In this document: positions 1 through 64,000 of the stretch, in pieces
Position numbering within the stretch: position 1 is the first letter of the stretch
Layout: every line of letters starts with the position of its first letter
Assembly (NCBI RefSeq): GCF_003334335.1
Contig: NZ_QOWQ01000013.1
DNA: 64,000 bases
Direction: 5' to 3' (one strand)
From: Escherichia coli
Lineage (GTDB): Bacteria > Pseudomonadota > Gammaproteobacteria > Enterobacterales > Enterobacteriaceae
Program-made: the position numbers and the translations under genes
Notes under the pieces: generated by a model
Databases searched by the model: none
Seen by the model: the letters and a program-made list of their open reading frames with translations, nothing else
What the model was told of the DNA's origin: nothing

Positions 1-115
1 ACGCGAGGCATCGTCTTAACGAGGCACCGAGGCGTCGCATTCTTCAGATGGTTCAACCCTTAAGTTAGCGCTTATGGTATTCATCCCCCTACCTCTTCCC
101 ACTAAGAGAATCCTT

Positions 116-520
116 ATGAAATCCGTTTTTACGATTTCCGCCAGCCTGGCGATTAGCCTGATGCTGTGCTGCACGGCGCAGGCAAACGACCATAAACTCC
201 TCGGCGCCATTGCAATGCCGCGTAACGAAACCAACGATCTGGCGCTGAAACTTCCTGTTTGTCGCATTGTGAAACGCATACAACTCTCTGCCGACCATGG
301 CGATTTACAGTTAAGCGGTGCATCGGTTTATTTCAAAGCCGCCCGTAGCGCCAGTCAGAGCCTGAATATTCCTTCAGAAATAAAAGAAGGGCAAACCACT
401 GACTGGATCAACATTAACAGCGATAACGACAATAAACGCTGCGTCTCAAAAATCACCTTTTCGGGTCATACGGTGAACTCATCGGATATGGCCACGCTGA
501 AAATTATCGGCGACGACTAA
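116..520 (+). CDS. yaaI: YaaI (MbiA), DUF2541 secreted protein
   Basis: ORF 74..520 trimmed to internal ATG at 116 giving N-terminus [23 protein letters not shown] (signal-peptide-like); position next to yaaW matches K-12 synteny. Confidence 0.8.
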
Positions 521-545
521 CGCCAGAATATAGAAGCCACAAAAA

Positions 546-1259
546 ATGAATGTTAATTACCTGAATGATTCAGATCTGGATTTTCTTCAGCATTGTAGTG
601 AGGAACAGTTGGCAAATTTCGCCCGATTGCTCACCCATAATGAAAAAGGCAAAACTCGCCTCTCCAGCGTACTGATGCGCAACGAACTGTTTAAATCGAT
701 GGAAGGGCATCCCGAGCAACATCGCCGCAACTGGCAGCTGATTGCCGGAGAATTACAGCATTTTGGTGGCGATAGTATCGCCAACAAACTGCGCGGACAC
801 GGTAAATTGTATCGGGCCATTTTGCTCGATGTTTCAAAGCGATTGAAGCTGAAAGCCGACAAAGAGATGTCTACGTTTGAAATTGAGCAACAGTTACTGG
901 AACAATTTCTGCGTAATACCTGGAAGAAAATGGACGAGGAACATAAGCAGGAGTTTCTGCACGCGGTCGATGCCAGGGTGAATGAGCTGGAAGAGCTGCT
1001 GCCGCTGCTGATGAAAGACAAATTATTGGCAAAAGGTGTGTCGCATTTGCTTTCCAGCCAACTGACCCGCATTTTACGCACCCACGCAGCAATGAGCGTA
1101 CTTGGGCATGGTTTGCTGCGCGGCGCGGGGCTGGGAGGCCCTGTAGGTGCTGCACTAAATGGGGTTAAAGCGGTCAGCGGCAGCGCCTATCGCGTGACGA
1201 TTCCAGCCGTACTGCAAATCGCCTGCCTGCGCCGGATGGTTAGCGCCACTCAGGTCTGA
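546..1259 (+). CDS. yaaW: YaaW, UPF0174 family protein
   Basis: 237-aa ORF; recognised sequence and synteny. Confidence 0.85.
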   Translation: MNVNYLNDSDLDFLQHCSEEQLANFARLLTHNEKGKTRLSSVLMRNELFKSMEGHPEQHRRNWQLIAGELQHFGGDSIANKLRGHGKLYRAILLDVSKRLKLKADKEMSTFEIEQQLLEQFLRNTWKKMDEEHKQEFLHAVDARVNELEELLPLLMKDKLLAKGVSHLLSSQLTRILRTHAAMSVLGHGLLRGAGLGGPVGAALNGVKAVSGSAYRVTIPAVLQIACLRRMVSATQV

Positions 1260-1407
1260 TACCGGAAACCGGGGAAAATTTTCATTTTCCCCTCAAAAGA
1301 TCGTAGACACTGCCCCACTGGCTGATTATTATGCCGCGCCCTGAAAACACTACAGTTATTCAGGGAAATTATTTCACCATTCATTCGATGATGATTTTTG
1401 AGGAATT

Positions 1408-1974
1408 ATGGGCAACACTAAGTTGGCTAATCCGGCACCGCTGGGCCTGATGGGCTTCGGCATGACCACCATTCTGCTTAACCTGCACAACGTGGGTTAT
1501 TTCGCTCTGGACGGTATTATTCTTGCCATGGGCATTTTCTACGGCGGCATCGCGCAAATTTTTGCTGGTCTGCTGGAGTACAAAAAAGGCAACACTTTCG
1601 GTTTAACCGCATTCACCTCTTACGGTTCTTTCTGGCTGACGCTGGTTGCGATTCTGCTGATGCCGAAACTGGGTCTGACCGATGCGCCAAATGCACAGTT
1701 CCTTGGTGTCTACCTGGGTCTGTGGGGCGTATTTACGCTGTTTATGTTCTTCGGCACGCTGAAAGGCGCACGCGTTCTGCAATTCGTTTTCTTTAGCCTG
1801 ACCGTGCTGTTTGCCCTGCTGGCGATCGGTAACATTGCCGGTAACGCCGCAATCATCCACTTTGCCGGCTGGATTGGGCTGATCTGCGGTGCCAGCGCAA
1901 TCTATCTGGCGATGGGTGAAGTACTGAACGAGCAGTTTGGTCGCACCGTTCTGCCGATTGGTGAATCCCACTAA
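1408..1974 (+). CDS. satP: succinate-acetate/proton symporter SatP (GPR1/FUN34/YaaH family)
   Basis: 188-aa highly hydrophobic ORF with YaaH-family sequence; synteny. Confidence 0.9.
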   Translation: MGNTKLANPAPLGLMGFGMTTILLNLHNVGYFALDGIILAMGIFYGGIAQIFAGLLEYKKGNTFGLTAFTSYGSFWLTLVAILLMPKLGLTDAPNAQFLGVYLGLWGVFTLFMFFGTLKGARVLQFVFFSLTVLFALLAIGNIAGNAAIIHFAGWIGLICGASAIYLAMGEVLNEQFGRTVLPIGESH

Positions 1975-1985
1975 TTGTTTTGAGA

Positions 1986-2012
1986 TCCCCCCGCTCGGGG
2001 GGATTTTTTTAT
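1986..2012. terminator. bidirectional rho-independent terminator between convergent satP and mog
   Basis: cccccc-gctc-gggggg hairpin followed by T-run (gggggattttttt). Confidence 0.6.
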
Positions 2013-2596
2013 TCGCTAACGTCGCGTCTTGCACTCTTCGGTCTGAATGCTGCAACCACTTCCGGTGCCGTTTCAACGTATGGCCCTTCCAGCAACTGAA
2101 TGCAGTACGGTACGCTGGCAAAAATACCGTGTACCACAACGTTACCCTCAGCGTCCTTCACACCTTCCAGCGTCTCTTTAATAGACTTCGGCTGACCGGG
2201 TAAGTTAAGGATCAGCGCCTGTTTGCGAATCACGCCCACCTGACGCGAAAGGATCGCAGTTGGTACAAAATGCAGGCTGATCTGGCGCATCTGTTCACCA
2301 AAGCCAGGCATCTCGCGGTCCGCTACTGCCAGCGTCGCATCGGGCGTTACGTCACGACGCGCCGGGCCAGTTCCGCCCGTGGTGAGCACCAGATGGCAAC
2401 TCATTTCATCCACCAGCTCACACAACGTTTGCTCGATGATCGCCTGCTCATCGGGGATTAAGCGGGTTTCCAGTTCAAACGGCGTGGTTAGCGCCGATGT
2501 CAGCCATTCTTCCAGCGCAGGGATGCCTTTATCCTGATAAACGCCGCTGGATGCGCGATCAGAGATGGAAACTAAGCCAATACGTAAAGTATTCAT
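2009..2596 (-). CDS. mog: molybdopterin adenylyltransferase Mog
   Basis: ORF product MNTLRIGLVSISDRASSGVY...; second ATG taken as start (195 aa). Confidence 0.9.
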   Translation of the reverse strand: MNTLRIGLVSISDRASSGVYQDKGIPALEEWLTSALTTPFELETRLIPDEQAIIEQTLCELVDEMSCHLVLTTGGTGPARRDVTPDATLAVADREMPGFGEQMRQISLHFVPTAILSRQVGVIRKQALILNLPGQPKSIKETLEGVKDAEGNVVVHGIFASVPYCIQLLEGPYVETAPEVVAAFRPKSARRDVSE

Positions 2597-2710
2597 CAAG
2601 ATTTTTCCGTTTAAACAGTCTCGTTAAACAGAATGATACACTGCGAAGGGAGTGACAGACAGGCTTCAGAAGAGGTAGCGTGACCGACTTCCCGGTCACG
2701 CTAAGAATGA

Positions 2711-3664
2711 TTACAGCAGATCGCCGATCATTTTTTCCAGTTTTTCCTGGTCAATAGCAAACTTACGGATACCTTCCGCCAGTTTATCTACTGCCATTGG
2801 ATCCTGGTTGTGCTGCCACAGGAACTCGGACTCAGTGATACGCGCCGGACGCGCTTTCACTTCGCCGGTGTAAGACAGTTTACGTTCGATAGCCCCTTCG
2901 CTCTCCGCCAGCTCTTTCAGCAGTGCCGGTGCGATGGTCAGACGGTCGCAGCCTGCCAGTTCCAGAATTTCGCCGATGTTACGGAAGCTTGCGCCCATAA
3001 CCACGGTTTCATAACCGTGCTCTTTGTAGTACTGGTAGATTTCAGATACAGAAACCACGCCCGGATCTTCTGCCGGAGCGTACTCTTTCTTATCGGTATT
3101 CGCTTTGTACCAGTCAAGAATACGGCCAACAAACGGCGAGATCAGGAACACGCCCGCTTCCGCACAAGCACGAGCCTGAGCGAAGGAGAACAGCAGGGTC
3201 AGGTTACAGTTGATGCCTTCTTTTTCCAGCTGTTCTGCAGCACGGATACCCTGCCAGGTAGAAGCCAGTTTGATCAGAATACGATCGTTGCTAATACCAG
3301 CATCGTTGTAGAGTTTGATCAGGCGTTTTGCTTTCGCAATTGACGCTTCGGTGTCATAGGAAAGACGCGCATCAACTTCAGTTGAGATACGGCCCGGAAC
3401 CAGTTTCAGGATTTCCAGACCAATATTTACTGCCAGTTTGTCGGTCGCGTCCACGATCTGCTGCGCGCGATCGTTGCTCTGCTGTTTCGCCCAGGCGACA
3501 GCATCATCAATCAACTTACGGTATTCCGGAATCTGCGCTGCGTTAAGAATGAGAGAAGGGTTGGTTGTGGCATCCTGCGGTTGATACAGCTTCATTGCCG
3601 CGATGTCCCCAGTGTCGGCCACTACGGTGGTGTACTGACGAAGGGAGGTCAATTTGTCCGTCAT
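2711..3664 (-). CDS. talB: transaldolase B
   Basis: ORF 2711..3727 trimmed to [40 protein letters not shown] (317 aa). Confidence 0.95.
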
Positions 3665-3942
3665 GATAGTATTTCTCTTTAAACAGCTTGTTAGGGGGAT
3701 GTAACCGGTCTGCCCTGATGATATCACGACGCAACGTCAGCGCAACCGCCGACAAGACGGTTATCGCCAGGCGAGACTGTTTCGGATTTCTGACACTGCG
3801 TTGATATCGCCCGCCATTTTTATACAAAACCTCATGTATGCTACGCAGAAGTTATCAAGTACCTCGTAGCGTATATACTTCTTAAACAATTGGTAACGTT
3901 TACACAGGAAAGTCATCGCGACCGGCAATAAGAGGGATATGC

Positions 3943-5373
3943 ATGCCAGATTTTTTCTCCTTTATTAACAGCGTCCTTTGGGGATCGGTAATGATTTACC
4001 TGCTCTTCGGCGCAGGTTGTTGGTTCACTTTTCGCACCGGATTTGTGCAGTTTCGCTACATCCGCCAGTTTGGCAAAAGTCTTAAAAATAGCATTCATCC
4101 ACAGCCAGGCGGTTTAACCTCATTTCAGTCATTGTGTACCAGTCTTGCGGCGCGCGTGGGTAGCGGCAACCTGGCCGGCGTTGCGCTGGCTATTACCGCC
4201 GGTGGACCAGGTGCCGTCTTCTGGATGTGGGTTGCCGCGTTTATCGGCATGGCGACCTCGTTTGCCGAATGTTCCCTTGCACAACTTTATAAAGAACGTG
4301 ACGTCAATGGGCAGTTTCGTGGCGGACCGGCATGGTATATGGCGCGCGGGCTGGGGATGCGCTGGATGGGCGTTCTGTTCGCCGTCTTTTTGCTCATCGC
4401 CTACGGCATAATTTTCAGCGGAGTTCAGGCAAACGCTGTTGCCCGAGCCCTGAGTTTTTCTTTTGATTTTCCCCCGCTGGTGACAGGCATTATTCTCGCT
4501 GTCTTTACTCTGCTGGCAATCACTCGCGGTCTTCATGGCGTCGCCCGGCTCATGCAGGGGTTTGTCCCGTTGATGGCGATAATCTGGGTACTGACCAGCC
4601 TGGTGATTTGCGTAATGAATATCGGGCAACTTCCCCACGTCATTTGGTCTATTTTTGAGAGTGCTTTTGGCTGGCAGGAAGCGGCAGGCGGCGCGGCGGG
4701 ATATACCTTAAGCCAGGCGATTACTAACGGTTTTCAGCGCAGTATGTTTTCCAATGAGGCGGGAATGGGTTCGACGCCAAACGCGGCAGCGGCAGCTGCG
4801 TCCTGGCCTCCGCATCCGGCAGCACAAGGGATTGTCCAGATGATTGGCATTTTTATCGACACCCTGGTCATCTGTACGGCAAGCGCCATGCTGATATTAC
4901 TGGCGGGTAACGGCACAACCTACATGCCGCTGGAAGGTATTCAGCTTATCCAGAAGGCGATGCGGGTGCTAATGGGTTCCTGGGGTGCTGAATTTGTTAC
5001 CCTCGTGGTTATTATGTTTGCCTTCAGCTCCATCGTTGCCAACTACATTTATGCCGAAAACAATCTCTTCTTTTTACGCCTGAACAACCCTAAAGCGATC
5101 TGGTGTTTGCGGATCTGCACCTTCGCAACGGTCATCGGTGGCACCTTGCTAAGTCTTCCGCTGATGTGGCAACTGGCAGATATCATAATGGCCTGCATGG
5201 CTATTACCAATTTGACCGCCATTTTACTGCTCTCGCCTGTGGTTCATACCATTGCCAGTGATTATCTACGCCAGCGTAAACTCGGCGTGCGCCCGGTGTT
5301 TGATCCGTTGCGTTATCCGGATATCGGTCGCCAGCTTTCTCGGGACGCGTGGGATGATGTTTCGCAGGAGTAA
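3943..5373 (+). CDS. yaaJ: alanine/glycine:cation symporter family transporter YaaJ
   Basis: 476-aa polytopic membrane ORF; synteny. Confidence 0.9.
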   Translation: MPDFFSFINSVLWGSVMIYLLFGAGCWFTFRTGFVQFRYIRQFGKSLKNSIHPQPGGLTSFQSLCTSLAARVGSGNLAGVALAITAGGPGAVFWMWVAAFIGMATSFAECSLAQLYKERDVNGQFRGGPAWYMARGLGMRWMGVLFAVFLLIAYGIIFSGVQANAVARALSFSFDFPPLVTGIILAVFTLLAITRGLHGVARLMQGFVPLMAIIWVLTSLVICVMNIGQLPHVIWSIFESAFGWQEAAGGAAGYTLSQAITNGFQRSMFSNEAGMGSTPNAAAAAASWPPHPAAQGIVQMIGIFIDTLVICTASAMLILLAGNGTTYMPLEGIQLIQKAMRVLMGSWGAEFVTLVVIMFAFSSIVANYIYAENNLFFLRLNNPKAIWCLRICTFATVIGGTLLSLPLMWQLADIIMACMAITNLTAILLLSPVVHTIASDYLRQRKLGVRPVFDPLRYPDIGRQLSRDAWDDVSQE

Positions 5374-5442
5374 TCACAACTATCGATCAACTCATTCTCT
5401 TTTTTTGCTAAAGTCGGCATAAATTTCCTGCAAGGACTGGAT

Positions 5443-6219
5443 ATGCTGATTCTTATTTCACCTGCGAAAACGCTTGATTACCAAAGCCCGTTGACCACCA
5501 CGCGATATACACTGCCGGAGCTGTTAGACAATTCCCAGCAGTTGATCCATGAAGCGCGGAAACTGACGCCTCCGCAGATTAGCACGCTGATGCGCATCAG
5601 CGACAAACTGGCGGGTATCAACGCCGCTCGCTTTCATGACTGGCAGCCAAATTTCACGCCGGAGAATGCCCGCCAGGCGATTCTGGCGTTTAAAGGTGAT
5701 GTCTACACCGGCTTGCAGGCCGAAACCTTCAGCGAAGACGATTTCGATTTTGCCCAACAGCATTTGCGAATGCTTTCCGGCTTGTATGGCGTACTGCGCC
5801 CGCTCGATTTAATGCAGCCTTATCGTCTGGAAATGGGGATCCGTCTTGAGAATGCCCGAGGGAAAGATCTGTATCAATTCTGGGGAGATATCATCACCAA
5901 CAAGCTGAACGAGGCGCTCGCAGCACAAGGCGATAATGTGGTGATTAATCTGGCGTCAGATGAGTATTTTAAATCGGTGAAGCCGAAGAAATTGAATGCC
6001 GAGATTATCAAGCCGGTGTTCCTCGATGAGAAGAACGGCAAATTTAAGATCATCAGCTTCTACGCTAAGAAAGCACGCGGTCTGATGAGTCGTTTCATTA
6101 TTGAAAATCGGCTGACCAAACCAGAGCAACTGACTGGTTTTAATAGCGAAGGTTACTTCTTTGATGAAGCTTCCTCCAGCCATGGCGAACTGGTGTTTAA
6201 ACGCTACGAGCAGCGTTAA
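5443..6219 (+). CDS. yaaA: peroxide stress protein YaaA (UPF0246)
   Basis: 258-aa [20 protein letters not shown]...; synteny. Confidence 0.9.
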
Positions 6220-6223
6220 GTTT

Positions 6224-6365
6224 GTAGTCAATGTCGGATGCGGCGTGAACACCTTATCCGGCCTACAAAAGCATGCAGATTCAATATATTGCAGAATTCA
6301 CGTAGGCCTGATAAGACGCGCCAGCGTCGCATCAGGCGCTGAATGCCGGACTGTTACCCGGCATT
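6224..6365. repeat. REP/BIME palindromic repeat cluster
   Basis: cggatgcggcgtgaac...cttatccggcctaca and taggcctgataagacgcg...cgcatcaggc REP motifs. Confidence 0.6.
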
Positions 6366-6371
6366 TGTTAT

Positions 6372-6671
6372 TTAGCGGTGATGTTTGCCTGGACCATTAC
6401 CGCCGTGATGATCATGATGAGCTTTCTTATGGTGACGCGGCGGCGGTGGCGGCGGTCCGTGTGGGTGCCAGCGATTGCCTCGCCATTCATAATGTTGTTT
6501 CCACCAGCCGTGGTCGCGCCAGTGACCGCCATCCCAGTAATAACCGCGATTATCACGATCGCCTATCTGTAATTTTACTGACGGGACTAACGTAATTTCC
6601 GCAGCCTGCGCTGCCATGGGAGCGACCAGAACCAGGGAAAGTGCGAGTACGATAGATTGCATCTTTTTCAC
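6372..6671 (-). CDS. yaaX: YaaX (DUF2502), secreted His/Pro-rich protein
   Basis: 99-aa ORF with N-terminal signal peptide and C-terminal [17 protein letters not shown] tract. Confidence 0.85.
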
Positions 6672-6828
6672 AGGTTACTCCTTTTATCATTGCCCGTTAT
6701 GGGTCGATATCCGGAGATTACGCGATGAGAACGGCAGTTGTTATTCTCCGCAATCCTAATCTCTAAGTTACCGCATTTATTGAGAATTTCTCCTTTTTCC
6801 CTGTCGTTTCTCTCCATATTTTCTTCAC

Positions 6829-6862
6829 AAAAAAGCCGGGCTGCATAAAAGCAAACCCGGCC
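6829..6862 (-). terminator. thr operon rho-independent terminator
   Basis: minus-strand hairpin gccggg...cccggc followed by T-run, just downstream of thrC stop. Confidence 0.55.
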
Positions 6863-6884
6863 TGATTGAGATAATGAATAGATG

Positions 6885-8171
6885 TTACTGATGATTCATC
6901 ATCAATTTACGCAACGCAGCAAAATCGGCGGGCAGATTATGCGAAAGCAAGGGTAAATCAGCACGTTCTGCCAGCTCTTTTGGCAGATCCAACGTTTCAC
7001 CGAGAATCGCTTCCACGCTCTCTTTAAATTTCGCCGGATGCGCGGTGCCGAGGAACAAGCCATATTCGCCTGGATTCAACTGGTCACGCAGCGCACGATA
7101 CGCTACGGCAGCGTGCGGCTCCGAAGTGTAGCCCAGTTCTTTTAACTCACGCATTGTCTGTTGCGTGGTTTCATCATCCACGGCTGCATAACCCAGCTCT
7201 TTCAGTTGCCAGATTTTGCGGCGGAACAATTCTTCCACACGCGGCCAGTTGTTCGGCTGGCTCACGTCCATCGCGTTGGATAACGTCGCCTGAGTCGCTT
7301 TGGGTGACCACTGACCGTCGTGCAGGAAACGTGGCACGGTATCGTTCACGTTGGTCGCAGCAATAAAACGTTTCACCGGCAGACCGAGTGACTTCGCCAG
7401 CAGACCCGCCGTCAAATCGCCGAAGTTTCCGCTTGGCACCGAGACAACCAGCTGGTTACGCGCTTCCTGCGGCAGCTGCGCAACAGCTTCAAAGTAGTAG
7501 CAAATCTGCGCCAGCAAACGGCTGATGTTAATCGAGTTAGCTGAGTTTAACCCCAGCGCCACTTTCAGCTCTTCATCATCAAACGCCTGCTTCACCAGCG
7601 CCTGACAGGCATCGAAATCGCCGTCGATGGCAACAGTTTCGATATTGCCGCCCAATGTACAGAACAGTTTTTCTTGCAGTGGACTGATTTTGCCTCGTGG
7701 ATAGAGGATAACCACTTTCACATTCGGTAAACCGTAGAAAGCATGAGCCACTGCCGCTCCGGTATCACCGGAGGTCGCGGTCAGAATGGTCACTGGCTTA
7801 TCGCCCGCAATATGGGTCAGCATTTGTGCCATAAAGCGACCGCCGAAATCTTTAAATGCCAGCGTTGGCCCGTGGAACAATTCCAGACAACCGACATCGC
7901 TTTCAACATTGGCGACCGGAGCCGGGAAGGCAAACGCCGCGCGCACGCGCTCTTCCAGGATTTCCTGCGGGATTTCATCACCAATAAACGCCGAGAGGAT
8001 CTTCGCACTGCGGGTGACAAAATCCAGCTTCAGCATCTCATCAATTTCAGTCAGGCTGAATTCCGGCAGGTCGTGCGGAAAAAACAGCCCCTGATTTTTG
8101 CCCAACCCCTGGGTTACGGCTTGCGCAAAGCTGACCTGCTCATTGTGATCTTTAAGATTGTAGAGTTTCAT
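6885..8171 (-). CDS. thrC: threonine synthase
   Basis: 428-aa [22 protein letters not shown]... Confidence 0.97.
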
Positions 8172-9103
8172 TTAATTTCCAGTACTCGTGCGCCCGCCGT
8201 ATCCAGCCGGCAAATATGAACAAAACCTTCCTGATTTTGCAGGTAGTTCTTACCCAACCAGTCGGCAACGCGCTGGGCGGTATCCGGCTTGTCACACAGA
8301 GCGAACAAGGTCGGGCCGGAGCCGGAGATACCGCTCGCTACCGCGCCGATTTCCGCGACCGCCTGCCGCGCCTGCCGGAAGCCAGGCAGTAACCGTTCAC
8401 GGTAGGGTTCTGCGATAACATCTTTCATCAGCTTCGCGGCAAGCTCAGGCTGACGGGAATAGCAGGCGTGAATGAAGCCTGCCAGATGTCGCCCGTGCGC
8501 AATGCAATCCTGGCGGCGATACTGCGCCGGTAAAATAGCCCGGGCTTCTGCCGTCGAGACTTTAATCCCCGGATACGCCAGCACCCACAGCCACTCATCA
8601 AACCCTGGCACTTGCTGGCTGATGATGTCGTTTTCTTCGATCATCAACTGCATACCACCAAGAAAACACGGTGCCACGTTGTCGTAATGAATGCTGCCGG
8701 AGATTCGTCCTTCCAGCTCGCCCATCAAAGCCAGCAAACGAGTGTCATTAAGCGGCTTGCCACAGTGTTCATTCATCGCCATCAGCGCCGCGACCACCGA
8801 ACAGGCACTGGAGCCTAAGCCCGAACCGATCGGCATATTCTTTTCCAGAGTCATCGCCACTGGAATTTGCTTCCCAAGCTCCTGGCAAAAACGCTCCCAG
8901 CACTGATAAACGATATTTTCCCGTGGTTCTGACGGCAGCTTATCGGCAAAGCGTCCGAGGTTGTTGAGACTGAATGTCTCTGCCGCCTCAACCGTTACTA
9001 CATCTCCGAGCAATGCACCATCAACGGGTGTCACCGCCGCCCCGAGCACATCAAACCCGACGCTCATATTGGCACTGGAAGCCGGGGCATAAACTTTAAC
9101 CAT
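8168..9103 (-). CDS. thrB: homoserine kinase
   Basis: 311-aa [26 protein letters not shown]...; stop overlaps thrC start (ATGA). Confidence 0.97.
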
Positions 9104-9104
9104 G

Positions 9105-11567
9105 TCAGACTCCTAACTTCCATGAGAGGGTACGTAGCAGATCGGCAAAGACACCGGCAGCTGTAACGTCATTGCCCGCACCATATCCGCGCAGCACCAA
9201 CGGCAGCGGCTGATAATAGTGGCTATAAAAGGCCAGGGCGTTTTCGCCATTTTTCACTTTGAACAGCGGATCATTACCATCCACTTCGGCAATCTTCACG
9301 CGGCAGACACCATCTTCATCAATATTGCCAACATAGCGCAAAACTTTTCCTTCATCACGGGCCTTCGCCACGCGCGCGGCAAAGCGATCGTCGAGCTGTG
9401 ACAGATTCGCCATAAAAGCGGCAACATCACCCTCGGCGTTAAACTCTGCGGGCAGCACTGGTTCAATTTCGATATCCGCCAGCTCCAGTTCACGTCCCGT
9501 TTCACGAGCGAGAATCAATAGTTTACGCGCCACATCCATACCAGAAAGATCATCTCGCGGGTCCGGTTCGGTATAACCCATTTCCCGCGCCAGCGTGGTC
9601 GCCTCGGAGAAACTCATGCCTTCGTCTAACTTGCCGAAGATATAAGAAAGCGAACCTGAAAGAATGCCGGAGAACTTCATCAATTCATCACCAGCATTGA
9701 GCAGATTTTGCAGGTTCTCAATAACCGGTAATCCAGCCCCAACGTTGGTGTCATAGAGGAATTTACGCCGCGATTTTTCCGCCGCATAACGCAACTGATG
9801 GTAGTAATCCATCGACGAGGTGTTGGCCTTTTTGTTCGGCGTGACAACGTGGAAACCTTCGCGCAGGAAGTCAGCATATTGATCCGCCACTGCCTGGCTG
9901 GAGGTGCAGTCAACAATGACCGGGTTCAGCAGATGATATTCTTTCACGAGGCGAATTAAGCGCCCGAGATTAAACGGCTCTTTGGCTTGCGCCAGTTCTT
10001 CCTGCCAGTTTTCCAGATTAAGGCCATGCACATTAGTGAGCAGAGCCTTCGAGTTGGCAACGCCGCAGACACGTAAGTCGATATGTTTATTCTTCAACCA
10101 GCTTTGCTGACGCTTCAGTTGCTCCAGCAGCGCACCGCCAACGCCACCGACACCAATCACAAACACTTCGATAACCTGATCGGTATTGAACAGCATCTGA
10201 TGAGTAACGCGCACGCCAGTGGTCGCATCATCGTTATTTACCACGACAGAGATTGAGCGTTCAGAAGATCCCTGAGCAATGGCGACAATGTTGATATTGG
10301 CGCGGGCCAGCGCGGCAAAGAATTTCGCCGAGATCCCACGCAAGGTGCGCATACCATCACCTACCACCGAGATAATGGCCAGCCGTTCCGTCACAGCCAG
10401 CGGCTCCAGTAAGCCTTCTTTCAATTCCAGGTAGAACTCTTCCTGCATTGCCCGTTCAGCTCGCACACAGTCGCTTTGCGGAACACAGAAACTGATACTG
10501 TATTCGGAAGATGATTGCGTAATCAGCACCACGGAAATACGGGCGCGTGACATCGCTGCAAAGACGCGCGCCGCCATGCCGACCATTCCTTTCATCCCCG
10601 GGCCGGAAACGCTGAACATTGCCATGTTATTCAGATTGGAAATGCCCTTGACCGGTAATTCGTCTTCATCACGACTGGCACCAATGAGCGTACCTGGTGC
10701 TTGAGGATTTCCGGTATTTTTAATCAGGCAAGGGATCTGGAACTGGGCGATGGGGGTAATGGTGCGGGGGTGAAGAACTTTAGCGCCGAAGTAGGAAAGC
10801 TCCATCGCTTCCTGGTAGGACATCGACTTCAACAACCTCGCATCGGGCACCTGACGCGGGTCGCAGGTATAGACCCCGTCAACGTCCGTCCAAATCTCGC
10901 AACAATCGGCGCGTAAACAGGCAGCCAGCACCGCCGCGGAGTAGTCGGAACCGTTGCGTCCAAGCACCACCAGTTCGCCTTTTTCATTACCGGCGGTGAA
11001 ACCTGCCATCAGCACCATGTGATCAGCCGGAATGCGACTTGCCGCAATACGGCGGGTGGACTCAGCAATATCGACGGTAGATTCGAGGTAATGCCCCACT
11101 GCCAGTAGTTTTTCGACCGGATCGATAACGGTAACGTTGTGACCGCGCGCTTCTAATACGCCGGCCATAATGGCGATCGACATTTTCTCGCCACGGCAAA
11201 TCAGCGCAGCGTTAATGCTATCCGGGCACTGCCCTAACAAACTAATGCCATGCAGGACATGTTTTATTTGGGCAAATTCCTGGTCGACGAAAGTTTTCAA
11301 TTGCGCCAGCGGGAATCCCGGCTGGGCGGCGGCGAGTCCTGTCAGAAGTTCGGCAAAAATACGTTCGGCATCGCTGATATTGGGTAAAGCATCCTGGCCG
11401 CTAATGGTTTTTTCAATCATCGCCACCAGGTGGTTGGTGATTTTGGCGGGGGCAGAGAGGACGGTGGCCACCTGCCCCTGCCTGGCATTGCTTTCCAGAA
11501 TATCGGCAACCCGCAGAAAACGTTCTGCATTTGCCACTGATGTACCGCCGAACTTCAACACTCGCAT
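9105..11567 (-). CDS. thrA: bifunctional aspartokinase I / homoserine dehydrogenase I
   Basis: ORF 9105..11609 trimmed to [20 protein letters not shown] (820 aa). Confidence 0.97.
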
Positions 11568-11592
11568 GGTTGTTACCTCGTTACCTTTGGTC

Positions 11593-11630
11593 GAAAAAAA
11601 AGCCCGCACTGTCAGGTGCGGGCTTTTTTC
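11593..11630 (-). terminator. thr attenuator (leader terminator)
   Basis: minus-strand AGCCCGCACCTGACAGTGCGGGCT hairpin followed by T8 between thrL and thrA. Confidence 0.85.
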
Positions 11631-11647
11631 TGTGTTTCCTGTACGCG

Positions 11648-11716
<69 letters not shown>

Positions 11717-11739
11717 TGTTGTGTACTCTGTAATTTTTA

Positions 11740-11800
11740 TCTGTCTGTGCGCTATGCCTATATTGGTTAAAGTATTTAGTGACCTAAGTCAATAAAATTT
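11740..11800 (-). promoter_or_regulatory. thr operon promoter region
   Basis: minus-strand TTGACT ... TACTTT-like elements upstream of thrL; position inferred from known thr leader organisation. Confidence 0.4.
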
Positions 11801-11926
11801 TAATTTACTCACGGCAGGTAACCAGTTCAGAAGCTGCTATCAGACACTCTTTTTTTAATCCACACAGAGACATATTGCCCGTTGCAGTCAGAATGAAAAG
11901 CTGAAAAATACTTACTAAGGCGTTTT

Positions 11927-12613
11927 TTATTTGGTGATATTTTTTTCAATATCATGCAGCAAACGGTGCAACATTGCCGTGTCTCGTTGCTCTAAAAGCC
12001 CCAGGCGTTGCTGTAACCAGTCGACCAGTTTTATGTCATCTGCCACTGCCAGAGTCGTCAGCAATGCCATGACTCGTTCGCGTAAAGCTTGCAGCTGATG
12101 TTGGTCTGCCGTTGTGTCACTTTTCGTCGGTTGTTGTATTAATGTTGCTAATTGATAGCAATAGACCATCACTGCCTGCCCCAGATTGAGCGAAGGATAA
12201 TCCGCCACCATCGGCACACCAGTAAGAACGTCAGCCAACGCTAACTCTTCGTTAGTCAGCCCGGAATCTTCGCGACCAAACACCAGCGCGGCATGGCTCA
12301 TCCATGAAGATTTTTCCTCTAACAGCGGCACCAGTTCTACTGGCGTTGCGTAGTAATGATATTTCGCCCGACTGCGCGCAGTGGTGGCGACAGTGAAATC
12401 GACATCGTGTAACGATTCAACCAGTGTCGGGAAAACTTTAATATTATCAATAATATCACCAGATCCATGTGCGACCCAGCGAGTGGCTGGCTCCAGATGT
12501 GCCTGACTATCGACAATCCGCAGTTCGCTAAACCCCATCGTTTTCATTGCCCGCGCCGCTGCCCCAATATTTTCTGCTCTGGCGGGTGCGACCAGAATAA
12601 TCGTTATACGCAT
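11927..12613 (-). CDS. yjtD: SpoU/TrmH-family RNA methyltransferase YjtD (LasT)
   Basis: ORF 11927..12634 trimmed to MRITIILVAPARAENIGAAARAMKTMGF (228 aa). Confidence 0.85.
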   Translation of the reverse strand: MRITIILVAPARAENIGAAARAMKTMGFSELRIVDSQAHLEPATRWVAHGSGDIIDNIKVFPTLVESLHDVDFTVATTARSRAKYHYYATPVELVPLLEEKSSWMSHAALVFGREDSGLTNEELALADVLTGVPMVADYPSLNLGQAVMVYCYQLATLIQQPTKSDTTADQHQLQALRERVMALLTTLAVADDIKLVDWLQQRLGLLEQRDTAMLHRLLHDIEKNITK

Positions 12614-12957
12614 ATTGCCACTCTTCTTGACCAAATGACCGCGAACAGGGTGATCACTGTCAACTTATTACGCGGTGCGAATTTACAAATCCTTAACGTA
12701 AGTCGCAGAAAAAGCCCTTTACTTAGCTTAAAAAAGGCTAAACTATTTCCTGACTGTACTAACGGTTGAATTGTTAAAAAATGCTACATATCCTTCTGTT
12801 TACTTAGGATAATTTTATAAAAAATAAATCTCGACAATTGGATTCACCACGTTTATTAGTTGTATGATGCAACTAGTTGGATTATTAAAATAATGTGACG
12901 AAAGCTAGCATTTAGATACGATGATTTCATCAAACTGTTAACGTGCTACAATTGAAC

Positions 12958-12971
12958 TTGATATATGTCAA
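12958..12971. promoter_or_regulatory. FNR-like half-palindrome in arcA upstream regulatory region
   Basis: TTGATATATGTCAA resembles TTGAT-N4-ATCAA; lies in AT-rich region upstream of arcA. Confidence 0.3.
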
Positions 12972-13012
12972 CGAAGCGTAGTTTTATTGGGTGTCCGGCC
13001 CCTCTTAGCCTG

Positions 13013-13153
13013 TTATGTTGCTGTTAAAATGGTTAGGATGACAGCCGTTTTTGACACTGTCGGGTCCTGAGGGAAAGTACCCACGACCAAGCTAATGATG
13101 TTGTTGACGTTGATGGAAAGTGCATCAAGAACGCAATTACGTACTTTAGTCAT
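13013..13153 (-). CDS. yjjY: small protein YjjY (46 aa)
   Basis: hand-translated minus-strand ORF MTKVRNCVLDALSINVNNIISLVVGTFPQDPTVSKTAVILTILTAT; below ORF-track size cutoff. Confidence 0.6.
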   Translation of the reverse strand: MTKVRNCVLDALSINVNNIISLVVGTFPQDPTVSKTAVILTILTAT

Positions 13154-13248
13154 GTTACGCCGATCATGTTAATTTGCAGCATGCATCAGGCAGGTCAGGG
13201 ACTTTTGTACTTCCTGTTTCGATTTAGTTGGCAATTTAGGTAGCAAAC

Positions 13249-13965
13249 ATGCAGACCCCGCACATTCTTATCGTTGAAGACGAGTTGGTAACACGCAACA
13301 CGTTGAAAAGTATTTTCGAAGCGGAAGGCTATGATGTTTTCGAAGCGACAGATGGCGCGGAAATGCATCAGATCCTCTCTGAATATGACATCAACCTGGT
13401 GATCATGGATATCAATCTGCCGGGTAAGAACGGTCTTCTGTTAGCGCGTGAACTGCGCGAGCAGGCGAATGTTGCGTTGATGTTCCTGACTGGCCGTGAC
13501 AACGAAGTCGATAAAATTCTCGGCCTCGAAATCGGTGCAGATGACTACATCACCAAACCGTTCAACCCGCGTGAACTGACGATTCGTGCACGCAACCTGC
13601 TGTCCCGTACCATGAATCTGGGTACTGTCAGCGAAGAACGTCGTAGCGTTGAAAGCTACAAGTTCAATGGTTGGGAACTGGACATCAACAGCCGTTCGTT
13701 GATCGGCCCTGATGGCGAGCAGTACAAGCTGCCGCGCAGCGAGTTCCGCGCCATGCTTCACTTCTGTGAAAACCCAGGCAAAATTCAGTCTCGTGCTGAA
13801 CTGCTGAAGAAAATGACCGGCCGTGAGCTGAAACCGCACGACCGTACTGTAGACGTGACGATCCGCCGTATTCGTAAACATTTCGAATCTACGCCGGATA
13901 CGCCGGAAATCATCGCCACCATTCACGGTGAAGGTTATCGCTTCTGCGGTGATCTGGAAGATTAA
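13249..13965 (+). CDS. arcA: aerobic respiration control response regulator ArcA
   Basis: 238-aa [33 protein letters not shown]...; OmpR-family receiver plus winged helix. Confidence 0.97.
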
Positions 13966-13982
13966 TCGGCGTTACCACCGTC

Positions 13983-14017
13983 AAAAAAAATGGCGCTTTT
14001 TAGCGCCGTTTTTTTTT
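13983..14017. terminator. bidirectional terminator between arcA and creD
   Basis: A8-ggcgc-ttttta-gcgcc-T9 hairpin flanked by A and T runs. Confidence 0.6.
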
Positions 14018-14022
14018 CAACC

Positions 14023-15375
14023 TTATTTCCAGATACGTAATTCATCGTCCGTTGTAACTTCTTTATTGGCTTTCATTTTCGGCAGTGAAAACGCATACCA
14101 GTCGATATTACGGGTCACAAACATCATTCCGGCCAGCGCCACCACCAGCACACTGGTTCCCAACAACAGCGCGCTATCGGCAGAGTTGAGTAGTCCCCAC
14201 ATCACACCATCCAGCAACAACAGCGCGAGGGTAAACAACATGCTGTTGCGCCAGCCTTTCAATACCGCCTGCAAATAAATACCGTTCATTAACGCCCCAA
14301 TCAGACTGGCGATTATCCATGCCCCGGTAAAACCGGTATGTTCAGAAAGCGCCAGCAAGAGCAAATAAAACATCACTAATGAAAGCCCCACCAGTAAATA
14401 TTGCATTGGGTGTAAACGTTGCGCGGTGAGCGTTTCAAAAACAAAGAACGCCATAAAAGTCAGCGCAATCAGCAGAATAGCGTACTTAGTCGCCCGGTCA
14501 GTTAATTGGTATTGATCGGCTGGCGTCGTCACTGCGACGCTAAACGCGGGGAAGTTTTCCCAGCCGGTATCATTGCCTGAAGCAAAACGCTCACCGAGAT
14601 TATTAGCAAACCAGCTGCTTTGCCATTGCGCCTGAAAACCTGACTCGCTAACTTCCCGTTTGGCTGGCAAAAAATCACCTAAAAAACTGGGATGCGGCCA
14701 GTTGCTGGTTAAGGTCATTTCGCTATTACGCCCGGCAGGCACCACAGAAAGATCGCCGGTACCGCTTAAATTCAGGGCCATATTCAGCTTCAGGTTCTGC
14801 TTCCGCCAGTCCCCTTCGGGTAAAGGGATATGCACGCCCTGCCCGCCTTGCTCTAACCCGGTGCCGGGTTCAATGGTCAGCGCCGTTCCGTTAACTTCAG
14901 GCGCTTTCACCACACCAATACCACGCGCATCCCCGACGCTAATCACAATAAATGGCTTGCCTAAGGTGATATTTGGCGCGTCGAGTTCGCTAAGACGCGA
15001 AACATCGAAATCGGCTTTTAGCGTTAAATCACTGTGCCAGACCTGACCGGTATAAATCCCTATCTTGCGTTCTTCCACGTTCTGATTACCATCAACCATC
15101 AATGACTCAGGTAACCAAAAATGGATAAAACTTCGTTTCCGCTCCACGGTTTTATCGTCTTCCTGCACCGTATAAAGCTCGGTCACAGGAATAGCGATGA
15201 GCGGCCCAACGAGTTTTTGCGGCCCGCTGGTACTTTGCCGAATCGCATCTTCCACATCGCTACGGTAATCGGCACGTTCGACAATCACCTGCCGAATCAG
15301 CATTATCGGAATCAACAACAGCAATACTGCACCAAACAGGGTGGTCATTTTCCAGAACAGGGGGGATTTCAACAT
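14023..15375 (-). CDS. creD: inner membrane protein CreD
   Basis: 450-aa ORF; cre operon synteny. Confidence 0.9.
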   Translation of the reverse strand: MLKSPLFWKMTTLFGAVLLLLIPIMLIRQVIVERADYRSDVEDAIRQSTSGPQKLVGPLIAIPVTELYTVQEDDKTVERKRSFIHFWLPESLMVDGNQNVEERKIGIYTGQVWHSDLTLKADFDVSRLSELDAPNITLGKPFIVISVGDARGIGVVKAPEVNGTALTIEPGTGLEQGGQGVHIPLPEGDWRKQNLKLNMALNLSGTGDLSVVPAGRNSEMTLTSNWPHPSFLGDFLPAKREVSESGFQAQWQSSWFANNLGERFASGNDTGWENFPAFSVAVTTPADQYQLTDRATKYAILLIALTFMAFFVFETLTAQRLHPMQYLLVGLSLVMFYLLLLALSEHTGFTGAWIIASLIGALMNGIYLQAVLKGWRNSMLFTLALLLLDGVMWGLLNSADSALLLGTSVLVVALAGMMFVTRNIDWYAFSLPKMKANKEVTTDDELRIWK

Positions 15376-15432
15376 AGTCTTCTCCTTTGCAATGGCAGCA
15401 GGATACGAAGGCTATGTGGGAAGAATTTGAAG

Positions 15433-16857
15433 CTATGTGAAGTGACGGTGAAGTCGTAGCGAGGCCAGCACGCCACCTTCCTGCACGTTGCGCAGCGTGA
15501 CTTCGCCGTTAAACAAACGGGCGACCTCACTGACGAATGCCAACCCCAGACCGCTGCTTTTTTGCCCATTTGCACGCGGCAAAGAGTAAAAGCGTTCAAA
15601 AATACGTGACAGCGCGTAGTCAGGAATACCACTACCGGTATCCAGCACCTTAAGCGTGACGTGTTCCTGATCCACTTCGGCGCTTAGCGTTATGCAACCG
15701 CTCTCGGGGGTAAAATCGATGGCGTTATCCAGTAAATTCCCCAGCGCCTGCTCCAGTAACGCCGGTTCAGCAGCAACATTAACCTCAGTGGGCATAACAT
15801 GTAGAGTGATGTTTTTTTCTGCCAACTGCACGGTGCGCGCTTCGCTGACGCGGCGAAATAATGCCGCCACATCAACAGCAGTCAGAACGACTTCCTGACG
15901 ATTCTCCAGTCTTGCCTGGCGTAGTAACGTTTCTACCAATGCCTGCATACGCGCATTTTGCGTCAGAATGTTGTCGGTAAAACGAGCCACCACTTCCGGT
16001 GGCGGACCTTCGCGTAAAATTTCCGCCGCGCCACGAATCGCCGCCAGTGGGCTTTTTAGCTCATGGGTTAACGCATAAACATACTGCTCAATATAGTTTT
16101 TCCCTTCCAGCTTCACGCGCATACTTTCCAGCGCCTGCGCAAGCTTACGCAACTCGCTACTGCCGAGTTCAGGAAGAGGAACGGGCTTATTGTCAGTGAC
16201 GGAATCGGCATAGCGAGTGAGCCGGGCAATGGAGCGGTTGATCCACCAAACCATGCCTGCGCCAATCACCAGTGCAATCCCCAGCAAAATGGCGCTGGCC
16301 CATAAAATTCGCCGCTCGCTACGCTTAATGACCGGAGCCATCGCCGCGTTCGGTTTGCCTACGCTCAAAACGCCAATAAGCCGCGAGCCGTCCATAATCG
16401 GCGCGGCAACATACATCACCGAACTTTCGGGATCGGCAGGATTTTGCAACGTGCTGCGCGCACCATACTGACCACGCAACGTTAGCCAGACGTCATTCCA
16501 GCGCGAATAATCCTGTCCAACGGCTTTATTTGCCGAATCGAACAATACTTTGCCCTGCGCATCGGTCATATAGACATGATATTCATTGCGCACTTTGTTA
16601 ATGCCACCAATATTGGCGCGAAACGGGCGATGTTGTAGCTGATTAAACGCCTGCGCCAGTTGCCCATGCGTTGGGTCCCCAGAGAGCAAATCGGGACGCG
16701 CCAGCTCCGCCAGCAACGTTGCGGTGTCGATCAACGTCCCCTCCGTTGCTCTTCGCACGCCCGGTTTAACTTCTTTGACAAAAATAGCCAGTACGAACCA
16801 GGCCGCCACCGCCACCAGTAAAAAATAGCCCAGCAGCAACCGCATGCCGATACGCAT
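15433..16857 (-). CDS. creC: sensor histidine kinase CreC
   Basis: 474-aa ORF with transmembrane N-terminus and HisKA/HATPase features. Confidence 0.95.
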   Translation of the reverse strand: MRIGMRLLLGYFLLVAVAAWFVLAIFVKEVKPGVRRATEGTLIDTATLLAELARPDLLSGDPTHGQLAQAFNQLQHRPFRANIGGINKVRNEYHVYMTDAQGKVLFDSANKAVGQDYSRWNDVWLTLRGQYGARSTLQNPADPESSVMYVAAPIMDGSRLIGVLSVGKPNAAMAPVIKRSERRILWASAILLGIALVIGAGMVWWINRSIARLTRYADSVTDNKPVPLPELGSSELRKLAQALESMRVKLEGKNYIEQYVYALTHELKSPLAAIRGAAEILREGPPPEVVARFTDNILTQNARMQALVETLLRQARLENRQEVVLTAVDVAALFRRVSEARTVQLAEKNITLHVMPTEVNVAAEPALLEQALGNLLDNAIDFTPESGCITLSAEVDQEHVTLKVLDTGSGIPDYALSRIFERFYSLPRANGQKSSGLGLAFVSEVARLFNGEVTLRNVQEGGVLASLRLHRHFT

Positions 16858-17546
16858 TACAGGCCCCTCAGGCTATATCCCATGCCGCGATGAGTATTAA
16901 TCGGTGAAAGATCGGGGTTGATGGCGCGCAGCTTGGCACGCAACGTTTTAATGTGGGTATCAACGGTGCGATCGTAGGTGTCCTGCGCATCTTCCCACAC
17001 GCTATCCATTAGTTGCTGGCGGGACCAGACGCGGCCTGGCGACTTGAGTAACGTCTTCAGCAATAAAAACTCATACCGCGTCAGCGTTAATGGCGTGTCA
17101 AACCAGCTGATCTGCGCCGCGGGTTCATTCAATTCAAAATGACCAATACGGATGACGGGAGACGGCGACGAGAACTTCTTCACCCGACGCAGTAAGGTGC
17201 GCACCCTGGCGCACACTTCGCGGGGTGAAAACGGTTTAGCCACATAGTCGTCAGCGCCAATTTCCAGCCCAAGCAGGCGATCGACCTCTTCACTTCGGGC
17301 CGTCAGGAACAGTACAGGTAACGCCGGATGGAGCGCCAGTAACTGGCGGCATAATTCAAAGCCGCTGATATCAGGCAAACCAACATCGAGAATCATGACG
17401 TCGGGAGCCTGCTGGCGAGCTTTATCCAGCACCGGCAAGCCTCGCTCAAAGACCTCGACGGCAAAACCTTCCTGCTGCAACATGTAGACCAGCGTGTCGG
17501 CTATCCCTTGCTCATCTTCCACTAACCAGACCGTTTCCCGTTGCAT
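16857..17546 (-). CDS. creB: response regulator CreB
   Basis: 229-aa OmpR-family ORF MQRETVWLVEDEQGIADTL... Confidence 0.95.
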   Translation of the reverse strand: MQRETVWLVEDEQGIADTLVYMLQQEGFAVEVFERGLPVLDKARQQAPDVMILDVGLPDISGFELCRQLLALHPALPVLFLTARSEEVDRLLGLEIGADDYVAKPFSPREVCARVRTLLRRVKKFSSPSPVIRIGHFELNEPAAQISWFDTPLTLTRYEFLLLKTLLKSPGRVWSRQQLMDSVWEDAQDTYDRTVDTHIKTLRAKLRAINPDLSPINTHRGMGYSLRGL

Positions 17547-17558
17547 AAATCGCCTCTG

Positions 17559-18032
17559 TTATTGCCGCCACGGCATGACAGGAACCGCGCTAATCGCGTT
17601 TTTCGGCGAACCTTCTACAACTTTGTCGGAGTAAGCCAGATAAGCGAGCGCGTTGCGTTTGGCGTCATAAAAGCGCACGACCTGTAACGACTTAAAGACC
17701 AGGGACGTGCGTTTTTTGAATACTACCTCGCCCTGAGCTTTGCCGTTTTTAATACGATCCGACAGTTCAATCGGCCCGACTTGCTGACAAGAAATAGCCG
17801 CATCGGAGGTATCTTCCGCCAGACCCAATCCCCCTTTAATACCACCTGTTTTCGCCCGGCTCACATAACAGGTGACATTTTTCACATCGGGATCGTCAAA
17901 GGCTTCCACAACAATTTTGTGATCCGGGCCGATCATTTTAAATACGGTGTCGACCGAACCAATCTCTTCTGCATGAGCCAATGGCCCCAGCATTATCAGG
18001 CTTAAAGACAGGATCAAATGCTTGTATTTCAT
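17559..18032 (-). CDS. creA: CreA family periplasmic protein
   Basis: 157-aa ORF with signal peptide; synteny. Confidence 0.9.
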
Positions 18033-18242
18033 ATTGTTACCATTTTTATCTATTACACGAGCAATTAGTTCGTCACGGTAAATAACATATTGATTAAGAA
18101 CAAAATCTCAATACTTTTATTTCCGTCAAGACCTAAAACATACTCTACTAAGAAAAAAACACTGAATGCTAAAACAGCAAAAAATGCTATTATCCAATTA
18201 CCTGATGTCAGGTGCTCGTTGTTGAAAGGATGAGGATATTTT

Positions 18243-19112
18243 ATGGATCAGGCCGGCATTATTCGCGACCTTTTAATCTGGCTGGAAGGTCATCTGGATC
18301 AGCCCCTGTCGCTCGACAATGTAGCGGCGAAAGCAGGTTATTCCAAGTGGCACTTACAGAGAATGTTTAAAGATGTCACTGGCCATGCTATTGGCGCGTA
18401 TATTCGTGCTCGTCGTTTGTCGAAATCGGCGGTCGCACTACGCCTGACTGCGCGTCCGATTCTGGACATCGCGCTGCAATACCGCTTCGACTCTCAACAG
18501 ACATTTACCCGCGCATTCAAGAAGCAGTTTGCCCAGACTCCTGCACTTTACCGCCGTTCTCCTGAATGGAGCGCCTTTGGTATTCGCCCGCCGCTGCGTC
18601 TGGGTGAATTCACTATGCCAGAGCATAAATTTGTCACCCTGGAAGATACGCCGCTGATTGGTGTTACCCAGAGCTACTCCTGTTCGCTGGAGCAAATCTC
18701 TGATTTCCGCCATGAAATGCGTTATCAGTTCTGGCACGATTTTCTCGGCAACGCGCCGACCATTCCGCCAGTGCTCTACGGCCTGAATGAAACGCGTCCG
18801 AGTCAGGATAAAGACGACGAACAAGAAGTATTCTATACCACCGCGTTAGCCCAGGATCAGGCAGATGGCTATGTACTGACGGGGCATCCGGTGATGCTGC
18901 AGGGCGGCGAATATGTGATGTTTACCTATGAAGGTCTGGGAACCGGCGTGCAGGAGTTTATCCTGACGGTATACGGAACGTGCATGCCAATGCTCAATCT
19001 GACGCGCCGTAAAGGTCAGGATATTGAGCGATACTACCCGGCAGAAGATGCCAAAGCGGGAGATCGCCCAATTAATCTGCGCTGTGAACTGCTGATTCCG
19101 ATCCGTCGTTAA
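18243..19112 (+). CDS. rob: AraC/XylS-family transcriptional regulator Rob
   Basis: 289-aa ORF MDQAGIIRDLLIWLEGHLDQPLSLDNVAAKAGYSKWHLQRMFKDVTGH. Confidence 0.95.
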   Translation: MDQAGIIRDLLIWLEGHLDQPLSLDNVAAKAGYSKWHLQRMFKDVTGHAIGAYIRARRLSKSAVALRLTARPILDIALQYRFDSQQTFTRAFKKQFAQTPALYRRSPEWSAFGIRPPLRLGEFTMPEHKFVTLEDTPLIGVTQSYSCSLEQISDFRHEMRYQFWHDFLGNAPTIPPVLYGLNETRPSQDKDDEQEVFYTTALAQDQADGYVLTGHPVMLQGGEYVMFTYEGLGTGVQEFILTVYGTCMPMLNLTRRKGQDIERYYPAEDAKAGDRPINLRCELLIPIRR

Positions 19113-19756
19113 CGCTGCAACTCATCTAATGCAGGGGCGTCCAGATGCGAGATGTCCCCTGCGGTTTCAACAACCCAGCCAGACGCCAGCCACAGGCTTT
19201 CCTGATAATCCACGCGCGAAATAGAACAGTTACGCAGACGTAAGCGGCGCTCTGCCCATGCTGGTAATCCGAGAATCGTACTCACCAGACATCCCAGTGC
19301 AATACCATGGCTCACCAGCAGCGGTCGGCTTCCCTGCGGTAAGTCCCGGCAAGATTCCAGTGCCGCATTGACGCGATCGCTGAGCTCCTGCATTGACTCG
19401 CCTTCAGGAATACGCCCGTCAACGGTGCCATTGACCAGCTGCCGACGCCAGTTCTCTTCTTCTTCGGTCAGAGAATCGATATGTCTTTTTTCCAGCACAC
19501 CCATGTCTAATTCACGCAGGCGAGAATCAAAGATGATGTCACAGCCGCAGGCCTGGGCGATGATTTCCGCCGTACGCCGGGTGCGTCCTAAATCGCTACT
19601 GATAATATGCGTAATGCCAAGCTCTTTGGCACGGGTTGCCACCTGCATCGCCTGTTGCTCACCTTTGGCGGTCAGCGGGCTGTCAGACTGGCCCTGAATA
19701 CGTCGCTCGGCGTTCCACTGCGTTTCACCGTGGCGGACTAGGTATACCTGTAACAT
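19109..19756 (-). CDS. gpmB: phosphoglycerate mutase family protein GpmB
   Basis: 215-aa ORF MLQVYLVRHGETQWNAERRIQGQSDSPL (RHG histidine phosphatase motif). Confidence 0.95.
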   Translation of the reverse strand: MLQVYLVRHGETQWNAERRIQGQSDSPLTAKGEQQAMQVATRAKELGITHIISSDLGRTRRTAEIIAQACGCDIIFDSRLRELDMGVLEKRHIDSLTEEEENWRRQLVNGTVDGRIPEGESMQELSDRVNAALESCRDLPQGSRPLLVSHGIALGCLVSTILGLPAWAERRLRLRNCSISRVDYQESLWLASGWVVETAGDISHLDAPALDELQR

Positions 19757-19795
19757 GCTTTTTTTCCGTATACTGCTGTAACGTTAATTTTCTGA

Positions 19796-20320
<525 letters not shown>

Positions 20321-20324
20321 GCGC

Positions 20325-20465
20325 CTGATGCGACGCTGCCGCGTCTTATCATGCCTACCAAACATATTGAAATTACGGGTATTTGTAGGACGGATAAGGC
20401 GTTCACGCCGCATCCGGCATTCGGTGCACGATGCCTGATGCGCCACGTCTTATCAGGCCAACAAA
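20325..20465. repeat. REP/BIME palindromic repeats
   Basis: gcctgatgcgacgc...cgtcttatcatgcctac and ggataaggcgttcacgccgcatccggca REP motifs. Confidence 0.6.
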
Positions 20466-20466
20466 A

Positions 20467-20808
<342 letters not shown>

Positions 20809-20840
20809 TTAGCGGGGGAAGCAAAATGCCTCCCCCGGTT

Positions 20841-20858
20841 GTACTCGCTAAAGAGTAC
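20841..20858. promoter_or_regulatory. TrpR operator in trpR promoter (autoregulation)
   Basis: palindrome GTACTCGCTAAAGAGTAC about 50 bp upstream of trpR start. Confidence 0.6.
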
Positions 20859-20882
20859 GATAGCATATCATAAACGGGCGGA

Positions 20883-22820
20883 TCAGTAACGACGTCCCCA
20901 TTCCGTGGCGCTCATCAACGTCGGTTTATCCCCCATGAAATAGCGGTAGTAAGCGTCATAAGCCAGCACGTTCTTTACATAACCACGCGTCTCGGAGAAC
21001 GGAATACTCTCGACAAATGCCACTGCGTCGATACGCCCGGCGCTGTTGCCAAGCCAGGTTCGCACCCGCCCTGGTCCGGCGTTATAAGCTGCTGAGGAGA
21101 AAATACGGTTATTGCCAAACTGCTGATAAACATATTGCAGATAACTGGTGCCAATGTTGATATTCGTTTCCGGATCCAGCAATTGCCCAGGGCTGCTATA
21201 ACCAGGAATAGAGAACATCTTCACCGTATGGGTCGCTGTACCAGGCATAATCTGCATCAGGCCGCTGGCCCCTACCGGTGATTTCACTTTCGGATTCCAG
21301 GCGCTCTCCTGACGGGCAATCGCCATCGCATAGCTTTGCGGGATCTCTTTCCCACTGGTGTAACGTTTGAAAAGATCGTTGTAAGCCAGCGGGAATCGCT
21401 CTTCCAGATGATCCCAAAGCTTCCCGGCGATCGTTGCCTGAACGCTAAGATCCCACCATTGGTTATTGAAAGCATACCGAGCCAGTTGAGCCTGCTCTGT
21501 TTTTGACTTGCTCTTCACCAGATTGGCCCACTCGCTACGCGCGGTGTTATCGAGATTCCAGTACATCAACTCGCGCACGCGCGCCATCTCCGGCCCCTGA
21601 GTCAGGGCGCTGTCAACATTCTGCGGCGCTTTATCAATCTTCAGCTCATACTCTTCTCCGATGCGTTGTGCTGCAACCATCGGGTAGAAACCACGCTGTT
21701 GCATGAGTTGATGCAAAATCTCTTTCGCTTCAGCTTCACGTCCGCGTTCCAGCAATAAATCCGCCTGCCAGTAACGCCATTCATCTTTCTCTTTTGCTTC
21801 CATCGGCAGACGCGCCAGCCAGGTATTCAGGCCGCGACGATCGCCGGTGCCAAGTGCCATTCGCACACGGCGTTCAATCAACGACGTGGATTGCGAGCGC
21901 ATAATGGCGTCATCGCGCCATTTCGCCTGCTCGTCGGTGACATCGTTGCCCATCAAACGCCAGGCGACGATATCGCGCAGCTCCTGAATCTGATCTTCAT
22001 TAAGCTGCTGCGCCTGGGCAAGCGACGGGATCATCAGCCGTGCATTTTCAGCATCCTGCCGCGCCACACTGGCAAACGCCACCGCTGCCATTTGACGGGT
22101 AAAATCGGTCGCTCCGGTTGTACGCGCGAAGGTCAGTACCGTATTAGGGTTGTTCGCCAGTGAAATGATTGCCGAGGCGATAGTCTGGTAATCGGCAGGC
22201 ATCTGCCCTGCCAGCACTGTTACCAGGCCAGTGTTACCCGCTTTCATCGCCAGACGGATACGCTCTAAATACGCCAGCGGATCTTGTTTACCTGACGCAC
22301 GCCAGACGCTAAATAACTTGTCACAGGCGTTAGGCTGGCTCTTGCCGGTTAGCCACAGCTCTTTCGCCCCTTGCCAGGCTTCTTCACTCTGCCCGGTGTT
22401 CCATTTCGCATAGTAGTAATTACATTGCGCTTCGGTAGTTCCGGGCTTTTCCGGGCTAAAGGCTAACAAGCCACGCCAGTCTTCACGCCGCGCCAGTTCA
22501 TTGACGAAACGAGATTGCAGCGTGCGAGCGGGAGGAAGCGTGGGGTTAGCGCGAACAAAGTTAGTGACCGTCACCGCCGGTTGATTCATCAGATCATCGG
22601 TGATCTGGCGGTATTCCAGGTAGGGATAAAGCGGATAATCCTTCAGTCCAGGCATCATTTGTTCGACCACATCCATTTGTCGATTATCCCAGGCCTGCTT
22701 GATTTGCGCGTAACGGCTACGCTGCTCATCCAGTGAGTCGGCTCGCGCCACGCTGCTGACCATCAGCAGACAGACACCGGCAGCCAACAGCCGCCAGGTA
22801 ACTTGTTTGGCTTTTTCCAC
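20883..22820 (-). CDS. slt: soluble lytic murein transglycosylase Slt70
   Basis: ORF 20883..22850; K-12-like N-terminus (M)EKAKQVTWRLLAAGVCLL corresponds to a GTG codon here; upstream in-frame ATG at 22850 is an alternative start. Confidence 0.9.
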   Translation of the reverse strand: MEKAKQVTWRLLAAGVCLLMVSSVARADSLDEQRSRYAQIKQAWDNRQMDVVEQMMPGLKDYPLYPYLEYRQITDDLMNQPAVTVTNFVRANPTLPPARTLQSRFVNELARREDWRGLLAFSPEKPGTTEAQCNYYYAKWNTGQSEEAWQGAKELWLTGKSQPNACDKLFSVWRASGKQDPLAYLERIRLAMKAGNTGLVTVLAGQMPADYQTIASAIISLANNPNTVLTFARTTGATDFTRQMAAVAFASVARQDAENARLMIPSLAQAQQLNEDQIQELRDIVAWRLMGNDVTDEQAKWRDDAIMRSQSTSLIERRVRMALGTGDRRGLNTWLARLPMEAKEKDEWRYWQADLLLERGREAEAKEILHQLMQQRGFYPMVAAQRIGEEYELKIDKAPQNVDSALTQGPEMARVRELMYWNLDNTARSEWANLVKSKSKTEQAQLARYAFNNQWWDLSVQATIAGKLWDHLEERFPLAYNDLFKRYTSGKEIPQSYAMAIARQESAWNPKVKSPVGASGLMQIMPGTATHTVKMFSIPGYSSPGQLLDPETNINIGTSYLQYVYQQFGNNRIFSSAAYNAGPGRVRTWLGNSAGRIDAVAFVESIPFSETRGYVKNVLAYDAYYRYFMGDKPTLMSATEWGRRY

Positions 22821-23030
22821 AAGCGCATCCTCTAAGTGTAAATACATCAATGCAGCGTCATGCCGCGTAATAGATTTATGCTAACCAGTCATTGCCGTTT
22901 ACGCCACGTTACGGACACTTTTTTACTTTTACTGCGAAGGTGATCGACCAACTGGGATTAGGCGGGGAAAAAGGCTACACTTCGCCTTTGAAAACTCATC
23001 ATCACGATAAACATAGAGGCGAAGTCCAAC

Positions 23031-24698
23031 GTGGCTCAATTCGTTTATACCATGCATCGTGTCGGCAAAGTTGTTCCGCCGAAACGTCATATTTTGAAAA
23101 ACATCTCTCTGAGTTTCTTCCCTGGGGCAAAAATTGGTGTCCTGGGTCTGAACGGCGCGGGTAAGTCTACCCTGCTGCGCATTATGGCGGGCATTGATAA
23201 AGACATCGAAGGTGAAGCGCGTCCGCAGCCAGACATCAAGATTGGTTACCTGCCGCAGGAACCGCAGCTGAACCCGGAACACACCGTGCGTGAGTCCATT
23301 GAAGAAGCGGTTTCTGAAGTGGTTAACGCCCTGAAACGCCTGGATGAAGTGTATGCGCTGTACGCCGATCCGGATGCCGATTTTGACAAGCTGGCCGCTG
23401 AACAAGGCCGTCTGGAAGAGATCATTCAGGCTCACGACGGTCATAACCTGAACGTACAGCTGGAGCGTGCGGCGGATGCGCTACGTCTGCCGGACTGGGA
23501 CGCGAAAATCGCTAACCTCTCCGGTGGTGAGCGTCGTCGCGTAGCGTTGTGCCGCCTGCTGCTGGAAAAACCAGACATGCTGCTGCTCGACGAACCGACC
23601 AACCACCTGGATGCCGAATCCGTGGCCTGGCTGGAACGCTTCCTGCACGACTTCGAGGGCACCGTGGTGGCGATTACCCACGACCGTTACTTCCTCGATA
23701 ACGTTGCGGGCTGGATCCTCGAACTGGACCGCGGTGAAGGTATTCCGTGGGAAGGTAACTACTCCTCCTGGCTGGAGCAGAAAGATCAGCGCCTGGCGCA
23801 GGAAGCTTCACAAGAAGCGGCGCGTCGTAAGTCGATCGAGAAAGAGCTGGAGTGGGTACGTCAGGGAACTAAAGGCCGTCAGTCGAAAGGTAAAGCACGT
23901 CTGGCACGCTTTGAAGAACTAAACAGCACCGAATATCAGAAACGTAACGAAACCAACGAACTGTTTATTCCACCTGGACCACGTCTGGGCGACAAAGTGC
24001 TGGAAGTCAGCAACCTGAGTAAATCCTATGGCGATCGCCTGCTGATTGATGACCTGAGCTTCTCGATCCCGAAAGGGGCGATCGTCGGGATCATCGGTCC
24101 GAACGGCGCGGGTAAATCGACCCTGTTCCGTATGATCTCCGGTCAGGAACAGCCGGACAGCGGCACCATCACTTTGGGTGAAACGGTGAAACTGGCGTCG
24201 GTTGATCAGTTCCGTGACTCAATGGATAACAGCAAAACCGTTTGGGAAGAAGTTTCCGGCGGGCTGGATATCATGAAGATTGGCAACACCGAGATGCCAA
24301 GCCGCGCTTACGTTGGCCGCTTTAACTTTAAAGGGGTTGATCAGGGTAAACGTGTTGGTGAACTTTCCGGTGGTGAGCGCGGTCGTCTGCATCTGGCGAA
24401 GCTGCTGCAGGTTGGCGGCAACATGCTGCTGCTCGACGAACCAACCAACGACCTGGATATCGAAACCCTGCGCGCGCTGGAAAACGCCCTGCTGGAGTTC
24501 CCGGGCTGCGCGATGGTTATCTCGCACGACCGTTGGTTCCTCGACCGTATCGCCACGCACATTCTGGACTACCAGGATGAAGGTAAAGTTGAGTTCTTCG
24601 AAGGTAACTTTACCGAGTACGAAGAGTACAAAAAACGCACGCTGGGCGCAGACGCGCTGGAGCCGAAGCGTATCAAGTACAAGCGTATTGCGAAGTAA
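23031..24698 (+). CDS. ettA: energy-dependent translational throttle ABC-F protein EttA
   Basis: 555-aa ORF with two ABC ATPase domains (GLNGAGKST, GPNGAGKST Walker A; two LSGGE signatures). Confidence 0.95.
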   Translation: MAQFVYTMHRVGKVVPPKRHILKNISLSFFPGAKIGVLGLNGAGKSTLLRIMAGIDKDIEGEARPQPDIKIGYLPQEPQLNPEHTVRESIEEAVSEVVNALKRLDEVYALYADPDADFDKLAAEQGRLEEIIQAHDGHNLNVQLERAADALRLPDWDAKIANLSGGERRRVALCRLLLEKPDMLLLDEPTNHLDAESVAWLERFLHDFEGTVVAITHDRYFLDNVAGWILELDRGEGIPWEGNYSSWLEQKDQRLAQEASQEAARRKSIEKELEWVRQGTKGRQSKGKARLARFEELNSTEYQKRNETNELFIPPGPRLGDKVLEVSNLSKSYGDRLLIDDLSFSIPKGAIVGIIGPNGAGKSTLFRMISGQEQPDSGTITLGETVKLASVDQFRDSMDNSKTVWEEVSGGLDIMKIGNTEMPSRAYVGRFNFKGVDQGKRVGELSGGERGRLHLAKLLQVGGNMLLLDEPTNDLDIETLRALENALLEFPGCAMVISHDRWFLDRIATHILDYQDEGKVEFFEGNFTEYEEYKKRTLGADALEPKRIKYKRIAK

Positions 24699-24699
24699 T

Positions 24700-24865
24700 G
24701 CGTAAAATGCCGGATGCGGCGCGAACGCCTTATCCGGCCTACAAAACCAGCAATTTCAATACGTTGTAAAACTGTAGGCCTGATAAGACGCGGTAAGCGT
24801 CGCATCAGGCATTGAGCACCGAATGCCGGATACGGCGTGAACGCCTTTTCCGGCCTACAACAGCC
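24700..24865. repeat. REP/BIME palindromic repeats
   Basis: repeated gccggatgcggcg...cttatccggcctaca and taggcctgataagacgcg motifs. Confidence 0.6.
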
Positions 24866-25005
24866 TTAGTATCCGCAATTTCGTAGCGGGTCACCCGTGC
24901 TGATTCTTTTAAACCTTGTTTAATCTCGACAGCCTCTTCCAGAGAGGTTTTCAACTCATCAAAAAAACTCATTTTATACCTCGCCTTTGAGCAGTTTCGT
25001 CACGG

Positions 25006-26238
25006 TTACCTCTGCTCCCCCATCATCTCCCGCACCAGCTCCACGCAGCGCAGGAAACGGCTGTCATAATCGTCCTCTTCAACCCGCACGAATTCGATAT
25101 TGTTCTCTTCCAGCATCTCCACCAGCAAGTTCTGGAACTCTTTGCGATCCACCGAACTGCCGAGGCTGCGTAAACCATCCGCCACCCACGGCGTGTTGTT
25201 CTCCAGCAGGATCACCAGATCGAAACGGTATTCATCAATCAACGCCTGCACGAACGGATGCTCACGCCCTTCGTACTTTTTGCAGAACGCCTGGGTAGTG
25301 ACAAAATCAGTGTCAATAAACGCCACTTTATTGGCGTATTTCACTGCAAAATCAATGTATTGAGCGTGGCCCAGCGCGATTTTATCGTAGTCGGAATACT
25401 GCAATGCGATCTCATCACCGCCGAGGTGTGAAAAGACATAATCGCGACCATATTCCCACGCACTGGTGGTATTGAAGATATTGGCAAGTTTGTTTACCAG
25501 GGTGGATTTACCGCTCGACTCGCCGCCAAGGATCGCCACGGTACGCACAAAGAACGGCTTCACTTCCGTAGGAATATATTCCCAGTAGCGGAACGGGTTT
25601 TCGCGGATCTGCGCACCGCTGATACTCATAAAGGTACGCTTCGGATCGACCAGCACCGTCTCGATCCCCAGATGTTCCATATACTGTGGCGCATCGGCTT
25701 CTTCCGAGGTGTAGATCAGGTCCGGCTGGATCCCCTTTTCAGCCATAAACTTTTTGATGCCGTTGCTCCACACATCCCAGCCGTGCGGATATGGCTCCAT
25801 GCCCTCTTCGTTGAAAGCATGAATGCGAATATTTTTCTGATATTTAAAGGTTTGCAATAACCAGCGCAGACGATCCGGCACCGTGGGCTGCTGCGACATG
25901 GCGCTGTCTTCAAACAACGCGCGGTCGCGGGTATCGTCAAAGCCCATAATGATATGCAGCTCGTCAACCTGGCTACAGGCGCGCTGGATAAGGTAGATAT
26001 GTCCGGTATGCAGCGGGTAGAACTTACCGAATACCACACCGATGGTTTTCTTCTGCCGGGGAAATTCAAGCCCCAAAAAACGGTGCAATGCCTCCAGCTT
26101 TTGTGCGCTGGGGCTTTTAATTTTGGCATTCAGTAACTGGCTTAAATACCCTTTGGTCATACCGCTGGCATCAGCGACCTGCTGTAGCGTGCAGCCCTGT
26201 TGCTTGATGGCAGTTTTCAGGTAATCAAATGACGACAT
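25006..26238 (-). CDS. nadR: trifunctional NAD biosynthesis/regulator protein NadR
   Basis: ORF 25006..26259 trimmed to MSSFDYLKTAIKQQGCTLQQVADASGMTKGYLSQLL (410 aa). Confidence 0.95.
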   Translation of the reverse strand: MSSFDYLKTAIKQQGCTLQQVADASGMTKGYLSQLLNAKIKSPSAQKLEALHRFLGLEFPRQKKTIGVVFGKFYPLHTGHIYLIQRACSQVDELHIIMGFDDTRDRALFEDSAMSQQPTVPDRLRWLLQTFKYQKNIRIHAFNEEGMEPYPHGWDVWSNGIKKFMAEKGIQPDLIYTSEEADAPQYMEHLGIETVLVDPKRTFMSISGAQIRENPFRYWEYIPTEVKPFFVRTVAILGGESSGKSTLVNKLANIFNTTSAWEYGRDYVFSHLGGDEIALQYSDYDKIALGHAQYIDFAVKYANKVAFIDTDFVTTQAFCKKYEGREHPFVQALIDEYRFDLVILLENNTPWVADGLRSLGSSVDRKEFQNLLVEMLEENNIEFVRVEEDDYDSRFLRCVELVREMMGEQR

Positions 26239-26258
26239 ATCTCCCTCCGTATCTCTCA

Positions 26259-27641
26259 TTATAAGTCGTCGAACACGCTAAGCGCGTCGGAGAGTTTTTT
26301 AACGCCAAAAATCTGCATCCCTTCCGGCGCTTTTTTCGGCACATTAGCCGCCGGAACAATCGCCCGGCGAAAACCGTGTTTCGCCGCTTCAGAGATTCGT
26401 TCCTGACCGCTGGGCACCGGGCGGATCTCCCCTGCCAGCCCGACTTCACCAAACACCACCAGATCCTGTGGCAGCGGTCTGTCACGCAGGCTGGAAACCA
26501 TCGCCAGCAGTAACGCTAAGTCGGCACTGGTTTCGGTTACCTTCACGCCACCGACCACGTTCACAAACACATCCTGATCGGCCATTTGCAGACCACCGTG
26601 ACGGTGCAACACAGCCAGCAGGATTGCCAGACGGTTTTGTTCCAGCCCCACTGCCACGCGGCGTGGGTTCGCCATCATCGAGTGATCGACCAGCGCCTGA
26701 ATCTCCACCAGCAGTGGACGCGTTCCTTCCCATACCACCATCACTGAACTACCAGAGGTCACTTCATCGCCACGGCTTAAGAAAATTGCCGAAGGGTTGC
26801 TGACTTCACGCAGACCCTGTTCGGTCATCGCGAATACGCCCAGCTCATTCACCGCGCCGAAGCGGTTTTTATGGCTGCGTAAGGTGCGAAAACGGGAGTC
26901 GGCATCGCCATCCAAAAGCACCGAACAGTCGATACAGTGTTCCAGCACTTTAGGGCCAGCCAGCGAGCCATCTTTGGTTACGTGCCCCACCATGACAATC
27001 GCCACACCGCGCGTTTTGGCGAAGCGCGTCAGATAAGCCGCTGTTTCACGCACCTGCGCCACGCTGCCAGGCGATGATTGTACATCCGCCATATGCATCA
27101 CCTGGATGGAGTCAATTACCATCAGCTTCGGTTGCTCTTCTTCGGCAATCAGGCAGATCTGCTCGATGCTGGTTTCCGACAACATATTGAGATTGTCAGT
27201 CGGCAGGCCAAGGCGATGAGCGCGCATTGCCACCTGTTGCAGCGACTCTTCGCCAGTGACATACAGCGTTTTCATCTGCTGGGCCAGTTTGCACAGCGTT
27301 TGCAGCAACAGCGTGGATTTCCCGGCACCTGGGTTACCGCCAATCAGAATGGCGCTTCCCGGCACCACACCGCCGCCTAGTACGCGGTCGAACTCTTTAA
27401 ATCCGGTGGAAAAACGCGGCAGCTCTTCAAGGCTGATATCGGAAAGTTTCTGGACTTTTGCCACCCCTGCGCTACCGGCATAGCCACTGAGACGCTCGTT
27501 ACGCGCCACCGTTGGCGACGCTGCAAGACGCACCTCGGTGATGGTGTTCCAGGCATGACAGGCGCTGCACTGCCCCTGCCAGCGCGGATAATCGGCCCCG
27601 CATTCATTACAAACAAAGGCGCGTTTTGGAGCTTTTGCCAC
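26259..27641 (-). CDS. radA: DNA repair protein RadA (Sms)
   Basis: ORF 26259..27689; recognised N-terminus (V/M)AKAPKRAFVCNECGADYPRWQGQCSAC starts at a GTG; zinc finger, Walker A GNPGAGKST. Confidence 0.9.
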   Translation of the reverse strand: MAKAPKRAFVCNECGADYPRWQGQCSACHAWNTITEVRLAASPTVARNERLSGYAGSAGVAKVQKLSDISLEELPRFSTGFKEFDRVLGGGVVPGSAILIGGNPGAGKSTLLLQTLCKLAQQMKTLYVTGEESLQQVAMRAHRLGLPTDNLNMLSETSIEQICLIAEEEQPKLMVIDSIQVMHMADVQSSPGSVAQVRETAAYLTRFAKTRGVAIVMVGHVTKDGSLAGPKVLEHCIDCSVLLDGDADSRFRTLRSHKNRFGAVNELGVFAMTEQGLREVSNPSAIFLSRGDEVTSGSSVMVVWEGTRPLLVEIQALVDHSMMANPRRVAVGLEQNRLAILLAVLHRHGGLQMADQDVFVNVVGGVKVTETSADLALLLAMVSSLRDRPLPQDLVVFGEVGLAGEIRPVPSGQERISEAAKHGFRRAIVPAANVPKKAPEGMQIFGVKKLSDALSVFDDL

Positions 27642-27689
27642 GGTGTACCTCGTTAATGCTATGCCGCCCGCAGGATGACGGGCGAGCAA

Positions 27690-28658
27690 TTACTTCTGAT
27701 TCAGGCTGCCAGAGAGGATGCAGAATACCCCCATCAGGTCAGCGTGACGGATGGTGACTTCCGTCTTTTCATTCACTTTTGGCTTGGCATGGTAGGCAAT
27801 CCCCAGCCCTGCCGCTTTGATCATCGGCAGGTCATTGGCTCCATCGCCAATCGCCACGGTCTGCGCCAGCGGGATTTCATACTCCTGCGCGAGGCGCGTC
27901 AGGGTTTTCGCTTTATATTGCGCGTCTACGATGTCGCCGATCACATTGCCGGTAAATTTACCGTCCATGATCTCCAGTTCATTGGCTACCACGGCGGTCA
28001 GGCGCAGCTTGTCGCGCAGGTATTCAGCAAAGAAAGTAAAGCCGCCGGAGGCAATCGCCACTTTCCAGCCCAGCGTTTCCAGCTTGAGCACCAGTTGCGT
28101 TAAGCCTGGCATCAGCGGCAGATTTTCACGCACCTGTTGCAGAATATTGGCGTCAGCGCCTTTCAGCGTCACCACGCGGCTGCGCAGGCTGGCGGTAAAA
28201 TCGAGTTCGCCGCGCATCGCCCGTTCGGTTACTTCCGCCACCATCTCGCCCGTTCCGGCCAGTTTGGCAATTTCATCAATACATTCAATCTGGATGGCGG
28301 TGGAGTCCATATCCATCACCAGCAAACCCGGCGTGCGCAGATGCGGGATTTTCCCCAGCGGCGCGACATCCAGTTGCGCTTCATGGGCCAGGCGCGTAGC
28401 CCGCGCGGTGAGTGAACCTGCCAGACGAATCACCTGATAATCTTCCACGCACCAGGCGGCAACAATCACCATCGCCGCGCCCAGTTTGCTCTGGTATTGG
28501 GTCAGACGTTGTTTATCCAGCCCACGACCATACAGCAGCCAGCCGCTACGACCTGCGTGGTAATCCAGTGGCATCACTTCATCACCACTTAATGAAAGAG
28601 GCAGACCCGGCCATAAAGAGACATCTTCAGGCAGGTCGCACCAGGTAATGTTAGGCAT
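27690..28658 (-). CDS. serB: phosphoserine phosphatase
   Basis: ORF 27690..28796 trimmed to MPNITWCDLPEDVSLWPGLPLSLSGDEV (322 aa); HAD motif DMDST. Confidence 0.95.
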   Translation of the reverse strand: MPNITWCDLPEDVSLWPGLPLSLSGDEVMPLDYHAGRSGWLLYGRGLDKQRLTQYQSKLGAAMVIVAAWCVEDYQVIRLAGSLTARATRLAHEAQLDVAPLGKIPHLRTPGLLVMDMDSTAIQIECIDEIAKLAGTGEMVAEVTERAMRGELDFTASLRSRVVTLKGADANILQQVRENLPLMPGLTQLVLKLETLGWKVAIASGGFTFFAEYLRDKLRLTAVVANELEIMDGKFTGNVIGDIVDAQYKAKTLTRLAQEYEIPLAQTVAIGDGANDLPMIKAAGLGIAYHAKPKVNEKTEVTIRHADLMGVFCILSGSLNQK

Positions 28659-28763
28659 TAAGGCTCCTGTAAAATCGTTCGAAGCAGGGAAAATAACGCA
28701 TGAGGCTACCTTGTATCCATTGCTTCTGGCAACATTAAGTCTCAAATTTTCAAAGGGTGGAAG

Positions 28764-29408
28764 ATGGCTCGCACAAAACTGAAATTCCGGCTGCATCGGG
28801 CAGTGATTGTCCTGTTCTGTCTTGCCTTGTTAGTGGCGCTGATGCAGGGGGCGTCATGGTTTAGTCAAAACCACCAGCGACAGCGTAATCCACAGCTGGA
28901 AGAACTGGCCCGCACCCTGGCGCGTCAGGTGACGCTGAACGTTGCACCGCTGATGCGTACCGACTCACCGGATGAAAAACGCATTCAGGCGATCCTCGAT
29001 CAGTTAACGGATGAAAGCCGTATCCTCGACGCGGGCGTGTATGACGAACAAGGCGATCTTATCGCCCGTTCTGGCGAAAGCGTCGAAGTGCGCGACCGGC
29101 TGGCGCTCGACGGTAAAAAAGCGGGCGGTTATTTTAACCAGCAGATTGTCGAGCCAATTGCGGGGAAAAACGGACCGCTCGGCTATCTACGCCTGACGCT
29201 CGACACTCACACGCTCGCCACCGAAGCCCAACAGGTGGATAACACCACTAACATTTTACGCCTGATGTTGCTGCTCTCACTGGCAATCGGCGTAGTGCTG
29301 ACCCGCACGCTGCTACAGGGTAAACGTACCCGCTGGCAGCAATCGCCCTTCCTGTTAACCGCCAGCAAACCGGTGCCGGAAGAGGAAGAAAGCGAGAAAA
29401 AAGAGTGA
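28764..29408 (+). CDS. ytjB: inner membrane protein YtjB (Smp)
   Basis: 214-aa ORF MARTKLKFRLHRAVIVLFCLALLVALMQG... Confidence 0.9.
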   Translation: MARTKLKFRLHRAVIVLFCLALLVALMQGASWFSQNHQRQRNPQLEELARTLARQVTLNVAPLMRTDSPDEKRIQAILDQLTDESRILDAGVYDEQGDLIARSGESVEVRDRLALDGKKAGGYFNQQIVEPIAGKNGPLGYLRLTLDTHTLATEAQQVDNTTNILRLMLLLSLAIGVVLTRTLLQGKRTRWQQSPFLLTASKPVPEEEESEKKE

Positions 29409-29435
29409 CCCATTACTACAAGAAAGGAAATCGTT

Positions 29436-30452
29436 ATGTCCACATTACGCCTGCTCATCTCTGACTCTTACGACCCGTGGTTTAACCTGGCGGTGGAGGA
29501 GTGTATTTTTCGCCAGATGCCCGCCACGCAGCGCGTTCTGTTTCTCTGGCGCAATGCCGACACGGTAGTGATTGGTCGCGCGCAGAACCCGTGGAAAGAG
29601 TGTAATACCCGGCGGATGGAAGAAGATAACGTCCGCCTGGCGCGGCGCAGTAGCGGTGGCGGCGCGGTGTTCCACGATCTCGGCAATACCTGTTTTACCT
29701 TTATGGCTGGCAAGCCGGAGTACGATAAAACCATCTCCACGTCGATTGTGCTCAATGCGCTGAACGCGCTTGGCGTCAGCGCCGAAGCGTCCGGACGTAA
29801 CGATCTGGTGGTGAAAACCGTCGAAGGCGACCGCAAAGTCTCAGGCTCGGCCTATCGCGAAACCAAAGATCGTGGCTTCCACCACGGCACTTTGCTGCTC
29901 AATGCCGACCTTAGCCGCCTGGCAAACTATCTCAATCCGGATAAAAAGAAACTGGCGGCGAAAGGCATTACGTCGGTACGTTCCCGCGTGACCAACCTCA
30001 CCGAGCTGTTGCCGGGGATCACCCATGAGCAGGTTTGCGAGGCCATAACCGAGGCCTTTTTCGCTCATTATGGCGAGCGTGTAGAAGCGGAAATCATCTC
30101 CCCGGACAAAACGCCAGACTTGCCGAACTTCGCCGAAACCTTTGCCCGCCAGAGTAGCTGGGAATGGAACTTCGGTCAGGCTCCGGCATTCTCGCATCTG
30201 CTGGATGAACGCTTTACCTGGGGCGGCGTGGAACTGCATTTCGACGTTGAAAAAGGCCATATCACCCGCGCCCAGGTGTTTACCGATAGCCTCAACCCCG
30301 CGCCGCTGGAAGCCCTCGCCGGACGACTGCAAGGCTGCCTGTACCGCGCAGATATGCTGCAACAAGAGTGCGAAGCGCTGTTGGTTGACTTCCCGGAACA
30401 GGAAAAAGAGCTACGGGAGTTGTCGACGTGGATAGCGGGGGCGGTGCGGTAA
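29436..30452 (+). CDS. lplA: lipoate-protein ligase A
   Basis: 338-aa [58 protein letters not shown]. Confidence 0.95.
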
Positions 30453-30483
30453 CTCGCTGATTAAAATATCCAAGGAAGGAAAT

Positions 30484-30747
30484 ATGATCGATCTGGAGAA
30501 CCAGGAACGGGAGATTATCAATTTAATGTTCAGCCAGGGTATATCCTGGCTAGCCGCCGTGCGTATCAGGCATAAATTATCGCTTGCTGAAGTAAGTAAA
30601 ATGTTAGGTATCTCGATTAATTCTCTAAAACAGATCGAAAAGACGGAACGGCTTAGCTCAAACATCAAAAGCAAAATGGCAGAAATTTATGGTTGTCCAT
30701 CAGAGTTGCTGATATGCCCTTCCTGGATGACGGCTGAACATAAATGA
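30484..30747 (+). CDS. hypothetical small XRE-family helix-turn-helix protein (87 aa)
   Basis: ORF with HTH-like segment KLSLAEVSKMLGISINSLKQIE; AT-rich; occupies the position where I recall yjjJ in K-12; no recognised named homolog. Confidence 0.45.
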   Translation: MIDLENQEREIINLMFSQGISWLAAVRIRHKLSLAEVSKMLGISINSLKQIEKTERLSSNIKSKMAEIYGCPSELLICPSWMTAEHK

Positions 30748-30845
30748 ATAGATTCGTGAATAGATACTTGAATGGATTTTATTTTCTATCCATATGAAAA
30801 ATAATAGTAAATCTATAAATCAGTTGCTATTGATGAATAGATACT

Positions 30846-30876
30846 AAAAAGCCGGAGCAGTCTCCCACTCCGGCTT
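30846..30876 (-). terminator. deo operon (deoD) rho-independent terminator
   Basis: minus-strand hairpin agccggag...ctccggct followed by TTTTT downstream of deoD stop. Confidence 0.6.
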
Positions 30877-30907
30877 CACACGACAATCGCCTTTCAGCGA
30901 AACACAA

Positions 30908-31627
30908 TTACTCTTTATCGCCCAGCAGAACGGATTCCAGTGCGATTTTGATCATGTCGTTGAAGGTGGTCTGACGCTCAGCGGCAGTGGTCTGCTCGTG
31001 AGTGCGGATGTGGTCAGACACGGTGCAGATGGTCAGGGCTTTCGCGCCAAATTCTGCAGCGACGCCGTAGATACCAGCCGCTTCCATTTCCACGCCGAGG
31101 ATGCCGTATTTTTCCATCACGTCGAACATTTCGCCGTCCGGAGAGTAGAACAGGTCAGCGGAGAACAGGTTACCCACGCGAGCATCAACGCCCAGTGCTT
31201 TAGCCGCGTCTACCGCGTTACGCACCATGTCAAAGTCAGCGATAGCGGCAAAGTCATGGTCTTTAAAACGGATGCGGTTAACTTTGGAATCGGTGCAGGC
31301 ACCCATACCGATAACGACGTCGCGTAGTTTTACGTGCGGCAGAACTGCGCCACAGGAACCCACGCGGATAATTTTCTTCACGCCGAAATCGGTGATCAGT
31401 TCTTTGGTGTAGATGGAGCAGGACGGGATACCCATACCGTGACCCATTACGGAAATTTTGCGGCCTTTGTAAGTACCGGTGAAGCCCAGCATACCGCGAA
31501 CGTTGTTCACTTCACGGGCATCTTCAAGGAAAGTTTCAGCAATATACTTCGCACGCAGCGGGTCGCCTGGCATCAAAACTACGTCAGCGAAATCGCCCAT
31601 TTCTGCATTAATGTGTGGGGTAGCCAT
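30908..31627 (-). CDS. deoD: purine nucleoside phosphorylase DeoD
   Basis: ORF 30908..31684 trimmed to [33 protein letters not shown] (239 aa). Confidence 0.95.
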
Positions 31628-31683
31628 TGTTTTATCCTTTTTGTGACATAACAAAGGCGGAGTCAACGCTCCGCCCAAATCCA

Positions 31684-32928
<1,245 letters not shown>

Positions 32929-32958
32929 TCAAATTTAAATGATCAGATCAGTATACCG

Positions 32959-34281
32959 TTATTCGCTGATACGGCGATAGACAGTTGGTGTGCTTTCCGG
33001 TGCTTTATCGGCAAGTTTAATTGCCGCTTTCACCGCTTTCGCCGCTTCCTGCCAGCTGTTTTCGTCTTTCGCGTGGATAACCGCCAGCGGACGCTGACCG
33101 TCTACCTGGTCGCCCAAACGCGCCATATCAGTAAAGCCGACGCTGTAATCGATGGTGTCAGATGCCTGACGACGACCGCCGCCCATTGCAACCACTGCCA
33201 TCCCCAGCGCGCGGGTATCCATTTCACTGACAAAACCTTCGGTATCAGCATAGACTGCTTTCGTCAGCATCGCTGTCGGCAGATACTTCGCGTAGTTCTC
33301 AACGAAGTCGGTCGGGCCTTTTTGTGCCGCTACCATACGACCAAAGACTTCTGCCGCTTTACCGTTGTCCAGCACCGCCTGCAATTTCGCGCGCGCTTCG
33401 GCGTCATCTTTCGCCAGTTTGCCGGAGATCAGCATCTCCACACACAGCGCCATCGTGACATCAAACAGACGCGGGTTACGATATTCACCCGTCAGGAACT
33501 GCACCGCTTCACGAACTTCAACCGCGTTACCGGCACTGGAGGCCAGCACCTGATTCATATCGGTGAGCAGCGCGGTGGTGCGCACGCCAGCGCCGTTAGC
33601 CACGCCAACAATCGCTTCAGCAAGGGCTTCAGAGAGTTCGTAGGTCGGCATAAATGCACCGCTACCCACTTTCACGTCCATCACCAGCGCATCCAGACCT
33701 TCCGCCAGTTTCTTCGCCAGGATCGAGGCAGTGATCAGCGGGATGGAGTCCACGGTTGCGGTAATATCACGGGTCGCGTAGAAACGTTTATCCGCCGGAG
33801 CCAGTGAGCTGGTCTGACCGATAATCGCCACGCCGACGTCTTTAATAATTTCGCGGAAACGGTTGTCATCCGGGAAAATGTCGAAGCCAGGGATGGATTC
33901 CAGTTTGTCGAGCGTACCGCCAGTATGACCGAGGCCGCGACCGGAGATCATCGGAATATAGCCGCCGCAGGCAGCGACCATCGGCCCCAACATCAGCGAA
34001 GTGACGTCGCCGACGCCACCAGTGGAATGTTTATCAACAATCGGGCCATTCAGATGCAGGCTTTTCCAGTCGAGAACGGTTCCTGAATCTCGCATCGCCA
34101 TGGTCAGCGAGACACGCTCAGGCATTGTCATATCGTGGAAGAAAATGGTCATCGCGAGGGCGGCAATCTGCCCTTCGGAGATAGTGTTGTCGCGAATACC
34201 GTTGATAAAGAAACGAATTTCTTCATCGCTCAGCGCATGACCATCACGTTTTTTACGAATAATTTCTTGTGCGAGAAACAA
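32959..34281 (-). CDS. deoA: thymidine phosphorylase
   Basis: 440-aa [51 protein letters not shown]. Confidence 0.95.
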
Positions 34282-34311
34282 GGTAACCTCCCGTGGAAAA
34301 GAGTATGAGGC

Positions 34312-34398
34312 GGCTTTTGCCGGATGCGTCTACGCCTTATCCGGCCTACGGGTAGATACGTCTCGTAGGCCTGATAAGCGCAGCGCATCAGGCGTAAA
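34312..34398. repeat. REP palindromic repeats between deoC and deoA
   Basis: gccggatgcgtctacgccttatccggcctac and taggcctgataagcgcagcgcatcaggc. Confidence 0.6.
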
Positions 34399-34407
34399 GC
34401 ATCTTAC

Positions 34408-35187
34408 TTAGTAGCTGCTGGCGCTCTTACCGTCGCCGTGGCCCAGCGCTTTCAACAGGCTTGCCAGCAGGCTGGAAGCGCCAAAGCGGTAGTGACGCGC
34501 ATCTGCCCAGTCAGCACCGAACAGTTCATCTGCAATCGCGAGATATTTCTGCGCATCTTCCGCAGTACGCACGCCGCCCGCTGGTTTGAAACCAACGGTT
34601 TTTTCTACGCCCATATCACGGATCACTTCCATCATGATGCGCGCGCTTTCCGGCGTCGCGTTCACAGCCACTTTACCGGTAGAGGTTTTGATGAAGTCCG
34701 CACCCGCTTTGATGGAGATTTCAGACGCTTTACGGATCAGCGCTTCGTCTTTTAGTTCGCCGGTTTCGATGATCACTTTCAGCAGTACATTCGCTGCCGC
34801 GCAAGCCTCTTTACAGGCTTTCACCAGGTCAAAACCAACCTGCTCGTTACCCGCCATCAGCGCGCGGTACGGGAACACCACGTCAACTTCATCGGCACCG
34901 TAGGCGATTGCCGCACGGGTTTCTGCCAGCGCGATTTCGATGTCGTCGTTACCGTGTGGGAAGTTGGTTACCGTAGCAATACGGATTTCCGGGGTGCCCT
35001 GCTCTTTCAGTGTTTTGCGAGCAATCGGGATAAAGCGAGGATAGATACAGATAGCGGCGGTATTGCCGACCGGGGTTTTGGCCTGATGACACAGAGCAAT
35101 TACTTTCTCGTCGGTGTCGTCGTCATTCAGGGTGGTCAGGTCCATTAATTTCAGTGCACGCAGGCTGCTTGCTTTCAGATCAGTCAT
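34408..35187 (-). CDS. deoC: deoxyribose-phosphate aldolase
   Basis: ORF 34408..35211 trimmed to [50 protein letters not shown] (259 aa). Confidence 0.95.
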
Positions 35188-35231
35188 TTCATTCTCCTGG
35201 CTTGTCGCCAATAAAATTCACCTTGCGAGTT

Positions 35232-35247
35232 TGTTAGTATTCTAACA
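35232..35247. promoter_or_regulatory. DeoR operator O2 (deoP2)
   Basis: TGTTAGTATTCTAACA near-palindrome about 45 bp upstream of deoC start; exactly 599 bp from the perfect palindrome at 35831, matching the published O1-O2 spacing. Confidence 0.7.
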
Positions 35248-35444
35248 TCTACTCCGCAACACACTTCGATATACATCACAATTAAGGAAATCTACTTACA
35301 AGTTTGCATCACTGTAATGCGATCTGGTTCAAATAATTCACTTTCAAATGAATGCGTCAGTGGTGGCAAACGCATCAGGATCAAAGTGAACATCACGAAA
35401 CTTCTTACAATGGCGCATCACCTTCGGCATAAAAGGAAAAGAAG

Positions 35445-36995
35445 ATGCCCACTTCTCATGAAAATGCACTGCAACAACGTTGCCAGCAAATTGTCACCAG
35501 CCCAGTGCTTAGCCCGGAGCAGAAGCGCCATTTTCTGGCACTGGAAGCAGAAAACAATCTGCCTTATCCGCAGCTGCCTGCCGAGGCCCGCCGCGCGCTG
35601 GATGAGGGTGTAATCTGCGATATGTTTGAAGGTCATGCGCCGTACAAACCGCGCTATGTCTTACCCGATTACGCCCGTTTTCTGGCGAACGGTTCCGAAT
35701 GGCTGGAGCTGGAAGGCGCGAAAGATCTTGATGACGCACTCTCTCTGCTGACCATTCTTTACCACCACGTACCGTCGGTCACATCGATGCCGGTCTACCT
35801 GGGGCAACTGGATGCGTTGTTGCAACCGTATGTTAGAATTCTAACACAAGACGAGATCGATGTTCGAATAAAACGTTTCTGGCGTTACCTCGACAGAACC
35901 CTGCCAGACGCCTTTATGCACGCCAATATCGGCCCGTCTGATTCGCCCATTACCCGCGCGATCTTACGTGCAGACGCAGAGTTGAAGCAGGTTTCACCGA
36001 ACCTGACCTTTATCTACGATCCTGAAATCACCCCTGATGACCTGCTGCTGGAAGTGGCGAAGAACATCTGTGAATGTAGCAAACCGCACATCGCCAACGG
36101 TCCGGTGCATGATAAAATTTTCACAAAAGGGGGCTACGGGATTGTGAGCTGTTACAACTCACTGCCGCTGGCGGGTGGTGGCAGCACGCTGGTACGCCTT
36201 AACCTGAAAGCCATTGCCGAGCGCAGCGAATCGCTGGATGACTTCTTTACGCGCACTCTACCGCACTACTGCCAGCAGCAGATCGCCATCATCGATGCGC
36301 GGTGTGAATTCCTCTATCAACAATCACACTTCTTTGAGAATAGCTTCCTGGTGAAAGAAGGGCTGATTAACCCTGAACGTTTTGTGCCAATGTTTGGCAT
36401 GTATGGGCTGGCGGAAGCGGTTAACTTGCTGTGTGAGAAAGAAGGGATTGCCGCACGTTACGGTAAAGAAGCCGCCGCAAATGAAGTGGGTTATCGCATC
36501 AGCGCGCAACTGGCGGAGTTTGTCGCCAATACCCCCGTGAAATATGGCTGGCAAAAACGCGCCATGTTACACGCACAGTCGGGGATCAGTTCCGATATCG
36601 GCACCACGCCGGGCGCGCGTTTGCCGTATGGCGATGAGCCAGATCCGATCACCCATCTGCAAACTGTCGCCCCGCATCATGCTTATTATTATTCCGGCAT
36701 CAGCGACATTCTGACCCTCGACGAAACCATCAAACGTAACCCGCAGGCACTGGTACAGCTTTGCCTCGGTGCCTTTAAAGCCGGAATGCGTGAATTTACC
36801 GCCAATGTCAGCGGTAACGATCTGGTTCGCGTTACCGGTTATATGGTGCGTTTGTCGGATTTAGAAAAATATCGCGCCGAAGGTTCACGCACCAACACCA
36901 CCTGGCTGGGCGAAGAAGCCGCACGCAACACTCGTATTCTGGAACGCCAGCCGCGCGTGATAAGCCATGAACAGCAGATGCGCTTTAGTCAGTAA
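35445..36995 (+). CDS. yjjI: glycyl-radical-enzyme-like protein YjjI (DUF3029), substrate unknown
   Basis: 516-aa ORF with C-terminal glycyl radical motif RVTGY; adjacent activase gene. Confidence 0.9.
35831..35846. promoter_or_regulatory. DeoR operator O1 (deoP1)
   Basis: perfect 16-bp palindrome TGTTAGAATTCTAACA; lies inside the annotated yjjI reading frame (encodes ...YVRILTQ...). Confidence 0.7.
36110..36125. promoter_or_regulatory. candidate DeoR distal operator OE
   Basis: TGATAAAATTTTCACA matches DeoR consensus at 12 of 16 positions, 279 bp beyond O1 (published OE is about 278 bp upstream of O1). Confidence 0.4.
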
Positions 36996-37830
36996 GATTA
37001 TCCCCTTCTCCTGCGTTGACGGGCCAGGCAGTCGTCTGGCTCTGTTTTTGCAGGGCTGCAATCTGCGCTGCAAAAACTGTCACAATCCGTGGACGATGGG
37101 ACGCTGCAATGATTGCGGAGAGTGCGTGCCACAGTGTCCGCATCAGGCGTTGCAGATTGTTGACGGCAAAGTGATGTGGAACGCTGTGGTCTGCGAGCAA
37201 TGTGATACCTGCCTGAAGATGTGTCCGCAACATGCCACGCCGATGGCGCAATCCATGAGCGTGGACGAAGTGCTTAGCCATGTCCGCAAAGCAGTGCTGT
37301 TTATCGAAGGGGTAACGGTAAGCGGCGGTGAAGCCACGACCCAGCTGCCGTTTGTGGTGGCGCTGTTTACTGCTATCAAAAACGATCCGCAACTGCACCA
37401 TCTCACCTGTCTGGTGGACAGTAACGGTATGTTGAGCGAAACCGGCTGGGAAAAATTGCTTCCGGTGTGCGACGGCGCAATGCTCGATCTCAAAGCGTGG
37501 GGGAGCGAATGTCATCAGCAATTAACCGGACGCGATAATCAGCAGATTAAGCGCAGCATCTGTTTGCTGGCAGAGCGTGGCAAGCTGGCAGAACTGCGTT
37601 TGCTGGTAATCCCTGGCCAGGTGGATTATTTGCAACACATCGAAGAACTGGCGGCGTTTATCAAGGGACTTGGCGATGTTCCGGTACGCCTGAACGCGTT
37701 TCATGCCCACGGCGTGTATGGCGAGGCGCAAAGCTGGGCGAGCGCCACGCCGGAAGACGTTGAGCCGTTGGCTGATGCATTAAAGGTGCGCGGGGTGAGC
37801 CGGTTGATATTTCCGGCGCTCTATTTGTGA
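36967..37830 (+). CDS. yjjW: glycyl-radical enzyme activating protein YjjW (radical SAM)
   Basis: 287-aa ORF with CNLRCKNC radical-SAM CX3CX2C motif and extra ferredoxin-like Cys clusters ([22 protein letters not shown]); overlaps yjjI 3-prime end by 29 bp. Confidence 0.9.
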
Positions 37831-39128
<1,298 letters not shown>

Positions 39129-39132
<4 letters not shown>

Positions 39133-40238
39133 GCCAGATCCTCATTGTTAAATGTCGGGTCGTTCGCCTGCGGAGCATCGCTCACTTCGGCAACCAGCGT
39201 ATCGTTGGCGACTGGCGCAGGCGGAATAACGATCGATTCCGGCGTCACCACTGGCACCAGATGGCGGGTAAGCGGCGCTTTTTCAGTTAATAGCTTGCCA
39301 ACCGTGGCGAGGAAATATCGCCCGCATAAACGCCCAAGTTTATAGTCTTCACGCAGCGCCGGAATCCGACTGCCAAGCGCGATACTATGTAATGGCTTCG
39401 GTGGATAAATTTCGAATATCCGCAGCTTGCCCGGTGGTTTCTCAATAAATTGCTGGATGTCACGATAGCTGGTTTCATGATGCTGCACCAGATTGACCAG
39501 CGGCTGCAGGCTACTGTCACCCAGCCAGCGTTCCATGCGTTTGAACCACTGCGGCGTGTAGTACATTTGTGACGGCACAGTGCGAATGACGACCAACGTT
39601 TTAGCGCCCTGCCTTGCCGCCTCTTTAACCGGAATCGCATCACTGATCCCGCCATCCAGGTAGTTAATGCCTTCCAGCGACACTCCGCTACGATAAAAGC
39701 CAGGTATCGCACTGGAGGCGCGAATCACATCCAGCCAGTTTTGTTTGGTTGGTAAAAAGTAATTCGGCGCATAGTCATCCTGACGACAGGCGCACATATA
39801 AAACGATTTGCCGCTGTCAAACAACCGCGCGGCGGTATCCATTTGCAACGGCATCTGACTTGCGGTGGCCTCCACCAGCCAGTCGAGATCGATAAGATTT
39901 CCTCCACGCACAAAGCGCAATGGATCGAAAAATTCGCGTTTTGTGGTATAGCGCATGATGACTTTGCGCGCGTAACCGGGCTGATTGCAGATATACGCCG
40001 AGAGGTTCTGCGCCCCGGCAGATGTGCCGAGATAAAGATCGAAAGGATTAAACTGCGCGCGCATAAACTCATCCAGCACGCCAGCCGTGAAAATTCCACG
40101 CTGTCCGCCGCCTTCGCACACCAGAGCTATTCGTCCAGGCTGGAACGGCCTTAGCGACAACGGCGCAATATTACCAAGCGTTACAGGTATTCGCTGCCCC
40201 ACCTCTGCCTTCCTGTTTTTGTTGTGAAAGAATGACAA
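39129..40238 (-). CDS. yjjU: patatin-like phospholipase family protein YjjU
   Basis: ORF with GGGQRG oxyanion motif and GTSAG lipase motif; true start may be a downstream GTG (K-12 product is about 357 aa). Confidence 0.85.
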
Positions 40239-40323
40239 AGTAACGCAATTTATTATTCGCTAAAACCGCAAAAGCCAGTCCGCTGGACTGGCTTTGGATA
40301 AAATTTTCTTAATGGTCTGAAAT

Positions 40324-40485
40324 CTAGGGTCGTTTTCGGCCCATGAACAAACTCACCAGGAACAGAATAATCCCGACGACAAAGACAATTTTAGCTGCGC
40401 CTGCAGCGGTACCGGCCAGACCACCAAACCCAAGTGCGGCGGCGATTAACGCGATAACCAGAAATATGATGCCCCAACGAAACAT
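40324..40485 (-). CDS. ytjA: small membrane protein YtjA (DUF1328)
   Basis: ORF trimmed to [53 protein letters not shown] (53 aa). Confidence 0.7.
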
Positions 40486-40611
40486 AAGCGTCTCCTTTAC
40501 CATAGTTAATGTCACCGCTTGATATGAGCGTGAAAATCACTCAATGCGATATTTTTAGTGTGGTGCACATCGCGCCTCCCGACAAAGTTCGGGAGGACGA
40601 ATTACGACGAA

Positions 40612-41217
40612 TTACTTAGTTTTCAGATCATTTTTAACGCTTTTCACACCATCTACCGCTTTGGCGATACTTTCAGCACGGTCGCTCTGTGCCTGGGAAT
40701 CGACGGTACCGGAGAGCTGAACCACGCCGTCGGTGGTTTCAACTTTCACATGACGGGAAGGGACGATATCGTCCGCCAGCAGTTTGGCTTTGATTTCACT
40801 GGTGGTGGCGGTGTCACCCGCGTAGCCCTTCACCGAGCCTTCTTTAGCGTCGCGAACGTGCAGTTTGTCGCTGACAGAGGTCACCCCTTCAACGCCTTTC
40901 GCCACTTTCACTGCCTCTTCGGCCTGGGCCTGGCTTTCAACGAAACCGCTCAGGGTCACGACTTTTTGATCGGTTTTTACAGAGATATCGGTGCTCTTGA
41001 TGTTGTCATGATCCACCAGGGCCGCCTTCACTTTCGCGGTGATGGCGCTGTCATCCATGAAATTACCGACTTTATTCATAGAGCTATCGACTTTTTGCCC
41101 TGCGCTTTCATTGGTAGTCTGTGCGTTGTTTTCCGCGTAGGCAGAGCCGGTCGCGACGGCAGAGGTCAACATTACAGCCAGCAGAGTTTTCGAAATCTTC
41201 AGTCTTGTCATAGTCAT
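40612..41217 (-). CDS. osmY: osmotically inducible periplasmic protein OsmY (two BON domains)
   Basis: ORF 40612..41295 trimmed to [28 protein letters not shown] (201 aa). Confidence 0.95.
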
Positions 41218-41609
41218 CGATTTATTCCTGTATGTTTGCTCGTAATTTGAGCCTGGCAACACGAGGTTGCATTGCTGAATAGGGAGAGACTTCACCCTCT
41301 ACAGAAGTCAATGGTCGCCATCACAAAAGCGATGGGTGATGAATAACGACCATTACAGCCTCTGAATCAGTTATTAATATCGGTAGAATGACAATCGACG
41401 GCTTTAGATACTGATATCTACGCATTGAACGGTATTTAACGCCGTCAGAAATGTCATTACTTTGTTAAATATAGATCACAATTTTGAAACCGCTCGGGAT
41501 ATCAGCGAAAACATAAGCAAAAGTGAATGTTTTAAGAACATTCCGTAAGCGGCTAATAAGGAAGGGAAATTGACAGGGCGCAGCGGCTACCGCGCCCTGG
41601 AGGCAAGAA

Positions 41610-43199
41610 TTAATGCTCGCGGGTCTGGTGGAACTGAACGTCCGGATAACGTTCCTGCGCCAGGCGCAGGTTGACCATGCTGGTAGCGATGTAAGCGAGG
41701 TTATCGCCGCCATCAAGCGCCAGTTGGCTTTCGTTCTTACGCTTGAACTCTTCGAATTTCTTCGCGTCCGCACATTCTACCCAGCGGGCAGTGGCAACGT
41801 TGACTGATTCATATACTGCTTCAACGTTGTATTCGCTCTTCAGGCGCGATACCACCACATCAAACTGCAGCACACCAACAGCACCAACGATCAAATCGTT
41901 GTTGGAGATCGGACGGAACACCTGCACCGCGCCCTCTTCGGAAAGCTGTACCAGCCCTTTGAGCAGCTGTTTTTGCTTCAGCGGATCTTTCAGGCGGATA
42001 CGACGGAACAGTTCTGGTGCGAAGTTCGGAATACCGGTGAACTTCATCATCTCACCCTGGGTAAAGGTGTCGCCGATCTGAATAGTGCCGTGGTTGTGCA
42101 GGCCGAGGATATCGCCCGGATACGCTTCTTCAACGTGCGAACGGTCGCCCGCCATAAAGGTCAGCGCGTCGGAGATAACCACATCTTTCGCAGTACGCAC
42201 CTGGCGCAGCTTCATGCCTTTTTCATATTTACCGGATACTACGCGCATAAACGCCACGCGGTCGCGGTGTTTCGGGTCCATGTTGGCCTGAATTTTAAAT
42301 ACGAAGCCGGTAAATTTGTCTTCGCTCGCCTCTACGGTACGGGTATCAGTCTGACGCGGCATCGGCGCAGGGGCCCACTCCACCAGGCCATCCAGCATAT
42401 GATCAACGCCGAAGTTACCCAGCGCAGTACCGAAGAATACCGGAGTGATTTCGCCCGCAAGGAACAATTCTTTGTCGAACTCGTTAGACGCGCCTTTCAC
42501 CAGTTCCAGTTCGTCACGTAGCTGCTGTGCCAGATCTTCACCAACCGCAGCGTCGAGATCCGGGTTATTCAGCCCTTTAACAATACGGACTTCCTGAATC
42601 GTGTGGCCTTTACCGCTCTGATAGAGATAGGTTTCGTCTTTATAAAGGTGGTAAACGCCTTTAAACAGCTTGCCGCAGCCAATCGGCCAGGTGATCGGTG
42701 CGCAGCCGATTTTCAGCTCGTTCTCAACTTCATCGAGCAGTTCCATCGGGTCGCGGATATCACGGTCAAGTTTGTTCATAAAGGTGAGGATCGGCGTGTC
42801 GCGCAGACGGGTAACTTCCATCAGCTTACGGGTACGATCTTCAACACCTTTTGCAGCGTCGATAACCATCAGGCAGCAGTCCACCGCCGTCAGGGTACGA
42901 TAGGTATCTTCCGAGAAGTCTTCGTGCCCCGGGGTGTCGAGCAGGTTAACCAGGCAATCGTGATACGGAAACTGCATCACAGACGTAGTAATGGAGATCC
43001 CACGCTGCTTTTCCATCTCCATCCAGTCCGACTTAGCGTGCTGGTTGGAACCACGGCCTTTTACTGTACCGGCGGTCTGAATGGCCTGTCCGAACAGCAG
43101 CACCTTCTCGGTGATGGTAGTCTTACCGGCATCCGGGTGAGAAATAATGGCAAAAGTGCGGCGCTTCGCCACCTCTTGCAAATAAGGAGACAACGTCAT
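41610..43199 (-). CDS. prfC: peptide chain release factor 3
   Basis: ORF trimmed to [28 protein letters not shown] (GTPase G1 motif; 529 aa). Confidence 0.95.
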
Positions 43200-43289
43200 A
43201 ATTCTTTCTTCTTGAGTAAGCGGCATCGCGCCGCGCTTGTTGAAAACGAAAAATTGCGGCTATTTTACCCATCAACGGGGGGGAGGCAA

Positions 43290-43967
43290 TCAGTGTTTAC
43301 ACAGGAGCTGCTCCAGTTCGTGCAACGAAGAAACGGTCCAGGTGGGCGCGATGCCTTCTGGTTGCTCGCGATGGTGCGCATTCAGCCAGCAGGTCGCAAG
43401 CCCGGCGTTGATGCCACCGAGAATATCGGACTCGGCAGTGTCGCCAACCATCAGCACGCGTGAACGGTCAGGATTGCCCGCCTGTTCCAGCGCATAATCG
43501 AAAATTTTCTTATTCGGTTTGGCAACGCCAACTTCTTCGGAAATCACCAGCAAATCGAAGTAATCACGCAGGCCCGTGCGTTCCAGACGCACTTGCTGCA
43601 AGGCGCTAAAGCCGTTGGTGATGATGCCGATTTTGGCGTTGCCACGAATGGCGTTAAGCAGAGAAACCGCGCCCGGCAGCGGCGTGCAGATTTCCGCCAT
43701 CGCATTAATAAAGGCATCGTTAAGCAAGCCTGCTTCAACTTTCAGCCGTTCGGCCCAGCTCTCAAAACGCCCGTGCTGAAGCTGTAATGAAGTGATCGCG
43801 CCGTTTTGATAATCCACCCACAGTGGCTTGTTAACGGCCTGATAGTCCTGAAAATCTTCAGCGGTAAAGGTGACGCTGTAATCAAGAAACATCCGCTGCA
43901 GGCCGGTGAATGAGTCAAAGGTAAACAGCGTTTCATCGGCATCAAAGAAAATCCAGTCCCACTTCAT
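43290..43967 (-). CDS. yjjG: HAD-family pyrimidine 5-prime-nucleotidase YjjG
   Basis: 225-aa [18 protein letters not shown] (HAD DxD motif). Confidence 0.9.
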
Positions 43968-43981
43968 TATTCCACCTTGTC

Positions 43982-44428
43982 TTACATACTGATTGGCAAC
44001 GCCATGATGATGGCGTCTTCGCGACCGTCCGTGGTGGGGTAGTAATTGCGGCGAATCGTCGCCTCGTTAAAGCCTAAACTTTCGTACAGGGCAATGGCGG
44101 CAGCATTTGAGGCACGGACTTCCAGCCATAGTGTCGCCACGCCGCGTTTTTCCAGTTCGTCGATCAGATGTTCCAGCAGCACCCTTCCCAATCCCTGACG
44201 CTGATAGTCAGGATCGACCGCAATATTGAACAATGTAGCTTCATCCAGCACCACTTGCGTAATCGCAAACGCCGCCATTTTGCCGTTTTGCGTTAACTGA
44301 AAGTTGAGATAACGCTCGCCCTGGTTGCTGGCAAAGGTTTTTTCACTCCACGGAAAGGCGTGGGCGCGTTGTTCAATGTGGTAAGCCGCCGGTAAATCAG
44401 TCGTTTCGAGGGAAGAAATCGTGTTCAT
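43982..44428 (-). CDS. rimI: ribosomal protein S18 alanine N-acetyltransferase RimI
   Basis: 148-aa [34 protein letters not shown]. Confidence 0.95.
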
Positions 44429-44810
44429 ATGTGCAAATTTGTTGCCATAACGCGGCGCGTGCCGTTGGGTTTGCCCGTAATTCGGTGAGCGCCGGTGATG
44501 CCACCTGAGCGCCTTCCAGTGATAGCGGTTCGTCAGTACCCAACCGCCAGCTGTTGCAGCGACTGCCTTGCGGCAGCATCGCGATTTTTTCTGGCGTCAG
44601 TTGCAGCACTTGATCGGGGCTGACGGTTAATGCGCGCAGAACATCGCTCACTAAAGGATCGGTCAGGGCGGGAAGATCGTTTGCCACCATCACCAGACGG
44701 ACGTGTGCCGGGATCGCAATGGCAATCTCCCCCTGCAACGCGCCAGGGCGACGCAGCGACCACTGGGTAATGCCCAGTTGCTGTAACTGCCAGTCTCGTC
44801 GGGATGTCAT
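44397..44810 (-). CDS. holD: DNA polymerase III psi subunit
   Basis: 137-aa ORF MTSRRDWQLQQLGITQWSLRRPGALQGEIAIAIP; overlaps rimI start. Confidence 0.95.
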   Translation of the reverse strand: MTSRRDWQLQQLGITQWSLRRPGALQGEIAIAIPAHVRLVMVANDLPALTDPLVSDVLRALTVSPDQVLQLTPEKIAMLPQGSRCNSWRLGTDEPLSLEGAQVASPALTELRANPTARAALWQQICTYEHDFFPRND

Positions 44811-44912
44811 AGCGAATCGCTCCTGTTGTCAGGGGCGCAAATATAGCAAATTCGTCGATACCGCGCCAACATATGGCTATAATCGCCGCCAGTATCAATT
44901 GAGGAGCATTCC

Positions 44913-45944
44913 ATGTCTGCATTTACCCCGGCAAGTGAAGTCTTGCTGCGTCACAGTGATGATTTCGAACAAAGCCGTATTCTGTTTGCCGGAGACTTAC
45001 AGGATGACCTGCCCGCGCGTTTAGATACCGCGGCCAGCCGTGCTCATACCCAGCAATTTCACCACTGGCAGGTGTTAAGCCGCCAGATGGGGGATAACGC
45101 CCGTTTTAGTCTGGTCGCCACGGCGGATGACGTCGCAGATTGCGATACGCTGATTTACTACTGGCCGAAGAACAAACCGGAAGCCCAGTTCCAGTTGATG
45201 AATTTACTTTCTCTGCTGCCGGTGGGCACTGATATTTTTGTCGTTGGCGAGAACCGCAGCGGCGTGCGCAGCGCCGAGCAGATGCTGGCTGATTATGCGC
45301 CGTTGAATAAAGTCGACAGCGCCCGTCGCTGTGGCCTCTATTTTGGTCGTCTGGAAAAACAGCCGGTATTTGATGCCGATAAATTCTGGGGCGAATACAG
45401 CGTCGATGGCCTGACGGTCAAAACGCTGCCTGGCGTGTTTAGCCGCGACGGTCTGGATGTCGGTAGCCAGTTGCTACTCTCGACGTTAACCCCGCACACG
45501 AAAGGTAAAGTGCTGGATGTCGGCTGTGGCGCGGGTGTGCTTTCAGTTGCCTTTGCGCGCCATTCACCGAAAATTCGTCTCACCTTGTGCGATGTCTCTG
45601 CCCCGGCGGTAGAAGCCAGCCGTGCGACGCTTGCGGCCAACGGTGTTGAAGGTGAAGTCTTTGCCAGCAACGTCTTTTCCGAGGTGAAAGGTCGTTTTGA
45701 TATGATCATCTCCAACCCGCCGTTCCACGATGGGATGCAAACCAGCCTGGATGCGGCGCAAACGCTGATTCGCGGCGCGGTGCGTCATCTTAATAGCGGC
45801 GGCGAGCTGCGAATTGTAGCGAACGCCTTCCTGCCTTATCCGGACGTGCTGGATGAGACATTTGGCTTCCACGAAGTGATCGCGCAAACAGGGCGCTTCA
45901 AGGTGTATCGCGCCATTATGACCCGCCAGGCGAAGAAAGGTTAA
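44913..45944 (+). CDS. rsmC: 16S rRNA (guanine1207-N2)-methyltransferase RsmC
   Basis: 343-aa [41 protein letters not shown]; SAM-binding [12 protein letters not shown]. Confidence 0.95.
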
Positions 45945-45959
45945 TTATCTCGCCGAATA

Positions 45960-46135
<176 letters not shown>

Positions 46136-46175
46136 ACATTTTTCCAGCAATTACACCTCCGGCGATAATTAACTA

Positions 46176-46203
46176 TTGACGAAAAGCTGAAAACCACTAG
46201 AAT
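46176..46203 (+). promoter_or_regulatory. tRNA-Leu promoter (sigma70)
   Basis: TTGACG -35 and TAGAAT -10 with 16-bp spacer followed by GC-rich discriminator gcgcctcc, about 40 bp upstream of the tRNA. Confidence 0.6.
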
Positions 46204-46244
46204 GCGCCTCCGTGGTAGCAATTCTTTTTAAGAATTGATGGTAT

Positions 46245-46331
46245 GCGAAGGTGGCGGAATTGGTAGACGCGCTAGCTTCAGGTGTTAGTGTCCTTACGGA
46301 CGTGGGGGTTCAAGTCCCCCCCCTCGCACCA
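46245..46331 (+). tRNA. leuQ: tRNA-Leu (anticodon CAG)
   Basis: 87-nt GCGAAGGTGGCGGAATTGGTAGACGCGCTAGCTTCAGGTG...CCTCGCACCA; long variable arm; genomically encoded CCA; single copy. Confidence 0.95.
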
Positions 46332-46369
46332 ATTATCTTTACTTCCTTTCTTGTTTCTTCCCTGTTTTG

Positions 46370-46606
46370 TCATCCCTGATTCAAATTCATTAGCATCAGC
46401 ATGATGCCAGCACTAAGCGTCAGGCACGATGGTAGCAAAACGTAATGCCGTAACTGTTTGTGATACAGCATCACCGGCGTCAATACTAATCCCATAAGAA
46501 TGACAATCCGCCATTGATCCGGCGATAAATCCGCATACATCAGCCCTGCAATCAGCAATCCTGGCAGCAACACTCCCCAGCCACTGCCCAGCGTACGTTG
46601 CAACAT
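46370..46606 (-). CDS. yjjZ: small membrane protein YjjZ
   Basis: ORF 46370..46717 trimmed to internal Met giving MLQRTLGSGWGVLLPGLLIAGLMYADLSPDQW (78 aa). Confidence 0.7.
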   Translation of the reverse strand: MLQRTLGSGWGVLLPGLLIAGLMYADLSPDQWRIVILMGLVLTPVMLYHKQLRHYVLLPSCLTLSAGIMLMLMNLNQG

Positions 46607-46623
46607 GGTTTCATCTCTTTCAT

Positions 46624-46733
46624 TGATAATGATAACCAATATCATATGATAATTTTTATCATTTGCAAGCCAGAGAAATCCCTTGCTATCGGATAAACCT
46701 ATCGCTAGGATTAGCAATCATTATCATTTAGAT
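46624..46733. promoter_or_regulatory. Fur boxes in the divergent yjjZ-fhuF promoter region
   Basis: TGATAATGATAACCAATATCATATGATAATTTTTATCATT and GATTAGCAATCATTATCATTTAGAT match the GATAATGATAATCATTATC consensus. Confidence 0.55.
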
Positions 46734-46746
46734 TACTATCCCGATT

Positions 46747-47535
46747 ATGGCCTATCGTTCCGCACCGCTCTATGAAGATGTTATCTGGCGAACGCATCTC
46801 CAGCCACAGGATGCTGGGCTTGCACAAGCCGTACGTGCGACGATCGCCAAACATCGTGAACATTTGCTCGAGTTTATCCGCCTGGATGAACCCGCTCCGC
46901 TTAACGCCATGACGCTGGCGCAATGGTCATCACCGAATGCGCTAAGTTCTCTACTCGCGGTCTATTCCGATCATATCTATCGCAACCAACCAACGATGAT
47001 CCGCGAGAACAAACCGCTGATCTCACTATGGGCACAATGGTATATCGGCCTGATGGTGCCACCATTAATGCTGGCGCTACTGACGCAGGAAAAGGCATTA
47101 GATGTGTCGCCGGAACATTTCCACGTTGAGTTTCACGAAACCGGCCGTGCCGCCTGTTTCTGGGTCGATGTGTGTGAAGATAAAAACGCAACACCACATT
47201 CGCCGCAGCAGCGAATGGAAACGTTAATCAGCCAGGCGCTGGTTCCGGTTGTGCAGGCACTAGAAGCGACCGGAGAGATCAACGGCAAACTTATCTGGAG
47301 TAATACCGGTTATTTGATCAACTGGTATCTCACTGAGATGAAGCAACTGCTCGGCGAGGCGACGGTTGAATCGCTGCGCCATGCCCTCTTTTTTGAGAAA
47401 ACGCTCACGAACGGTGAAGATAATCCACTCTGGCGTACCGTGGTACTGCGCGACGGCCTGCTGGTGCGCCGCACTTGCTGCCAGCGTTATCGCTTACCGG
47501 ATGTGCAGCAATGTGGCGATTGTACGCTGAAATGA
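46747..47535 (+). CDS. fhuF: ferric-siderophore reductase FhuF (2Fe-2S)
   Basis: 262-aa ORF ending in C-C-x10-C-x2-C cluster motif (RRTCCQRYRLPDVQQCGDC). Confidence 0.95.
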   Translation: MAYRSAPLYEDVIWRTHLQPQDAGLAQAVRATIAKHREHLLEFIRLDEPAPLNAMTLAQWSSPNALSSLLAVYSDHIYRNQPTMIRENKPLISLWAQWYIGLMVPPLMLALLTQEKALDVSPEHFHVEFHETGRAACFWVDVCEDKNATPHSPQQRMETLISQALVPVVQALEATGEINGKLIWSNTGYLINWYLTEMKQLLGEATVESLRHALFFEKTLTNGEDNPLWRTVVLRDGLLVRRTCCQRYRLPDVQQCGDCTLK

Positions 47536-47572
47536 AAGCACTGCCGGGGAAGTAAACCCGGCATAATGCGGA

Positions 47573-48250
47573 TTAATAGGGATGCAACACATTACTTGCT
47601 TCGCAATGCCGCATACATAACAGAATATCTGCGGCCTCCAACAACCCTGCATCAGAACTGACGCCCAGTTTCGACATCACATTAAATTTATGTGCACGGA
47701 TCGTTTTGATATTGCGTTTAAGCTGCTCGGCAATTTGTGTCATTGAGTAGCCACGCGACATAAAGCGCAATATTTCTCTCTCCGTCGGGCTTAACGTCCG
47801 GCTTTGGTTAATGTACCACTGATTGTTCAGTCGGTCGGTCGCCTGACGTACACCATTTAATGACAAAAAGAGTTCCTGATGAAAAATCTCCAGCGTTGAC
47901 GCTTTACTTAATACACCGTCCAGCGGTGATGGCGACAATGAACCAATCAGCCGAGCTTCAATATCATCATCCGCAATAACTAAACGCCGGGTACGCGGAA
48001 ACTTAATCGCCAGTTCAGTCAGGCAAGATAATCCCTCTCTGCGCTCACTTCTCATGGCAGAAAAAGAAAAAATAACCGCCGCAAATGAGATCCGCGACAT
48101 GGCATCCTGAAATGACTCCTGACTGGTATAGGTATGGAGCTTATAAGGGTTACCCGCAAACTTTCTGAATAAACTCTCAATACCGATACTGCTCATGACG
48201 CATTTTTCTATGAGTGCGACATTTCTCTTCTTAATTCGGCTGTGTTCCAT
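47573..48250 (-). CDS. bglJ: LuxR-family transcriptional regulator BglJ
   Basis: 225-aa ORF with C-terminal LuxR HTH ([25 protein letters not shown]). Confidence 0.9.
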
Positions 48251-48933
48251 TCTGCGGCATCTCCATAAACAGAAGGCAAGTTAAGTTCTCTTGCACCCTG
48301 CGCGCTATTTATCCATGCATACATTTCAGCGTTGCTGTGAATTGCCAGTCGACGCATCGCACTGTTTTTTTGGGCGCTGATAGTTTTATTACTTTTCTTA
48401 AGCAACGAAGCTATCTGGTTGATGCCCCATCCTTTACCTAATAGCCGCAGTACCTTGCGCTCTGAAAGAGTGAGAATGACGGAGCGATAGCTAAAATCAT
48501 GAGTTTCAGTCATTGCCGGAGAGGTCAGCATGGCGCTGATACGCTCTGCGTGCGTATTGCCGGAACGTACGGTCTTGACCAGATTCTCAATGGGTTCAAC
48601 ATCAGACAATAACGTCGCCGTAGGGCACATGAGCAATTCTACTGCCTGGGAATACCAGGAGCGTGACACCATGAAAACCCAGTGAATTTCCCGATATTGT
48701 GAAATTAAAGAATAATAATGCTCACAAACAGAACGTGGATCTTCACTTTCACCGGCTAAATCAGCAATGACTAATCCGGAACGACGTAATTGTAATAAGG
48801 TAAGGTCCTCCGCAGAGGCGCTGGATATTATTTCATATTCAGGGAAGTGAGTCCTCATGACCTCTTTTAACCCTGCTTGCATAACAGGTATTTTACTGAT
48901 AACAATTCCATTTTTGCAGCATCCTGGCAACAT
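48208..48933 (-). CDS. yjjQ: LuxR-family transcriptional regulator YjjQ
   Basis: 241-aa ORF with LuxR HTH ([23 protein letters not shown]); overlaps bglJ start. Confidence 0.9.
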
Positions 48934-49551
48934 ATTTCCTCCACATCCACTGTCTAAAAATCATGATGGTTTATTCAGGATATTCATTCCTTAAATGTTT
49001 CCAGCAAATTAATAGATTAAGCGAATAAATTATCCTTAGCATTCACTTTCATATCAGCATACTCCTGCTGCACAACAACTCCACTGCATGTGTCAGAAGG
49101 TTAGCATCAAATGATAACCTGGTGAAATAGCCTGGAGACATTTAAAATATCTACATTAAGTTGTTAGGAATACTTAATGAAAAACAGAAATCACATTCAT
49201 TTAATTTATAATTAAATGATATCCCTTCCCGCAGAATGAAAAATCACACAACCAATATTTATTCAATGAAATCTGATGGTTTTAACTTGTTAACATTAAA
49301 AAACGTGCCCGGTTATCTATAATCCTGATTCGTAAAGGCCAAACAATAAATTCATTATAGTGATAATATTCATGTGATAGTTTGTTTGCGGCGAGAGATA
49401 ATTCGCTTTTTATCACCGAGCTTGTCCCGATAACCAGGATTAATCAGCGCAATTTTGATCTTAACCTACCGCAAAACAACCGTGCTTCATGATACAAATG
49501 GATTCTCATTATCTGAACAATACGCAGCACGTCTATGACAAAGGGCGAGTT

Positions 49552-50786
<1,235 letters not shown>

Positions 50787-50892
50787 AATTGCCTCGCTTA
50801 AGCACACGGATGAGAGACAGCCTCCTCTCCTCCGTGTGTTACTATAAAAGTTATCTCCCTTCTCGTTCATCGTTCCATATTTGAGAAACAGT

Positions 50893-51432
50893 ATGTCTTC
50901 CAGAGTTTTGACCCCGGACGTCGTTGGTATTGACGCCCTGGTACACGATCACCAAACCGTTCTGGCAAAAGCTGAAGGCGGTGTGGTTGCCGTATTTGCT
51001 AACAATGCCCCGGCGTTTTATGCCGTCACGCCTGCACGCCTGGCTGAACTGCTGGCGCTGGAAGAAAAGCTGGCGCGTCCGGGAAGCGATGTCGCTCTGG
51101 ACGATCAACTCTATCAGGAACCGCAAGCCGCTCCCGTTGCTGTACCCATGGGGAAATTCGCCATGTATCCGGACTGGCAACCCGATGCCGACTTTATCCG
51201 CCTGGCGGCGCTATGGGGCGTGGCACTAAGAGAGCCGGTGACCACCGAAGAACTGGCCTCATTCATTGCCTACTGGCAGGCGGAAGGTAAAGTCTTTCAC
51301 CATGTACAGTGGCAACAAAAACTGGCGCGCAGCCTGCAAATCGGTCGTGCCAGCAACGGCGGACTGCCGAAACGAGATGTGAATACGGTCAGCGAACCTG
51401 ACAGCCAAATTCCACCAGGATTCAGAGGGTAA
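50893..51432 (+). CDS. dnaT: primosomal protein DnaT
   Basis: ORF trimmed to [35 protein letters not shown] (179 aa). Confidence 0.9.
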
Positions 51433-51434
51433 CG

Positions 51435-52172
51435 ATGAAAAACGTTGGCGACCTGATGCAACGCCTGCAAAAAATGATGCCTGCCCATATCAAACCTGCT
51501 TTCAAAACGGGTGAAGAACTACTGGCCTGGCAGAAAGAACAAGGGGCGATCCGCTCCGCCGCTCTCGAACGTGAAAATCGGGCGATGAAAATGCAGCGCA
51601 CCTTTAACCGCTCCGGTATTCGTCCACTGCATCAGAACTGCTCCTTTGAGAACTATCGCGTTGAGTGTGAAGGGCAAATGAATGCGTTAAGCAAAGCGCG
51701 CCAGTATGTCGAAGAGTTTGACGGCAACATCGCCAGCTTCATCTTTTCTGGTAAGCCAGGAACCGGTAAAAACCATCTGGCGGCAGCAATCTGCAACGAG
51801 CTGCTGCTACGCGGTAAATCCGTATTGATCATCACCGTGGCCGATATTATGTCGGCGATGAAAGATACCTTCAGGAATAGCGGTACCAGCGAAGAACAAC
51901 TGCTTAACGATCTGAGCAACGTTGATCTGCTGGTGATCGATGAGATCGGCGTGCAGACCGAATCGAAATACGAAAAAGTGATCATCAACCAGATCGTCGA
52001 TCGCCGCTCTTCTTCCAAACGCCCAACCGGGATGCTGACCAACAGTAATATGGAAGAGATGACCAAGTTGCTGGGCGAACGCGTGATGGACCGTATGCGC
52101 CTGGGTAACAGTTTGTGGGTGATCTTCAACTGGGATAGCTACCGTAGCCGGGTAACGGGTAAAGAGTATTAA
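51435..52172 (+). CDS. dnaC: DNA replication helicase loader DnaC
   Basis: 245-aa ORF with Walker A GKPGTGKNHLAAA. Confidence 0.95.
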   Translation: MKNVGDLMQRLQKMMPAHIKPAFKTGEELLAWQKEQGAIRSAALERENRAMKMQRTFNRSGIRPLHQNCSFENYRVECEGQMNALSKARQYVEEFDGNIASFIFSGKPGTGKNHLAAAICNELLLRGKSVLIITVADIMSAMKDTFRNSGTSEEQLLNDLSNVDLLVIDEIGVQTESKYEKVIINQIVDRRSSSKRPTGMLTNSNMEEMTKLLGERVMDRMRLGNSLWVIFNWDSYRSRVTGKEY

Positions 52173-52217
52173 TCCCCGTTTCTGGCGGTATACTGCGACA
52201 CAATTCCACCTTGAGTA

Positions 52218-52715
52218 ATGATGATGAAAACTGTTAAACATCTTCTGTGCTGTGCCATTGCCGCCAGCGCATTAATTTCCACCGGGGTGCATGCTGCGTC
52301 CTGGAAAGATGCGCTCTCCAGCGCCGCCAGCGAACTTGGCAACCAAAACAGCACGACACAGGAAGGCGGTTGGTCGCTCGCGTCATTAACTAACTTGCTT
52401 AGCAGCGGGAACCAGGCCTTAAGCGCAGATAACATGAACAATGCCGCAGGCATTCTGCAATACTGCGCGAAGCAAAAGCTGGCGTCGGTAACCGATGCCG
52501 AAAACATCAAGAATCAGGTGCTGGAAAAGCTGGGCCTGAACAGTGAAGAGCAAAAAGAGGACACCAACTATCTGGACGGCATTCAGGGTTTGCTGAAAAC
52601 CAAAGATGGTCAGCAACTCAATCTGGATAACATCGGAACGACTCCGCTGGCAGAAAAGGTGAAAACCAAAGCCTGCGATCTGGTGTTAAAGCAGGGGCTG
52701 AACTTCATTTCCTGA
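52218..52715 (+). CDS. yjjA: YjjA (DUF2501) secreted protein
   Basis: 165-aa ORF with signal peptide MMKTVKHLLCCAIAASALISTGVHA. Confidence 0.8.
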   Translation: MMMKTVKHLLCCAIAASALISTGVHAASWKDALSSAASELGNQNSTTQEGGWSLASLTNLLSSGNQALSADNMNNAAGILQYCAKQKLASVTDAENIKNQVLEKLGLNSEEQKEDTNYLDGIQGLLKTKDGQQLNLDNIGTTPLAEKVKTKACDLVLKQGLNFIS

Positions 52716-52968
52716 ACCGTTAAACGCCGCGTTTTAGCTGTTACCCGGCTGACGCGGCTCTCTCCTGCCCTTTTCCCTGCTCGTGGACGGTTTTACCCCT
52801 GTTACACGGGAAGCGACCGCGATCAAAAAAGTCTGTTTATAAACTAATTCCTAACAACATCGCATTTTTTTGACACTAGAATTGCAGCAATATAGCGACG
52901 CCATTACATTGTGCTTCTCAAAAAGCTTAAACGTTGGCTAAACGGCCCGGTTTAGTGAGGATCGCCCG

Positions 52969-55260
52969 TTGTCAGAACTACTCTCTTTCGCCCTTTTTCT
53001 CGCCTCTGTGCTGATTTACGCATGGAAAGCGGGACGTAACACCTGGTGGTTTGCAGCCACATTAACGGTGCTGGGGCTATTTGTCGTTTTAAATATCACC
53101 CTGTTTGCCAGCGACTATTTTACTGGCGATGGTATTAACGACGCGGTTCTCTATACCTTAACCAACAGCCTGACCGGTGCTGGCGTCAGCAAATACATCC
53201 TGCCGGGTATCGGCATTGTGCTGGGGCTGACGGCGGTGTTCGGTGCGCTGGGCTGGATCCTGCGCCGTCGTCGTCATCATCCGCACCATTTTGGTTACAG
53301 CCTGCTGGCACTCTTACTGGCGCTGGGTTCAGTGGATGCCAGCCCGGCATTTCGTCAGATAACGGAACTGGTGAAATCCCAGTCACGCGACGGCGACCCG
53401 GACTTTGCGGCTTATTATAAAGAGCCGTCGAAAACTATCACTGACCCGAAACTCAACCTGGTTTATATCTACGGCGAAAGTCTCGAGCGAACCTATTTTG
53501 ATAACGAAGCTTTCCCGGATCTCACGCCTGAACTGGGCGCGTTGAAAAATGAAGGCCTAGATTTCAGCCACACGCAGCAGCTGCCAGGAACGGATTACAC
53601 GATTGCGGGCATGGTGGCTTCTCAGTGCGGCATACCGCTGTTTGCCCCCTTTGAAGGCAACGCCTCCGCTTCTGTTTCCAGCTTCTTCCCGCAGAACATC
53701 TGTCTGGGCGATATCCTGAAAAACTCGGGTTATCAGAACTATTTCGTGCAGGGCGCGAATCTGCGTTTTGCCGGTAAAGATGTGTTCCTGAAGTCGCATG
53801 GCTTCGACCACTTATACGGCTCAGAAGAGCTGAAAAGCGTGGTCGCCGACCCGCACTATCGCAACGACTGGGGATTCTACGACGATACCGTTCTCGATGA
53901 AGCGTGGAAAAAGTTTGAAGAGCTTTCCCGCTCAGGTCAGCGATTCTCACTGTTTACCCTGACAGTCGATACCCATCACCCGGATGGTTTTATCTCGCGC
54001 ACCTGTAACCGCAAAAAATATGATTTTGACGGTAAGCCGAATCAGTCATTCAGCGCGGTAAGTTGCAGCCAGGAGAACATCGCGACGTTTATCAACAAAA
54101 TCAAAGCGTCACCGTGGTTTAAAGATACTGTCATCGTCGTCTCTTCTGACCATTTAGCGATGAACAACACGGCGTGGAAATACCTCAATAAGCAGGATCG
54201 CAATAACCTGTTTTTTGTCATCCGTGGCGACAAGCCGCAGCAAGAGACGCTGGCAGTGAAGCGTAATACGATGGATAACGGCGCGACGGTGCTGGACATT
54301 CTCGGTGGCGATAACTATCTCGGACTTGGTCGTAGCAGTTTATCCGGGCAGTCAATGTCGGAAATCTTCCTCAATATCAAAGAGAAAACATTGGCGTGGA
54401 AGCCGGATATCATCCGCCTGTGGAAATTCCCTAAAGAGATGAAAGAGTTCACCATCGACCAGCAGAAAAACATGATTGCCTTCTCGGGTAGCCATTTCCG
54501 TTTGCCGCTGCTGTTGCGGGTTTCAGACAAACGCGTGGAACCGCTGCCGGAAAGCGAATACTCAGCACCGCTGCGTTTCCAGCTGGCCGATTTCGCTCCA
54601 CGCGACAATTTCGTCTGGGTTGACCGTTGCTATAAGATGGCACAACTCTGGGCTCCGGAACTGGCACTTTCCACCGACTGGTGTGTCTCGCAGGGGCAGC
54701 TTGGCGGTCAGCAAATTGTCCAGCATGTTGATAAAACAATGTGGAAGGGCAAAACGGCATTTAAAGATACGGTCATCGACATGGCGCGTTACAAAGGCAA
54801 TGTCGATACGCTGAAGATTGTTGATAACGATATTCGCTACAAAGCCGACAGTTTCATCTTTAACGTCGCCGGTGCGCCAGAAGAGGTGAAACAGTTTAGC
54901 GGGATTTCCCGTCCGGAGTCGTGGGGCCGCTGGTCCAACGCGCAGCTGGGCGATGAAGTAAAAATCGAGTACAAGCATCCGCTGCCGAAGAAATTTGACC
55001 TGGTGATTACCGCCAAAGCATACGGCAATAACGCCAGCCGTCCTATTCCGGTACGCGTAGGCAATGAAGAACAAACTCTTGTGCTGGGCAATGAAGTGAC
55101 CACCACCACACTGCATTTCGATAACCCAACCGATGCCGACACACTGGTAATTGTGCCGCCGGAACCTGTCTCAACCAACGAAGGGAATATCCTCGGACAC
55201 TCGCCGCGTAAGCTCGGGATCGGCATGGTGGAAATTAAAGTTGTGGAACGTGAAGGGTAA
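52969..55260 (+). CDS. opgB: phosphoglycerol transferase I (OPG biosynthesis)
   Basis: 763-aa ORF with N-terminal TM segments and sulfatase-like domain; apparent TTG start. Confidence 0.95.
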
Positions 55261-55272
55261 TTCCTGACTGAT

Positions 55273-55301
55273 GTGTAGGTCGCATAAGGTGCGACCTACA
55301 C
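55273..55301. terminator. palindromic hairpin downstream of opgB (REP-like / terminator)
   Basis: gtaggtcgca-taagg-tgcgacctac 10-bp stem. Confidence 0.5.
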
Positions 55302-55399
55302 ACCTTCTCCGGCCTACAAAACATCATTGAGAAACAGAAAAAAAACAGCGCCCAACACTTCCCCGGACGCTGCATGGCAACTTTAATAATCTCGCCTTA

Positions 55400-56422
55400 T
55401 CAGAAAGTAATTACACCCTTAATCAACTCACGATTGTTAATCACATCGCGCTCGTAGGTTTCTGCCAGCGTGGCGAACGGATAGCGATGGGTTAACATCA
55501 TGTCAGCAGTGATTTTTCCTTCCGCCATCAGTCGACCGACTTTAGCAAAATCTTCCGGCGTGGCGTTGCGGCTGCCCATCATCGTCGTTTCTTTTTTATG
55601 GAATTCCGGATCGGAGAACTGCAACTCACCTTTAAACAGGCCGACAAATACCACCGTGCCGCCGTGACGAATCAGATTTACGGTGTTATTCATCGCATGT
55701 TGATTACCTGTCGCGTCGATCACTTTCTGCGCCAGCGAACCACCAAACTGCGCCCGCAGCTGCGCGTCAAAATCTTCGGCTGACGGGTCCAGCACGGGCA
55801 ACTCCAGACGCGTTGCCACATGTTCTCGGCGTGCCGGACTGGTATCCGCCACCACCACCTGTGCGCCATCAGCTTTAGCGATTGCCGCCGCGCCCAGACC
55901 GATTGGCCCCGCCCCGACCACCAGCACCTGCTCGCCGGGAGCAATGGCTGCACGACGCACCGCATGTGCGCTAATAGCGAAAGGTTCAATCAATGCTGCC
56001 GCCTGCGGGTCAATACCGTCTGCGGGCAAAATGTTCGCCACCGGCACGCTCAAATACTCACTAAAACCACCATCCTGATGCACACCAATAACTGAAATTT
56101 TTTCACAGCAATTGGTACGCCCGCTTTTACACGCCGGACATTGCTGACAGGCAACATAAGGGATCACAGCAACTTGCTGACCATTTTTAAGATCAGCAAT
56201 ATTTTTACCCAGCCCAACAATCTCCCCACATATTTCATGGCCTAAAACCCGTGGATAACTAAAAAATGGTTGATTTCCACCCCAGGCATGAATATCGGTA
56301 CCGCAAATCCCGACAGACTTAATTTTTATTAATGCTTCATTGTCACCCGGAATAGGTATCTCGCGTTGTTTCCAGACTAATTCTTTCGGCTGCTGGCAAA
56401 TTAAAACATTCATTGTAGACAT
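55400..56422 (-). CDS. lgoD: L-galactonate 5-dehydrogenase (Zn-dependent MDR family)
   Basis: ORF 55400..56437 trimmed to MSTMNVLICQQPKELVWKQREIPIPG (340 aa); GHE and GAGPIG motifs. Confidence 0.9.
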   Translation of the reverse strand: MSTMNVLICQQPKELVWKQREIPIPGDNEALIKIKSVGICGTDIHAWGGNQPFFSYPRVLGHEICGEIVGLGKNIADLKNGQQVAVIPYVACQQCPACKSGRTNCCEKISVIGVHQDGGFSEYLSVPVANILPADGIDPQAAALIEPFAISAHAVRRAAIAPGEQVLVVGAGPIGLGAAAIAKADGAQVVVADTSPARREHVATRLELPVLDPSAEDFDAQLRAQFGGSLAQKVIDATGNQHAMNNTVNLIRHGGTVVFVGLFKGELQFSDPEFHKKETTMMGSRNATPEDFAKVGRLMAEGKITADMMLTHRYPFATLAETYERDVINNRELIKGVITF

Positions 56423-56560
56423 GATTCGGCTCTCCATTTTTTGTTGCCTTAGATATCAATGAAAATGAAAAATGGCAGCGGAACGGAAAATCTGTTTTGT
56501 GAAAACACACGCATAAAAATGTTTTAAATCGGGTTTTAATGGACTCACAAGGAGGAAAAT

Positions 56561-57475
56561 ATGAGTCGCTCACAAAATTTACGCCACAATGTGATTAACC
56601 AGGTCATTGATGATATGGCGCGGGGTCATATCCCTTCCCCACTTCCATCGCAAAGTGCGCTGGCGGAAATGTACAACATCAGCCGCACTACAGTGCGTCA
56701 TATTCTCAGCCACTTACGCGAATGCGGCGTCTTAACGCAGGTTGGAAACGACTATGTTATTGCGCGTAAACCTGACCATGATGACGGTTTCGCCTGTACT
56801 ACCGCTTCAATGAGTGAACAAAACAAAGTGTTTGAGCAGGCTTTTTTCACGATGATAAACCAGCGTCAGTTACGCCCTGGGGAAACTTTTTCTGAACTGC
56901 AACTGGCGCGGGCCGCGGGTGTCAGCCCGGTGGTTGTAAGAGAATATCTTTTAAAATTCGGCCGTTATAATCTTATTCAAAGCGAAAAGCGCGGCCAGTG
57001 GAGCATGAAGCAATTCGATCAATCCTACGCCGAGCAGCTGTTTGAGCTACGCGAAATGCTCGAAACACATTCACTTCAGCACTTTCTCAACCTGCCTGAT
57101 CATGATCCCCGCTGGCTGCAGGCGAAAACCATGCTCGAACGTCATCGGCTACTGCGTGACAACATCGGCAATAGCTTTCGCATGTTCTCGCAACTTGACA
57201 GAGATTTTCACTCCTTACTGCTTTCAGCTGCCGACAATATCTTTTTTGATCAATCGCTTGAGATCATCTCAGTCATCTTTCATTTTCACTATCAATGGGA
57301 CGAAAGCGATCTTAAACAGCGCAATATCATTGCCGTCGATGAGCATATGACCATTCTCAGCGCTCTGATTTGCCGCAGTGACCTTGATGCCACCCTTGCG
57401 CTCCGTAACCATTTGAATTCAGCTAAACAATCAATGATTCGATCCATTAATGAGAACACGCGTTATGCTCATTAA
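56561..57475 (+). CDS. lgoR: GntR-family regulator LgoR
   Basis: 304-aa ORF with N-terminal GntR HTH. Confidence 0.9.
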   Translation: MSRSQNLRHNVINQVIDDMARGHIPSPLPSQSALAEMYNISRTTVRHILSHLRECGVLTQVGNDYVIARKPDHDDGFACTTASMSEQNKVFEQAFFTMINQRQLRPGETFSELQLARAAGVSPVVVREYLLKFGRYNLIQSEKRGQWSMKQFDQSYAEQLFELREMLETHSLQHFLNLPDHDPRWLQAKTMLERHRLLRDNIGNSFRMFSQLDRDFHSLLLSAADNIFFDQSLEIISVIFHFHYQWDESDLKQRNIIAVDEHMTILSALICRSDLDATLALRNHLNSAKQSMIRSINENTRYAH

Positions 57476-57689
57476 GTACGGATTAAAAACAGCAAACTAT
57501 TAGCGGGTGCACGGTTTTATCAAAAGATAAATACCGGGAAATTCCCGCTTACCTATGCTCACAATCAGTCGACTAAAAATGTTTTTGTGAGCGGTAGTAA
57601 AGTCCTAAAACTTTAACCTGCCGTTAATGTCAACCTTGCGTAATGCACAATTACGTAAACAATTAAAATTATAAATACAGGAGTCCGGC

Positions 57690-59051
57690 GTGGAAAAAGA
57701 AAATATCACCCTCGATCCGCGTTCTTCATTTACTCCATCTTCGTCGGCAGATATTCCCGTGCCACCAGATGGATTAGTTCAACGCAGTACCCGAATTAAA
57801 CGCATTCAAACCACCGCCATGTTGTTATTATTTTTTGCGGCGGTAATCAATTATCTCGACCGCAGTTCGCTGTCGGTAGCAAATTTAACGATTCGTGAAG
57901 AATTGGGATTAAGTGCCACCGAAATCGGCGCTTTGCTCTCCGTGTTTTCACTCGCTTACGGGATTGCGCAACTTCCTTGCGGCCCACTATTGGATCGTAA
58001 AGGCCCGCGCCTGATGCTGGGACTCGGGATGTTCTTCTGGTCACTGTTCCAGGCAATGTCTGGCATGGTGCACAGCTTTACGCAGTTCGTGTTGGTGCGT
58101 ATCGGTATGGGGATTGGTGAAGCGCCGATGAACCCATGCGGTGTAAAAGTCATTAACGACTGGTTCAACATCAAAGAGCGCGGACGCCCGATGGGCTTCT
58201 TCAACGCAGCTTCTACCATTGGCGTTGCCGTAAGCCCACCGATTCTGGCGGCGATGATGCTGGTGATGGGCTGGCGTGGGATGTTTATTACCATTGGTGT
58301 GCTGGGGATTTTTCTCGCCATTGGCTGGTATATGCTCTATCGCAACCGCGAGCACGTAGAACTGACTGCCGTTGAACAAGCTTACCTCAATGCTGGTAGC
58401 GTGAATGCCCGCCGAGATCCGCTCAGTTTTGCCGAATGGCGCAGCCTGTTCCGTAACCGCACAATGTGGGGAATGATGCTCGGATTCAGTGGCATCAACT
58501 ACACTGCGTGGCTGTATCTGGCCTGGCTTCCTGGTTACCTGCAAACAGCCTATAACCTGGATTTAAAAAGCACAGGGTTGATGGCGGCTATCCCTTTCCT
58601 GTTTGGGGCTGCCGGGATGCTGGTCAACGGTTACGTTACTGACTGGCTGGTCAAAGGGGGAATGGCTCCGATTAAAAGCCGTAAGATCTGCATTATTGCC
58701 GGGATGTTCTGTTCTGCCGCCTTTACGCTGGTCGTACCGCAAGCGACAACATCCATGACGGCGGTTCTGCTGATTGGCATGGCACTGTTCTGTATTCACT
58801 TTGCCGGAACATCCTGCTGGGGCTTGATCCACGTCGCAGTTGCTTCTCGCATGACTGCGTCGGTGGGCAGTATCCAGAACTTTGCCAGCTTCATCTGCGC
58901 CTCTTTCGCGCCGATCATTACTGGTTTTATTGTTGATACCACCCATTCATTCCGTCTGGCACTAATCATCTGCGGTTGCGTCACTGCGGCGGGTGCACTG
59001 GCGTACATCTTCCTGGTTCGTCAGCCGATCAACGACCCACGGAAAGATTAA
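57690..59051 (+). CDS. lgoT: L-galactonate:proton symporter (MFS)
   Basis: 453-aa 12-TM MFS ORF. Confidence 0.9.
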   Translation: MEKENITLDPRSSFTPSSSADIPVPPDGLVQRSTRIKRIQTTAMLLLFFAAVINYLDRSSLSVANLTIREELGLSATEIGALLSVFSLAYGIAQLPCGPLLDRKGPRLMLGLGMFFWSLFQAMSGMVHSFTQFVLVRIGMGIGEAPMNPCGVKVINDWFNIKERGRPMGFFNAASTIGVAVSPPILAAMMLVMGWRGMFITIGVLGIFLAIGWYMLYRNREHVELTAVEQAYLNAGSVNARRDPLSFAEWRSLFRNRTMWGMMLGFSGINYTAWLYLAWLPGYLQTAYNLDLKSTGLMAAIPFLFGAAGMLVNGYVTDWLVKGGMAPIKSRKICIIAGMFCSAAFTLVVPQATTSMTAVLLIGMALFCIHFAGTSCWGLIHVAVASRMTASVGSIQNFASFICASFAPIITGFIVDTTHSFRLALIICGCVTAAGALAYIFLVRQPINDPRKD

Positions 59052-59057
59052 TCTCCC

Positions 59058-59090
59058 TATGCCCGATAACATTTTGCTTATCGGGCATTT
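59058..59090 (+). terminator. lgoT rho-independent terminator
   Basis: gcccgataa-cattttgc-ttatcgggc hairpin followed by attttt. Confidence 0.55.
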
Positions 59091-59099
59091 TTATGGCGA

Positions 59100-60764
59100 T
59101 TAAAACGTTTCCCAGTTCTCCCCGCTATCTGCCACGGCCATTTTACGCGGCGCAGCTGGCGTCACGGTTTTTACCACAGCCGATGTTTCACGCTGCTGTT
59201 GCTGCTGTTGCTGAATCCGGAACACTGCCACAGCTTCGGTCAGGCGACTGGCCTGCTCTTCCAGCGCGGCGGCGGCAGCGGCAGATTCTTCCACCAGCGC
59301 AGCGTTCTGTTGGGTTACTCTGTCCATCTCAGCGACCGCTAAGCCAACCTGATCGATACCACGGCTCTGCTCATCAGAAGCCGAAGCAATTTCGCCCATA
59401 ATGTCCGTCACGCGGGTCACGGCACTGACAATCTCCGCCATTGTTTCCCCTGCGCTTTCGACCAGCGTAGAGCCAACATCTACTTTCCCCACCGAGTCTT
59501 CAATCAGGCTTTTAATTTCACGAGCCGCCTGAGCGCTGCGCTGGGCCAGATTACGCACTTCACCCGCGACCACCGCAAAACCGCGCCCTTGCTCACCCGC
59601 GCGCGCTGCTTCAACCGCCGCGTTCAAAGCGAGAATATTGGTCTGGAAGGCAATGCCGTCAATTACGCTGATAATATCGGCGATTTTCTGCGAACTGGTG
59701 GAGATATCGCGCATGGTCTGCACCACGTTATCCACCACTTTGCCGCCGCGTTGCGCCGTTTCAGAAGCACTTAACGCCAGGTGGCTGGCCTGGCGCGCAT
59801 TTTCGGCGTTCTGCTTCACCGTTGCGGTCAGTTGCTCCATGCTGGCTGCCGTCTCTTCCAGCGAAGCGGCCTGTTGCTCGGTGCGCGAAGAGAGATCGTT
59901 ATTGCCGGTAGCGATTTCGCTGGCACCGCTATAGATGGCATTGGCCCCGTTGCGCACATCACCGACGGTACGCATCAGCTCTCCCTGCATATGGCGCAAA
60001 CTCTCAGCCAGTTGCCCCATCTCATTAGAGCCATCCACCTCAATCGGTTTCACCAGATCGCCGCCTGCAATATGACGAATGCTGTCAATCAGGCGATTCA
60101 TTGGCGCTACCAACGAGGCTTTAATACCGAACCAGACGGCGAAGATGACCGCCAGTACGACGATCATCACGCCCACCAGAATCCACATCGCCTGGCTGTA
60201 GGAGGCATTATTATCGCTGACGGCGATATCATAGAGCCGATCGTTTTGCTCCATGTAAGCCACATACTGCTTCTCGAAACCGTCCTGATATCCCTGGGTC
60301 GGCTGATCAAAGAACTCGTTGATTTTGCCTGCACCTAACAGTTGGATCAGCTCCGCCAGCGCATTGTGATAAATATCGTAATTACGTTTGATCTCTGCCG
60401 CTGCGGCGGTGCTCTGACGCGGGTCACGCGGCAACGCTTCGTAATCCGCCCAGTTTTTTTCCGCCTGTTTCAGCGAAATACTGGCACTCTGCATCAGCTC
60501 AGCAACGGTTGAACCGCTACCAATATTATTCTGATCCATCATGTAGCGGATACCCGCGCGGTTGAGGGTGTTACGCGTCTGCAACAACGCGACCCAGCTG
60601 CCATTCAGCGTGGATTGCTGCTGGCGAATGGTTTGTAAAACAGTGAAATTTTCTTTGTCATTCTTTAAGGCATTAAAGAACAGACCGCCTGATGTCAGTT
60701 GTAAAAGGCCAAAAACGGCCAAAACCAGCAGTAAGCTGGTCACGATCTTGATACGTTTTAACAT
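59100..60764 (-). CDS. tsr: methyl-accepting chemotaxis protein I (serine receptor) Tsr
   Basis: ORF trimmed to [21 protein letters not shown]...; C-terminus NWETF; 7-Gln run [13 protein letters not shown]. Confidence 0.95.
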
Positions 60765-60795
60765 GGTTTCTCTTTCCACTAGACAGATACACTGG

Positions 60796-60822
60796 TTGTC
60801 GGCCTGGTGGTGGAAAACTTTA
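60796..60822 (-). promoter_or_regulatory. sigma-28 (FliA) promoter of tsr
   Basis: minus-strand TAAAGTTT-N11-GCCGACAA matching the TAAAGTTT-N11-GCCGATAA consensus, about 30 bp upstream of tsr start. Confidence 0.55.
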
Positions 60823-60903
60823 TGCTGTGGAAAAGCGTCGGCACTGCTTTTGTTGCAGCAAACTTGCGTTTTTTGTGAGGGTCACACTCTATAGCGGCAG
60901 TTT

Positions 60904-61809
60904 ATGGTACAAAGTATCAATCTTCTTCGAACCAGTGATACTCCTATGGCTTATAGCATCGATATCATCTCCTGCATTACCGAACGGTTTATGGCGTTAA
61001 CAGCCACTGAAAAGCGTATCGCACAATTTATTCTTGATGACGTCTCTGCCGCAGTAGAGTTGCCAATTGCTGAGCTGGCACGGTTAACGCAAACCAGTCA
61101 GGCGTCGGTGACGCGTTTTGCCCGTGCACTGGGGTGCAAAGATGTCCGCGAGTTGAAAGTCAAACTGGCGCAGTCACTGGCTGTCGGGCAGCGGTTTATT
61201 CTCGATGTACCGGATCTTGACGGTGTTCAGGGGATCTACGAAGCGATTATTAGCGTGCTGGAGACGCATCGTCGTTCGCTGGATATGAATGCCATCAGCC
61301 AGGCTGTAAGCTGGTTAAGTCAGGCGCGGCAAATTCTTGCGTTAGGAACTGGCGGCGGTTCCACTATCTGTTCACAGGAGATTCAGTACCGTTTATTCCG
61401 TCTGGGGCTACCGGTGGTCAGTCAGAATGATGCCCTGATGATGAGAATGATGTGCTCGGCAGTCATGCCGCAGGATGTGGTGATTGTGCTTTCGCTGGGC
61501 GGTTATACACCGGAAATCATCGAAAGTGCGGCAATCGCCCGTCAGTATGGCGCGCGTGTTATTGCCATTACGCCAGCACAAACACCGCTGGCGGAACAGG
61601 TGGATCTGGTATTGCCGTTACTGGTTCAGGAAAGTGATTACATCTTTAAGCCCACCCCTTCCCGCTACGCGATGTTAGCCATGGTCGATGTACTGGCAAC
61701 AGAACTGGCAATGGCAAATAAAGCGCAGGCGAAAGATCGCCTGCGGCGGATAAAACTCGTGTTAGACAGCCACCGTGGGGGCGCTAACCGCCAGCCACTT
61801 GGCGATTAG
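60904..61809 (+). CDS. RpiR/MurR-family transcriptional regulator (HTH plus SIS domain)
   Basis: 301-aa ORF with N-terminal HTH (LTATEKRIAQFILDD...IAELARLTQTSQASVTRFARALG) and SIS-like core; true start may be an internal Met. Confidence 0.8.
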   Translation: MVQSINLLRTSDTPMAYSIDIISCITERFMALTATEKRIAQFILDDVSAAVELPIAELARLTQTSQASVTRFARALGCKDVRELKVKLAQSLAVGQRFILDVPDLDGVQGIYEAIISVLETHRRSLDMNAISQAVSWLSQARQILALGTGGGSTICSQEIQYRLFRLGLPVVSQNDALMMRMMCSAVMPQDVVIVLSLGGYTPEIIESAAIARQYGARVIAITPAQTPLAEQVDLVLPLLVQESDYIFKPTPSRYAMLAMVDVLATELAMANKAQAKDRLRRIKLVLDSHRGGANRQPLGD

Positions 61810-61818
61810 CATTGTCGG

Positions 61819-63288
61819 TTATGCTTCTTCAGGTTTGGTGATCACGACACTCTGGTTTTCACGCTCATTGGTGATAATAGCCAAAGCTTCTTCCCGGCTG
61901 ACCTGACTTGCTGGCGTTACCAACGTCACCAGTACGCCAGCGACCAGGCTGCCCAGCACTGACGGAATACACGGGTTACCCCAGTAAGCCAGCCAGTCGG
62001 CATTCATCAGCACCACAATTGACATCACCATACCGCTCACTAACGCCGCCAGCGCGCCCTGCCAGTTAAAGCGTAGCCAGAAGCGACCGAGAATCGAGCA
62101 GATAAACAGCCCGGACATCAGCATCGAAATCATTTTGGTAATGTAGCTGATGATGTCATTAGAGGTCAGAGCAAAGACCAGCGCCAGGCCAATAACAAAG
62201 GTCAACATCCAGCGTGAGTAAGTAATGGCCTTGTCCTCCGGCGGCATTCTGCCGGTAATCATGGTGTAGACGTCGCGCATCATAATCGCCACCGCCGCGA
62301 TGGCATCGGAGCTGGCAGAAGACATGGTGGCTGAAAGCCCGGCAATCAGCACCACCAGCCCAAGAATGGCAGGTAAGAAACTGGTCGCGAACAAGAAGGC
62401 GTAGTTGCTGTTTTCCAGATTTGGGTTCATGGTGAACGCCGCCATGCCGATAATGGCAGGCAAAATCGAGAAGAACAGATATAACACCCCAGTAATAACA
62501 AACGAACGGCGTACAGAGGGAACATCTTTACCCGAGTAAATACGCTGGCGATAAGACGGTGTGGCCAGTACGCCGACACCAATAACCAGCGCCAGCGAAA
62601 GCGCAGGTAGAACGCCCATTTTATCAATCGCAAACAGGCTCATCGCTTTTGGGTCCATCGCCTGTTCAATCGCACTCCAGCCGCCAACGTGAACAACGGC
62701 GAGAATAGCCATCAATATAAAGCCAAAGAACAGAATTAAGGCCTGAATGGTGTCTGTCCACACTACCGCCGAATAACCGCCGATAATAACGTAAATCGCA
62801 AAAGCTAAGGCGATAATTAATTTTGCTACAGTAAGATCAATACCTGTTGCCCAGGCAAGATACATACTGCCACCTAATATATGCGCCCCCAGCCAGCCAA
62901 TAGAGGCAATAAATATCATCAGGCCGACAATATTTTTAATTAAATGACTCCCGCCAGTATAATAAGATATTTCTTCACTCATGGTCATAAAACGTAATTT
63001 ACGTACCGGTGCAAACAGCCACGCCACCAGTAATATACCTACGGCCCCACCGACGCCATAAAGCATTCCGGCCCAGCCATTGCTGTAGCCAAAGCCCACG
63101 GCGCCCATACTGGAACCCGTGCCAACCATCGTGGCAACGGTTGAGCCCAGCGTCAGAAACAGCGGCAACGAACGCCCGCCCAGCAGAAAATCTTCTCCGC
63201 TTTTCTGATTACGAGACACAAACCAACCAAGCCAAATCATGGCGATGGCATAAATAATAAAGCCGACTAAAAAGATATGACTGTTCAT
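61819..63288 (-). CDS. sodium:solute symporter (SSS) family transporter
   Basis: 489-aa polytopic membrane ORF with SSS-like architecture; substrate unknown. Confidence 0.8.
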   Translation of the reverse strand: MNSHIFLVGFIIYAIAMIWLGWFVSRNQKSGEDFLLGGRSLPLFLTLGSTVATMVGTGSSMGAVGFGYSNGWAGMLYGVGGAVGILLVAWLFAPVRKLRFMTMSEEISYYTGGSHLIKNIVGLMIFIASIGWLGAHILGGSMYLAWATGIDLTVAKLIIALAFAIYVIIGGYSAVVWTDTIQALILFFGFILMAILAVVHVGGWSAIEQAMDPKAMSLFAIDKMGVLPALSLALVIGVGVLATPSYRQRIYSGKDVPSVRRSFVITGVLYLFFSILPAIIGMAAFTMNPNLENSNYAFLFATSFLPAILGLVVLIAGLSATMSSASSDAIAAVAIMMRDVYTMITGRMPPEDKAITYSRWMLTFVIGLALVFALTSNDIISYITKMISMLMSGLFICSILGRFWLRFNWQGALAALVSGMVMSIVVLMNADWLAYWGNPCIPSVLGSLVAGVLVTLVTPASQVSREEALAIITNERENQSVVITKPEEA

Positions 63289-63390
63289 AATTCACATCCT
63301 GCCAGTAGAGAGAGAATAAAGTAAGAGTTCCCGGAGTGCTGAATGTATTCAGCACTCAATTGCGGTCTATTTTTTTAATTCTTAAATTTA

Positions 63391-63786
63391 TTAGCGGGTC
63401 GCGTTATAACAGGTCACATCGACTTCAACTTTACAATCGACAACCAGATCAGCTACACAACAAATACGTGCAGGCGGATTCTCGCCAAAAAATTCTCTGA
63501 ATACTTTATTAAATGACTGGAAATAGCGGGCGTCGGTCAGGATCACTTTCACGTGAACCACATCCGCCAGGCTATAACCGGCTTCAGTCATGATGTCGAC
63601 ACAGTTTTGGATCGCCAGTCGTGACTGTTCAACGATACCGCCTTCTACCACTTCACCGTTTTTCATGGGGGTTTGCCCGGAGACGTACAGCCAGCCGCCC
63701 GCCTCAACCGCCCTGGCAAACGGCAAATGCTGCCCGCCAGTGCCTGTTCCACCTTCCGTACCGTAACGTTTAATACTCATATTCAC
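63391..63786 (-). CDS. RidA/YjgF-family reactive-intermediate deaminase
   Basis: 131-aa ORF with typical RidA/L-PSP fold sequence. Confidence 0.85.
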   Translation of the reverse strand: MNMSIKRYGTEGGTGTGGQHLPFARAVEAGGWLYVSGQTPMKNGEVVEGGIVEQSRLAIQNCVDIMTEAGYSLADVVHVKVILTDARYFQSFNKVFREFFGENPPARICCVADLVVDCKVEVDVTCYNATR

Positions 63787-63789
63787 TCC

Positions 63790-64000
63790 TTAATGTGAGG
63801 TCTGGCGGCGCAGGAAGCGTCCCGCACGGCCTGTAATGTGTTTATCGCGACCATAGCTCATAACGCCGTTCACCATCACCGCCTCAATGCCATCTGCCGG
63901 GCGTTTGGGATCAGAAAAGCTGGCAACATCACGAATGGTTTGTGGATCGAACAACACCAGGTCCGCAAAATAGCCGACTTTCACCAGCCCACGCTGAGGC
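63790..64000 (-). CDS. amidohydrolase (D-aminoacylase-like), C-terminal fragment; gene continues beyond window
   Basis: C-terminal 64 aa ...ADLVLFDPQTIRDVASFSDPKRPADGIEAVMVNGVMSYGRDKHITGRAGRFLRR resembles N-acyl-D-amino-acid deacylase C-termini. Confidence 0.6.
   Translation of the reverse strand, partial: PQRGLVKVGYFADLVLFDPQTIRDVASFSDPKRPADGIEAVMVNGVMSYGRDKHITGRAGRFLRRQTSH

Follow-up and report, generated by a model that had tools for sequence, protein, structure and literature searches.

The AT-rich yjjQ-bglJ operon and divergent yjjQ/yjjP control region of Escherichia coli: an H-NS-silenced locus whose composition is probably not a trace of recent import

Our analysis of a 64,000-nucleotide stretch of Escherichia coli chromosome (hereafter, the window) indicates that positions 47573-49551 very probably correspond to the E. 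coli yjjQ-bglJ operon together with the divergent yjjQ/yjjP control region, an H-NS-silenced locus whose AT-richness is not the trace of a recent import. The locus itself is already known: its genes, its silencing by H-NS, its activation by LeuO, and the BglJ-RcsB and YjjQ regulons have all been published. The only mildly novel angle is that an H-NS target passed on vertically has its AT-richness maintained throughout the genera sampled. According to the ORF list and the RefSeq annotation, the gene order in this chromosome segment is rimI-holD-rsmC-tRNA-Leu-yjjZ-fhuF-bglJ-yjjQ-yjjP-yjjB-dnaT-dnaC-yjjA-opgB, and RefSeq places the start of yjjP at position 49552. The features of the locus are as follows:

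47573..48250, minus strand: bglJ coding sequence, 225 amino acids (ORF, RefSeq, NCBIfam, and Pfam); LuxR/GerE-type activator that acts as a BglJ-RcsB heteromer (PMC3950696)
48208..48933, minus strand: yjjQ coding sequence, 241 amino acids (ORF, RefSeq, and Pfam); LuxR/GerE-type regulator and first gene of the operon
48208..48250, minus strand: 43 nt shared, in differing frames, by the end of yjjQ and the start of bglJ, read from the sequence
48934..49551, no strand assigned: yjjQ/yjjP divergent control region, 618 bp, GC 0.343; target of H-NS and LeuO according to the literature
48938..48942, minus strand: yjjQ Shine-Dalgarno sequence GGAGG, from the upstream alignment of the window and 20 related loci
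49029..49057, minus strand: predicted promoter CTGATA-17-GATAAT directed towards yjjQ, ~90 nt before its ATG, from a consensus scan; the same hexamers are given for yjjQ-bglJ in PMC3946193
49177..49205, plus strand: predicted promoter ATGAAA-17-TTTAAT facing yjjP; hexamers given for yjjP in PMC3946193, located by reading the sequence

The identity of both genes is well anchored. BglJ matches the NCBIfam equivalog NF008548 with 383.1 bits (cut-off 176) over residues 19-225, and a C-terminal helix-turn-helix of the GerE family (PF00196) was detected by Pfam in both BglJ (residues 152-203, E = 2.4e-12) and YjjQ (residues 153-206, E = 1.1e-7). In addition, both proteins are 100% identical to their K-12 counterparts (strain CJ236), and the naming of the pair as yjjQ-bglJ in the first-pass annotation was therefore correct, as was its description of overlapping genes below an upstream region of about 620 bp, the exact values being a 43-nt overlap and a 618-bp spacer. 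No Pfam match to the N-terminal phospho-receiver domain (Response_reg) was obtained in YjjQ or BglJ, and full-length alignments of YjjQ to NarL (27 bits against a cut-off of 250) and MctR (25 bits against 300) were weak and far under threshold. Judged by their domains, YjjQ and BglJ would be LuxR-type regulators rather than demonstrable classical response regulators.

The overlap between the two genes is a general property of the locus: in 71 of 71 loci, bglJ has its first in-frame ATG ahead of the yjjQ stop codon, with overlaps of 26-118 nt and a mode of 40, and translation of the two genes is probably coupled. It should be noted that the NCBIfam BglJ profile begins at residue 19 of the annotated 225-amino acid form, and that bglJ codons 1-18 (48197-48250) form an 18-residue N-terminal extension within the yjjQ overlap. 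A start at Met19, where the profile begins, was considered and discarded, and the annotated 225-amino acid BglJ was retained, because other genera conserve both the extension and the overlap. The stretch VALIEKCVM of the BglJ extension resembles the Klebsiella N-terminus VAIVEKCVM, and both reading frames appear to be constrained at these codons. On the opposite side of the spacer, a longer yjjP ORF of 277 amino acids starting at 49489 was also set aside in favor of the RefSeq start at 49552, as tblastn matches in other genera start, for the most part, at residue 1 of the 256-amino acid form that is annotated.

Regarding base composition, the GC content of 47573-49551 is 0.417 against a window mean of 0.519 (z = -3.6), a value reached by 0.03% of windows of equal size, which makes this segment essentially the GC minimum among the ~2-kb windows of the 64 kb. 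The first-pass annotation had described the two genes and the region up to yjjP as markedly more AT-rich than their neighbors, and it had named a GC content similar to that of the flanking genes as the result that would speak against this; the sliding-window calculation gave no such result. The lowest 600-bp window of the 64 kb (48865-49464, GC 0.332) corresponds to the core of the spacer. At the gene level, yjjQ (0.449) and bglJ (0.451) have the lowest GC of all genes longer than 600 bp in the window, compared with 0.534 for fhuF, 0.523 for yjjP, 0.557 for rsmC, and 0.563 for dnaT; taken singly, each lies only ~1.8 SD under the window mean. The deficit is seen at third codon positions (GC3 of 0.434 in yjjQ and 0.478 in bglJ vs. 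0.56-0.63 in neighboring genes) and also at first positions, where GC1 of the two genes is 0.47-0.48. As for the spacer, its GC of 0.343 is the fifth lowest among the 40 spacers of the window, whose pooled GC is 0.423, and it is the longest of the 40. The GC content of the spacer is thus ordinary for intergenic DNA, and it is its length that stands out.

The spacer was also described in the first-pass annotation as containing many A/T tracts suited to the binding of nucleoid proteins. The tracts are indeed present, as we counted 26 A-tracts, and since mononucleotide shuffles of the spacer yield 21.6 +/- 3.5, this number is explained by composition. The second part of the claim fared less well: nothing beyond composition was found in the tracts, in their helical phasing, or in H-NS motifs. 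AA/TT phasing at periods of 9.5-11.5 bp did not go beyond shuffled sequences (13% of dinucleotide shuffles reach the best period), and the H-NS high-affinity 10-mer TCGATAAATT, allowing up to two mismatches, gave 2 matches in the spacer, a number equalled by 15% of windows of the same size, so that no enrichment was detected. Direct or inverted repeats were not found in the spacer. An Rfam search at a permissive threshold over 45800-50000 returned no match within 47573-49551, the only matches being tRNA-Leu and REP/naRNA4 upstream. A consensus scan for promoters and terminators identified 8 promoter-like sites where 5.5 +/- 2.4 were expected, a count that is not significant. Finally, in a cross-genus alignment of the region upstream of yjjQ (the window and 20 loci), no conserved block was present besides the Shine-Dalgarno sequence and the ATG.

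Silencing of this locus by H-NS, as proposed in the first-pass annotation, has been established experimentally in the literature. H-NS represses yjjQ-bglJ transcription under standard conditions and LeuO is the sole known activator (PMC3950696), and the same repression and activation are described in PMC4264507. As cited in PMC3950696 and PMC5025477, Stratmann 2008 reported that both yjjQ-bglJ and the divergent yjjP are silenced by H-NS, with LeuO as antagonist. LeuO and BglJ-RcsB form a feedback circuit in which repression by H-NS is dominant and holds the operon OFF (PMC5025477), and in PMC3946193 a table from genomic SELEX assigns divergent promoters and an H-NS mark to the yjjP/yjjQ spacer. 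On the basis of this literature, H-NS would silence yjjQ-bglJ and repress the divergent yjjP under laboratory conditions, and the LysR-type regulator LeuO would counteract H-NS at yjjQ-bglJ; BglJ, when made, is reported to activate leuO, bgl, and other loci together with RcsB, and YjjQ is reported to repress flhDC and other loci. We propose that H-NS coats the spacer and the 5' coding DNA, both of which are AT-rich, and that the most likely reason for the persistent maintenance of low GC would be that the operon is kept under H-NS control. Since H-NS would recognize composition and not a specific site, the upstream sequence may be free to change.

Transposon and IS insertions in or near the spacer are reported to alter expression. 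The constitutive bglJC allele corresponds to a miniTn10 upstream of bglJ (PMC3950696), and studies of mouse-gut colonization describe recurrent and beneficial IS insertions in the yjjP/yjjQ spacer, with an increase in yjjP expression of ~2-fold. Natural counterparts were identified among E. coli genomes. E. coli 2014C-3011 (locus L084, about 1700-2470) carries an IS1 close to the predicted yjjQ promoter, ~105 bp ahead of the start codon of yjjQ, and in strain PS3Tanimalfeces2 (matches H12/H72) an IS1 is present, most of the spacer is gone, and no yjjQ is annotated under the match. Overall, an intact spacer match is absent in 24 of 5425 E. coli genomes.

The reading of this AT-rich segment as horizontally acquired DNA, which was also put forward in the first-pass annotation, is not supported by comparative analysis as far as a recent event is concerned. 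Of 5426 complete E. coli genomes, 5425 contain the yjjQ-bglJ locus. For comparison across genera, we used 80 species-representative Enterobacteriaceae loci anchored on YjjP, 73 of which were fully covered (Escherichia, Salmonella, Citrobacter, Enterobacter, Lelliottia, Leclercia, Klebsiella, Raoultella, Kluyvera, Kosakonia, Phytobacter, Pluralibacter, Intestinirhabdus, and others), and bglJ and yjjQ lie between fhuF and yjjP in all 73. The identity of YjjQ and BglJ to the E. coli proteins tracks that of the flanking proteins (Spearman rho 0.45-0.69), which would be consistent with co-divergence of the pair with its flanks. Mean identity to E. coli outside Escherichia is 62% for YjjQ and 51% for BglJ, compared with 86% for YjjP, 86% for YjjB, 77% for DnaT, and 72% for FhuF; on these identities, YjjQ and BglJ are evolving much faster than their neighbors. 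Direct repeats flanking the pair were not found in 46600-50400, and neither an integrase nor an IS is present in the annotation or ORF list of the window. Matches were obtained in only 17 and 34 of 72,556 plasmid records, mostly very large (0.27-5.4 Mb) and non-mobilizable; for the most part these look like mislabelled chromosome sequence, and no genuine carriage by a mobile plasmid was found. Thus, of the properties expected of a xenogeneic island, yjjQ-bglJ has the low GC and neither the patchy distribution nor the mobility signatures looked for (direct repeats, integrase or IS, an adjoining tRNA gene, and plasmid carriage), and its horizontal acquisition as a recent event is not supported.

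Several differences were observed in the neighborhood of the pair. The window carries a single tRNA-Leu(CAG) gene (46245-46331), and three tandem copies are present in K-12 (CJ236) and UTME-7; the gap between rsmC and yjjZ is 425 bp here vs. 550 bp in UTME-7 and 628 bp in CJ236, and REP/BIME-type elements are located at 45928-46105 (Rfam naRNA4, 73 bits). Escherichia has the compact form of the locus, with gaps of 43 bp (fhuF-bglJ) and 618 bp (yjjQ-yjjP). In most genera the fhuF-bglJ gap is ~2.2-2.3 kb and contains a putative 447-amino acid PTS EIIC-like ORF and a putative 152-amino acid YbaK-like ORF. The yjjQ-yjjP gap reaches ~2.6 kb in Klebsiella, Raoultella, Kluyvera, and some Citrobacter, where the additional ORFs would encode a 302-amino acid AraC-type protein and a 394-amino acid protein similar to 4-hydroxybenzoate-3-monooxygenase; all four labels were read from translations. 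In the K. pneumoniae locus L057, these stretches with extra genes are located at 873-3012 and 4641-6723, and the same gaps are present in many other loci.

The low GC of the pair is not a peculiarity of E. coli. Using flanking genes as a proxy for the composition of each genome, we found that the pair is AT-richer than its flanks in 73 of 73 loci, with a mean GC3 of 0.47 for yjjQ and 0.52 for bglJ vs. 0.62-0.69 for the flanks, and that GC3 of the pair remains ~0.15-0.2 under the flanks even in the GC-rich Klebsiella and Raoultella. The 400 bp upstream of yjjQ have a GC content of 0.25-0.44 across the species loci, and the AT-rich region remains next to yjjQ even in Klebsiella, where pobR-pobA-like genes intervene before yjjP. 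At four-fold sites of yjjQ, identity between E. coli and other genera is 14-32%, where ~0.24 is expected by chance and the counts per gene are small (34-98 sites). Because these sites are randomized and GC3 is still low, AT-richness would be a maintained property of the locus and not the signature of an import that has yet to ameliorate. This pattern points to a persistent force acting on composition, which may be selection that keeps the pair a target of H-NS, or else a local bias arising from mutation or linked to expression.

Four accounts of this composition were weighed. That the pair is recent foreign DNA in E. coli, silenced as xenogeneic and still carrying the AT-rich composition of its donor, agrees with its low GC relative to the flanks, with the known repression by H-NS, and with the presence of a tRNA-Leu gene ~1.2 kb away; such an origin is nonetheless most improbable, as the near-universal presence of the pair in E. 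coli, the conserved synteny and in-step divergence across Enterobacteriaceae species, the lack of flanking direct repeats and of any annotated or predicted integrase or IS, and the mostly large, non-mobilizable, and chromosome-like nature of the plasmid matches all speak against it, and yjjZ and fhuF separate the tRNA gene from the pair. An acquisition that preceded the divergence of the sampled genera, after which the pair stayed AT-rich, would make the xenogeneic origin real and very old. AT-richness and fast divergence (identities of 47-74% for YjjQ and 35-69% for BglJ vs. 83-91% for YjjP) do resemble those of accessory regulators, and the pair sits in a variable spot, with extra genes on either side in other genera. 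Against this, the sampled loci, all from Enterobacteriaceae, hold no positive sign of an insertion event, and with synonymous sites saturated the present composition is no leftover from a donor, so that some force maintains it whatever the origin. We regard such an ancient acquisition as unlikely, if worth keeping in view, and nothing observed here requires it.

Alternatively, GC3 could be kept low by a local bias in mutation or, in an operon that is rarely expressed, by weak selection on codons. In its full form, this explanation attributes the low GC of yjjQ and bglJ to a passive effect of their very low expression, through weak codon selection and AT-biased mutation in untranscribed, H-NS-covered DNA, without selection for H-NS binding, and treats the spacer as an ordinary, long, AT-rich divergent promoter region. 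It fits the rank of the spacer, just fifth lowest of 40, as well as the composition-expected levels of A-tracts, phasing, and H-NS motif, the OFF state of the operon under laboratory conditions, and the lack of conservation of the upstream sequence. It fits less well with the low GC1, which extends the deficit beyond third positions, with the position of yjjQ and bglJ as the lowest-GC genes longer than 600 bp in the window, or with a deficit that is found in each of the 73 lineages, scaling with the host, and we consider it rather improbable. A further reading, to which we give somewhat less than even probability, is that yjjQ-bglJ is a 'native', vertically inherited H-NS target whose coding and upstream AT-richness may be kept by selection for control by H-NS and LeuO. 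If this reading of a native target is correct, AT-richness would have outlasted a complete turnover of synonymous sites and upstream sequence, and the locus would offer a clean natural test case in which low GC at H-NS targets is adaptive and not a fading foreign mark. If AT-richness is indeed selected, the locus would also be a convenient model for composition-based regulation by H-NS.

The locus is the same as the yjjQ-bglJ operon and yjjP promoter region described in K-12 (Stratmann, Madhusudan and Schnetz 2008, J Bacteriol 190:926), with which it shares identical YjjQ and BglJ proteins, the gene order, the 618-bp spacer, and the 43-nt overlap; the differences, a spacer identity of 99.0% and one tRNA-Leu copy instead of three, are of no substance. 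It also resembles the bgl operon and leuO in having an AT-rich regulatory region, in being silent in the laboratory, in its activation by LeuO or by IS or transposon insertions, and in sharing the H-NS / LeuO / BglJ-RcsB circuit. According to the available text of PMC2646131, bgl belongs to the horizontally acquired, H-NS-repressed genes and its fate varies within E. coli; unlike bgl, so described, yjjQ-bglJ belongs to the E. coli core and keeps its synteny in each Enterobacteriaceae genus sampled. Similarly, low GC, repression by H-NS, and a dedicated counter-silencer (LeuO) are shared with H-NS-silenced islands such as the Salmonella pathogenicity islands, but yjjQ-bglJ lacks their patchy distribution, mobility genes, and insertion scars, and is inherited vertically with its flanks. 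These comparisons carry a methodological correction, namely that low GC and H-NS silencing alone do not amount to horizontal acquisition, and a first-pass reading that takes AT-richness as the mark of foreign DNA will call too many islands at loci of this kind.

Two other AT-rich sites were observed in the window. The second-lowest 600-bp GC window (12651-13250, GC 0.377) corresponds to the yjtD / yjjY / arcA regulatory region, and the studies of mouse-gut adaptation describe recurrent adaptive insertions at this site as well (arcA regulatory region; yjjY/yjtD::4 bp). The lowest gene GC of the 64 kb (0.387) belongs to a 543-bp hypothetical gene located between tsr and btsT (~60993-61535), which is preceded by the lowest-GC spacer of the 64 kb (0.303). 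On composition alone, this 543-bp gene is a better accessory or foreign candidate than yjjQ-bglJ.

Follow-up and report, generated by a model that had tools for sequence, protein, structure and literature searches.

The 64-kb stretch of Escherichia coli DNA analysed here (the window) carries, on its minus strand, the tsr coding sequence for the serine chemoreceptor Tsr (MCP-I; 59100..60764), an open reading frame of 554 amino acids plus a stop codon. Translation from the ATG that RefSeq uses in strain N61 gives MLKRIK... (a mechanically assigned GTG start lies 15 nt further upstream, at 60779), and the product ends with the NWETF pentapeptide (59103..59117, minus strand), the role of which has been described previously (PMC7390727, PMC8609364 and PMC10561060). 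The protein is identical to the 551-aa Tsr of K-12 MG1655 at 548/554 positions, and the sole gap in the alignment is one of three residues inside a glutamine run. Database proteins identical or nearly identical to it contain PF02203 (TarH), PF00672 (HAMP) and PF00015 (MCPsignal), and the matching gene is labelled tsr by RefSeq in 5,386 genomes. By every feature tested (domains, near-identity to the K-12 protein, pentapeptide tether and chromosomal position), the gene is a Tsr orthologue, in agreement with the initial annotation. The other differences from the K-12 receptor are Q92 (E in K-12; 60491), Y178 (H in K-12; 60233) and G548 (E545 in K-12; 59123); G548 lies two residues before NWETF, and the negative charge that E545 places next to the docking peptide in K-12 is gone.

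Downstream of tsr lie lgoT and lgoR, as in K-12, and the upstream flank matches that of strains N61 and 2014C-3338, in which the gene is likewise preceded by the block found at 60904-63786 of the window (a MurR/RpiR regulator, a Na+/solute symporter and RidA); in N61, a D-aminoacylase gene is located beyond this block. Among E. coli strains (loci L001, L002, L083-L102 and L223), the upstream neighbour is btsT, hpaR-hpaG, a hypothetical gene or the MurR/RpiR block, and the downstream neighbour is lgoT-lgoR or a TRAP transporter operon, so that tsr sits between two variable segments. The convergent lgoT (end 59051) and tsr (end 59100) are separated by a 48-bp gap that contains a terminator-like hairpin (59059..59088), a pattern match from a consensus scan with an 11-pair stem followed by a T run. 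An antisense open reading frame on the plus strand (58976-59401; 141 aa; TTG start), which extends across the 3' ends of lgoT and tsr and across the glutamine repeat, was considered and rejected as a gene for want of support.

The glutamine run comprises Q518-Q524 (59193..59213, minus strand; in-frame codons and Tandem Repeats Finder). The plus strand of 59193-59213 reads CTGCTGTTGCTGCTGTTGCTG, the reverse complement of which is CAG CAA CAG CAG CAA CAG CAG in the tsr frame, that is, two copies of a 9-bp unit, CAGCAACAG (unit 1, 59205-59213; unit 2, 59196-59204), and a partial third copy (CAG, 59193-59195), all on the minus strand. The initial annotation had described this repeat as cag-caa-cag twice and then cag, encoding seven glutamines (Q7) in frame, and its coordinates were exact. 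Tandem Repeats Finder places the repeat at 59192-59213 (period 9, 2.4 copies, 100% match). Within the 64-kb window it is the sole perfect repeat with a period of 4-12 and at least 12 matching offsets, and 200 order-2 Markov simulations yielded 0 repeats of this kind. In a run of seven Gln codons, we estimate that the CAG/CAA pattern of codons 1-3 would match that of codons 4-6 by chance with a probability of about 0.16-0.2. The reality of the unit therefore rests chiefly on the steps between natural alleles, which lie one unit apart (12, 21 or 30 bp) and are the best evidence that the unit is real in mechanistic terms.

Protein and DNA alignments revealed that K-12 tsr is without exactly one CAGCAACAG unit relative to the window, giving four glutamines (Q4) and 551 aa, which bears out the K-12 length and glutamine count that the annotation had given. 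The tract stands where it had been placed, in the flexible C-terminal tether that leads to NWETF, and lies at the start of this tether. On the basis of the published definition, in which R516 is the tether point of Tsr, I517 is the first flexible residue and the K-12 tether has 30 aa (PMC10561060), the tether of the window receptor spans I517-E549 (59118..59216, minus strand; coordinates from the reading frame), and the interval between R516 and NWETF in the open reading frame, which ends …SGENWETF, is 33 residues. Consistent with this boundary, the cryo-EM model 8C5V extends no further than residue 516 and the 1QU7 construct terminates with RIQQQ. The K-12 receptor (MCP-I; 551 aa; PDB 6S1K and 8C5V) resembles that of the window in its locus, as defined by lgoT and lgoR, in the end of its methylation helix (…AVAVFRI), in its tether sequence and in NWETF, but has one 9-bp unit fewer and a tether of 30 rather than 33 residues, and represents a minority allele (~23% of genomes). 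Strains with ten glutamines (Q10) have a tether of 36 residues.

We surveyed tract length across isolates, as the initial annotation had proposed together with alignment to the reference. A whole-gene search detected tsr in 5,388/5,426 complete E. coli genomes; most of the evenly sampled matches had the length of the query, and K-12-type matches were 9 bp shorter. An 81-bp Q7 query centred on the tract (≥95% identity indicating the same length and 80-95% a 9-bp gap) matched in 5,383 genomes, over its full length and at ≥95% identity in 4,060 and at 80-95% in 1,323; among the gapped matches, strain 19AR1724 has a longer tract of three units plus CAG (Q10, 557 aa). Allele counts from the identity bands of a Q10 query were discarded because an 18-bp gap splits the match into two 100%-identical pieces and Q4 and Q10 share a band; the bands of a Q4 query were likewise slightly contaminated (H71). 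An anchored query (short left flank, Q10 tract and long right flank), for which coverage is 100% for Q10, 77% for Q7 and 64% for Q4, identified Q10 (30 bp, 557 aa) in exactly 75 of the complete E. coli genomes (1.4%). Q7 (21 bp) is thus the majority allele, with ~4,060 genomes (75%), followed by Q4 (12 bp) with about 1,200-1,250 (23%, K-12 laboratory strains included), in a collection that is clonally biased towards many K-12 laboratory strains and many O157:H7. Evenly spaced samples gave 45 Q7, 14 Q4 and 1 Q10 in 60 rows (anchored query) and 44, 14 and 1 in 59 full-length rows (Q4 query). In metagenome contigs (n = 120), the tract was 21 bp in 92 (77%), 12 bp in 24 and 30 bp in 4, and a variable-gap pattern scan of the same contigs detected no other tract length between 10 and 40 bp. 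Across the 22 sampled genomes, the 120 contigs and the genome-wide searches, 12, 21 and 30 bp were the sole lengths found, as slippage in whole units, the source of variation envisaged by the annotation, predicts.

Carriers of Q7 include O157:H7, O104:H4 and O25b:H4 strains, Q4 occurs in K-12 derivatives and in some avian pathogenic strains, and Q10 carriers include LF82 and HS; the match lists of the genome searches displayed no obvious link between allele and host or source. Short repeats can be miscalled by some technologies. That the length differences are sequencing or assembly artefacts of a low-complexity repeat is nevertheless refuted by the population data and deserves practically no credence, given the identical 21-bp tract in ~4,060 independently finished genomes and 92 metagenome contigs and the fact that all alleles are in frame and whole units apart. 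The window tract is the standard allele, essentially the situation that the initial annotation had named as speaking against its own reading, and it is already known in the sense that the alleles are plainly visible in RefSeq and in the PDB, where the 3ZX6 construct is Q7 and 6S1K is Q4. Residues 236-341 of 3ZX6 chain A, an Af1503 HAMP-Tsr chimera, include the Q7 tract, and the construct was therefore made from a non-K-12 tsr. No description of the Tsr Gln-tract polymorphism was found in the literature searched.

To place the alleles in a wider context, we compared the segment with that of other enterobacteria. Among the matches listed, the Tsr proteins of Citrobacter, Enterobacter, Leclercia and Kluyvera mostly have a length of 554 aa and, after …AVFRI, read QQ[E/D/A/S]QQ[R/K]…, gap-free against Q7. 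Two non-coli Escherichia lineages, both with 554 aa, read RIQQAQQRQHE (L059/P0121) and RIQQTQQRQHE (P0122). A metagenome contig that otherwise resembles E. coli (L224 335-1999; P0120) encodes RIQQEQQRQRE, in which the repeat is imperfect, with CAG CAA GAG CAG CAA CGC CAG in place of the Gln codons and again 554 aa; its nucleotide identity to the window is 96.8% in tsr and 98.8% in lgoT, and 16/53 of its tsr differences fall within the last 150 nt, which suggests that its 3' end is either retained ancestral sequence or an import from another Escherichia lineage. The outgroup codons align one-to-one with those of Q7, with no gap and with VVKTVTP in register further downstream. In this outgroup set, which was drawn from the matches listed and is without the nearest named outgroups (E. 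albertii, E. fergusonii and Salmonella), colinearity with Q7 indicates that the seven-codon segment is old, and the shared 554 aa indicate that the Q7 length is ancestral. Q7 is thus the common form and probably has the ancestral length, and the 551 aa of K-12 most likely represent a contraction by one 9-bp unit; the direction of change, from Q7 to Q4, is one that we infer.

For phylogenetic analysis, tsr was taken from 22 further genomes picked to span the three alleles, and a tree was built with the tract excluded; adding 38 complete metagenome tsr genes gave a tree of 63 sequences (single-gene neighbour-joining, uncorrected for recombination). Q7 occurs in every major tsr haplotype group, and Q4 alleles form tips beside Q7 sisters in at least four backgrounds. 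With a 554-aa root, ordered parsimony over the 63 sequences takes no fewer than 10 unit changes, compared with 11 for a 551-aa root and 12 for a 557-aa root; in the allele-unbiased metagenome subset (38 genes), the 551-aa and 554-aa roots tie at 6 steps each. These results bear on the claim of the initial annotation that the window contains a lengthening duplication, according to which Q4 would be ancestral or standard and the lineage of the window would have acquired a derived in-frame 9-bp duplication that lengthens the tether. The two units are 100% identical in DNA, as expected soon after a duplication, K-12, the best-known reference strain, is Q4, and the tie in metagenome-only parsimony leaves both roots equal. 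However, ~75% of genomes across all major haplotype groups carry Q7, the recovered Escherichia outgroups and most close enterobacterial orthologues among the matches listed have 554 aa and are colinear with it, the Q4 alleles are placed at tips, and an expansion from Q4 would have just 3 bp of homology to use. We consider a derived duplication very improbable, and it is K-12 that appears to carry the altered length, a contraction. A path of contraction followed by re-expansion is a possible alternative because turning QQ-x-QQ-R-Q directly into a perfect repeat takes several substitutions.

Tract length does not track the tsr tree. Across tsr, the Q4 strains BEN2908 and AH21F008 are 2 nt from DA33137 (Q7) and 28 nt from K-12 (Q4), and BEN2908, AH21F008 and DA33137 share a GCA codon that starts 6 bp downstream of the tract. 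Similarly, the Q10 strains HS and S51 lie closer to a Q4 strain, JNEC-KY174 (8 nt), than to 19AR1724 and Es_ST80 (30-33 nt), which are also Q10. The tree of the 38-gene metagenome subset (0.123 substitutions per site) calls for 6 or more events, from which we estimate the whole-tract event rate at ~50x the rate of one nucleotide site. Where a strain had been assembled more than once, its allele did not change: it was Q10 in every assembly of 8178 (three), LF82 (two) and HS (two), and K-12 derivatives were all Q4 in the genome searches. This distribution suggests that single units have been gained and lost repeatedly, for which slippage is the simplest mechanism, and the modest rate makes the tract a warm spot rather than a hypermutable switch.

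At the penultimate codon of the tract, a CAG-to-CAT (Gln-to-His) variant was found at all three lengths (QQHQ, QQQQQHQ and QQQQQQQQHQ). It is present in ~9% of metagenome contigs, in 12 of the 120 proteins listed and in strain 2014C-3338 (L091), and, when tested as a single-lineage marker for an R-to-H-to-Q path, proved to lie on diverse tsr backgrounds. The variant may represent a step on the way from R(CGT) through H(CAT) to Q(CAG) or a derived change that has arisen repeatedly.

Because the trees are single-gene neighbour-joining trees without correction for recombination, part of the recurrence seen in them could reflect allele transfer. Taken to its full extent, this would mean that few mutational events occurred and that homologous recombination spread Q4 and Q10 across tsr backgrounds. 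The tsr region is recombination-prone, with flanks that differ among strains, the haplotype table looks mosaic, and the differences in P0120 are concentrated at its 3' end; some allele transfer is likely, given the clearly mosaic flanks. As the main source of the pattern, though, transfer seems unlikely to us: the Q4 of BEN2908 and AH21F008 retains the GCA codon of its lineage and lies 2 nt from its Q7 sister over 1.6 kb, so that the ends of an imported segment would have to fall only a few bases away from the tract, and the CAT variant accompanies all three lengths. The shared flanking marker argues for at least some independent length changes.

In these respects, the tract resembles the coding variable-number tandem repeats (VNTRs) of bacterial genes: the unit is short and a multiple of three, alleles lie whole repeat units apart among strains, and length change recurs independently on the recombination-uncorrected tree. 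Unlike them, it exists in just 1.3, 2.3 or 3.3 copies as three alleles and is far less variable than MLVA typing loci. Phase-variable contingency loci share with it a repeat within an environment-sensing gene and a presumed origin of variation in slippage, but the tract displays no frameshift and no on/off switching, its alleles being all in frame; with stable repeated assemblies and a rate only ~50x that of a single site, a reading as a contingency locus was rejected.

Taken together, we consider it probable, and hold this with good confidence, that the window carries the modal, ancestral-length allele of an in-frame repeat that occasionally loses or gains a unit and that persists as a stable, probably near-neutral lineage-level polymorphism. 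The tract, (CAGCAACAG)n+CAG, is situated at the junction between the helical body of Tsr and the disordered tether, where an older QQ-x-QQ-R-Q segment would have turned all-Gln in the E. coli lineage through changes at positions 3 and 6, thereby producing two perfect 9-bp units. Replication slippage or unequal exchange between the units would be the likeliest mechanism of later change, the loss of one unit yielding Q4 (551 aa, as in K-12) and the addition of one yielding Q10 (557 aa). Q7 consists of two 12-bp stretches at a 9-bp offset and should be a favourable slippage substrate in both directions; in Q4, only a 3-bp repeat (CAG…CAG) is left, and re-expansion would be expected to be much rarer. 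With 12 bp of offset homology in Q7 against 3 bp in Q4, a change from Q7 to Q4 would be easier than the reverse, which fits a scheme in which Q7 is the source state, Q4 nearly a dead end and Q10 a rarer gain. Because the 9-bp repeat lies in an unstructured linker without conserved sequence, its length changes would stay in frame and be tolerated. The outcome would be tethers of 30, 33 or 36 residues that are stable among lineages, probably as a neutral or nearly neutral length polymorphism, near-neutrality being an assumption here.

The possible consequences for adaptation can be gauged from work on Tar, in which tethers of 22, 29, 34 and 46 residues linearly shift the peak of CheR concentration by 0.128+/-0.048 nm per residue (0.233+/-0.100 nm in a second model) and alter the precision of adaptation, neighbouring methylation sites being spaced 1.05 nm apart (PMC10561060). 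Applied to Tsr, a step of 3 residues is predicted to move the CheR peak by ~0.4-0.7 nm (0.38 nm, or 0.70 nm with the second model), a small effect. In the natural alleles as in the engineered Tar variants, it is the length of a disordered tether linking the receptor body to NWETF that changes; the Tar variants, in contrast, are laboratory constructs that differ by 5, 12 and 12 residues (PMC10561060), whereas the Tsr alleles differ naturally in 3-residue steps.

A rival reading is adaptive tuning, which the initial annotation had raised and in which tethers of 30, 33 and 36 residues would be kept or repeatedly selected in different niches through the reach of CheR/CheB and the kinetics of serine adaptation. 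The dependence of the CheR peak and of adaptation precision on Tar tether length is in its favour, as is the recurrence of both gains and losses on several haplotype backgrounds. Against it, the alleles follow host or source in no obvious way in the match lists, the predicted shift is smaller than one site spacing, slippage alone would yield recurrence without selection, the event rate is modest, and functional receptors vary widely in linker length (29-39 aa within one strain and up to 91 aa, with no conserved sequence; bioRxiv 10.1101/2024.03.07.583918). Selection of this kind thus seems to us distinctly improbable. It is equally doubtful that Q4, Q7 and Q10 constitute a natural tuning knob for CheR/CheB reach, with K-12 as an atypical short-tether receptor; were this true, serine adaptation would be faster or slower, or more or less precise, depending on the lineage.

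For the window itself, the finding is of little import, since its tract is the ordinary version of a gene that has been studied in depth. A broader implication, modest but helpful, concerns how K-12 data are read: almost all quantitative work on chemotaxis takes this strain as its reference, and its Tsr allele is a minority one with a tether 3 residues shorter than that of about three-quarters of E. coli. It has been argued that the tether of Tsr (30 aa) as compared with that of Tar (34 aa) matches the positions of the methylation sites (PMC10561060); because it was built on K-12, this argument for a shorter Tsr tether rests on the minority allele, and natural Tsr tethers of 30, 33 and 36 residues cover the entire Tsr-Tar difference. 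The three alleles also provide a ready minimal natural series for applying the tethered-particle model to Tsr.

Elsewhere in the window, Tandem Repeats Finder detected further short tandem repeats at 11674-11705, 30745-30778, 33024-33047 and 40596-40615 (periods of 12, 12, 9 and 10, respectively; 2.0-2.8 copies). A larger tandem array occupies 37842-38358 (101-bp units, 5.1 copies, 94% match); the unit includes the REP-like sequence …GCCGGATGCGGCGTGAACGCCTTATCCGGCCTAC… and looks like a BIME/REP cluster.

Follow-up and report, generated by a model that had tools for sequence, protein, structure and literature searches.

In E. coli K-12 the genes tsr and btsT (yjiY) lie directly beside each other, with a 377-bp spacer between them in MG1655. 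In the E. coli contig NZ_QOWQ01000013.1, of which a stretch of 64,000 nucleotides was analyzed (the window), a five-gene segment of about 5.9 kb is situated between these two genes, which raises the question of what function it encodes. A first-pass annotation of the window had noted the K-12 arrangement and had reported an RpiR-type regulator, a sodium:solute (SSS) symporter, a RidA protein and the C-terminus of an amidohydrolase, in an operon cut by the window edge. The comparison with MG1655 bore out the first point, and the open reading frames of tsr and of the four segment genes were found where they had been placed. The content beyond the window was taken from a 100% identical copy in E. 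coli 2014C-3075 (referred to as L001), which supplied the rest of the amidohydrolase gene and a fifth, divergently transcribed gene, just outside the window and therefore missing from the first layout, annotated as a PLP-dependent amino acid deaminase of 406 aa. NCBIfam matches agreed with the names given to the regulator, symporter, RidA protein and amidohydrolase.

The left flank of the segment is formed by tsr (59100..60764, minus strand), the serine chemoreceptor gene, which was identified by its open reading frame, by its annotation in the identical L001 region and by comparison with K-12 tsr. It is a core gene and lies outside the pathway described below. Upstream of tsr, the sequence reads as a promoter, TAAAGTTT-N11-GCCGACAA (60796..60822, minus strand), which we take to be of the sigma-28 type from the FliA promoter consensus. 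Alignment with the K-12 btsT-tsr spacer showed that the sequence is common up to this element and divergent beyond it. Since the tsr promoter has been retained despite the presence of other genes in the spacer, the left boundary was placed just upstream of the promoter, at about 60826. Comparison with L001 and K-12 thus gave an in-window part of 60826..64000; the whole segment corresponds to approximately 20047-25900 of L001, ends near window-equivalent 66680, and stands in place of about 100 bp of the K-12 spacer.

Each of the five E. coli proteins is homologous over its full length (44-84% identity) to OngR, OngIT, OngD, OngB and OngC, the products of a Pseudoalteromonas gene cluster that degrades N-acetylglucosaminic acid (GlcNAc1A), which arises from oxidative chitin cleavage (PMC9537276; PMC12017989). 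As the comparison set we used the proteins of Pseudoalteromonas sp. ZZD1, in which OngB shares 92% identity with the crystallized P. prydzensis enzyme (PpOngB); identities to this set were 44% for OngR, 58% for OngIT, 84% for OngD, 54% for OngB and 45% for OngC. The E. coli segment is therefore very probably an ong cluster and would serve the catabolism of a C1-oxidized N-acetylhexosamine (an N-acetyl-hexosaminic acid). The first-pass annotation had proposed uptake and deacylation of an N-acyl-D-amino acid or amino-sugar derivative, and the homologous pathway, which imports and deacetylates GlcNAc1A, supports this proposal by analogy. GlcNAc1A itself fits both descriptions, N-acetyl-D-amino acid and amino-sugar derivative. 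The novelty that the annotation implied did not hold, since the pathway was published in 2022 together with E. coli strains that carry exactly these genes: strains with ongC/R/B/D/IT and without lpmo, ongOT, kdgK and ongA are tabulated in Supplementary Data 3 of that work (PMC9537276). The pathway is already known and the cluster is largely explained, although the exact sugar in enteric bacteria may be either GlcNAc1A or its C4 epimer. Our literature search returned no paper with experiments on the ong cluster in E. coli or any other enteric bacterium. In L001, no KDG kinase, GH20 hexosaminidase (OngA), TonB-dependent receptor (OngOT) or LPMO gene was found in the segment or in the approximately 20 kb that flank it on each side; these components are accessory to the full chitin pathway and fall outside the cytoplasmic GlcNAc1A module.

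The regulator gene, ongR (60946..61809, plus strand), was identified by NCBIfam matches and by homology to OngR, and HTH_6 and SIS Pfam domains are recorded for its homologues, as expected of the MurR/RpiR architecture. The protein gave full-length matches to the HexR, RpiR and AlsR NCBIfam models, all of them under the equivalog cut-offs, which indicated that OngR is none of the named equivalogs. The open reading frame extends from 60904, which the first-pass annotation had taken as the start; the ATG there is part of a 15-bp palindrome, TGGTACAAAGTATCA (60905..60919; consensus TGGTAC-AAA-GTACCA), and both this palindrome and the ATG at 60946 are kept across 10-11 enterobacterial genera, while the DNA further upstream does not align. 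Translation therefore most likely starts at 60946, as in the RefSeq annotation (287 aa). The palindrome is invariant in the 10-11 enterobacterial loci and sits 26 bp upstream of the ongR ATG. Across 43 kb of L001 there are just two copies of its half-site, AAAGTATCA, and the second (L001 24544-24552) is in the divergent promoter region between ongB and ongC. We propose that the palindrome is a candidate OngR operator that would mediate autoregulation. P. prydzensis OngR acts as a repressor (Jiang 2022, PMC9537276), and the E. coli ongR product is probably likewise a repressor of the cluster.

Only the 3' end of ongB, about the last 64-70 codons, lies within the window (63790..64000, minus strand), where it was recognized by its open reading frame, NCBIfam matches and the L001 copy. 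The complete gene (L001 23011-24453) encodes a 480-aa protein, predicted to be a Zn-dependent deacetylase of the D-aminoacylase fold. As with the regulator and the RidA protein, its scores stayed under the curated NCBIfam cut-off for each named equivalog and subfamily. Its best PDB matches were KleDacyl of Klebsiella pneumoniae (9G5M, 84% identity) and PpOngB (9KB1/9KB3), followed by the true D-aminoacylases. Alignment with PpOngB was gap-free over 473 residues (54% identity), and 17 of the 18 published PpOngB residues compared, which comprise metal ligands, the catalytic residue and the binders of the acetamido, carboxylate and hydroxyl groups, are identical in E. coli OngB. The Cys/His/His metal site, the catalytic Asp and the hydroxyl binders (Ser-Ser-Ser, Gln298 and Glu226 in PpOngB; Ser284-Ser285-Ser286, Gln292 and Glu220 in E. 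coli) are thus all present. The sole difference is a cavity residue, Gly348 in PpOngB and Asn342 in E. coli OngB. The hydrophobic pocket of D-aminoacylases (Phe191, Met254, Leu298 and Met346, with Thr at the position of PpOngB Ser292) is absent, and the corresponding E. coli residues are Ala187, Ala250, Gln292, Asn342 and Ser286.

The symporter gene, ongIT (61819..63288, minus strand; 489 aa), is separated from ongR by a junction of 9 bp between the two stop codons (61810..61818, from the layout of the reading frames), and was assigned by its match to the TIGR00813 SSS superfamily and by homology to the Pseudoalteromonas OngIT that extends over its full length. OngIT of P. prydzensis is essential and specific for GlcNAc1A uptake (PMC9537276), and by analogy the E. 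coli protein probably imports the N-acetyl-hexosaminic acid. Between ongIT and ongB, in an operon ordered ongB-ongD-ongIT, lies ongD (63391..63780, with an open reading frame to 63786; minus strand), which was assigned by Rid-family matches and OngD homology. Its P-A-R arginine motif aligns with that of canonical RidA/YjgF/TdcF proteins, and its TIGR00004 score of 82, against a cut-off of 106, placed it in the Rid family but outside the housekeeping RidA subfamily. OngC, encoded beyond the window, is full length and carries Ala_racemase_N and D-ser_dehydrat domains. The first-pass annotation had suggested that the RidA protein quenches an enamine or imine. The deaminase that would generate such a product lay beyond the window and was invisible to it. 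That OngD is genetically essential in the published system, and that the OngC deaminase follows OngB, agrees with this suggestion, and by analogy OngD is probably an enamine/imine deaminase that acts downstream of OngC; the authors of the published system left its biochemical role open, so that the role is an inferred one even there.

Together, these similarities suggest the following route in E. coli. The free acid would be taken up via the OngIT symporter, and OngB, a mononuclear-metal amidohydrolase, would cleave the acetyl group to yield a 2-amino-2-deoxy-hexonate. OngC, a fold-type III PLP enzyme, is predicted to eliminate the 3-OH and the amino group, and OngD to accelerate hydrolysis of the resulting enamine/imine to 2-keto-3-deoxy-hexonate and ammonia. 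Core enzymes encoded elsewhere, KdgK/Eda for a gluco product or DgoK/DgoA for a galacto product, would then form pyruvate and glyceraldehyde-3-phosphate. OngR may repress via TGGTAC-N3-GTACCA-type sites until the substrate or a derivative occupies its SIS domain. Without an outer-membrane receptor, a periplasmic hexosaminidase or an LPMO like those of the marine system, E. coli would scavenge the monomer, which could be released by other organisms or formed by chemical or enzymatic oxidation.

The segment was present in 195 of 5426 complete E. coli genomes (about 3.6%, or approximately 1 in 28). Carriers were isolated from humans, livestock, birds and water. This rarity, the lack of two genes that Citrobacter freundii has at this locus, and the absence of an oligomer uptake system and an LPMO from the segment and the approximately 20 kb to each side of it in L001 would be consistent with a functionless, decaying remnant of a seven-gene ancestral cluster that has shed its kinase and aldolase and is heading for the complete loss seen in K-12. 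We consider this highly unlikely, however, as all five genes were intact in the rows inspected, with alleles spanning 97.8-100% identity, the operator-like palindrome is preserved, and core genes supply the downstream enzymes (kdgK in 5422 and dgoKA in 5021 of the 5426 genomes). Two E. coli alleles compared differed by 104 synonymous and 12 non-synonymous changes, and pN/pS was 0-0.10 at a pS of 0.07-0.09, which for all five genes indicates purifying selection. In C. freundii and Leclercia the cluster occupies the same locus and has diverged about as much as the genes that flank it. Purifying selection and the shared locus in C. freundii suggest that the segment is probably ancestral and was lost in K-12. 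A mobile genomic island was also considered and rejected: no integrase or transposase genes are annotated in the L001 region, no direct repeats were found at the borders, the GC content (45-54%) is near that of the flanks, and the locus is conserved.

Fifteen Enterobacterales loci keep the arrangement C | B-D-IT(-kinase-aldolase) | R, and Vibrio likewise has all five genes. In 10 of the 15, including C. freundii and a Klebsiella-type cluster that holds a close homologue of KleDacyl, a DgoK-family kinase gene and a DgoA-like aldolase gene are located at the ongR/ongIT junction (Citrobacter, Klebsiella-type, Leclercia, Cedecea, Rahnella and Buttiauxella); both are absent in E. coli. The kinase belongs to the DGOK family (PF05035, E = 4e-90) and is 50-54% identical to E. 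coli DgoK, and the aldolase is 66-71% identical to E. coli DgoA (NF006600 score 302, cut-off 207). The same pair adjoins the cluster in six Paraburkholderia loci, and neither galactonate dehydratase nor DgoT was found near the clusters that bear it. Clusters of Vibrio, Andreprevotia and P. entomophila have KdgK instead, and the two Vibrio loci also have Eda. The presence of a kinase and an aldolase in sister operons argues that the end product is 2-keto-3-deoxy-hexonate rather than a keto acid derived from an amino acid. With the stereoselectivity determinants of PMC4915726, all 16 cluster-linked DgoA-like proteins were of the KDPGal type (Ala-Ile in strand beta-1, Val154), while the Vibrio aldolases were of the KDPG type (Pro-Val, Thr161). 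The kinase type also co-varies with OngB residue 342, which is Asn in each of the 23 proteins from enteric bacteria and Burkholderiales, whereas the other 60 have Gly or Cys there; no other column of the 480 in the alignment splits the two groups, and the Asn group was not one clade in a neighbour-joining tree. In crystals of KleDacyl, a bound glycerol is contacted by Asn342 together with Glu220 and Lys248. The DgoK/DgoA-type genes and Asn342 raise the possibility that the substrate is the galacto epimer, that is, that the enteric/Burkholderiales branch, including the E. coli segment and KleDacyl, degrades N-acetyl-D-galactosaminic acid and not chitin-derived GlcNAc1A. The steps would be unchanged, with 2-keto-3-deoxy-D-galactonate as the product for DgoK/DgoA-type enzymes, so that this is a refinement nested within the ong assignment. 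We hold it only tentatively, at somewhat below even chances, and the accompanying idea that residue 342 (Asn versus Gly/Cys) acts as the epimer switch shares that tentative standing. All other sugar-contacting residues are unchanged, including Glu220, whose equivalent binds the C4-OH of GlcNAc1A in PpOngB (PMC12017989); some Klebsiella strains with this type of cluster also have an LPMO, which would give the gluco acid; and the E. coli cluster itself has lost the DgoK/DgoA paralogues. Moreover, paralogues can change specificity, the neighbour-joining tree is crude, and the literature searched describes neither a natural source of galactosaminic acid nor a pathway for its catabolism.

A rival reading is that the genes instead form a true N-acyl-D-amino-acid utilization cluster, in which the N-acetyl group of an acetylated D-amino acid (e.g. 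D-Ser, D-Thr or D-Met) would be removed by a D-acylase, the freed amino acid would be turned into a keto acid by the PLP deaminase, and RidA would quench 2-aminoacrylate-type intermediates. KleDacyl is stereospecific on N-acetyl-D-Met, -Phe, -Trp and -aminobutyrate, P. prydzensis OngC also deaminates D-Ser and D-Thr in vitro (PMC9537276), and true D-aminoacylases are the next-best PDB matches of OngB. KleDacyl is very weak on Ac-D-Met, however (Km 32 mM; kcat/Km 2.8 min-1 mM-1, or approximately 47 M-1 s-1), about 30-fold under PpOngB on GlcNAc1A (1.6 mM-1 s-1; PMC12017989), and PpOngB and two homologues had no detectable D-aminoacylase activity (Wang 2025, PMC12017989). The Ala, Ala, Gln, Asn and Ser that replace the D-aminoacylase pocket are as in sugar-acid deacetylases, the kinase and aldolase of the sister operons have no role in D-amino-acid catabolism, and the regulator is of the RpiR type that senses sugars or sugar acids. 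A D-amino-acid pathway is accordingly a poor candidate, and we regard it as very unlikely.

As it stands, assignment to the ong pathway is mainly a correction of annotation: the genes form the cytoplasmic module of a published route for oxidized amino sugars, and KleDacyl, the only crystallized enteric member, was probably characterized on non-physiological substrates. The new point is the combination of DgoK/DgoA-type genes in enteric clusters with OngB Asn342. If the substrate is indeed the galacto epimer, Enterobacteriaceae would have a new sugar-acid nutrient and OngB a one-residue specificity switch, which in gut bacteria could point to the use of oxidized mucin-type sugars. The conserved palindrome offers a ready handle on regulation by OngR.

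The ong cluster of P. prydzensis ACAM 620 shares its five core functions with the E. coli segment, which has a full-length homologue for each. Compared with it, the E. coli segment lacks the TonB-dependent receptor, GH20 hexosaminidase, kinase and LPMO, and so amounts to a monomer-only module. The gene order also differs, C | B-D-IT | R in E. coli and C-R-B-D and IT-K-A in the marine cluster, and enteric relatives pair the core with DgoK/DgoA-type enzymes whereas the marine cluster has a KdgK-type enzyme. KleDacyl (PDB 9G5M/9GV8) has active-site and cavity residues identical to those of E. coli OngB, including Gln292 and Asn342, and a Klebsiella-type homologue that is 92% identical is encoded by a similar operon. 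The published description of KleDacyl is that of a biocatalytic N-acetyl-D-amino-acid deacylase; N-acetyl amino acids were the only substrates tested, and neither genomic context nor sugar acids were considered. Turnover was low, Km was 19-32 mM (>50 mM for Ac-D,L-Trp) and kcat/Km 1.5-2.8 min-1 mM-1 (PMC12149444). D-aminoacylases have a hydrophobic or basic side-chain pocket, in contrast to the small, polar pocket of E. coli OngB. AfDam and BbDam were inactive on GlcNAc1A, and PpOngB was inactive on N-acetyl-D-amino acids (PMC12017989).

Two further enteric systems resemble the predicted route in part. In E. coli, dgoRKADT and KdgK/Eda provide the probable downstream steps, from 2-keto-3-deoxy-hexonate through its 6-phosphate to pyruvate and glyceraldehyde-3-phosphate. 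The D-glucosaminate pathway of Salmonella (dgaABCDEF) also converts an amino-sugar acid to 2-keto-3-deoxy-hexonate phosphate and ammonia, but uses a mannose-family PTS and a different ammonia-lyase that acts on the 6-phosphate; no PTS genes are annotated in or beside the E. coli segment. The dgo, KdgK and Eda genes lie outside the segment, while DgoK and DgoA paralogues lie inside the sister clusters, and the dgo genes are regulated by DgoR and the KDG enzymes by KdgR, rather than by OngR.

The tsr gene (59100-60764, minus strand) is adjoined by a divergent ORF for an RpiR/MurR-type regulator (60904-61809, plus strand; likely start 60946) and by three minus-strand ORFs. These encode a 489-aa sodium:solute symporter (SSS; 61819-63288), a RidA-family protein (63391-63786) and an amidohydrolase, whose last ~70 codons run up to 64000 and are cut by the window end. 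Each ORF was found where the first-pass annotation had placed it. NCBIfam supported the family assignments of the island proteins, all of which scored below the curated cut-offs for named equivalogs. The segment 60780-64000 (3.2 kb) showed 100% identity with the E. coli 2014C-3075 chromosome, from which the sequence past the window end was read. This extension completed the amidohydrolase (480 aa) and revealed, beyond it, a divergent gene for a 406-aa PLP-dependent 'amino acid deaminase', which ends in a hairpin followed by a T-run, and then btsT (= yjiY), yjiX and yjiA. In K-12 MG1655, tsr and btsT adjoin with a spacer of 377 bp, confirming the first-pass statement that tsr lies beside yjiY. 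This spacer was aligned with both island ends. The sigma-28-type tsr promoter (TAAAGTTT-N11-GCCGACAA; 60796-60822, minus strand) was kept in the island strain, divergence from K-12 began at ~60826, and K-12 likeness picked up again at a CRP-site-like TGTGA-N6-TCACA upstream of btsT. The alignment indicated that ~100 bp of K-12 sequence is replaced by ~5.9 kb.

Outside the island region the window was only 97.5-98.7% identical to 2014C-3075 and thus derives from a different strain. The tsr gene is 9 nt longer in both (1665 nt) than in K-12 and strain WL297 (1656 nt). Close to its C-terminus, Tsr has seven consecutive glutamines, a likely site of this length polymorphism. The window holds a single tRNA-Leu(CAG) gene (46245-46331) versus three tandem copies in 2014C-3075 (L001, the comparison locus carrying the identical island, 5233-5554), corresponding to the K-12 leuQPV locus. 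In the alignment the tandem array was collapsed to one unit; either a genuine loss of copies or an artefact of assembly could account for this. Rfam identified five tandem naRNA4 elements (REP325-type, nucleoid-associated RNA) at 37869-38353 and isolated copies at 24777-24855 and 46023-46105, the latter just upstream of the tRNA-Leu gene. The threonine operon leader lies at 11593-11712, so the point at which the K-12 map conventionally starts falls within the window.

The solved structures closest to the amidohydrolase were not classical D-aminoacylases. They were KleDacyl, a Klebsiella pneumoniae 'D-acylase' (9G5M; 84% identity), and PpOngB of Pseudoalteromonas prydzensis (9KB1/9KB3; 54% over 473 residues, gapless), which catalyses the first step of the published ong pathway (PMC9537276; PMC12017989). 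In that pathway N-acetylglucosaminic acid (GlcNAc1A) is imported by the SSS transporter OngIT and deacetylated by OngB; OngC, a PLP enzyme of fold type III, then turns the deacetylated acid into 2-keto-3-deoxygluconate (KDG) and ammonia, and KdgK phosphorylates KDG (PMC9537276). The RidA protein OngD is genetically essential, with no biochemical role assigned by the authors, and the genes are controlled by the RpiR-family repressor OngR (PMC9537276). As the reference cluster we used that of a close Pseudoalteromonas relative (OngB 92% identical to PpOngB), found by protein search and contig look-up; the best 80 matches of the genome-collection scan included no Pseudoalteromonas locus. Full-length identities between the E. 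coli and Pseudoalteromonas proteins were 44% (OngR), 58% (OngIT), 84% (OngD), 54% (OngB) and 45% (OngC). The deaminase carries the Ala_racemase_N and D-ser_dehydrat domains expected for OngC, and the P-A-R arginine motif is kept in the RidA protein. When the 18 PpOngB residues assigned to metal binding, catalysis, acetamido/carboxylate anchoring and sugar-hydroxyl binding by Wang et al. (PMC12017989) were compared, 17 were identical in E. coli OngB, including the Ser-Ser-Ser/Gln/Glu set that marks sugar-acid deacetylases off from D-aminoacylases. The first-pass proposal of uptake and deacylation of an N-acyl-D-amino acid or amino sugar derivative, with RidA acting on a reactive product, was substantially right and missed the PLP deaminase, which sits just outside the window. 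A Salmonella-type PTS route for D-glucosaminate was rejected, as judged by annotation alone, in which PTS genes are absent in and next to the island.

A 2025 paper described KleDacyl as a deacylase of N-acetyl-D-amino acids; its assays were confined to N-acetyl amino acids, and it makes no mention of GlcNAc1A or of the genomic context (PMC12149444). Such an activity is most improbable as the physiological role of the cluster. Turnover of Ac-D-Met is weak (Km 32 mM, kcat/Km 2.8 min-1 mM-1; PMC12149444), ~30-fold below that of PpOngB on GlcNAc1A. The hydrophobic pocket of true D-aminoacylases is missing from the E. coli and Klebsiella proteins, PpOngB-type enzymes show no detectable D-aminoacylase activity (PMC12017989), and sister operons encode a kinase and an aldolase for 2-keto-3-deoxy-hexonate. 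On these grounds we regard the D-acylase activity as a side reaction. The exact KleDacyl sequence gave no look-up match, and its genomic context was read from homologues of 92% and 86% identity. A Klebsiella-type contig (L088, 1458-7248) carries the deaminase gene, then a deacetylase-RidA-SSS-DgoK-like-aldolase unit, then the RpiR gene. As read from these homologues, the crystallised KleDacyl (9G5M) is a member of an ong-type operon. Its published substrate is probably not the physiological one, an assignment made doubtful because sugar acids were never among the substrates assayed.

The genes accompanying ongB bear on which sugar acid is used. Two further genes, neither of the KdgK/Eda type, separate ongIT from ongR in 10 of the 15 enterobacterial clusters. 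One encodes a DGOK-family kinase (PF05035, E = 4e-90; 50-54% identity to E. coli DgoK) and the other a DgoA-like aldolase (66-71% identity to E. coli DgoA) that exceeds the NCBIfam cut-off for KDPGal aldolase. Neither galactonate dehydratase nor DgoT was found near these clusters. The same pairing occurs in six Paraburkholderia loci; Vibrio, Andreprevotia and Pseudomonas entomophila clusters have KdgK instead, and the Vibrio loci Eda too. By published stereoselectivity determinants (PMC4915726), all 16 DgoA-like proteins are of the KDPGal type (Ala-Ile in strand beta-1, Val154) and the Vibrio aldolases of the KDPG type. Among 83 aligned OngB proteins, residue 342 was the one column in 480 that splits the two groups: Asn in 23/23 enteric and Burkholderiales proteins, Gly or Cys in all others. 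It is the sole functional position at which E. coli OngB differs from PpOngB. The Asn342 group did not form one clade in a neighbour-joining tree, and in the KleDacyl crystal Asn342, Glu220 and Lys248 contact a bound glycerol. Kinase and aldolase type, stereo-determinants and residue 342 are three signals suggesting that the branch including E. coli yields 2-keto-3-deoxy-galactonate. On these sequence features, the enteric/Burkholderiales branch may act on N-acetyl-D-galactosaminic acid, perhaps besides GlcNAc1A, a reading that we hold tentatively and at somewhat under even chances. Against it, all other sugar-contacting residues are unchanged, including the C4-OH ligand Glu220; an LPMO is also present in some Klebsiella strains with this cluster type; and the literature searched describes no source or pathway for galactosaminic acid. 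E. coli would be able to handle either product; among its complete genomes, kdgK was present in 5422/5426 and dgoKA in 5021/5426.

Cross-species alignment, and this method alone, revealed a 15-bp palindrome, TGGTACAAAGTAYCA, at 60905-60919, 26 bp upstream of the regulator ATG at 60946. The palindrome shows no variation across 10-11 enterobacterial loci in which the DNA around it cannot be aligned. Since it contains the ATG at 60904, at which the first-pass annotation had started the regulator, the start at 60946 was favoured. Only two copies of the half-site AAAGTATCA are present in 43 kb of L001; besides that of the palindrome there is one in the divergent spacer between ongB and ongC, inside a block that is invariant. 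Palindrome and half-site fit a predicted OngR operator governing both promoters. An initial operator guess from the ongB-ongC spacer, TGAATAAAAGTATCA, was uninformative (5 window matches at 3 mismatches vs 1.3 expected); the tsr-ongR and ongIT-ongD spacers contained no such match, and the sole island match overlies the ongD start. Scans of 60700-64000 for sigma-70 promoters (4 vs 3.4 +/- 1.8 expected, chance level) and terminators (7 vs 3.9 +/- 2.0 in shuffles, within two standard deviations) were not used. The first codons of tsr, ATGTTAAAACGTATCAA (coding strand; 60748-60764), can pair with the palindrome region at 60904-60920 (17 nt, 82% complementary). This pairing is regarded as chance because the tsr arm is coding and near-identical in K-12 (one mismatch in 17 nt).

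Of 5426 complete E. coli genomes, 195 carried the island, always on the chromosome and at 97.8-100% identity, in strains from humans, poultry, pigs, cattle, wild birds and water. Among the alleles inspected, the most divergent occupies the identical tsr-btsT site with the same five genes intact. Two alleles differed by 104 synonymous versus 12 non-synonymous changes (pS 0.07-0.09, pN/pS 0-0.10), indicating long residence and purifying selection, not decay. In a species-level genome collection, the order ongC, then ongB-ongD-ongIT with or without the two extra genes, then ongR recurs in Enterobacterales. In Citrobacter freundii it sits precisely between btsT and tsr-lgoT, with 81-95% identity to E. 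coli for cluster genes, similar to the 86-95% for flanking core genes; the cluster adjoins tsr-lgoT in Leclercia and adjoins lgoT-lgoR in the Klebsiella-type contig. A horizontally transferred island was rejected on the grounds of normal composition, of the absence of integrase, other mobility genes, IS, tRNA and border repeats at the island, and of the locus shared with C. freundii and the position beside tsr-lgoT in Leclercia. The simplest reading of these comparisons is that the locus would be ancestral and lost by most E. coli, including K-12. In E. coli, 9 bp (61810-61818) separate the stop codons of ongIT and ongR, most simply read as a putative deletion of the two extra genes as well. 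Three loci (L011, Enterobacter sp. Ag1; L013, Cedecea neteri; L024, Enterobacteriaceae RIT693) have only ongC, ongB-ongD and ongR, with SSS transporter, kinase and aldolase all absent between ongD and ongR; either another locus would have to supply uptake or the module has undergone further reduction.

Homology and context place the cluster in the published ong pathway. Literature searches found no experimental work on the cluster in E. coli or any enteric bacterium, and nothing relevant on GlcNAc1A in E. coli. Many Pseudomonas species (L015, 7667-11946, and ~50 other loci, L016-L082) have genes for a GntP-family permease and an RpiR regulator followed by one whose product resembles OngB (62-64% identical, with Gly at position 342). 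Homologues of OngC and OngD were both undetectable within 10 kb; in L015 the OngB-like gene adjoins one for a chemoreceptor. These loci place the same deacetylase in another, uncharacterised gene setting. The E. coli system is a known one whose presence has already been tabulated. Jiang et al. (Supplementary Data 3; PMC9537276) record ongC, ongR, ongB, ongD and ongIT as present, and lpmo, ongOT-1, kdgK and ongA as absent, in 13 E. coli strains, in E. fergusonii and in an Escherichia sp. The locus-tag order given there agrees with the island order, and the identity of the cluster was thus already on record, by homology only.
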